Positions 1 through 64,000 of a DNA stretch of 64,000 nucleotides are shown here, piece by piece (position 1 is the first letter of the stretch; every line of letters begins with the position of its first letter). Position numbers and translations under genes: made by a program. The notes below the pieces were generated by a model, which had not been told where the DNA came from, ran no database searches, and worked only from the letters and a program-made list of their open reading frames with translations. The DNA is from Dictyostelium discoideum (lineage: Eukaryota), in assembly GCA_000004695.1 (NCBI GenBank), contig CM000152.2:1280001-1344000 (forward strand), read 5' to 3'.

Positions 1-509
1 CCTCTTTTCAACATCTGTCATTGGATAATGTAATTGTTTAAATCCTTCATAATTATTATCATTTTTCAACGTTATTCTACTTCTAATTGATAAATATGGT
101 TTAATCATAGTACCACTTTTTATTAAATAATTTCTATCAAGTCTAAATTAATTATAATAATAAAATAATAAAATAATAAAATTTAAATATATAAATTTTT
201 TTTTTTTTTTTTTTTTTCTTTTTTTTTTTAACAAACTTACAATTTCGTTTTATCATTACTACGAATATTTGTTGATTTAATTATATTCATTTTTAATTTA
301 TTTAATTCTTTATTATTTGTAATTGATTTAATTTTCATTGGATCATTTTGTGGAAATCCAAATAATTGTCTATAATTTGCAATTGTTTGTGAAAGATAAT
401 TTAATTTCGATATTTCTGATTTCTATATTATTATTATTGTTGTTGGTGTTGTTGGTGTTGGTGTTGTTGTAGTTTTAGTTTTAGTTTATATTAGTAAATG
501 GAAATGTAT

Positions 510-548
<39 letters not shown>

Positions 549-1169
549 ATTTATATATTCTTACATCTTCTAAACAATCATCTTCTTCATGAATATTATC
601 AATTTGATCAAATTGTGATGACATATATAATAATGAATCTTTATATAATTGATCATGCCTTGAAAATAGATGAGTATATTCCCTTGGAAATGGTATGAAA
701 ACTTTCAATTTGGGCATCCTCTTTTTAATTTTACTTTTACTATTACTATTACTATTGCCATTACTATGACTATTATCGCTACTTGTATAATTATTATTAT
801 TATTATTATTTATGCCATTTGATGTTATTTTATTGTTGTTATTTTGAAAATCCTTTTCATTTAAAGAATATTCTGTCATAATATAATTGTTTAATGCAAA
901 TGTATCATTTCTAAATTAATTTCAAATCATGTATCACAGGGTTAGAAAATAATAATGCTAATAATAATGCTAATAATAATAATAACAATAATATTAATGA
1001 TATAACTTACGAGTTTAATAGGGAATTTATCTTTTTAAACTTAGAAAGAAAGTTAGTTCTTGAAATTGTAGGGCAAATTTTATTTGTTGATGTCGATGAT
1101 GATGATGATGATGATGATGTTGTTGTTGTTGTTGTTGTCGTTGTCGCTGGTGTTGTTGTTGTAGTGTGC

Positions 1170-1235
<66 letters not shown>

Positions 1236-1388
1236 AGAAGTTGTTGTTGTTGCTGTTGAAGTAACTGTTGATTTATATGCTGCTGAAGTTGTGGTGATTT
1301 TTGTTGTTGTGGAAGTTTGGTAAGAGTTGTTTTTTGTTTTTTTGTTGGTTGTTGTGATGTTTGTTGAACAGAGTTTGATGATGATGAC

Positions 1389-1433
<45 letters not shown>

Positions 1434-1570
1434 TGTTGGTGGTTGTGGTGGTGATGGTGGTGTTGTTGAGGAGTTTGTGTTTGCTGTGGTGGTTGAGAAA
1501 TTGTTGGTTGTGATTGGAGATGGGATTGAATTGTTGTTTGTTTAAGTTGTTGTTGGTTGGTTGTGTTCAT
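1..1570 (-). CDS. 5' portion of a Q/N/S/H-rich low-complexity protein gene, function unknown. Exons about 1011..1570, 565..910, 241..422 and <1..142; the 3' end lies off-window.
   Basis: ORFs 1007..1570 and 481..879 join in frame through GTAAGT donors (at 1010 and 564) and YAG acceptors. Intron 2 contains a (TA)15 tract. Exons 241..422 and <1..142 read as clean coding sequence (KSEISKLNYLSQTIANYRQLFGFPQNDPMK; LLDRNYLIKSGTMIKPYLSIRSR...) and stay in frame to the window edge. No family recognised. Confidence 0.45.
515..545. repeat. (TA)15 dinucleotide microsatellite inside intron 2 of the first gene
   Basis: Uninterrupted tatata run seen directly. ORFs on both strands through it (poly IY) are artefacts. 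Confidence 0.9.
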
Positions 1571-1639
1571 TTTATCTTATAAAATTATATTTTATTATTA
1601 TTTATATTGTGTTTATTTTTTAGTTTTAATTTATTTACA

Positions 1640-1694
<55 letters not shown>

Positions 1695-1842
1695 TTTTAT
1701 AATTTATCGATTCTCCATTGAATTCACTAACACGAAACTGAAAAATAAAAAAAAAATAAAAAATAAAATTTAAAAAAATAAAAAAAAAAAGGATTTATTC
1801 TAAATAATTTTTCCCGCCTTTTATTGTGAGCAAAGATCTTTT

Positions 1843-1873
<31 letters not shown>

Positions 1874-2090
1874 CATATATTGCATATTCTGGCTAAGGTT
1901 AAATTTAATCGATAAGCATATTTAAGATCTAAAAAAATACAAAAAAAACAATGTTTTAGATTTATTGGACTTGTTTTTTTTTTTTTTTTTTAAAAATATA
2001 TTTACCTTTTTTGAACTAATTAATTACTTGGAGTAAATTTAAAAATATATATTTAATTGCTCCTTGGGTGATTTCAGAAAAAAAAAATTA

Positions 2091-2132
<42 letters not shown>

Positions 2133-2300
2133 TATTAATATTCACATGTATTAAAAAAAAATAAAAAAAAAATGAAAATAAAAAAAATTTAAATTTAAAT
2201 TTAAACACCTCATTACAAATTAAAAAAAGTTATAAAAAAAAAAAAAATAATAATAAAGACGATTTTCCTATTATTAATAACAAAAATATTGATTTTAAAA

Positions 2301-2690
<390 letters not shown>

Positions 2691-2700
2691 AAAAATAAAC

Positions 2701-2731
<31 letters not shown>

Positions 2732-3258
2732 TAATAATAATAATTTTTGGATAAATATTAACATTAATTAATAGTGTTTCCAACTTTTCATAAATTTTTT
2801 TTGATACTGAAAATATTTCAATATTAATCCTAATGTTTCAACATATTTATTATTATTATTTTATTTTATTTTATTTATTTATTTATTTATTTATAAAAGG
2901 TTACAAATAATATCCTCATAAAAATTGGAATTATTGAAATAACTAATTAAAGAAGTTCAGTGAAAATAAAAATAAAAATAAAAATAAAAATAAAAATAAA
3001 AAATAAAAAATAAAAACAGAATTTTAAAATAAAAAAATAAATATAAAATAAAATTTAAGAATAATAATAATAATAATAATAATAAAGTTTTTACAATAAA
3101 AATGTATTAAATAAATAAGAATTCAAATCAAGACTCATTTTCAAAGTAAATTCCTTTCTATATTTAAAAAAAAAATGAAAAATAAAAAAAAAAAAAAAAA
3201 AATTTTTGGATTTTTATCCAAAAATTTCAAATAAATTGTTGCAACCCAATTTTTTTTT

Positions 3259-3296
<38 letters not shown>

Positions 3297-3398
3297 CATA
3301 TATTGCAACCCACTTCAAAATTTTTTTTTTTTTTTTATTTTTCATTAATTTTTGTATTTATATATTTATTTATTTATATAAATAAACTACACATTATA

Positions 3399-3526
3399 AT
3401 GTCTGTAACTTTAAGTATGTTTTTTTTTTTAATTAATTAATTTCTAAAATAGATTTCTTCTTTTTTTTATTATTAAATTTTTGTCCTAAGAATGAAAAAA
3501 AAAAAAAAAAAAAAAAATAAAGATAT

Positions 3527-3562
<36 letters not shown>

Positions 3563-5516
3563 ATTATTTTTTTATTAACAATAATTTTTATTTTTTATTT
3601 TTTTTTTTAAAATAATTAAAATTATATATTATTATATTTAAATATATTTAAATTCAATCAACTTAAATAATTATATATAATTAAAAAAAAATGATCAAAT
3701 TTAATATTTTAAAACCAATTGAAATTGAAAAATTAAAGAAAATATTATTGCACCAACACCAGCAACTACTCGTGGTAAATCAGTAGCAATTAATGGTGAC
3801 CCAAAGGGTGAAAATATTGTATATGCAAGTGGTAGCAGTATTATTATTAGAAATGTAAAGAATCCAATGGTAGCAGATATTTACTATGAACATCCATGTC
3901 AAACCACTGTTGCAAAGTATGCACCAAGTGGTAATTATATTGCAAGTGGTGATGTTCAAGGTAATTTACGTATTTGGGATACATTACAAAAGGAACATAT
4001 CTTAAAAGCAACTTACAAAGTATTGAATGGTGCAATCCTTGATATTGCATGGACATCAGATAATCAACGTTTAGTTGTAGTTGGTGATGGTAAAGAGAGA
4101 TTTGGTGCAGCCATCCTTTGGGATAGTGGTTCATCATGTGGTGAAATCACTGGTCACTCAAAGATGATTCTCTCTTGTGACATTAAATCAACTCGTCCAT
4201 TCAGAGCCGCCACTGGTAGTGAAGATTTTGCAGTCAATTGGTTCGAAGGTCCACCATTCAAATTCCAAAAGAATATTGCCGCCGGTGATTTCACTCGTTT
4301 CGTAAATTGTGTTAGATTCTCACCAGATGGAAACAAATTAGTAACTGTTGGTGCCGATAAGAAAGCCTTTGTTTATGATGGTAAAACCGGTGAGAAATTA
4401 ATTGAACTTAACCCAGCCCAACAACATACTGGTGGTATTTATGGTTGCAGTTGGTCCGCTGATAACAATCGTGTTCTTACCGCCTCTGCCGATAAATCCT
4501 GTAAAATTTGGGATACCACCACTGGTCAATGTATAAATAGCTTCACCTTTGGTAGTGATGTTAATGATCAACAATTGGGTTGCCTCTGGTTTGGTGATTC
4601 TTTACTCTCTGTAAATTTAGCTGGTGAAATCTCAACACTCAATTTGGACGATGTTGCCAAACCATCACGTGTCATCAAAGGTCACAATAAATTAGTTGGT
4701 ACTATTGCTTTCGATAAAAACGCTGGTTCACTCTATTCCGCCTCTTATGATGCTTCACTCTTACAATGGGATCTTTCAACTGGTCTCGCCACCAATTTCA
4801 CTGGTCCAGCTCACAAGAATCAAATTACCTCAATTAAAATCAATGGTGATCAACTCATTACTTGCGCTATGGATGATAGTGTTAAAATCTCAAGTATCTC
4901 TAAAAAAACCTATGGTGAAAGTATTGGTGTAGATAGTCCAGCTCAAGCTGTTGCTTTCTCTGGTGATGTTGTCGTTGCTGTCTCAATGAAAACCATTTAT
5001 GTCATTAAAGGTGGTAAAATCGTTTCACAAACTGCTGCCACTTGGGAACCAACCTCTGTTGCCATCAATGATACTGAAGTTTCAGTCGGTGGTAAAGATA
5101 ACAAGATTCACGTTTTCACTCTCAGTGGTAACAATTTAACTGCCAGTCATACTTTAGATAATCATCGTGGTGCTATTACCGATCTTTCATACTCACCATG
5201 TGGTAAATATTTAGCTTCAGGTTGTTCAAATCGTGAAGTTATCGTTTGGAGTGGTAAAGAAGCCAAATCTAAAGGTTGGGTTAACCATACCGCTCGTATT
5301 AATGCTGTCGCTTGGTCTAATGATTCTAAATTTGTTGCCTCTGCTTCACTCGATTCTCAAATTTACATTTGGAATGTTGAAAATCCAACCGCTTCACCAG
5401 TTCAAGTTAAAAACTCTCATTTAGGTGGTGTCAATGATGTTATTTATGGTTCAAACAATGAAATTTTCTCTGCAGGTAATGAAGGTGCTATTAAAATTTG
5501 GAATGTATCAAATTAA
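3399..5516 (+). CDS. wdpA: Actin-interacting protein 1 (Aip1/WDR1), a WD40 repeat protein; exon 1 3399..3414, intron 3415..3738, exon 2 3739..5516 (about 598 aa)
   Basis: The 549 aa ORF aligns along its whole length with WDR1/Aip1 (YAPSGxYIASGDVxGxLRIWDTxQKEH, [18 protein letters not shown], [37 protein letters not shown]). An upstream micro-exon ATGTCTGTAACTTTAA plus a GTATGT donor and an AG acceptor at 3737-3738 give the N-terminus [45 protein letters not shown], in frame with the big ORF. The gene symbol is from memory (Dictyostelium Aip1), not verified. Confidence 0.85.
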
Positions 5517-5621
5517 AAAAAAATTTTAAAATAAAAAAAAAATAAAAAAAAAATAAAACACATATAATAAATTAATTGTACAACAAAAACCCCAACCAAT
5601 ATAAATAAAGATTTTATTTTA

Positions 5622-8868
<3,247 letters not shown>

Positions 8869-9086
8869 TTTTTTTTCTTTTTTTTTTTTTTCTTTTCTTT
8901 TTAGAAGATTTTATAAACGAGGTAATAAATAAAAATAATCTATTTTTTTTTTTTTTTTTTTTAAAAAAAGTTCGTTTTTTAAGTTTTTTTATTTTTTATT
9001 ATTTTTTGTTTTTTTTTTTTTAATATCACAAAAACGAAGAGTATTTTTTACTGAATTTTTTTTTTTTTATTTTTTTATTTTAAAAA

Positions 9087-9795
9087 ATGGATAATAATAA
9101 TAGTTTTGATTTGTTTAATTTATTTAAGGATGTTGATAATTTAACTATTATTAAATCAAAAGAAGGTGAAGAAAAGATAACAACTCAATTTATACCACCA
9201 AATCATTTTATTCCTTCACATGATGGTTTAATTTTAAAAAATGATGCAACAGCAATAGAATTTCCAGATGAATTACCTCCAAATTCATTAGATTGTTCAG
9301 TATTTTTAAGAAAATTTATGGGTTGTCATTGTAAATATATAATATTATATATTTTTTTTTATATTGTTTAGAAAAAAAAAAAAAAAAAAAAAAAAAAATA
9401 TTTAACATAATTTTTTATTAGCACCAAGTGGATTTTTACAAGGATTATATATGTATGGTGAAAATAGGTGTAAACAAGAAGATCAAAATTTATACAATTG
9501 CTATCAAATTCAATTTTCCTCTTCAAGAGAATCTAGAAATAATAAAATGGATGAAATTTTAAAGAAAAAAATTGAAAAAGAGAATGAATTTTATAAAGAT
9601 CATGTTTGGAAAAGAAGAACACCATTGCTATTTAAAACACATAAAGAAAGAGAACAAGAAAATTATTTAAATGATAAAATTTTAAAATCAAATGTAGATA
9701 ATCAATTATTTGGATATAGTAAAGAATTATTTGAATTTTTATCAGATGAAAAAAATTCAAATAGAATCTCTGAAATTAAAATTTACCAAGTTTAA
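9087..9795 (+). CDS. twin Cx9C (CHCH-domain) protein, probably in the mitochondrial intermembrane space; exons 9087..9330 and 9422..9795 (about 205 aa)
   Basis: ORF 9087..9371 ends at CAT T|GTAAAT (phase 1). The acceptor ttattag|CA at 9420-9421 joins ORF 9451..9795 in frame. The joined protein contains C-SVFLRKFMG-C and C-KQEDQNLYN-C, two Cx9C motifs spaced as in CHCH proteins. The rest is K/E-rich. Confidence 0.5.
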
Positions 9796-10735
9796 AATTT
9801 ATTATTATTATTTTTTTTTTTTTTTTTTGGTTTTTATTTTTTTTATTTTGTTTTTATTTTGTTTTATTTTTTTTTTTTTTTTTCTAAACAATAATAAAAT
9901 AATAATTATTTAATTTTTTTAATTTTAAAATAATAAAAGAATAATAATAATTTAATTTAATTTAATTTTTTTTTTTTCTTGTTTAGAAATTTAATAAAAA
10001 ATAAAAAAAAAAAAAAATGTAAAAACAAATTTTTTTTTTTTGATTACTAATTATACATGTACCAAATAAAGGAATTATTATTTTTTTTTAAAAAAAAAAA
10101 CAAAAAAAAAAAAAAAGATATGAAAAAAAAAATAATTTAATTTAAAAAAATAAAAAAAAAAAAATAAAAAAAATAAAAATTTTTTTTTTTTATTTTTTTA
10201 AAAATTAAAATTTCACTGTGCGCGAGTGTCATTGTTAAGAGAGTTTTGTGGTTTTTTAATTTTTTTTTTTAATTAGTTACCACACACACAAATTCAAACA
10301 CGTACACATCATAAAATTTTTTTTTTTTAAAAAAAAAAACTTAATGATAGCTTTAAAAAAATAATAATAATAATAAAAATAATAATAATAATACAAGGAA
10401 ACCAATAATATTAAAATTGTATCATTAACACAAACTTGTCAATTTTAATACATACACATACACACATAATATTTAATACAAAAAACATTTTATTTATTAA
10501 TTAATTAATTTATTTATTTTTTTATCTTTTAAAGGAATAATAAATATAAAAAAAAAAAAAAAATAAAAAAAAAAAAAAAAAAGGTTAAAAAAAAAAAAAA
10601 GATTCATAAAAACTTTTTTTCTTTATATATTTTTCAAAAACGAGACGTCTTATAAATAAATCTTCAACCGATTTGGTTGATGATCAAGGTAGAAATAGAG
10701 GTTTTTTACAACAACCATCAGATATCCTAACAGAA

Positions 10736-11623
10736 ATGTCAAAATATTTTAAATATATATCTGAAAAAGGTATTACAAATTTAGCAAATTATCATTACTC
10801 TGGTGTTGATAATTCATTTTGTGGTAATAAATTTTTAAAACATTGGTGGAATTATTGCGTTAATTTCACCCCACTTTGGTTGGCGTAAGTTTTTTAAATT
10901 ATTAGCAAATATAATAATAATATCATACATATGTAAAATATTATCCATTCAACTTTAATCAATTATTAATAATTTATTAAAAGACCAAATATTATAACAT
11001 TAGTAGGTTTATTATGTAATATTGGAATGTATTTGATTATGTATGTTCATTGTCCAACATTAACCGAAGAAGCTCCAAGATGGTGTTATTTTGCTGTTGC
11101 ATTTTTAATTTTTGCCTATCAAACATTGGATAATGTTGATGGTAAACAAGCAAGAAAAACAAAATCATCCTCACCATTGGGTGAATTATTTGACCATGTT
11201 TGTGATGCTTTAAGTGTTGCTGTAAGTAAAAAATAAAAATTAATAAAAAATAATAAAAAAATAAAAAATAAATATAGATTTATTAATTGTAATTAATTCA
11301 TTTAGATGTTTGCAATTGTAATGTCAGCAACATTAAGAATTGGACCATATTGGACATTTTTTAGTTTTATAGTTGGAATGTGGCCATTCTATTTAGCACA
11401 TTGGGAGGAATATCATGCAGGTATTTTGGTGATGGGTGAATTTAATGGTCCAACCGAAGCTCAAGTTTTATTCATGATCATTGAAATCATTACAGGTATT
11501 TTTGGTTCCGATATTTGGACATATGGCACTTCAACTACAGTTGGTAAGATTGCAACTGTTTTCGTTTCAATTGGTGCTGTTGTAACATGTTTACAAAAGT
11601 ATATATTATTTATTTATTTTTTG

Positions 11624-11662
<39 letters not shown>

Positions 11663-11672
11663 TTGCTTATTT

Positions 11673-11761
<89 letters not shown>

Positions 11762-12064
11762 CTTTTATATAGCTTTACAAATACATATAAATTAGAGAAT
11801 AGAATGACATTTGGTAAATGTTTATTACAATTAACTCCAATTTGTTTATTCACTGCATTAATTGTTATTTGGGCATCAGTATCAAATTTAATAACAGAAC
11901 AACCACACCTTTTCATTATGACACTTGGTATCTTATTTGGATACATTCAATCTAGATATATCACTCAAAGAGTTTGTCATGATGATTGTTCTTTATTCTA
12001 CCCAATTTTCGTTCCAATCATCATTGTAGTTTTAAATTCAATTTTGGCTTCTTCAGAGTAAATA

Positions 12065-12133
<69 letters not shown>

Positions 12134-12456
12134 AAAGTAATTCTTTTAAATACTAACATTACCTACAACATCATAATTAATATTAATTTAGTGTTCATTT
12201 GGTTAGTGAAACTGTTGCACTTTGGATTTTATTCTCAATTGCATGTGCTCAATTTTTATTATTTTCATACTTTACCACTCAACAATTGTGTGACCACTTG
12301 AAGATTAAAGTATTTACAATTCCATATCCATCGAATAGTGGTATTGGTCCTTCCCAAGAGTATGAAAATTCACTTTTATCTCAAATGGAGGAGGGTTCAA
12401 GTTCCATCGGTAATAGTACTGATGATATTAATCCAAGTGAAATTGAAGAAATTTAG
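10736..12456 (+). CDS. Choline/ethanolamine phosphotransferase (CDP-alcohol phosphotransferase, CEPT1/CPT1/EPT1 family); 5 exons 10736..10884, 10984..11221, 11306..11598, 11773..12057, 12192..12456 (about 409 aa)
   Basis: Five consecutive + strand ORFs align co-linearly with human CEPT1: [10 protein letters not shown], the catalytic DG(x2)AR(x8)G(x3)D(x3)D motif in [28 protein letters not shown], WxEYHAG, and C-terminal [22 protein letters not shown]...HLKIKVF. All junctions use GTAAGT, GTATAT or GTAAAT donors and AG acceptors with matching phases. Confidence 0.85.
11599..11772 (+). repeat. CEPT intron 3, dominated by an A(about 35) tract followed by a near-uninterrupted T(about 90) tract
   Basis: Seen directly at 11625..11760. 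ORFs 11587..11772 (+) and 11671..11946 (-) are poly-K/poly-F artefacts. Confidence 0.85.
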
Positions 12457-12766
12457 AAAAAAAAAAAAAAAAAAAAAAACTAAATCGATATATTAATATA
12501 TAAACTTAGTAACAATAAAATCAAAAACCATAAAAATATACATCCAAACCGATAAAAAAAAAAAATAATAATAATTTTAAAAACATAATAAATAGAAAAA
12601 AAAAAAAAAGAGTAATTACTTTTTTATTTTTAAAAAACAAAACTCCCATTATTTTAAAGTTTATTAAAAATTTTGGATCATTTATTACAATATTTAATAA
12701 TTAAAAGAGACAGTTGTTGGTTGGTTTCTGAAGAACTTTTTTTTTTTTTTTATCCAAACTTTTCCA

Positions 12767-13364
12767 TTAATTTCCAGTGGATTCTTTCATAAATGTAATT
12801 AATGATTTTATTACAAATATTATATTTATATTTTTCTCTTTTAAAATTGATAGATTTGGTTCAATATATAATTTTGATTTATTTTGAAGTAATTTTATAT
12901 TTAAAATTGAAAGATGATGAATATGGTTATTTTTATTATTAATAATATTTAAAAATTGATCATTTATTGGTAAATGTTTATTTAAAGATTGTTCAATATT
13001 TAAATCAAATACCCATAAATCTTTTAAAGAGTTTGAATTTGAAATTGAATAAATTATAGAATTTATAAATAAAATTAATTTAAAATCAATTGAAAATTGT
13101 TTAGAGTTTAAAATTACTTGTAATATTAAAACATTTTTTAAATTTAATGAATATTCAATTAAATAATTTATATTTGAAATTACAAATTGTTTATCATTTT
13201 CAATAAAGTAACATAACCTTGTAAAATCAAATTGCGAAATTAAATTATTTACAACAGATGTAGGTAATGATGATAGTGAAATATTTAAATTATAAATCAT
13301 ATAATTTAATATTGAATAATTTGATGATTTAAAAATTCTAATTAACTCATTTTTATCTATTGAT

Positions 13365-13447
<83 letters not shown>

Positions 13448-13459
13448 TGAATGGTTTCG

Positions 13460-13552
<93 letters not shown>

Positions 13553-15484
13553 TTGTTGAAATATTAAAACATCTTGATATATATCTTTTATTTCACCAAT
13601 TGAAGGATATATTGGTTGTGTTAAGATTATATGATAACAATTAATTTGATTAAAAACATGATGATATTTTGATACAAATTTAATATGACCTTTTGAATTG
13701 ATATCTCCTCTAGAAAGTTCAAATAAATAATTTATTTTGAAAAAAACATATTTTGAAATTGATTGTGTAATTTCATTTATTGGATTCAATTCATAATTTA
13801 CAAAATATTGAAAAATTTGAAAATGATCAAAGGTAGGATACTCTTTAGATAAATAACTTTCACATCTATCGTTTCTAATATTTTCTAATAAGATTTTTGT
13901 TTTTGGTTTAACTTTTTCCATTAAATATTTTACAATATCAAAATAACCATTAAGAATTGAACTTTGAAATAAAGGTTGGCAAAATGAGTTGTGATTTGAT
14001 TTTGAAACTTTTTCATATAATTTAATTGAATTTAAATCCCCAAAGAATGCTTTTTTACAACTTCTAAAATGTAAATCCATAGAGGCAATTTTTGAACAAT
14101 AACGATTATCACTAACTAGATATTCTAAAATTTCATATTTAGTTTCATAACATTCTATTGGCATTTCCCATTTTATAAGAATTTCTTTTGGAGAATTTTT
14201 TAAAAAATAATTCAAATACTCTAAATCAAATGACATTAAACAACAATATTCTGCAACTCTATTAAATAATAATAAAACTTTTGATATATTATTGAACAGA
14301 AATTCAAGTTCATTTTCAATTAAATATTTAAAATCTTGAAATGATGGTATGAATCTTTTATTTAGAGCAAGTAGTTTGATCATATTATTATTATAATTTA
14401 AATTTTCAAAGGAAATATTATTAAATGTACCACTAAAATTATTAAAATATTCAAGTTTTGATAGATTTGCAACTTTAATATCCTCGCCCAATCTAATTAA
14501 TTCAAATTGATAATTTGACCAAAGAAATTGAAATATTTCCATATTGAAATCAAATTGTTTTAATGGACTTAAAAACAAATTATTTGAACCTATAATTGAA
14601 ACTCTTTCAAATTGGCTATTTTGAATTTTATTAATAGATGGTATCTTTAAATCATTTAAATTATCTTTATTGAATGAATTTTTAAAAAAGCTTATTTCTT
14701 TATTATTATCTACTAAATATTTAGCCAATTCCATATTTGAATAATTAATTGCCAAACTTGATAAAAATAAATAACTATTTATTTGTGAAGAAAATAAAAA
14801 TGGTTTCAATTGAATAAAATAAATTAACAATTGAGTATATTTCATTTTTAATAACCATATTACTAATTCTAAACATTTTTTTAAATCTAAATTACTTTCA
14901 TCATAAAGACAATCATCATAATAATTTAAAAGTGAAATGAAAATTTCCAAATTTCCACCACTATTGAATATTGTTGTTTCTTGAAAGTAAATTGTTTTTT
15001 GAAAAATACCACCACTATCAATTGTTGTTGGTAATTTAAATTGGTTTTTTAATAGAAAATCATAAATTTCAAAATTACCACCTGATGCTGCATATAATAA
15101 TAGAAATTTATTATATTTTCTAAAATGATTTTTACATTGTTTAAAAATTAACTCAAATCTTTTAAATCCCAATTCTTTATATTTTAATAATGTTTTAATA
15201 TCCATTTCTGTTAAATTATTAAATGCATTATAATACCAATATTTTGATTTATCATTTTTAACAACTTTAAAATAATGATCAACATAACTATCAAATATAT
15301 TAAACATTCCATTTGATAACATTATTTCAATTGTTAAATCACTTGTTTTATATGAATTTAAAATTTTATCATAATTTAAATATGATTTATCAATACTAAA
15401 TTGTAAATCTTGATATTTTACATAATAAAAAATTAAATTAAATAAATAATTATTATTAAAAACTTTTTTATATAAATAATACAT
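12767..15484 (-). CDS. large hypothetical protein (about 905 aa) with a Q33 tract followed by an N27 tract; possible degenerate ankyrin-like repeats
   Basis: A single long ORF. The real ATG is the second M (15484); the listed 15490 start is TTG. Repeated LLLYAASGGNFEIYDFLLKN and IFNSGGNLEIFISLLNY segments are the only structure seen. The (GTT)33 and (ATT)n tracts at 13375..13555 encode the Q and N runs on the minus strand. No confident family call. Confidence 0.5.
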
Positions 15485-15783
15485 TTTCAAAATAATATTA
15501 ATAAAATAAAAAAAAAAAAAAAAAAATAATAAAAAAAAAAAAAACCAAAAAAAAAAAAAAAAAAATCATGATATTTTATGAAAAAAGAAGAAAAATATTT
15601 ATTTTTCTTCTTTTTTTCATATTTTTTTCTTTTTTTCTTTTTTTGATTTTTATCTATTTTTTTTATTTTGAGGTAAAGATAATTTATAGCAAAATAAAAA
15701 ATAATAAAAAATATTTATTCAAGACTTGTACAACATAATATATTTATTTTTTTATTTTTTTTTTTTTTAAAAAATTAAAAACT

Positions 15784-17232
15784 TTATTTAAATAAATTTA
15801 AATTATAATGATCATTTATAAAAGTTGATAATTGATTAAAATAAAAAATAAAAGCAAATTCAGGTACCATTTCACTTAATAATATATTAAACCAAATCCA
15901 TTTTTCAATTCCACCTCTTTTATAAAGATTAAAACAATAATTGAAATTGAAAATATTTGAATCAACTTTTTTAGATTTAATCAATTTTTCATAATAAATT
16001 GAAAATAATCTTTTTTCATTCTCTCTTCTAAATTCAATTGAACAATTACTAATTATAAATTGAGAAATATCAGAGAATGGACAACCAATACCAACTTCTG
16101 AATAATCTAAAAAGTAAATTTGGCCATCTTTTTTAATTTGATTTTTCTTTATTTCATCACCTTCTTTTCCGACTATAGTGGTGGTAGTAATTGGTATCAT
16201 AATATTACCAGCATGAAAATCACCATGTACCATTGTAAATGGTGTATTGGGTTGATTTATATCAACTCTCTTTTGAAATGATTCCCATTTTATAAAAGAT
16301 TGAAAATATTCATTTACAACCAATTTATATAGATCAACATGTTCTAATTTATTCTCTTTTGATAATTTTTCAATTAATGGTAATGTACTCTTTTCCCAAG
16401 TATTATTTAATTTAATTTCAAAATAATTAATATATTTCTCTTTTCCAATACCATTATAATAATCTAAATTTTTTAACCATGATAAATCATTATTTGAATT
16501 CTCTTGTTGTTGTTGTTGTTGTTGTTGTTGTTGAGATAAAATCTCTTTATCTCTCCAAAAATCAATATGAAGTTTTGAAGTTTCAATAAAACAATTTTCA
16601 ACAATCCATGAAATATCATATCCACTAATATCAACACCATCTGGTATTCCCCAACATTGATTACCCATAGCTAATGATCCTAAAATATATGATGATGTTG
16701 ATAATGATGATGATGATGTTGACGATGGTTTTGGAGATGAAATATCTTGTAAAATCATTGAGAATGAGCCACAATATGTTTTATTTGAATAATAAACTAT
16801 TGGTATAAAAGGATATTTCATTTTATTATTATTATTATTATTTGATAATAAGGATGAAAGATGATATTGATAGAAATCAGCTTCTCTTGATTGTGAATGT
16901 TCAATAGAGAATTTAATTCTATCAAATGATTCAATTACTGATTTCATTATTACAGTTTCTGGAAAAACTTTAAAATTACCACATTCTCTTTTTTGTTTTT
17001 TCCATTTTAATTGAATTCTTTGAATTGATGAATTTAAACCACCATTTAATGATTTCTCTTCAACACTAAAATCAATAACCTCTCCCTCGTATCTACTATT
17101 AAAAATTGATTGAATAAATTCTAATGTTAACTCATTACCATATATAACAGATTGTTGTAACCCAATTGACCTCCTTATCTTTCTATAAATTCTTCCAAAA
17201 TAATATTCATTATAAACTTTTAATGTATCCAT
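15784..17232 (-). CDS. aminoglycoside-phosphotransferase-like small-molecule kinase (CHK/EcKL/choline-kinase-like fold), 482 aa
   Basis: Brenner catalytic motif HGDFHAGNIM and a downstream FLDYSEVGIGCPFSDIS (DxS/E metal-binding loop), characteristic of the APH/ChoK/EcKinase superfamily. Internal Q11 tract. Confidence 0.65.
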   Translation of the reverse strand: MDTLKVYNEYYFGRIYRKIRRSIGLQQSVIYGNELTLEFIQSIFNSRYEGEVIDFSVEEKSLNGGLNSSIQRIQLKWKKQKRECGNFKVFPETVIMKSVIESFDRIKFSIEHSQSREADFYQYHLSSLLSNNNNNNKMKYPFIPIVYYSNKTYCGSFSMILQDISSPKPSSTSSSSLSTSSYILGSLAMGNQCWGIPDGVDISGYDISWIVENCFIETSKLHIDFWRDKEILSQQQQQQQQQQENSNNDLSWLKNLDYYNGIGKEKYINYFEIKLNNTWEKSTLPLIEKLSKENKLEHVDLYKLVVNEYFQSFIKWESFQKRVDINQPNTPFTMVHGDFHAGNIMIPITTTTIVGKEGDEIKKNQIKKDGQIYFLDYSEVGIGCPFSDISQFIISNCSIEFRRENEKRLFSIYYEKLIKSKKVDSNIFNFNYCFNLYKRGGIEKWIWFNILLSEMVPEFAFIFYFNQLSTFINDHYNLNLFK

Positions 17233-17333
17233 TTAAATATTTTTTTTTTTTGATGTCTTACGCTAAATTTTTTTTTTTTTTTGAAAAAATAAAAATAGAA
17301 AAAAAAAAAAAAAAAAAAAAAAAGAGGATTTGG

Positions 17334-17370
<37 letters not shown>

Positions 17371-17683
17371 GAGAATAAAGATTTAAAAAAAAAAAAAAAA
17401 TATTAATTTTCATTTTCAATCAAATAAAAAAGTCAATTTTTTAATAGGTAATAATTAAAAATAGTAACCAAAAAAGAAATAAAAAAAAAAAAGTCATAAC
17501 AAAAAAAGATACCAAACCTCTCAACATAAGATTTTTTTTTTTTTTGAGGAATTGAAAAATCCTGGCAATTTCGAAAAATAGAAAAAAAAAAAAAACAAAA
17601 AAAATAAATTTTAAAATTATTGACAATGGACCAGTAATAATAATAAATAATTTGCCTGTTTGATGATTGTTTTTTTTATTTTT

Positions 17684-17724
<41 letters not shown>

Positions 17725-17915
17725 CATTACAAATTTCTCTCTCTCAGTAATTTTATTTACGCAAAAATAAAACATAATAATTATTTTTTTTTCTTAACAA
17801 ATTTTTACATGTTTAACAAAATATTTATAATAACTTTTTTTTTTTAAAACAAATTTTTACACTATGCAAAAATAAAACAAAAGGTAATATTTATTGAATT
17901 TTAATTTTTTATTAT

Positions 17916-17940
<25 letters not shown>

Positions 17941-17968
<28 letters not shown>

Positions 17969-18013
17969 CTATTATCAGTTAATTTTTTAGTTTTTTATTT
18001 TTATTTTATATTC

Positions 18014-18112
<99 letters not shown>

Positions 18113-18120
18113 TTTTAACA
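17941..18120. repeat. long (ATT)n microsatellite (about 55 units in two blocks) in the intergenic spacer
   Basis: Seen directly; not coding. Confidence 0.9.
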
Positions 18121-18187
18121 TTCTTTAAATTTCAAAAAGAAAAAAAAAAAAAAAAAAAAAAAAGATTACTAATAAATTATTTTAAAA

Positions 18188-19957
18188 TTATGTTTCGACA
18201 TGATTATTAGAAGAACTATGGTGATGATGTTTCCAAGGGAAATGGAAATGGTGATGCTCATGATCACCTTCACTTTTATGATGTTGATGATTGTGATCAC
18301 CTTCTTTTGGTGAACCAAATAATTTAGCGATTGAATGTCTTCTGAAATGATTAAAGAAACCTTTCTTTCTCTCTTTTTCAGGTGAGGTAGAAAGTGGTGG
18401 AGAAATTGAACCATGACTGTCACCTATACTACCACTTGGACTATGTTTCTTCTTTGGTGTACCAATTTTGTGGAGATGACCATGAGGAAGATCAGAAGAT
18501 TGTGACAAAGGACCACTACCAGAACTTAATTCCAAAGCATTTAATTCAACAGGATGGGAAGCAGCTCTTGGCATATTAACCAAATCTGGATTACTTAAAT
18601 TTTTATTCTTCAATTCTAAAGAGGAGGATGATTTATTTAAAGAGGAAGGCTTTATATTCTTTTGTAATGGACTGTTGACAACATTACCATGATTATAATG
18701 TTCAGGAGAGGAAGGTCTTGAACTATCTGGTGAGGGAGTATTTGAAGAAGCTGGTGACATTGATTCACGATATCTATCTTCACATGGAGTCAAACCATGA
18801 AGTAAATGAGAGACTATATAATTGTTTTTCTTTGCTTGTTTGAATACTTTATGTTCCAATAGTTTGGAGGCATTTGGTCTTTTTGAAGGCTCTTTTTGGA
18901 GACACTTATCGACCAAATCCTTGTAGAGATGACTACAGACACCTTTATCCTCTTCCTCTTGAAGTGATGGTGAATTGCCAAATAATAAATTCATAAATAC
19001 TTTTGATGGAGGTAAATCGTAACCTGGTGGTTTTCCTCTGATCAATTCTATTGCAGTGATTCCAAATGACCATATATCAACGCCTTGATTATAGCCACGT
19101 TCTGATATGATTTCAGGTGCCATCCAACAAGGTGTACCAACGATAGTTTTTCTACTACAACATGTATTCTTTTCAAACATTGCACTAACACCGAAATCTG
19201 CCAACTCAATTGCACCATCTTCACCAATTAAAATATTATCACTCTTTAAATCTCTATGAATTCTTTGATGAGAATGAAGGTATTCCAAACCTTTCAATAG
19301 TGATTTCAATACAGTTACTGCCAACACCTCTGGGATACCATCTGGATATTTAAATTTCATAATGTCAGCTAATGAACCACCACCTAAATAATCCATAACC
19401 AACCAAAGTTGATTATTCTCCAAGAAAGAGGTATGATAATGAATGAGGTTTGGATGATTATTACCATTCATTACTTTAACTTCCTTTATAACATCCTTTA
19501 CAAATTGTGGATCCATTTTATCCAATTCCACTACTTTGATTGCAACATTCTCTTTCAATGGTATACAATAGGCTTTGAAAACTCTACCCTCTGTACCTTC
19601 ACCAATTGGTTCTATTAAATTGTATTGATTGGCTTGAGATGGATAATCTGATATAGTTTTAATTTGTTGAAGTTCTCTAATAATTGATTCTCTTCTTTCA
19701 TTAGAGATAACTTCTGAAATATGACTTGGTAATTTCTTTTTTTCTCCTATTGGTTCTTTACCATTGCCACCACCACTACTATTCATTAATTCCTCTTCTC
19801 TTGATGATGAATCAGAATCACTATCTGGTAAATCATGATGATTGGCATGTTCTATTCTATTATGTTGTGCACAAACATAATTATTATTATTATTACTATT
19901 ATTAATTTCCATTTTAAGTTTAAATGATACTTTTTTTTTTTTTTTTAATAACTTCAT
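18188..19957 (-). CDS. STE20-family Ser/Thr protein kinase of the OSR1/SPAK (Fray) subtype with a His-rich C-terminal tail (about 575-589 aa)
   Basis: Complete kinase domain (GEGTEG loop, VAIK, HRDLKSDNIL, DFGVS). The activation segment VGTPCWMAPEI, then GYNQGVDIWSFGITAIEL and CLQKEPSKRPNASKLLEHKVFKQAK, match OSR1/SPAK nearly residue for residue. The first ATG (19957) lies in an A-run; the second ATG (MEINNSNN, about 19912) may be the true start. Confidence 0.85.
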   Translation of the reverse strand: MKLLKKKKKVSFKLKMEINNSNNNNNYVCAQHNRIEHANHHDLPDSDSDSSSREEELMNSSGGGNGKEPIGEKKKLPSHISEVISNERRESIIRELQQIKTISDYPSQANQYNLIEPIGEGTEGRVFKAYCIPLKENVAIKVVELDKMDPQFVKDVIKEVKVMNGNNHPNLIHYHTSFLENNQLWLVMDYLGGGSLADIMKFKYPDGIPEVLAVTVLKSLLKGLEYLHSHQRIHRDLKSDNILIGEDGAIELADFGVSAMFEKNTCCSRKTIVGTPCWMAPEIISERGYNQGVDIWSFGITAIELIRGKPPGYDLPPSKVFMNLLFGNSPSLQEEEDKGVCSHLYKDLVDKCLQKEPSKRPNASKLLEHKVFKQAKKNNYIVSHLLHGLTPCEDRYRESMSPASSNTPSPDSSRPSSPEHYNHGNVVNSPLQKNIKPSSLNKSSSSLELKNKNLSNPDLVNMPRAASHPVELNALELSSGSGPLSQSSDLPHGHLHKIGTPKKKHSPSGSIGDSHGSISPPLSTSPEKERKKGFFNHFRRHSIAKLFGSPKEGDHNHQHHKSEGDHEHHHFHFPWKHHHHSSSNNHVET

Positions 19958-20794
19958 TTTTATGTATTATTTTATTTTATTTTTTTAACACAAAAAAAAA
20001 AAAAATAGGAAAAGGAAAAGGGAAAGAAAAAGAGAAAAAAAAAAAAAAAATAGGGAATAGGGAATGAATTAATAAAAAAAAAAAAAAAAAAAAGTTTAAA
20101 ATAATAACATTAATATTACAGATAATTTAATACAATAGTATAAGAAAAAGAAGAAATTAGTGTAAGTATAATTGGATTAAATTTAAAACGGCTAAATTTT
20201 TTTTTTTTTTTTTTTTCCAAATTGGATTTTTATTTGCCAATTTTAAAAAATAAAATAATAATTAAATAAATAAAATTATAATAATTACCTTTTTTTTTAA
20301 AGTATCGTCAAATTTTATAATTTATCTGTATCTTGAAAAAAAATTTGTTTTTTAATTTTTTTTACTCTTTTGTGTGTAGAAGCTATATTATTATTATTAT
20401 TATTATTACTGTATTATAAGTAATTGCTGACACAAAATATTTTTAAAATAAAATTGTGCGTGGGTGTTGAAATATATATTGGTTTATATATATTTTATTT
20501 ATATGGTGATATTTTTTTATTTTTTTACTATATATATATAATTGCGTTGTTGGGTACTACTAGTATTTAAACTTTAACATTGAATATTTGATTATTCCTA
20601 GTGTTACTATTATTTATATTTTATATTTTATTGTATTATTAGTGGTGGTTCACTTTAATATTTGAAACCAATGTAATCTTTTTATTATTAATTGAATCTA
20701 AGGCTTTTAATATAAAATCAAAAACCAAATAAATAAATAAATAAAAACCCTTCGGGGATATTATAATGAGATGAATGTAAATTTAATATAATGT

Positions 20795-20870
20795 ATAAAG
20801 TGTGGGTGTTGTGGTGTGTGTGTGTGTGTGTTTTTTTTTAGTGTGGGTTTTTTTTCTTTTTTTTTTTTTT
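20795..20870. promoter_or_regulatory. GT-rich G-box / CA-rich (CAE-like) element block about 850 bp upstream of the OSR1-like kinase gene
   Basis: gtgtgggtgttgtggtgtgtgtgtgtgtgtg...tagtgtgggtt seen directly. Established knowledge: Dictyostelium GBF binds such G/GT-rich boxes in developmentally regulated promoters. Confidence 0.3.
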
Positions 20871-20985
20871 TTTATTTTACTAAAATTATTGCTACGGAAT
20901 TACTAATAATTTTTTTTTTTTTTTTTTTTTTAATTAATTTTATTAAGATTTTGATGATTCGTAATTATGGAAAAACTGTTTTTGG

Positions 20986-21032
<47 letters not shown>

Positions 21033-21811
21033 ATTAAAATAATTTATGTTTTGAAAAATATATAATTTGAAAAGTTTTGTTTATGTTGGTTTAATAATTT
21101 TATAAATTATTGTTAAAAATAGATGAAATGTTTGTTATAGTGTCAAATTTATTATCATGACTTGTTTATCTATATTATTTTATTTTTTTTATAAACGAGT
21201 ACTATAAAGGTTGAAAAATTATATACATAAAGAAATATTTATATATATTAAAAAAAAAAAAAGAAATTATTAATATTAGTTCTTTTGGTAACAATGAAAA
21301 TAAAAATAAATGGAAAAGTATTTTTTTTTTTTTTTAAATAAAAACAAAAAAAAAAAAAAAAAATAAAAATTTATTTTAATTTATTTAAATTTATTTTTTT
21401 TATTATTTTAAAAAAAAGTTATAAATATAATCTCGAAAAAACCCTATATTTAAACCAACTTTTTGAGACAAAAAAAAAAATAAAATTTTAAAAAAAATAA
21501 AAAAAAAAAAAAAAAAATTATTATAATAACAAAATGTTTTTTTTTTATTTATTTTATTTTATTTAATTTTATTTTATTTTATTTTATTTATAAAAACACA
21601 AAAAAATAAAAAATAAAAAATAAAATAAAATATAAAAAAAATGTAAATTTATATGAGATAAAAAAATTTAATATAATATAAAATATAACATAATTGTTTA
21701 CTTTTTTTGTACAACATTAATAATAAATTATATGTGAAGAAAAAAAAAAAAAATTATAATTTGGTCTTTTTTTTTTTTTTTTTTTTATAAAAAAAGTCTG
21801 AAATTGACACA

Positions 21812-21847
<36 letters not shown>

Positions 21848-22056
21848 AATAAAAATAAAAACCAATATTCGGGGTTATTTGAAAAATTTTGTGATGATGA
21901 TGGTTAAATGGTGGTGTGATACTTGAGCCATATATACAAACTTTTTTTTTTTTTTTTTTTTTTTTTATTATTTTTTGAGATTCTAGAATTAATAAAACGT
22001 TTGTGATTTATTTGATTGATAGTTTTTTTATTATTTTATTTTATTATTTTATTTTA

Positions 22057-22097
<41 letters not shown>

Positions 22098-22548
22098 CTA
22101 CAAAGAAATAAACTGTACAAGGGTGTTACAAAAATTAAAAAACTAAAATAAAAAAAAATAATAAAAAAAATGAAAAAAAAAAAAAAAAAAAAAGAATCCC
22201 GAAAAAGCTTCGTTAATTTTTTGAAAAATTTTCTTTTAATAAAAAAAAAAAAAATGAAAAAAAGAAATATAGCACCATAATTTTTTTTTTTTTGCCAAAT
22301 CAAAAAAGGAAACAAAATCGGCTCACCATAATACTGTCAGTAGTGGCCAAATCTATATTTATTTTTTTTATTTTTATTTTTTTTTTTAAATTTTAGTAAA
22401 ATCAAAAGAAAAAAAAAAAAAAAAAGAAAAAAGAAAAAATAAAAAAAATAAAAATAAACTGTAAAAAAAAAGAAGAGTTATTTTTATTTCAAAATAAGAA
22501 GAGTTAGCATTATGTGAAAGCTTGATCAAAAATAGGTAATGCATTGTT

Positions 22549-22585
<37 letters not shown>

Positions 22586-22679
22586 GTTTAATTTTAGAAA
22601 ATTAAAAATTAAAAATAAAAAAAAAAAAAAAAATAATTATTATAAACCATATGGTTGTTTTTACCAAAAGTTTTTTTTT

Positions 22680-22711
<32 letters not shown>

Positions 22712-22734
22712 TATAAAATATCAATTTAAAAATA

Positions 22735-23065
22735 TTTTCCAGTAACGTTCAGAGAAAGAATTAAAATATTCGAAAATGATTTTGTAACGTTGCATTTTTT
22801 TTTTTTTAATTTTTTTTTCCACCCCTTTTCCCAAATATTTTTTTGGGCAACCCAAAGTTAAATATTGATTTTTTATTTTACACAGTAACGTAATTTCTTT
22901 GTAATGAATTACATTTTAAAAAAAAAAAAAACTTATTAATTTAGGTTTTGTAACGTTGAATTTTTTTTTTTTTTTTTTTTTTAAAACGTTATAAAAAGGA
23001 ATTTTTTTTTTCAAAGTGTTTCATTAAAAAAAAAAAAACAAAAACAATAACGTTGCTAAATAAAA
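22735..23065 (+). promoter_or_regulatory. cluster of six (T)GTAACGTT(G) motifs (palindromic AACGTT / ACGT core) upstream of the His/Gly-rich gene
   Basis: Copies at about 22741 (agtaacgttc), 22786 (ttgtaacgttgcatttttt), 22877 (cagtaacgtaat), 22947 (ttgtaacgttgaattttttt), 22985 (aaaacgttat) and 23052 (aataacgttgct). Two copies are identical 19-mers except for one base. The surrounding DNA is over 90% AT. Confidence 0.4.
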
Positions 23066-23120
23066 AATAAAAAAAAAAAGTATATAATAAATAATATATC
23101 AAAATTAATAATTAAAAATA

Positions 23121-23711
23121 ATGGAAAATCAAAAACAATCAGAATCAAATAATATTGATAACAACAACAATTCATCATCATCATCACCATCATCTCCAGT
23201 ATTTAAAACAATTTTTGAAAATTTGCCAAGTGATGTAAAGGAAAGAAAACAATACATTTACCAAATTAAAAAAGCTCTTAAAGATGAAAAAAGAAAATTA
23301 AAAGAATCAAAACCTGAAAAGTATGCTAAACATTGCAAGCGTGAAAAACATGAAAGTCATCATTTCCATGGTCTCCACTTCCATCCAGAGCATCAATTCG
23401 GAGGACACCACTTTGGTGGTCATCATCACCATCATGGTGGTCATCATCATCATGGTCATCATCATGGCCATCACCATGGTGGTCATCACGGACATCATTT
23501 CGAAGGTCGTCACGGTCATTCTCAAGATATTCAAGGTTGTAGTACTCCAAATAAAATTAACCTTTTAAATAAAAAAAAACAAGTTTTAATTGCTAAAACC
23601 CAACTCCTTGAAGCAAAAATAGCCACATTGAGTGAAATCAACCAAAATAAAACTAGCACACCACCACCAACTTCAATTGAATCAGTTGTTGGAACTTTTA
23701 GTCAAATGTAA
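23121..23711 (+). CDS. His/Gly-rich protein (196 aa) with a (GHHH)n-like array; candidate metal-binding protein
   Basis: Intact ORF with an ATG start. Central segment HESHHFHGLHFHPEHQFGGHHFGGHHHHHGGHHHHGHHHGHHHGGHHGHHFEGRHGH, a K/E-rich N-terminal half and a coiled-coil-like C-terminus. Antisense and alternate-frame ORFs over it (23307..23568) are artefacts. Confidence 0.5.
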   Translation: MENQKQSESNNIDNNNNSSSSSPSSPVFKTIFENLPSDVKERKQYIYQIKKALKDEKRKLKESKPEKYAKHCKREKHESHHFHGLHFHPEHQFGGHHFGGHHHHHGGHHHHGHHHGHHHGGHHGHHFEGRHGHSQDIQGCSTPNKINLLNKKKQVLIAKTQLLEAKIATLSEINQNKTSTPPPTSIESVVGTFSQM

Positions 23712-24619
23712 TAAAAATATTAATTTTGGATTTTTTTTTCCTTTTTAATTAAACTTAAAAATAAATAAAATAAAATTTAGAATTATTTCAAAATATCAGT
23801 TTTTTTTTTTTTTATCTTTTTTTAATATATTAACTTTTCTGAATCTGTATGTTCATATAAAATTTTTTTTTCTCTAAACCTTTTTCGACTTATTTTAATT
23901 TCATTTTTCTTTTTTTTTTTTTTTTTTTTTTTTATTAAAAATATTACTTTATGAAAATCCAGTAGATTAATAAAAAAAGAATTGGATTTTATTTTTTATT
24001 TTTTTTATTTTTTTATTTATTTATATATTTTTATTTAAATTTTACAATTTCAGAATGTTATTAATATTTTTTTTTTTTAATTTTTTTTAAATTTTTTTTA
24101 TACATTTAAAATTAAAAAATAGATTGATTGATACAAGTTTTTGTTCCATTCTTTTAAAATTTAAGTAAACACACATTTTTTGTTTTTAATAAATTACTAA
24201 ATGTATGTTTACTTAAGTTTTAAAAAAACGATTTTATTTTTTAATTTAATTTTATTTTTTTGTAAAGTTTAAAAAAAAAAAAAATTTTTTTTTTTTCAAT
24301 TTAATTTATAGGATATAACAATTAAAAACTATCAGAAATAAATAAAGATGAAAAATGTAAAAGTAATCTTTTATTTAGTGGTCATTACTCTTATCATTCC
24401 AGTCAACACTTTGTAGGTCATTTTAGTCATCTTATCCATCACAATCATCACCATATCCAACAACTCAATCCATCTAAAACATCAAATAAATAAATAAATA
24501 AATAAATAAATAAACCTTTAAAATATTTTAATGTTTCTTTTTTTTATTTTATTTTATTTTATTTAATTTTATTCTTTTAAAATAAAAAAAAACAAATAAA
24601 AATAATTATTTTATTATTT

Positions 24620-25131
24620 TTAAGTTAAATCAGATAGTTTAACTCCTCTTGGTTCAAGTTTTAATGATAAAGAGAATAAACCTTCATCACTCATTGGAAC
24701 AAAAGAATGGGCAGGTCTTGGTATGATATGAGCTTGATGGGATGGATCAAACGATTTTCTTTTAAAGAGAGAAGAAGAAGGTTGATGATAAATCAAAGAA
24801 GATGACGATTGTGACGATGATGATGATGATGGTTGTTGATTAATGATTTGATTACTTTGACTAGAGATATTATTGATTGTACTTGGTGAAGTACTACCAC
24901 TATTACCATTTTGTGGTGAATTATTAGCAGATCTTGGTGTATTTAAACCATTAGATTTCAAAAGTGAGCCTGAAGTTGGTGATAATGGATTAATACTATG
25001 AATATTTGATGTTGATACACTCTTTCTTCTATTCTTTGTAAATTGTTGGCCTTTAACTAAAAATAATAATTCTTCAGAAATTATAGAAGAAGTATTGGAT
25101 GATGATGTTACAAAACTACCACTACCATTAC

Positions 25132-25175
<44 letters not shown>

Positions 25176-26088
25176 GTATTATCTAATTCACTTGATAAAC
25201 TAAAACTATCACTACCATTACTCTTTTTAATATCTTCTTCACTTGAATTAATTTCACTTGTTGTAACAGCCGATGTTGTAATTATGGTTGGTAGTGAATT
25301 ATTATTATTATAATTATTATTATCATTAACTGATGATACGATTGGTGAGCTACAATTACCACTACCACTACTACTATTTCTACTATTACAATTATTATTA
25401 TTATTAACTCTTGGTAAAGTTGGAGAACCAGCACAACCAAGATCAGATGAATCAGTCATACCATTTTCAGTAGTTTCAACGGATGCTTGTTTTATTGGTG
25501 ATGAAGAGGAAGATGATGATGTTTCTTTTCTTGGTGAACTTAATAAATTTGATGATAAATTTGATTCTAAAATCTTTTCAAAAGTACCCATATTATTGTT
25601 ACTATTATTACTATTGCTATTATTTTGATTTTGATCAATATTACAACCTATACCATAGTTTGTTAATAAATTTAAAGAGATTGGAGTAATTAATTGTTTA
25701 GTTTTTAATGGTAAATATTTTTCACTTTGACTTCTTTCCATTTTAATTGGACTAACTGTATTACTACTATCACCACTACTATTACCATTTTCATTATTAC
25801 CAACACCACTGTTATTATTATTATTACTATTGTTATTAATTAAAGTTGTTTTTGTTGTTGATACTGATGAAGAAAGACCACCAATATTAAAATAATCGAA
25901 ATTAACTTTTTTAGGTGAAGACCAAGTATTGAATGAATATTTTCTAATTGGTTTCTCTTGATCCTCTAAAGTGAAACTTCTATACAAAAGGTCATGTTGC
26001 GAACTCTTTTTCTCTAATGGTATTTTCTTTGTTGATTCAAATTCTGGAATTGAAAATATATTCTTTAAATCTCTTGTATTTGAATTAT

Positions 26089-26145
<57 letters not shown>

Positions 26146-26296
26146 GTGTTGTTGTTTTTATTGAATCATCAGATTTTGGTTGATCAGTTAAAGGTTCTTT
26201 GATTTCATTATCTGTTGAAGATGAAAGTGATGGTAAAATAACTGCTTCAATTTGTGATCTTGGTGATAATAATCCATACATTGATGGACTAATATC

Positions 26297-26338
<42 letters not shown>

Positions 26339-27272
26339 TTTATTAATTGATACTTGTGGTACAGGGGTTCTAGTATTAGTTGTAGTTGTTGAAGAACTAG
26401 TATTAACGGAATTGGTAGTAATACTTGTATTAGAGGAAGTTACAGTTGTACTTGTAGTAGTATTATGGTGATGACGTGGTTGTTGTTGTTGTGGTTGTGG
26501 TTGTGGTTGTGGTGGTTGTTGAATTGGTTCACCAAAAATATTTGAATTTGGAGTTAAAATTAAAGTTAATCTTGGATCGGCATTTAAAAGATAAGCAGTT
26601 TTTTGAAAATTTTGAATTTGTTTAATACAATTATACATTAATTTCAATTTATTTAAATTCAAAGACCAACTATCTTCATTGATACCACAATAATCAGTAT
26701 TACCCTCTTGAATAAAGGTCATATCTGATAGAATTAAACCCAAGAAAGGTATACATGGAGTTGTAATGGTTTTTAATTCATTTCTATAGTTTTTAAAATT
26801 TTCATCACTTTCCATCAACTTTTCTAAATCTGATAATGTTTTTTGATGAGTTTTTGGTAATATCTTTTTTGTCCATTTTAAACGAGTTATTGAGGAATGA
26901 CTTATACCAGCATAGATGGCCATCAATGAATTATAGTTATGTAGCTCGTGTAAGTTTTTAGCAATCTTTATGAATCTTGCCATAACTTTACAACGATCTT
27001 TTAATTTCTCTTCATTTAAAATGGTTTGAATTACATTCATAGAGATCTCATTGAATCTATTGATTAACTTTATAATATTTGGTGCTTTATCCTTTAAATG
27101 TGGTTTACCCCATGCTCCATTCATTAACTCTTGAGTTTCAATACAAATAAAAATTGAAAAATCAATTGCTGTCAATGATTTTGCAATCTCTTTTGCTGGT
27201 GCATCCATAATTGATAAAAATATATCACTACTACTCCATGTCGATGATCTTGGTCTAGTTTGTACCCAAAAT

Positions 27273-27338
<66 letters not shown>

Positions 27339-27899
27339 CCACTACTATTTACTGAAGAGAATGAAGTTGAATTTGAATTTGAAATATTATTACCATTATT
27401 AAATGAAATTGAAGGTGAAGATATAATTGAAGCATGACTTGATGGTTGTTGTTGTTGTTGATTATGATTACCACCAATACTTGAACTTCTATTATGAGTA
27501 CGAGATGGTTTATGTGATGATGATGATGGTTGTTGTTGGTTTTGAGTTAAATGTAAATCATATTCAGTCTCATAAGTATTACTTGAAGTATTCTCTAATG
27601 ATGTTAAACTTAATACACTATCATTAGTTTGTTGTGGACTAAATCTTCTATTTTGAGTTGGTGAAGATGGTGGTGATGGTGTTGAAGATGATTGATATTG
27701 TTTTTGCATTAAATCAAATTCAAATCCTGTTGATTTCAATGATGTTGATAAAAATGTTTTAATCTTTAATGTTGCTTTCTTATTTAAATATTTCTTTTCA
27801 ATTAATTCTGCATTTGTTAAACTAATTTTTTTAATTTCTTCATTTTCATTAATATTATTTTCGTCATTTATATTATCATTACCATCATCATCATCATCA

Positions 27900-27937
<38 letters not shown>

Positions 27938-29050
27938 GTTTTCTATATTATCATTTTCTTTTTCTTTATCTTTTATATCTTCAAGTTTATTATTATTATT
28001 ATCTTGATTACCGCTATTATTATTATTATTATTATTATTATTTTCACAATTTTCATTATTATTTTCAATATTTTCAAGTTCGATTTCATTATTTTCTTTT
28101 TTATTTACATTATTATTATTATTATTATTTTCATTTTCATTTTCAGTTTCATTAATTGGATTTAAATCTAAACATCTTTCAGTGATTTTTGTTTCTAATA
28201 AATAAATTAATTGATTTCTTAATTCAAATATTTTACCATACAAATATGAATTATGAGTATTCTTTATATCCACTACAAAATCTTTAAACTCCGATGCAAA
28301 TGTATAATCACAAAGTTGTGATATATTATAATCTTTTAACCAACATTTAATAATACTACAAATTCTTAATTGAATTTGAGGTGATTCCGATTTAAATCTA
28401 TAATTTATAAATTTTTTGAAAAAAAAAAATATATATATATTAGTAATTTTAAAAACAAAAATAATATTAAATATTTCTTGGGGGAGAATAGGATACTTAC
28501 AAAGAAATTAATTCATTTAAAATATCTCTTGATGAAAATATACATTCATAAGTTGTAAAAAATGATTTAAATAAAATTGAATCATCAGAAGATTCTGAAA
28601 TTAATTTTAAAAGCATTTTTTTTAAACTATATAATAGAATCACTCTCTTTTGTTTCTCCTCTTCAATACCATCAATAATTGATTGTGGTATATGTCTAAC
28701 TGATGATGATAATGATGTTATTGGTGCTGATGATGTTGTTGTATTTGAAGATGATGATGAGGTTGATGTTGTTGTTGTTGTTACAGTTGATGAATTATTA
28801 TTATTGTTGTTTGTTCCATCTAGTTTTTGTAAATGTAATTGCAATTGTATTAAATCTCTACTTTGTTGTTCTTCCAATAATAATTGTTGTTGTTGTTGAT
28901 GATGTTGTTTTTCATCAACACCTAAACCAGTACCAGAACTTCTTAAAACTTGAACCAATCTTTCAAATGGATTACCATTGAAATTCATTGACTGATCCCA
29001 TTTTGGAATTGCAACTGTATATCTTTTATGCCTGTTATTAGTTGAAAAAC

Positions 29051-29095
<45 letters not shown>

Positions 29096-29724
29096 TATTA
29101 TTATTACTATTATTATTATTATTATTTTGTGATGATGGTTGTGATGTTATTACAGGTGATTGAGTGATTGGTGTCGTAAATACTGACGATGATGACATTG
29201 ATAAAGAATTTGATGATGGTGATTGTACAAGTGTATTTTGATGATTGTTTTGAACATGTTGATTATTCGTTAATATTGATGATGTACCTGATGTTGTTTC
29301 AATATTTATTCCGCTATCTATTGAATAATCTGTTTCATTATCTTCATCATTATTATTACTATTATTACTATTATTATTATTATTATTATTAATATTATTA
29401 TTATTATTATTATTATCATTATTATCATTATTGGTATTATTATTATTATTTTCAAATGGATTAATTTGAGTATGATTTGAAGATGGAGTTGTAGAAATTG
29501 TAGTTAAGAAAGATTCACTAGTTTGTCTATCAATACGTGGTGGTGTTACATTACCAGATAATAAAATATTACTACCATTACTGCTACTATTACTACGTGG
29601 TGATTTTGGTAATCTAATATTCTCATTCAATTGTGTCGCCATTAATTGTATTTTTTTAATAGTTTCTTCTCTTTCCATCTCTTTATTTCTAATTGTATTA
29701 TTTGGTGTAATTGTATTATCAATA

Positions 29725-29756
<32 letters not shown>

Positions 29757-30619
29757 TCTATTTCTTTGAGTATTAATTACAGCGGATGTTGTTAAACTAT
29801 GATTATGTGCATGATGAGTATTACCACTATGATTATTATTACTATTATTATGTTGGTGGTGGTGATGATGTTGTTGTTGTTGCTGTTGTTGTTGTTGTAA
29901 ACTATCTTTATCACTAAATGAATAAGAAGTTGATAATAAATTTGGAGAAGAAGTGAATTGTTGTTGATTTTGTTGATTTTGAATTGATGGTTGATTAGAA
30001 CCTAATGAACCACCATTACCAAGTGATTGTGAATCAATTTTAAAATCCTCTTCTGAAATTGGATCATCTTTATTCTTTCTTGATAATAATCTAACGAAAA
30101 TACTACCTCTATTCTTCTTTTTCTCTTGTGCTGATAATACATTACTATTAACTGATCCTGTTCCAAGTATAGTTCTATTGTTATTGTTATTGCTATTATT
30201 TACATGTAAACTATCATCCATTGATATATTTGATGATATACTATTTGAACTTGAATTTAATGGATTATTAGAAACTGTTGCTGTATTTGTTGTAGTTGTT
30301 GTTGCTGCTGTATTTATTGGCTCGTGTTGTGTTGGGTCAATTGGTGTTGTAATTTTCATTGACTTTCTTGATGCTTTTGATATTAATGTATTTATTGAAA
30401 GTTTATCTTTTTTCTCTGATTTTGATCTTGGTCTATTTATTGTACTATTACTATTATTATTATTATTATTACTTTCAAATGTTTTATTATTGGCAGCACT
30501 TGTAGTACTTATTGAGAAAGATACAGTTGATGCATTACTATATGTTGAATTAATACTACTATTTGAATCCTGTCTTGTTAAAGTTGGGACCACTATTTCT
30601 TTTTCATGATTTGATTCAC

Positions 30620-30704
<85 letters not shown>

Positions 30705-30875
30705 TTCACTATTTTCACAAGCAACATCTGTACTATTATTATCTGCACCATTTGTTACAACAGCGTCCTGTTGATTATGATTTTTTGATGAGGACTTTGT
30801 TTTAAATGGATTGAATAGTCTAGATTTATGCTTTTCTTTAGTACCATCCTTTTCTGCATGTCCATGGCCATCCAT
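24620..30875 (-). CDS. Ras guanine-nucleotide exchange factor (REM + CDC25-homology catalytic domain), about 2050 aa; exon 1 28501..30875, intron 28398..28500, exon 2 24620..28397
   Basis: ORF 24620..28273 contains a canonical RasGEF catalytic domain (…IFLSIMDAPAKEIAKSLTAIDFSIF…NYNSLMAIYAGISHSSITRLKWT…IPFLGLILSDMTFIQEGN). The upstream ORF 28497..30875 ends TCT TT|GTAAGT and rejoins after ..tataaattatag|A at 28398. This reconstructs a REM-like segment (FFTTYECIFSSRDILNELISL-FKSESPQIQLRICSIIKCWLKDYNISQLCDYTFASEFKDFV) that runs straight into the second ORF; the listed start there is GTG. Very long N, Q, S and T homopolymer tracts. Confidence 0.8.
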
Positions 30876-30942
30876 TTTTTGTAAATTTTTTTTTTTTTTT
30901 TTTTTTTTTAATTTTTTTTTAATTTTTTTTTTGTGATTATTT

Positions 30943-31002
<60 letters not shown>

Positions 31003-31089
31003 TAATTATTTTTTTTAATTGAGTCAAATTGAAATATAAAATCAATGAAATTTTCAAAAAATATATTTGATTTTTTTTATTATTGATTT

Positions 31090-31128
<39 letters not shown>

Positions 31129-31214
31129 AAAATGTTTTGTTTAACAAATTTTAGATTTTTATTTTTCCCACTATCTTTAATACAATATAATATTTTACAA
31201 AAAATAAAAATCTA

Positions 31215-31295
31215 ATTTTATTTTATATGTGGATGTGTTGTGTGTGTGGGTCTGAGTTGAATTTAAAGGGAGGGGGTAGGTGTGAGATGTTGATT
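31215..31295. promoter_or_regulatory. G/GT-rich island about 350 bp upstream of the RasGEF start
   Basis: tgtggatgtgttgtgtgtgtgggtctgagttgaatttaaagggagggggtaggtgtgagatgttg; the only GC-containing stretch in a 2.5 kb AT spacer. Confidence 0.3.
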
Positions 31296-32443
31296 GAATG
31301 AATTAATTAATAAATAAATAAATAAATAAATAAATAAATATCTAATAGTTTCTAATAAAAAACTATTTTAACTGTTTTGATTGGTTGTGGGTTTTTTTTT
31401 TTTTTTTGATGGTACAATTACAATAGGTTTATTATTTTAAATTGATACTATTGGTATTTTGATATTTTATTTTTATTTTATTTTTATTTTATTATTTTTT
31501 TTATTTTTTTTGACTGATTTTTTTTTTTTTATTTTATTTTTTTTTTTTTTTGATGATTTTTATTATTATTAATATACTACTACTTATTACTATTACAGCT
31601 TTGAAAAAAATATTTTGAAAACCACAAACAATGCAATATTTTACTTTGAATTTATTTGAATTGATTTTATGACTATTAATTATTATTTTTATTGTAAAAA
31701 ATTGTTGTTGTGGACGATTGAAAAAAATAAAAAAAATAAAAAATTTTAAAAAAAAAAAAAAAAAAAAAAAGAAATTGAAATTTTTTTTTTTTTTTTATTT
31801 GAAAAGTGGAGAAATCTAAAAATAAAAAAATAAAAAAAAGAATTAATATTTTTTAAATAATTATTAAAAAAACTTGAAAATGAAACTTAATAAATCCATG
31901 ATAGATATTATTAAAAAAAAAATATATAGCTTTATTTATTTTTAAAAAAGAAAAATAAAATAATTTAAAAATAAGAAAAAAAGTTTTTTTTAATCGAATA
32001 AAAGATAAAAGTCTAATTGTGTGCACAAAAAGAGATATTTTTTTTTTTTACAAAAAATAAAATAAAATAAAATAAAATATTTTTAAATATAAAATATTTT
32101 TTATTTTGGTATCCTAAAAAAAAAAAAAAAAAAACAGTTCAAATCGTTATATATGATTATATATTTCAACCACCCCCATCACAAATTTTTGGGAGTGAAT
32201 ACATAACGTGTATTGGGATTATTATTTTATTTTCCTCATTGTTTTTTTTATTTTTTTTATTTTTTTTTTTTTTTCTTTTTTAAAATTGAAAAACCCACCT
32301 ACCCTTAAATTTTTATAAATATTTATTTATAAAATTTTTTCCAAATTTATTTTTTATTTTTATACCATATAATTTAACAATTATTTTTAATTATTTAATA
32401 AACTGACACAGTTTTGTGATAAATTGTGAATTTTAAAACAAAA

Positions 32444-32485
<42 letters not shown>

Positions 32486-32664
32486 TTAAAAAAATAAAAA
32501 ATAAAAAATAAAAAATAAAAAAAAAAATAAAAAATTAATATGGGAAACTTTTCATTTTAAAATCAAAGAAATTTTTTTTTTGGAAAACATTAGATATTTC
32601 GATAGTCAAATTTGCCTCACTTTTTAAGATTAGTGTTATGGGTATTTGAAATTTTATTCATTCA

Positions 32665-32715
<51 letters not shown>

Positions 32716-33420
32716 GTTTAATTATTTATTTAATTATTTATTTATTTTATTTTATTTTTATTTTATTTTATTTTATTTTTTTTTTTCCCCAAGTTCTTTT
32801 TTTAATTATTATTATTATTATTATTATTATTTCATTTTTAAATTAAATATTTTAATAATTTTTTAATATTCATCGAAACTAATAAATTTTTTATACTTAA
32901 AATTAAAACAATTGTTTTAGTGGTACCAAAAAAAAAAATCTTTTTTTTTTTTTTTTCAATTGAATTTTTTCATTTTTTCATTTTTATATTTTTTTTTTTA
33001 ATTTTTTTTTTTTTTTCATATATAAAAAGACGAATATAAAAAAAAAAAAAAAAAAAAAAAATAAATAAATAAAATAAAGTAAAATAAAAAATAAGTAGCA
33101 TTAAATCAGACCAAACCATATAACACACACCATGTTATACGGTGTTACAAAAGTTTTTTTATATGTAGAGTCTTTAAGAATTATTGATTTATTAAGAAAA
33201 GGGTAATTGTTAATTTTCTTTTTTTTTTTTTTTTTTTTTTCATTTTTTGTTTAAACAAAAAACAAAAACAAAAACAAAAAAAAAAAAAAAAAAAAACAAT
33301 TCTAATATTAAAATTTAAATTACCAATACAATAGTGTATACAATTTAAAAGTTAAAGTATTTCAAGAGAATGAAACAACCAATATTGCAAAACCAACAAT
33401 CATTCAACAACGTAAGTCTA

Positions 33421-33425
33421 ATAAC

Positions 33426-33490
<65 letters not shown>
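33421..33490. repeat. (AAT)23 microsatellite at the 5' end of the FAM135 gene (5'-UTR or intron)
   Basis: Seen directly. Confidence 0.9.
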
Positions 33491-33496
<6 letters not shown>

Positions 33497-33539
33497 TTTA
33501 GCTACCTATATATTAATATATTTTATTTTAATAATAATA

Positions 33540-34404
33540 ATGATAACAATAATAATAATTTTAGCTAAAACCAATAAAGACTATAGTCACGTTATAAAAG
33601 AACATGAGGTTCTAAATAATAATTGTTATTCATCTAAAAAGTTTTTCGTTCAATATATAAACGAATTCTTTTTATTTGGAAATTTTATATCATTTGAAAT
33701 CGAATTACCTTTATATGTATGTAAAGAAATTTAAATATAAATATATATACATATATAAAGAAAGAAAGAACTAATATATAAATCTCTCTCTCTCTCTCTC
33801 TTTCATTAGAATTATTATTCAAATAACTTAATTGTTGATTTCGAATTAATTTATTATCCAGTAGAGGATGATTCAAGTGAGTCAATACCAAACTATAGCA
33901 ATAATACATCATTTTATTCGCAATTAACTGAGACGCAACAATCAACACCAACACCACTACCAACTGAAAAGGTAGTATCACAACAAAGAATTAGAATTAA
34001 TAAAGCAGGTTATGGTATACATCAATATATTCCAATCACTTTTAGCGATTTATACTTTTGTTTATTTAAAATGACAATTTCAACCTCATTAGTTGATGTT
34101 AAATTTAGACATCAATCAATTGAATCTTTAGTAAATTATAATACTGATAATAATAATAAATTTGATTCAAATGATAATGATAATGATACTGAAAATGAAA
34201 ATGAAAATGAAAATGAAAATAATAATAATATTAGTAATTCCCCTTCATCTCCCTATTTAAATGGTGCTGATATTGTAATATCAAAAGATACAACTAATAA
34301 CAATAATAATAATATTAAAAATGCAAATATCAATTTCTCATCATCTTTTTCAGTATTACCATCTATAAATACAAATACAACTACAACAACTACCACATTA
34401 ACTA

Positions 34405-34481
<77 letters not shown>

Positions 34482-36635
34482 TTACCAAGTTATTATAATA
34501 ATTCACCAAAATTATTAAGACAAAAAATTGGTAGATTAAGTTTATCAATGGGTCAAATACATTCATCACCATTGGAAGAGGATTTTTTAAATGATTTCTT
34601 TGATTATAAATATCCAGAAGTATTATCATTCTTTGTTGAATCATATTATAGATTAAGTAATAAATATAAATTATTATTAAACCTCTTAAAACAATCACAA
34701 TTTAATGCATTAGGTGAATCATTTACAACTGTACCACCTTTAAATATACCACCATTTTCTAAAACTCCATTATTTAATCAACAAAATTATAATAATATTA
34801 AAAATAATAATAATAATAATGGTACAACACCACCAAAAAAACAAAGACCCCAAACTGTTTCCATAAATAATATTAATAATAATGATAGTGACAATAATAA
34901 TAATAATGGTGGTAATACATGGAAAATGGGATCATCATCAGATTTATTACCAGCATTAAGAAAAAAAGCATTTTTAAGAAATAGTATTGAATTTGGTAAC
35001 TCTACTGAATTTATAGATAATTTACAATCATCAATGAGTTCATCACCTTCATCACCTCGATCACCCTCTTCACCCTCTTCACCTTCATCACCTTCATCAT
35101 CAACAACCTCATCACCATCAACTTCTTATTCAAATTTAAATACAATAACAAATAATAATAATAATAGTAATAATAATAATTTAAATAATTCACAAAATAG
35201 TATAATATTAAAATGGAAGAATATTTTAAATAATTTTCAAAATTTATCAGAACAGTTGAGTAAATTATGGAATAATTATGTTGTGGTATTTCAAATGGTA
35301 TCAAGAGAATATTGTTTTAGAGCAACAATAAATTATGAAAAGAAATGTATTGATAGATGGGGTTATAGAGTTCAAAGAATTGTACAATATATTCAATCAA
35401 CTGATGATATTTTAACACCAGATTCAAGTGTACCTTCATCAACATTTCTATCAGCTAATCCAACATTTTTCAATTATAAACAATTTAAAATTCAACATAT
35501 TCCATTTAAACATGATTCAGTTTATCATTCAATGCCAATATTTTTTGAACATATTTTAAAAATTCATAAAGATACTTATCCAAATATAACTGAATCATCA
35601 TTAACAAATAATAATAATACTACAAATTCTACAACAACAACAACAACATCAAAAGTAAAAGATGAATTAAATTCAATAACTGAAAATATTAAATTTAATT
35701 TATCAAATTCAAATCAATATTCAAGTAAACATTTATTTGTATTTGTACATGGTTTATCTGGTAGTTCATTTGATTTGAGACAATTTAAGAACTATTTTCA
35801 ATTACATTTTCCAAATTTTTTATTTTTAATGTGTTCATCAATTGAGGAGAATACATTGGAAGATATTGAACAAATGGGTGAAAAGATAGCTCAAGAGTTG
35901 CATGAATATTTACGTGATAATAATTTACTGATGTCAATTGGTAAGATTAGTTTTCTGTGTCATTCATTGGGTGGTTTGGTGGTTAGAAGTGCTTTAACCT
36001 GTAAATCATTATCCCAACATTTACATAAACTACATAGTTATATCTCATTATCAACTCCACATCTTGGTACTAAATTCTTGAGTGGTCCTTCAATTGTGAC
36101 ACCTGCACTTTGGGTTTGGCAAAAGTTTACAAGTTCAACATGTTTAAAACAATTGTTAATGCAAGATGCTCCAAATTTACAAGATTGTTATCTCTATAAG
36201 CTAAGTACTTGTGAATCACTATCTCTATTTCAATATGTATTTTTAATTAGTTCTGAACAAGATGGTTATGTACCTTATCATAGTGCAAGAATTGAAGTTC
36301 CAAAAGATTCAAAAGAAAATAGTAAACATATTCAAGTATTAAGAAAAATGGTTCAAAATTTATTAGATCCAATTAGATTAAGTAGTGGTTCTATTCAGTC
36401 AAATCAACAATCTGATAATAACAATAATATATTTAATGGTTGTGGTAGTTCAAGTTTAACAAATAGAGATCAACAAATTAAATCCCTACCTCGTTTCACT
36501 AAAATTAATGTTTTATTTGAAGCTCATAAAGGTGTTGATGGTGTAATTGGTAGATCTGCTCATATTAGAATGTTAGATCAAACTTGGTTTATGCAAATGA
36601 TTATACAATTATATAAACAATCATTTGAAAATTAA
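33540..36635 (+). CDS. FAM135-family protein with a C-terminal DUF676 putative serine esterase/lipase (alpha/beta hydrolase) domain; exons 33540(?)..33716 and 33810..36635; the 5' end is uncertain
   Basis: The C-terminal region has HLFVFVHGLSGSSFDLRQF and the nucleophile elbow CHSLGG, typical of DUF676. Upstream of the listed ATG (34071) the frame stays open back to the acceptor ttttcattag at 33808-33809 (NYYSNNLIVDFELIYYP...GIHQYIPITFSDLYFCLFKMTISTSLV). This matches the FAM135 N-terminal domain (human [27 protein letters not shown]), and exon 33540..33716 (…FISFEIELPLY|GTATGT) matches human VEFSIELHKFYN. A possible extra 5' micro-exon at 33370..33411 (MKQPILQNQQSFNN|GTAAGT) could not be phased in. 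Confidence 0.65.
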
Positions 36636-36820
36636 TTAAAAAAAAATAATAATAATAAATAAAAAAAAATAAAAAAAAAAAATAAAGTTTTAAATCTTTT
36701 TTTTTTTTTGTACAATTTTAATAAATTATAAAATGTAATTCTACATTTACATTTTTATTAATGATTTTTTTTTTTTTTTTTTTTTTTTTTAGATATAATA
36801 TTATTATAATAATAATAAAT

Positions 36821-37345
36821 TTATTTAGCACCTTGGATTAAATCACCAATGATTGAACCGACGGCAACACCTGAACCATTGTAGTTTGATGATTTCCAAT
36901 CAGCGATGGCAGTTTTGAAGTCAGCAGAGAGATCGTTTTTGTGTTCCCAGATTTCGACGGCTTCCTTTAAGATAACATCAACGATACCATCAACACCTGA
37001 TGATAATTTTGAGGCGATTTCTTCGATTTCTTCAACGAATTGAGTGATACCACAAGCATCATAATCGACTGGAACTTGTTGGATGGCTAAACCGAGATCA
37101 GTGATACCAGTTTTAACTTGATTGATTGATTTTGATTTGAAACCACTGTCAATTAATTGGAATGCAGTTTGGAATTCATCAAATGTTGAGGTGACACCAC
37201 TTAAACATGCTTGTGAGTTACTGTTGAGTGTGATTTCAACACCTTGGGCGAAACCAATTAAAAATTCACCAACATTGGTGGCAGTGTTTGCTAATGAGCA
37301 GTTGAATAAAGCGAAAATTGCAAATAATGTGATTAAAAGTCTCAT
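36821..37345 (-). CDS. small secreted protein (174 aa) with an N-terminal signal peptide; family not recognised
   Basis: MRLLITLFAIFALFNCSLA is a typical signal peptide. The mature region is acidic with few Cys. No motif identified. Confidence 0.45.
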   Translation of the reverse strand: MRLLITLFAIFALFNCSLANTATNVGEFLIGFAQGVEITLNSNSQACLSGVTSTFDEFQTAFQLIDSGFKSKSINQVKTGITDLGLAIQQVPVDYDACGITQFVEEIEEIASKLSSGVDGIVDVILKEAVEIWEHKNDLSADFKTAIADWKSSNYNGSGVAVGSIIGDLIQGAK

Positions 37346-37529
37346 TTTGTGTCTTTAAAAAAAAAAAAAAAAAATCTATAAAAAAAAGTATAAAAATATT
37401 ATATATATATAAGTATTTTGATTTATAATGAAGTTGTTATTGTTTGAAAAAAAAAATTTGATGTGATGGAATAAAAAAAATAAAAAAAAATAATAATAAA
37501 ATAATAAAATTATAAAATTTGACAAAAAC

Positions 37530-37650
37530 ACACACACTGTTTTTTTATTGTTGTGTAATGTTTTTATTATTTTATTTTTTTTTTTTTTTTTAATTTTTTA
37601 ATTTTTTACTCCCATACACACACATGCACACACCACCATCAATCATCTTT
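37530..37650. promoter_or_regulatory. CA-rich elements (CAE-like) 190-300 bp upstream of the secreted-protein gene
   Basis: aaaaacacacacactg ... cccatacacacacatgcacacaccaccatcaatca seen directly. Confidence 0.3.
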
Positions 37651-38189
37651 ATTTTTTATTTTTTTAATTTTTTATTTCTATTTTTATTTTTTTTATTTTT
37701 TTTTTAACAACTTCATAAGATAAGATGATGTTATTTGTTTACCATACCTTTTTATGAAAAAATAATTAAATAAAAAAAAAAAAAATAAAAAAAAAAAAAA
37801 AATTTAAACACTGTGGCCCAGTAAAATTTTTTTTTTTTTTAAAATTTTTTATAAAAAAAATAAAAAAAAAAAAATCAATCACGCGATCACAAGAAATTTA
37901 CTTTTACTTTTTCAATTTTTTTTCTTTTCTTTTGGATAAGTTCCCAAACGGTTCGGGATTTTTGCAAATCAAAAAAAAAAAAAAAATATGCCTTATTTTA
38001 CCGTTGTGTTTTACAAAAATGTTGAACATCTTAAAAAAAAAAAAAAAATAAAAATAAAAAAAAGAAAAAAAACCAACAATAAAAATCAAAAAAATCAAAA
38101 TAAAAATTGAACAACAAATAAAATGATTATTTTTATATTTTTTTATTTTGTTACAATAATTTTTTTTATTTTTTTTTTTATTTTATTAA

Positions 38190-38426
38190 TTAACAACTGC
38201 AGTTTCCACTTCCTGAAGCACCCATCAAAAAGGCTTTAGTATGAGCAACACCTACTGCAATTAATTCTGGAAGTGTGTATGAACGACCACTTGGACCGGT
38301 ATAAACAATACCACCACTACTACTACCACCACAACCACCACACGAAATATTATTTAATGATTGACCACCATTGGAATTTGCCATTAAAGAAATTTTTGAT
38401 TTTGATGATGATGAAACATTGCTCAT
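38190..38426 (-). CDS. HssA/2C/7E-family small Gly/Ser-rich protein (78 aa)
   Basis: MSNVSSSSKSKISLMANSNGG...ISCGGCGGSSSGGIV...GASGSGNCSC: a Ser-rich N-terminus, a central CGGCGG motif and a C-terminal GxCxC. This fits the dictyostelid HssA/2C/7E family as recalled from memory. Confidence 0.55.
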   Translation of the reverse strand: MSNVSSSSKSKISLMANSNGGQSLNNISCGGCGGSSSGGIVYTGPSGRSYTLPELIAVGVAHTKAFLMGASGSGNCSC

Positions 38427-38722
38427 TGATGAAATTGTAGCTTTTTTTTTTTTTTTTTTTTCTGAACATCAGTATTTAGTTTTTTAATATGTATCATTAA
38501 TCTATATTTTTAAAAATACATACAAAAAATTGTCATTTTTTTTTTTTTTTAGTTTTATTTTAGTTTTTAGTTTAATTAAAATTTATAACTTATTGATTTT
38601 TTTTTTTTTTTAAACAATATTTTGAGGCTATTTATACAAAAAGAATAAAAATAAAAATAAAAATAAAAAAAAAAAAAAGAACAAATGAGGTTTCTATATG
38701 TTTTAAATGCCAAAAGTCACAA

Positions 38723-38734
38723 TATCACGTGATA
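38723..38734. promoter_or_regulatory. perfect 12 bp palindrome TATCACGTGATA (CACGTG E-box/G-box core) about 300 bp upstream of the HssA-like gene
   Basis: Seen directly at 38723..38734 within over 85% AT DNA. Confidence 0.3.
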
Positions 38735-40696
38735 CCACTTGTTTAATCTAATAAAATATATTTTATAAAAAGTTAAATGGCATCATTTATTTTTGTATTT
38801 TTAAATTTTCTTCTTTAACCCACTTTTTGATTGTTTTTTTTTTTTTATCTTTTTTTTTATGATATTAATTTGATTGTGAGCAATATTTTATTTTTATTAT
38901 CTCTATTTAAATAGTTCTAAAATTTATTTTTTAAAAACTATTTTTATTTTTTTTTATTTTTTTTATTTTTTATTTTTTATTTTTTCAAAACCAAGATTTT
39001 TTTAAAAAATTTTATATTTTTATTTTTTATATTTTATTTTATTTTATTTAATATTTTTTTTTTTTAACGTAAAATCTAGATTTTAACCTTCCAATATCCT
39101 TTAATAGTATTGTTGACAGATTTTAAATCTTTGGATCAATCTAAAAATTTATAAAATAATATTATTAGAAAATTGCAATATTTATAAAATAGTGTTGGAA
39201 TCAAAGTATTATTATAGTTTACCTTTGCATTAAGTCCAAATTACCATGTAAAATTATAGTTATTGTCGACAATCAGTTTGTTTAATTTAAAAATATTATT
39301 ATTAAGTGAAAGCTGTTCTACCAATTAGCAAAGCCTGAGAATTGAAAGATTTATTATAAAAAAAAATTAAATCCTTTGATTCTCAGACATTGAATTAGTA
39401 CCGAGCAATACTAAATAAACTACCACTTAATAAAACTATCTTTTTTTCTAAAAATAAAAAACTATTGTATTGACATTTAACTACACCTGTTGGTAGTTTT
39501 ATTTCTTTTTGGACAATTTAAAGACAAAAAGAAATTTTACATTATGACTAATAATTAGAAAGAGAATGGTAGGTTATTTATTTGTATTATATATTTGAAA
39601 ATAATCAAATTAAAAAATAAAAATAAGAAAATAAATATTAAAATTACCTTTAAATATTTTCTGTCCAGAACTATAATTTTTTTTTTTTTTTTTAAATTTA
39701 ATAATTGTAACTTTGTTTTTTCTAAAATGTAAAATTTCTTTGTTTTTTTTTGAAATTATATCTTTATTAATTTTATTTTTTTTTTTTAAAAATAATTAAT
39801 AATTTTTTGTCTTTTTATACTAAAAAATTTTGATTGAAATTTTTTTTTTTATTTTTAATACTTTTTTGGATCCACCAAATTTAGTAAACCCAAAAAGAGT
39901 TACATTTTTTGATCTTGATTTCCAAAAAAAAAAAATTATACTTTTTACTTTTTTTATTTCCCAATAAAATTACTTTTTTTTTTTTTTTTATCAAAATAGA
40001 AATTGATTTAGATTGATTAATTTATTTTTTTTATATTTTTTTTAATTTTTATTTAATTTTCTATTGAATTTTATTTTTAAAAATAATAAAAAATAAAAAA
40101 TAAAAAATAAAAAATAAAAAATAAATACTTTCAAAACCAATGAGTTATAGCTTTAAAAAAAAAAAAAAAAACCCTTTTTAGATTTTTTATTTAAATTTAA
40201 AATTATTGAGATAAATATGATTCATCGAATATGTCATATTTTACACAAATATTTAAAGCATCTGCTATTTCATAAATAGGTTTCACAAGTTGTTGTCTAA
40301 TTAGTATAATAATAATAAGTTGAATTACAAGATTCATATATTAATAAAAATAGATTTTTTTTATATAAAATATATTCCCTATTTTCAAAATAAAAAAATA
40401 ACTATAAAAAATGAATGATAAATAATTAAATTCTAAAAATAATTTTTGATTAAAAAAAAAAAATAAAAGAATAGTGATATTCATTTTATTTCATTTTTTA
40501 AATGATTTTGTTTATTTTTGAGTGTTCTATTTTTCTATAATAAATTTATATTAAAAATAAAATAAATAAAATTAATTCATTGTTGAAAAAAAAAAAAAAA
40601 AAAAAAAAAGGAAAATTAATTTTAATTTTTATTTTTTTTATTTTTTTATTTTTAATTTTTTTTTAGGTAAAAAAAAAAAAAAAGAAAGATTATAAA

Positions 40697-40961
40697 ATGA
40701 ATTATAATATAGTACCAATACCTAGTATAATATATGAACAATCTAATAGATTTGCAAATATATCTCACCCATTCTTTCATAGAGATAAAATGAAGCTCCA
40801 TCAACAAATTCAACAACAACAACAACAACAACAAATGCAACAGCAACAACAATTTTACAATAATAATTCAAATACATATTATAATTATAACCAAGAATAT
40901 TACCAACCACGAAACTATCAAAATTATCAATATCAACAACAACAATATCAATACCACCATT

Positions 40962-40992
<31 letters not shown>

Positions 40993-41245
40993 TAATAAAC
41001 AAGAATATGAAAATGAAGATGAAAATGAAATTAATAATGATAATATAAATTTTAGTGAATATTATGATCAAGATAATCCAAATAATAATGTACAATATGT
41101 TTTATCAGATGAAGCAATTGAAATGTTTGCAAAGACTGAATTAAAAAGAAGAGAATTAAAAAATAAAAAGAGTAAAACTGGTGAAAATAAATTAATATTA
41201 GATAATATTTTTAATCCTGGTGAACAAACTCCAAAATTTAAATAG
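40697..41245 (+). CDS. Q/N/Y-rich hypothetical protein (182 aa)
   Basis: Intact ORF with an ATG start. Low-complexity QQQ/NNN/YQ core and a charged C-terminal helix LSDEAIEMFAKTELKRRELKNKK. No family recognised. Confidence 0.4.
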
Positions 41246-41298
41246 AAATAAATCATTATAATTGTTATTTATATTATTTGTATTTGTATTTGTTTTTA

Positions 41299-42102
41299 TT
41301 AATAATTTGAATTTGATTCAACTTGTTTGAAATATTTATAGGTTTTAACTTTTAATTCAGCGGTAGCATCTTCATCACAAACGATGATTGATTTTTTATG
41401 CATTTGGATTGCAGAAGCAGTCCACATATGGTTGACACCTTCTTCAATGGTTCTATAGAGAGCAATGGCTTTTGAATGACCAGTTACAATTAAGATAATT
41501 TCACGAGCATCCATAATTGTGCCAACACCAACTGTGAGTGCTTGGGTTGGGACTTGGTTAATGTTGTTAAAGAATCTTGAATTTGCAATGATGGTATCAC
41601 GTGTGAGTGTTTTAATACGAGTTCTACTTGACAACGATGAGCCTGGCTCGTTGAATGCTATATGACCATCGACACCCATACCACCCAAAAATAAATCTAT
41701 ACCACCATACGATTGTATCTTTTCTTCATAAAGTTTGCACTCATTTTCGTGGTTATCAGTAGTGCCGTTTAAAATGTTGATATTCTCTTTCTTGATATCT
41801 ATATGGTTAAAGAAATTCTCCCACATGAAATAATGGTAACTGAATTTATGATTAGATTCTAATCCGACATATTCATCCATATTGAATGTAACAACCTCTT
41901 GAAATGATATCTCTTTATTTTTATTCATTTCAATTAATCTCTTGTAAATTGGTAATGGTGATGATCCAGTTGGTAAACCAATTACAAATGGTCTATTATC
42001 TCCACTTTTTCTATTTAAAAAGTAATCATTAATTCTTTTTTTTATTACTTGTGAAATATATTCACCTGCTTCACAACTATCATTTTTAATTATTAATCTC
42101 AT
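41299..42102 (-). CDS. Glucosamine-6-phosphate deaminase/isomerase (GNPDA/NagB), about 267 aa
   Basis: Strong family match: [87 protein letters not shown]. The real start is MRLIIKND at 42102. The listed 50-residue N-terminal extension ([11 protein letters not shown]...) is translation of a poly-T/A leader. Confidence 0.85.
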
Positions 42103-42271
42103 TTTTTTTGGTTTTAAATTAAAAAAAAAAAAAAAAATAAATAAAAATAAAAAATTTATTTTCAGGATTGGTGTTTTAAAAAAAAAAAATAAAAAAAATA
42201 AAAAAAATAAAAAAAATAAAAAAAAAATAAAAATTATTTTGGAATCCAACACAATCCCATCACAACAATTG

Positions 42272-42316
<45 letters not shown>

Positions 42317-42991
42317 CAAAGATATACCAATTTTTATTAAAAAAATAAAATTATAGGTTTTAAGTATTTAGGTTATTATTATTATTGTTTTTATTTTTAT
42401 TTTTATTTTACAACCTTAAAAAAAGAAATCAAAATTTTTATTAAAAGTATTTGAAAAAAAAAAAAAATTGTTTAGATATTTTATTGTTATTATTATTTTT
42501 ACTATTTTTATTATTTTTATTATTTTTATTTTTATTTTTTTATTTTTTTTAAAATTGATAGGTCTTTGTAAATTTTCAAAATCAAATCTTTTATGGTGCC
42601 CTTTCGGTTAATAGAATTTTACTGATCTAGGTTATTAAAACCAAATATAACCAATTTCACAAAAAGATTTTTAAATTTAATTTTTATATAATTATCTTCG
42701 GGGGTATTTTGATTTGATTTTTTTTTTATATTCAGATATTTTAATTTTTTATAGATATTTTTAATTTCTTTTCTTGGATTTGCCTTTTTCTGAGTATTGT
42801 TTTACCAAATTGGTTCAAAAATCTTCTATTAAATATTTAAAAAAAAAATTAAAAAAAAAAAAAAAAAAAGTGTTTAGATATTTTATTTTAATATTTAATT
42901 TAATTTTATTAATTTTTTTTTTATTTTCCAATAATAAAAAAAAGTGATTATTTTTAAAATTTTGAAAATTTAAATAAAGATTTATAAATAG

Positions 42992-43024
<33 letters not shown>

Positions 43025-43126
43025 ATAATAAATATGTTTAAGATTTGAATAATAATGAAAAGGAAAAAAAACAACTATAGTGAAAAAGGAAAACTATAAT
43101 GTAAATAACTATTGATTCATAACAAT

Positions 43127-46100
43127 TTATGGATCAATTGGGATGGCAAAAGGAGTTGTTATTGATGAATAAATTTCTATGCCAGAGATTGGGATAGCAA
43201 ATTTTGAATTATCTGAAGCCCATTGAATATTTAAAACTTTATCAGTTGATTGATCATTATTCCAAAAGAATGGACCTAATTTTTGATAGTATTGGTATTG
43301 AGGAGTAGTTCTTGTGAATGGTTCTTGATAGGCACCATCGACTTTAATTGTGTATAATGGAAGTGAAGTAAAAATGGAATTACCAGTAAATGAAGGATTA
43401 TAAGTGTATAAATAGAATTTGTATTGTGAATTTCCTGGTAACGTGATATTAATAGTACTTGGAATACTATTAATAACATCATTACTAAGGTATGTAGTTA
43501 ACATACTGATTGAATCAGTGGATGTTACTGGAGTGGTACCATCGGTTATAGATGATGGAGTTGTTGTTGTAATCTTTGAGAATAAACCAGTGGTAGTACA
43601 TTTACCTAAACTATTAACCCAACCACATTTAGTCCAAGAGTTACCAAAGATTGATAATGCACGACGAGTTGCTTCAACATCTGGTGTTAAATCAATACCA
43701 AGATAAAATGAATTACAAACTGAATCTGCAATATAGGTATTTGCATAGTATGAACCAGCTTCACTATAGGATGGAGATAGAAGTGCGTTATAGGATTTAG
43801 CAGAGACCATAACGGTATATTTTCCATTTGATGATGGAAGAGTAACAACATTTGATGTAAAAGTTTCATTTATAGTATATTGAGATGGAGATAGGATTAA
43901 GTGTGGAACTGTAGTTTGATAAACATCATTAACAATATAACTCATACTTTGACCATTACTATCAAGGTAATCAAAGTTTGGAATAAATGAGAAATTAATT
44001 TGATTTGCTGATAAAATTGATGCACCAAAGTTATACAATGGGAAAAAGTATGAAATTGTATTATCCAAATTGGTTTTAGTACCATTTACATTTGAAAGAT
44101 AAAGTTGATTTGTATATTTCTTTAAGAAATCAGAGGTATTTGAAAAATGTGAAAATTTAGAATCAACAATTGAAATATATTTACATTTCAATGATTGTGC
44201 AAAGAATTTATAATTCGATATTGAAATTGCATTCTTTATTGATACTGAATTATAGGTACCAGTGTGTGTATCAGTCTCGAAAATATATACTTTATCATTG
44301 ATGGATAAAGTATTGGCAATGTATGGTGAATCATAAAAGAGTTCAATATTTGGAGTAGTTGAACCAAGAGTTGTTGATGCTCTTTGACCAATGAACCAAC
44401 CACCTAAAAAGTTAATTTTAATTGGTGGTTGAGATGTATAGGAAACACGGAATTCAGCTTCACCAGCGAGGAAATGATTTTTAAAAACAACACTATTCCA
44501 AAGATTATTTGATTTATAATCTTGTGTATTATCTTGAGTAAGACCAGAATAAGTTCCTAAAAGGATATCAGAGGTTAAGCCAGCGATTGATGATCTTGAT
44601 TGAATTGGAATAACTTGGAATGCACCACCTTTAAATTTACCTTCAAATGCATTACCTTCATAGGTTGAATAGGGTGTAGTTGTAATGATACCACCATTAA
44701 TATAATCAATATCTGGATATGATCTTGATGATGGTGTACTCTTATCAGTATAAACAGAGATAAATGCATTGAAACTAATTGTAAATTGTTCAGTACCATA
44801 TAATAAACTAATACCACTAATACCATAACTTAATACGAAAGCATTACCACTTATGGTACCAAATGAACGTTTAATTCCAATATAAGCTCTTGGTGTTAAA
44901 CTTTGCTGATTGGTATAATCATTTAATGGTATAAACATATTATTTTGAATATTAACAGCAAGTTTGTTATGTAAAATTGTAATTGGATATCTATCTGATG
45001 GATTTGTACCAACATGAGTGATTGTATAGGTTGAATCTAATGTATAATCATCCAATGGTGATGATGTTGTATGACCAATATCAGAGAATACTGAATTTTC
45101 AATATTAACTGAAGAATCAAGTGTGAAAACCATTGAACTACTAAAAACACCACTAACAAATAAATTCTTTAAAAATGGACGCATTAAGATATAACCTGCA
45201 CCACCATAATTTGTACCATCTCTTGAATGATAAATACCAGATGCACCAGAAAGACCAGTGTAATAGTTACTAAGTGTATAATTTGGATTGAAATTTACAG
45301 CAGTTTGTAAGAGTGGACTAACCAATTTATATACTGGTTGATTTGAAGTTGGATAAGAGAATGATTTTAAAAATGTACCACCATATGAAGTGAAAGAGTT
45401 ATTTACACCAGTCCACATTGAACTTGTATCGAAACCACGTAATGTTACACTACCACCCAATGAAATAAATGATGATGTTTTTAATGGATCCCAACTTGGA
45501 TAATCGGTTGGATCAAAACCATTGATTACAATTGAATGATTTGAAGTTGATGCTGGAATTGATTCAACAACACCACCTGGGAAAATAATAACTTTTTGAC
45601 AAACCAACTTTGAATTAAATGTTGGATTTAAAATTAATCTACCTTTAACCAATAATGTTGGAATTGAATTTGATGAATTAACTGTAATTGTAATACCAGC
45701 TGGTACAATTAAAACACTATTTATATCTGTAATCATTGTTGAAATTGGATTATCTATTCTATCTATAGCTGGTGTAAGAAATCCTGTTGTTCTATAATTT
45801 GTGGTTGAACTAAGTGTTGAATTACCAGTAAATGAATATTTCTTTACATTTGTATTTGTCTCTAAATCTGGATAAAAATCACCTTTATAATTTGTATTTG
45901 TACTTCCTGGATAATAATCAACTTTAAAATGTGGTTGACCACTTATAGTAACACGAGCAGATGAAAAATCAAAACTATATAAACTTTGACCATTTGATTC
46001 TATCAAAAGAGAGAGATAGAGAGTTAATAAAATCTTGTTTTTTTTTTATTTTTATATTTATTTTTTCAAATCTAAAGAAAATTTACTTTTAGTTGATATT

Positions 46101-46147
46101 ATTAATAATATAAAAATTAAAGAAAAAATAAAAAGTAAAGATTTCAT
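43127..46147 (-). CDS. secreted parallel-beta-helix protein paralogous to the gdt-family ectodomain; exon 1 46087..46147 (signal peptide), intron 46000..46086, exon 2 43127..45999 (about 978 aa). No TM segment and no kinase domain.
   Basis: Exon 1 (MKSLLFIFSLIFILLIISTK) ends at A|GTAAAT. The acceptor ctctcttttgatag precedes AATCAAATGG, in frame with the 959 aa ORF. The body has many NxS/T sites and PbH1-like beta-helix repeats (VNIENSVFSDI, AVNIQNNMFIP, TISGNAFVLS, ISFNAFISV). It shares VIIFPGGVVES / DPLKTSSFISLGGSVTLRG with the divergent neighbour (LVILPGGNFKSES / DPLNFFPGILTLGGSLSILG). Confidence 0.7.
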
Positions 46148-46254
46148 CTTTTAAAAAACTTTTTAAATAAAATTTGGATATTCTGATAATCATTTATTCA
46201 ATTTAAATATTCTGGAATTCAAAACTCAAATCAATTTAAACAATTAAAAATAAA

Positions 46255-46385
46255 AATTAAGCCATTTTTTTATGGTGTGGGGGAGTGGGTTAAAATCTTA
46301 GGGGGTTTAAAAATATCTATGTTTAACTGATCCCCTACAAAAAAAGTCCCTCCATATCATCCCCTCCCATCCAAATCTATATCTT
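46255..46385. promoter_or_regulatory. GC-rich G-tract/C-tract island in the 1.45 kb spacer shared by the divergent paralog pair
   Basis: ggtgtgggggagtgggttaaaatcttagggggttt ... gatcccctacaaaaaaagtccctccatatcatcccctcccatcc: a G-rich half followed by a complementary-composition C-rich half. Confidence 0.3.
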
Positions 46386-46400
46386 ACTCTAAACTTTTTA

Positions 46401-46457
<57 letters not shown>

Positions 46458-46540
46458 CTGAATTAAAAATTAATTAATTTCTTGGTTTTTTTTTTTTTTT
46501 TTAAAATTTGTTTTAAAAAAAATTAATTTTTAAAAAATTA

Positions 46541-46584
<44 letters not shown>

Positions 46585-46619
46585 CATTTTTTTTTTTTTT
46601 TTTTTATCTTATATTATTA

Positions 46620-46658
<39 letters not shown>

Positions 46659-46695
46659 AGTATTATTGTTATTAGTATTATTATTGTTACTATTA

Positions 46696-46744
<49 letters not shown>

Positions 46745-46745
46745 A
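46620..46745. repeat. imperfect (ATT)n/(TTA)n microsatellite block in the shared intergenic spacer
   Basis: Seen directly. Confidence 0.85.
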
Positions 46746-47334
46746 CTATAGTATTATTAATACTATATTATTATTCTTTAATTTAATTCATTTTTTTGAT
46801 TGATTTTTGCTCAATTTTTTTTATTTTATTTTATCACCAAAAATCTTTTTTTTTTTTTTTAAAAATGAGATAAAAAAAAAATAGATAAAAGAAATTAATT
46901 ATACCTTATAGCATCAAGAAGTCACTTAGTGGAATGATCAAAATTAAAAAAAAAAAAAAATTTGGTTTGGAGAAAAAATTGATCCAAAAAAAAAAAAAAA
47001 AAAAAAAAAAAAATTAAAAAAAATAAATCAAAAATGAAAAAATTTATAAATAAAAAAAAAAAAATGAAAAAATTTAAATCAAAATGAAAAAAAAAAACAA
47101 CGTTTTGTTATTTATTTAATTTTTTTAGATTCTTTTAAAAAAAAATTATATTGGTTATAAAAACTAAATTTAATTAAAAAAACCAAATCTAAATTTTTGC
47201 AGCATACATAATTCGCTAATTATGAAAATTTGGGAAGGGGTTTCGTATATGCAAATTTTTAAGGGTATAAAATGCGATGTTGGGAAGGAGTTCCAAAGTG
47301 ATCTTAGTGGTGGGTGCATAAAAATTTTTATTTT

Positions 47335-47379
<45 letters not shown>

Positions 47380-47400
47380 TATTTTTTGTAAAATACACAA

Positions 47401-47435
<35 letters not shown>

Positions 47436-47522
47436 TATTTTTTTTATTTTTTATTTTTTTCTATAAAATAAAATTTTTTTTTTTTTTTTTTCCCTTATTT
47501 TCAGAAAAGTAAAAAAAATCAA

Positions 47523-47566
<44 letters not shown>

Positions 47567-47598
47567 ATCTATAAAAGTTATCAATAGAATGAAAACTT

Positions 47599-50500
47599 TC
47601 TTATTGATCTTTTTGTTAATATGTGTCTGCAAAGGTAAATATTTTTTTTACTTTTTTTTTTTTCTCAAATTTTTTCGTTTTTTTTTTTTTTTTTTTTACT
47701 AAACATAATTTAAATAATTTCTAAACTTTTTTTTTTTTTTTTCTTTTAAAAAATTAATTATAGGTATAACCAATATTACAACACCATCTATTTATTTTGA
47801 TTTAAAAAAAATTAATAGATTCCAAGATTATTTAAATAATGGAATTACACCAAGTATCAATTTGACTTTTCACGATTTTTATTATCCAGATGTTTGTGTT
47901 AATACAATTAAAAATATTGATGGATCAACAAATTTCGTTAAATCATCATTTTTAAATGCACCAACTAATTTTGCAAATCTTTATATTACAAAAGGTACTT
48001 TTATTTTATTTTTTATTTTTTTTTTTAAAAGTATACATGTATAAAATTTTATTAATTAATTTTTTATTTTTTTTTATTTTTTATTTTTAAAGGATCAAAA
48101 ATGACAGTAAAACCAAATCAAATATTAGGAGCATTTATTAATATACTATGTATTGAAGGATCACTTGAAGTTCCAGTAGGTGTTTTTCCATTTTTTATTG
48201 GTGCATTAGTAATATTACCAGGTGGAAATTTTAAGAGTGAAAGTTCATTTAGATTTATGAATTTAGTAAATTCAAAGATTGATCCACTTAATTTTTTCCC
48301 TGGAATATTGACATTGGGTGGATCACTTTCAATTTTAGGACCAAAATCAATTAAATATTCAGCAAATCGTTTAGGTGATTTTCAATTTCAATTATTAGAA
48401 TTAATTGATCCAAATTCATTCAATAGTGATTATAAAGCAAATATTTATAGTGAATCATTTGTCACAGGTCAACAATGTGATTTCGTGTCAATTACTAATG
48501 GTTACACTCTAACAGTTGGTGGTTGTCAAGGAGTACCATCAACTGATGTAAATATTTATATTTTCTTTGCAACTGTTGATTATGATTGCACATTCATTGA
48601 TTCTGATTCAGAGGTACCTGCATCAATCTATATCAGTGGTGATACAAATGTACATATTGAGAATTTCTTTTTAAATTCGTTAGGTAAAACTACCAATGCC
48701 AATTACAACGATACCATATTGATTTTCTCACCAACTGATGACACAAATGTAACTGATATTATCATTGGAACCAATCAAAGATATAGAAATTCATTATTTG
48801 TAGAGTTTTCAAATAATGTCACATTGAGGAATAATTTCATTAGAGAGTCAATTGAGTCTAGATCACCATTGATGTTTTTTGCATCGAGTCCAATCTTGGA
48901 GGGAAATTTAGTTGTTAGTAATTCCGGGTCAAGTGTAATCGCTCAATTTGGTACTGAATTCATTCAATCAACTAATAATAGTTATTTTTTAGAACCACCA
49001 ACTCAACCTGTAATTCCAAATGATAACAATATGGATTATGGTACAGAAGGGAATGGCATCTACTCTCTCTCACCAATAGTTTCATTTACAACTGATGTAT
49101 TTGTCGGTCAATTAATTTCAATCAATTTCAATTTTATTGCAAATAGATCATTAGTAACTGGTTTCAATTATGATTGTTTTGCACCATGTTATCCAGGTTC
49201 ACCAATCATATCAAATCTAGTTCAACATTCTGTTGATTTTAATATTATTAAACCAACATTTTCATATTCTCATGGTAACACTACCAGCAGCACCACCACC
49301 AGCAGCACCACCACCAATACCAATTCTCATTTTCTTTTAAATGTTAATGATAATGGTAATGAACCAAGTTCATATTATTCATTCAATCAATTATCAATAG
49401 CAAGTGAAGCAATTAAAGTAAATTTACCAATTGGTACATTGGGTATTGGTAATTTATTTGCAACAAATAATTTTAAAATTGATGGTGCACTTGAAAGATT
49501 AGATATTTTAAATTCAATATTTAATTTACCACCACCAATTTCAAATAATTTCTCACAAAGTGGTATTTTATTATCAACAACAACTTCAATGTTAAATTCA
49601 TATGTTTTCGTTTCAATTGGTTCAGAACCAACAAGAATTGAATCTCAAATTTATGGATCAACAATTACACCTTATTATTATAATAATATTGAAACACTTG
49701 ATCTATTTCAAATTCAATCAATTTTTCCATCTGTACAATATCAAATTATTAAAAATTCAACCATTAATATAACTATTAATATCACCACCACCACCACCAC
49801 CACCACCACACCCACCACCAACAATGTAGTTTGTTCATTTACATCAATTGTGAATCAACAATCATCAGTAACAAATGAAATTTCAATCAATGAAACTTTA
49901 ATTCAAATGGATCCAATCCTTAACAATTGTGTTTTTCCTTTATCAATTGATCAAGAAGGTTCTTTAAAATTACGTGTAACTATAAAAAATCAAAATTCAA
50001 CTTTAGAAAATCAATATTATTATATAATTGATTTCCCTGAAATTACAATTTTTCAAAGTTTTCAATTTTATACTGGTATAAAATTTATTGATGTTCAATC
50101 ATCCTCCTCTTCATCACAACAAACTTCTTCTTTTTCACCTACAACTACAACATTTCTAAATTTATTATCAACAACAGAAAATTCAAATGGGTTTCTAAAT
50201 GGTTGTCAAATTAGTAATCAATGTACATTATCAAATAATGTTAAATATGTTTCATCATTACCAAATGTAACCAATTCACCAGATTTTCAATTATTTCAAA
50301 GTGGTATAACTCCAATAATACCATATGATCCAGTGGTTATAAATTTAGGAATTGAAAAAAATAAAACATTTCAATTTCAATTATTTTTTACCTTTTATCA
50401 ACCAATCGATCAATATTCAAGTCCATTATCAATCTTTATTCAAAGTGAACCATATTTGTTATTGGATCCTTTAATTGATGCACCAAACTTTAAAAATTTC

Positions 50501-51579
50501 ACATTTTTCTATGATAATCTTAATCAAGATTCAATTGAAATTTCATTTATCTCAAGAGGTGATATTTATTTAACTTCAATGGCTATTTATTCTTTAGATC
50601 TTGTATCATATGAAAGTAGTGATAGTAGTAGTAGTAGTAGTAATAGTAGTAGTAGTACTGGCAATGGTATTGGTGATATTGTAAATAATGAGGATAATCA
50701 TAAAAAATTAGTAATTGCATTATCAGTTTCAATTCCAGTTGCAGCATTATTAGTAATTTTATGTTTTGGTATTTTCATTTGTTACAATAATAATAAAAAG
50801 AATAAAAATGAAACCAAAGGAAAAGATATTGAAACTAATACTGATAAAAAAGATGATGAAAATGAAAATGAAAATTGTAAATTTCAATTCAAAGATGAAT
50901 TTTTAACAAATCCAAATGAAATTAATATTCAATTAAAAAAATTAATGATTAATAAATCATCAACATTACCACCACAATCAACAATTTCAATTGATACATC
51001 ACCATCATCTGAAAATACTACTTTCACTGAATCATTAACACCAAAGAAATCTGCAACTGTTAATGGTGAAATTGATTTTAGTAGAAATAGTACAAATGAA
51101 AGTACTGTTTCTAATTCTTCTTCTGAAAATAATAGTGATAATAACAACAATAATAATAATAAATGTAAAAAAGAAAAACTATCATCATTCCCAACAATAC
51201 CAGGTACAAATCTTACAAATATTCCATTAAATTTAGTTGGTAGAAAATCAAGAAATCCAGAAGATAAATATAGAACCAATAATGATATTTTAGTTTGTCT
51301 TCAAGAATCTCATTATTTTAAACCTGATGATCCATCAATACCAATAGAATTTAGTGAATCAGTTTTAGATTTTGGTAGAGGTTCAAAATGTTTAATCGAT
51401 GAAACTTACATTTATACAATCTCTGTTAAAAATAAATCAACTACTGATTATAATATTTTATTAATTTTACCTATTGATAATAATACTGGTACAATTTCAA
51501 CTGATACCCAATATTTTCAAATTAATGCTGGTGAAAGTAAACCAATTAGTTTTTCAATTAGTTTAAATTGTACAACAAA

Positions 51580-51616
<37 letters not shown>

Positions 51617-51645
51617 TTATTATTTATTTAAATTTTTACTAACAT

Positions 51646-51677
<32 letters not shown>

Positions 51678-64000: not shown

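Follow-up and report, generated by a model that had tools for sequence, protein, structure and literature searches.

Results

The locus and its gene family

The locus lies on chromosome 3 of Dictyostelium discoideum AX4, adjoining fray1, in a window of 64 kb (the whole stretch of DNA that we analyzed) with ~20% G+C and long A/T runs. Open reading frames (ORFs) of the window matched AX4 genes exactly, namely DDB_G0278861, fray1 (DDB_G0278863), sctA, AIP1, gnpda1 (DDB_G0278873), and PRA1 family protein 1. An ORF of 196 codons starts at ATG 23121, the start codon given in the first-pass annotation, and a 196-aa gene is called at this locus in two NCBI assemblies. Because GenBank and dictyBase ids run in positional order (EAL68032 = DDB_G0278861, EAL68033 = DDB_G0278863, EAL68038 = DDB_G0278873) and fray1 and sctA are separated by exactly three genes, this ORF is very probably DDB_G0278865. 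Neither an Rfam nor a tRNA scan had any hits in the intergenic region or the window, and a scan for bacterial promoters and terminators, which is irrelevant for a eukaryote, stayed at background level.

Besides its His/Gly tract, the encoded protein has a conserved N-terminal segment rich in K and E and, at the C terminus, a probable coiled coil; a Pfam search found no domain in it. We identified orthologues in a second D. discoideum strain, D. dimigraforme, and D. firmibasis, the latter two in a chromosomal neighbourhood unlike that of AX4. The ends of the orthologous proteins are conserved, and the length of the His tract varies widely among species. A profile search additionally revealed a paralogue, DDB_G0277209, of 124 aa, which has the same N- and C-terminal motifs without the His tract and has orthologues in D. 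cf. discoideum, D. dimigraforme, and D. citrinum. An exhaustive profile search found no relatives beyond the D. discoideum clade except repetitive proteins, and the two-gene family is found only in this clade. One D. cf. discoideum genome carries a decayed copy of the His-rich gene with in-frame stops and frameshifts. Neither DDB_G0277209 nor DDB_G0278865 is named in the main text of any paper that our literature search found.

Table 1 Features of the promoter and the downstream gene (positions in the 64-kb window)
Feature	Position	Strand	Sequence	Remarks
Box 1	22742-22749	+	GTAACGTT	Same sequence in the second D. discoideum strain
Box 2	22784-22791	+	GTAACGTT	Inside 19-mer 22782-22800; C-rich element 27 bp downstream
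C-rich element	22819-22825		CCACCCC (other strand GGGGTGG)	Resembles a Dictyostelium G-box/CAE half-site
Box 3	22885-22892 (element to 22905)	+	GTAACGTA	Imperfect; followed by the direct repeat
Direct repeat	22890-22894 and 22901-22905		GTAAT-N6-GTAAT	Period 11 bp
Box 4	22950-22957	+	GTAACGTT	Inside 19-mer 22948-22966
Box 5	22985-22992	-	ATAACGTT (AACGTTAT on the plus strand)	Abuts the TATA box
TATA box and oligo(dT) run	22990-23011 (oligo(dT) 23002-23011)	+	TATAAAAAGG (TATA box)	Typical Dictyostelium core promoter
Box 6	23047-23054	+	ATAACGTT	59 bp 3' of TATA, 70 bp 5' of ATG
His/Gly-rich protein gene	23121-23711	+		196 aa; very probably DDB_G0278865
Box unit as oligonucleotide			TTGTAACGTTG	

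Six boxes cluster upstream of the gene

The first-pass annotation had reported six copies of a motif in the promoter of this gene, and all six were located (Table 1). We define the box as the 8-mer R-TAACGT-W. TAACGTT occurs six times in the window, against 5.7 copies expected, and five of the six fall inside about 313 bp (22742-23054). The same interval holds 6 of the 11 copies of TAACGT in the window and four of the five copies of GTAACGT (1.06 expected). None of 2000 first-order Markov simulations produced a 330-bp cluster of five TAACGTT or six TAACGT, and a Poisson estimate under local composition gave P = 2e-8 for at least six boxes. The boxes form a homotypic cluster, with at least three copies in a few hundred bp at a frequency above chance.

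Other parts of the earlier description had to be adjusted. The cluster stretch, said to be over 90% AT, is 80% AT (83% without the boxes), and the spacing, given as about 45-95 bp, ranges from 33 to 101 bp (42, 101, 65, 33, and 64 bp from box to box in AX4). The full TGTAACGTTG motif holds for two copies only and fails for the others. The two 19-mers were correctly described as differing by one base.

The near-identity of these 19-mers, which contain two of the AX4 boxes, might reflect a local duplication. This would suit a reading in which the boxes have no function and are due to chance, a low-complexity artefact, a repeat remnant, or an inherited duplicated promoter, and the paralogues do have their promoter layout in common by descent. 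Nevertheless, the 64-kb window contains no third copy of the 19-mer at up to three mismatches, and repeat searches in ~130 kb of Dictyostelium DNA revealed no repeat family around the boxes, the only similarity being A/T runs. The simulations speak against this reading as well.

The boxes are retained across species and paralogues

We compared the cluster with the promoters of the orthologues and paralogues. The orthologue promoters contain five boxes in D. dimigraforme and six in D. firmibasis, in ~550 bp upstream and in both orientations. Since aligning the four orthologous promoters globally with MAFFT gave a poor result except at the boxes, we compared them site by site. For the paralogue, we examined promoters from D. 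discoideum, two strains of D. cf. discoideum, D. dimigraforme, and D. citrinum; each has between two and five boxes, again in both orientations, and CCCACCAATAACGTTAT is among them. In the D. cf. discoideum genome with the decayed His-rich copy, the short upstream region of that copy holds no boxes, and the DDB_G0277209 orthologue retains two.

Over the ~130 kb of Dictyostelium DNA covered by our motif distribution figures, six independent promoters hold 27 sites in 3.3 kb (8.2 per kb), compared with 17 sites in ~124 kb of other DNA (0.14 per kb), a difference of ~60-fold (Poisson P ~1e-38). Between the two D. discoideum strains, none of 36 box columns differs, versus 61 of 407 other columns (15%), and the core of box 4 is retained in the second strain despite an altered 5' flank. 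The boxes switch orientation among promoters with the core kept, and the order of elements is preserved in the orthologues: distal box or boxes, a box before CCACCC, AACGTAATTT-N-TGTAAT, TATA with T-run, and a further box 38-59 bp 3' of the TATA.

The boxes are retained in orthologous and paralogous promoters with diverged flanks. As judged by these comparisons, they are maintained by selection while the flanking DNA has diverged past alignment, and the idea that they lack function, which we regard as barely conceivable, is effectively refuted. Background density and membership in a repeat family had been named beforehand as grounds for rejecting the cluster; neither applies, because the density test and the repeat searches exclude them for the ~130 kb covered. 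These results support the proposed role of the cluster as a promoter-proximal cis-regulatory element for the His/Gly-rich gene, predicted here from its clustering, its conservation across species, and its independence of any repeat family. Because the boxes recur in the same promoter of related species and in that of the sister gene, they are very probably binding sites, and we predict with high confidence that a factor binds them functionally.

The box is asymmetric

To describe the motif, we compiled 29 sites across species and paralogues. TAAC is invariant (29/29), and the base at -1 is almost always a purine (R in 27.5/29; G 16, A 11.5, T 1.5, C 0). Position 6, after TAACG, is T in 27 sites and A in two. 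The ACGT core is present in 27 of 29 sites, the exceptions being TAACGA, and the perfect palindrome AACGTT in 24, with two TAACGTA and two TAACGAT among the variants. At the mirror position (+7), the composition equals background (A 12, T 11, C 3, G 3). The consensus R-TAACGTT is asymmetric in these sites, pointing to one-sided selection despite the palindromic AACGTT.

From the spacing of the boxes, the first-pass annotation had suggested cooperative binding by a bZIP-like (ACGT core) or other dimeric factor. Cooperativity at a set spacing is not supported. Box spacings are not the same in the two D. discoideum strains, and helical phasing is weak (Rayleigh p = 0.03 at 10.0 bp, 0.2 at 10.5 bp, and 0.99 at 11 bp, uncorrected), a result that we treat as negative. 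A symmetric dimer of the bZIP type is not supported either: AACGTT is palindromic, but the dyad symmetry of a bZIP site does not extend into both flanks, R and T being fixed on one side only. Because only one flank is constrained, a symmetric dimer is disfavoured; the pattern is a better fit to a monomer that reads an AAC core in one orientation or to an unequal heterodimer.

It could still be argued that the boxes are ACGT-core sites for a bZIP homo- or heterodimer with no link to metal. The high counts of palindromes and ACGT cores would suit such a protein, and nearly all CpG dinucleotides of these promoters fall in an ACGT. D. dimigraforme and D. firmibasis have CCACGTGG or TTACGTGG 7 bp after a box, and in D. 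dimigraforme a perfect PAR/Yap-type GTTACGTAAT overlaps one. D. discoideum has 19 bZIPs, among which bzpH and bzpD are cup-enriched, and the asymmetric flank is compatible with a heterodimer. The main point against this reading is the constraint on one flank, with full palindromes not being favoured. Moreover, three paralogue promoters, belonging to two species, have at an identical place the variant TAACGA, in which the ACGT core is broken; in a fourth this variant is lost (TAATGA).

We also compared the boxes with known ACGT-core elements. In the plant A/C/G/T-box scheme, AACGTT is the T-box, and we know of no characterized bZIP with a TAAC half-site. The boxes resemble the T-box, the PAR/Yap site TTACGTAA, and the CRE in their ACGT core and palindromic hexamer, and CCACGTGG, TTACGTGG, and TTACGTAA adjoin boxes in two species; they differ in that their flanks are not symmetric and the CRE is absent. 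The characterized Dictyostelium bZIP sites do not match either: BzpF binds TGACGTCA, the canonical CRE (PMC2873529), and the DimB consensus is A-c/a-A-C-a/c-t/a-C-A (PMC2845816). None of the nine promoters contains a CRE or a CRE half-site. Overall, we consider a bZIP factor unlikely.

Other promoter elements accompany the boxes

A CCCACC or CCACCC block is present in seven of the nine promoters, in some with a second CCC run nearby. In the paralogue promoters, this C-rich element directly abuts a box (CCCACCAATAACGTTA; GGGTGGGTAACGA), and in D. dimigraforme and D. firmibasis a box in the opposite orientation (AACGTTAC) lies ~20-30 bp upstream of CCACCC. G-box and CA-rich modules are known from post-aggregative Dictyostelium promoters that are targets of GBF, such as those of cotC and cprB. 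Like these G-box/CAE sites, the element is a short C-rich CCACCC or CCCACC amid AT-rich DNA, near other sites and in developmentally expressed genes. It appears to differ from them in occurring as one short C-rich block per promoter, without paired CA/GT-rich half-sites, and in a form that is not the same in all nine promoters. The DUSE of Dictyostelium ncRNA genes ([AT]CCCA[CT]AA) was also compared with the C-rich block and did not match. The arrangement AACGTAATTT-N-TGTAAT, corresponding to the repeat that follows box 3, also occurs in the orthologue promoters of D. dimigraforme and D. firmibasis.

Dictyostelium genes generally have a layout of TATA box, oligo-dT run, and cap site. TATAAAA(A)GG with a T-run is found in both D. 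discoideum promoters of the His-rich gene and in all five paralogue promoters, and TATAAAT with a T-run in the orthologue promoters of D. dimigraforme and D. firmibasis. The junction of box 5 and TATA box, AACGTTATAAAAA, recurs in the D. dimigraforme paralogue promoter. A box, mostly AACGTTAC, is located 36-41 bp 3' of the TATA box in six of eight promoters; the distance is 59 bp in both D. discoideum strains. The paralogue promoters carry AAAACGTTAC(C/A)AACAA 36-40 bp 3' of the TATAAAA(A)GG and T-run core. From the general layout, transcription would start just 3' of the TATA box and T-run, and box 6 probably falls within the 5' UTR or at its beginning.

The positions of the boxes next to the TATA box and at or after this presumed start raise the question of whether the boxes are real sites with a negative or structural role, either repressor sites acting in spores and stalk or core-promoter or start-site elements specific to the family. 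Very low expression of both genes in spores would agree with repression, and MybE and DimB have been reported to repress many genes besides activating others. The sign of regulation is not readable from sequence. Against such roles, the upstream boxes resemble enhancer-type sites in that neither their orientation nor their distance is fixed, and homotypic clusters 5' of TATA are typical of activator sites. We therefore regard a negative or structural role as distinctly improbable.

Cup-cell enrichment of the gene pair

Cup cells, which belong to the fruiting body, have their sole origin within the group-4 dictyostelids. We examined published expression data for both members of the family. A conservative list of 742 cup-cell-enriched genes includes DDB_G0277209 and DDB_G0278865 (Kin et al. 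2018, PMC6198379); it corresponds to ~5-6% of the genome if 13,562 promoters (PMC2845816) are taken as the gene count. DDB_G0277209 reaches a TPM of 46 in cup cells, compared with 0.7 in spores, 1.2 in stalk, and 0.8 in vegetative cells, and DDB_G0278865 reaches 103, compared with 2.3, 17, and 19, respectively (PMC6198379). For the His-rich gene, cup enrichment depends on its being DDB_G0278865, which is very probably so. DDB_G0277209 is strictly late: it is silent during growth and early development, goes up from 16 h, and rises from 0.3 to 24.7 over 0-24 h, whereas DDB_G0278865 is already on while cells are growing (81 at 0 h, Parikh time course; PMC6198379). Because the time courses of the two genes differ, the boxes alone do not set timing, and inputs besides the boxes matter for it.

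Transcription factors enriched in cup cells are srfA, mybE, bzpH, bzpD, the cudA-like DDB_G0286351, and an NF-X1-type gene (PMC6198379), with mybE among those most enriched. The enrichment of mybE is 8.4-fold, with a TPM of 903 in cup cells versus 52 in stalk and 164 in spores (PMC6198379). Neither gene of the family appears in the DIF-induced list of Ax2, mybE-, or dimB- cells, which comes from a monolayer microarray of limited coverage, nor in the SpaA ChIP tables examined or in a life-cycle proteome. The SpaA paper and that of Kin et al. report no promoter motifs.

These data also bear on the suggestion, made in the first-pass annotation, that the cluster could serve as an enhancer responding to metal or stress and driving a metal-binding protein. 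The long His/Gly tract of the product could chelate Zn, Ni, or Cu, and nothing beyond this tract favours a metal response. The expression data available point to cup cells, not stress. Since DDB_G0277209, without a His tract, carries the same boxes, a link to metal is disfavoured; likewise, the length of the tract varies greatly among species while the boxes are constant. Searches for MTF-1 TGCRCNC, Zap1 ACCTTNAAGGT, and Ace1/Mac1 TTTGCTC gave zero matches in the nine promoters. We consider this suggestion very improbable.

A Myb-type factor is a tentative candidate

We compared the boxes with Myb recognition sites. The c-Myb-type recognition element is YAAC(G/T)G, and Trichomonas Myb proteins use TAACGA-type elements. 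Like these, the boxes have an oriented, asymmetric T-AAC-G core that occurs in either orientation and in multiple copies, and some box promoters contain the TAACGA variant and an adjacent CAACTG, a c-Myb-like sequence found directly 5' of a box in two promoters. The boxes share the Y-AAC core of the c-Myb element but have T, not G, at position 6, and YAACGG is absent from all nine promoters.

Within Dictyostelium, the closest comparison is with MybE, a SHAQKY-type Myb on which ecmO-driven expression depends in pstO cells and in anterior-like cells, the cup precursors. MybE sites are said to have been found in the ecmA (ecmO) and mrrA promoters, in work by Fukuzawa in 2006 and Tsujioka in 2007. 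The MybE site shares with the boxes the AAC and GTT trinucleotides in inverted arrangement, in the same organism, and it is active in anterior-like and cup ('ancillary stalk') cells, where both box genes are enriched. Both genes have the expression expected of MybE targets (pstO, anterior-like, or cup cells), with the id of the His-rich gene taken from gene order. The published consensus, which was built from one site of mrrA and two of ecmA, reads A-A-C-a/t-G-T-T (Yamada et al. 2010, PMC2845816). It differs from the boxes in its extra central A/T, the boxes being one base shorter, and it rests on three sites; the boxes, in turn, also fix T and a purine 5' of AAC, and their genes are not in the DIF/MybE array list. 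Literal AACWGTT is missing from eight of the nine promoters and occurs once in the D. dimigraforme paralogue promoter.

The current MybE consensus fails to predict MybE-dependent genes. Its authors saw no enrichment of it in MybE-dependent promoters and wanted a better definition, and they described the published MybE and DimB consensus sequences as too loose for target prediction (PMC2845816).

Further candidates were considered and dropped. The RFX X-box half-site RGYAAC fits some boxes only, and the paired-type homeodomain palindrome TGTAATGAATTACA is confined to D. discoideum. The Forkhead site RYAAAYA was likewise set aside, and GATA sites are absent from the nine promoters.

Taken as a whole, the explanation that we find on balance probable is a homotypic cluster for one factor together with a co-regulated two-gene family. 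Statistics and conservation lend good support to one factor binding the boxes and co-regulating this young pair. One sequence-specific factor would read R-TAACGTT in either orientation, and the boxes, the CCACCC element, and the TATA/T-run core would jointly control the His-rich gene and DDB_G0277209. The boxes may act as activator sites for expression that is late or in cup cells, which derive from anterior-like cells, with the last box at or just past the transcription start. The factor could be a Myb-type reader of the AAC core, to which the box would be a zero-spacer relative of AAC(A/T)GTT. Activation in late or cup cells and the Myb type are suggested by cell-type co-enrichment and motif resemblance. 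A Myb-type factor, MybE or a relative, is favoured over a bZIP, but the Myb type itself is tentative and held with somewhat less than even confidence.

Implications of the box

Searches of the Dictyostelium literature for AACGTT, GTAACGTT, TAACGTTA, and TAACG, conducted outside older subscription papers, returned only primers and unrelated papers. In keeping with the first-pass annotation, the cluster is apparently undescribed, at least in the searchable literature; its class, a homotypic cluster of promoter sites, is familiar.

A bolder proposal, which we consider doubtful, is that R-TAACGTT is the true or an alternative high-affinity site of the Myb-type regulator or regulators that switch on cup-cell genes. 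If so, the two-gene family would be a near-pure target set of these regulators, and the box would provide the first sharply defined cis-code for cup or ancillary-stalk expression and a bait for identifying the factor. Should the link to cup cells hold, the boxes would bear on how a recently evolved somatic cell type gained its expression programme; should it fail, they would still be a well-supported, if ordinary, promoter element in a gene pair confined to one lineage.

Well-defined transcription-factor sites are few in Dictyostelium. Because R-TAACGTT is rare elsewhere, repeated in two to six copies, and kept across species and paralogues, it is a clean reagent, usable as an affinity bait, as a compact reporter promoter, and as a pattern for genome-wide searches for co-regulated genes.

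Sequence elements in the promoter region

We examined further sequence elements around the (G/A)TAACGTT boxes upstream of the His-rich gene (very probably DDB_G0278865). The palindrome next to box 3 resembles a paired-type homeodomain dimer site, as judged from its sequence, and was found in both D. discoideum strains (2/2). D. dimigraforme and D. firmibasis share with D. discoideum only the direct repeat GTAAT-N6-GTAAT, not the whole palindrome. The inverted repeat on the other side of box 3 is broken in the second D. discoideum strain, where it reads TTTGTGCAACCCAAA, and is therefore probably not functional. Farther upstream, the GT-rich block bears a likeness in sequence to the G-box/CA-rich elements to which GBF binds in post-aggregative promoters; the block could be assigned to the neighbouring kinase gene fray1 or, as a distal element, to the His-rich gene. 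The extra ACGT elements of D. dimigraforme and D. firmibasis are all absent from D. discoideum.

Sequence features and their coordinates (L001, L002, L003 and L008, loci of the His-rich gene; L004, L007 and L012, paralogue loci)
Feature	Location	Strand	Context
Perfect palindrome TGTAATGAATTACA, TAAT-N2-ATTA	window 22900-22913		directly 3' of box 3
Inverted repeat TTTGGG-CAA-CCCAAA	window 22842-22856		between C-rich element and box 3
Dense GT-rich block GTGTGGGTGTTGTGGTGTGTGTGTGTGTGTGT ... AGTGTGGGTT	window 20800-20849, also 20457-20472		3.1-kb fray1/His-rich gene intergenic region
CCACGTGG	L002 5657-5664		D. dimigraforme, immediately 3' of TGTAACGTT box
TTACGTGG	L003 5639-5646		D. firmibasis, immediately 3' of TGTAACGTT box
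GTTACGTAAT, perfect PAR/Yap-type site	L002 ~5808-5817		D. dimigraforme, overlaps box
Decayed His-rich gene copy	L008 4690-5355		D. cf. discoideum, GCA_054859205.1
His-rich orthologue model P0010	L001 6001-7533		second D. discoideum strain
His-rich tail ...GDHNHQHHKSEGDHEHHHFHFPWKHHHHSSSNNHVET	window 18188-18330	minus	C-terminus of fray1
Long (AAAT)n microsatellite	L004 4890-4998; L007 4905-5000; L012 1430-1490		paralogue DDB_G0277209

Gene copies, gene models and neighbours

In the D. cf. discoideum copy of the His-rich gene, codon 3 is a stop, further stops interrupt the coding region and the frame shifts at least twice; the annotation gives this copy as a fragment of 120 aa (P0014). Its neighbourhood differs again from those of the other copies, and no TAACGTT box was found in the ~260 bp upstream of it. 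In the second D. discoideum strain, the 262-aa model P0010 is spliced beyond the conserved ...FSQM stop; the ~66 residues thereby added, which occur in no other orthologue, are probably an annotation artefact.

In D. discoideum and D. cf. discoideum, most of the presumed 5' UTR of the paralogue DDB_G0277209 consists of the microsatellite, which the D. dimigraforme and D. citrinum genes lack. A profile search with the paralogue matched 29 separate stretches of the 3944-aa protein P0019 (E = 2e-41), which is probably repetitive and K/E-rich and not truly related.

Since the C-terminus of fray1 is itself His-rich, this kinase gene and the His-rich gene, adjacent and divergently transcribed, each encode a His-rich segment.
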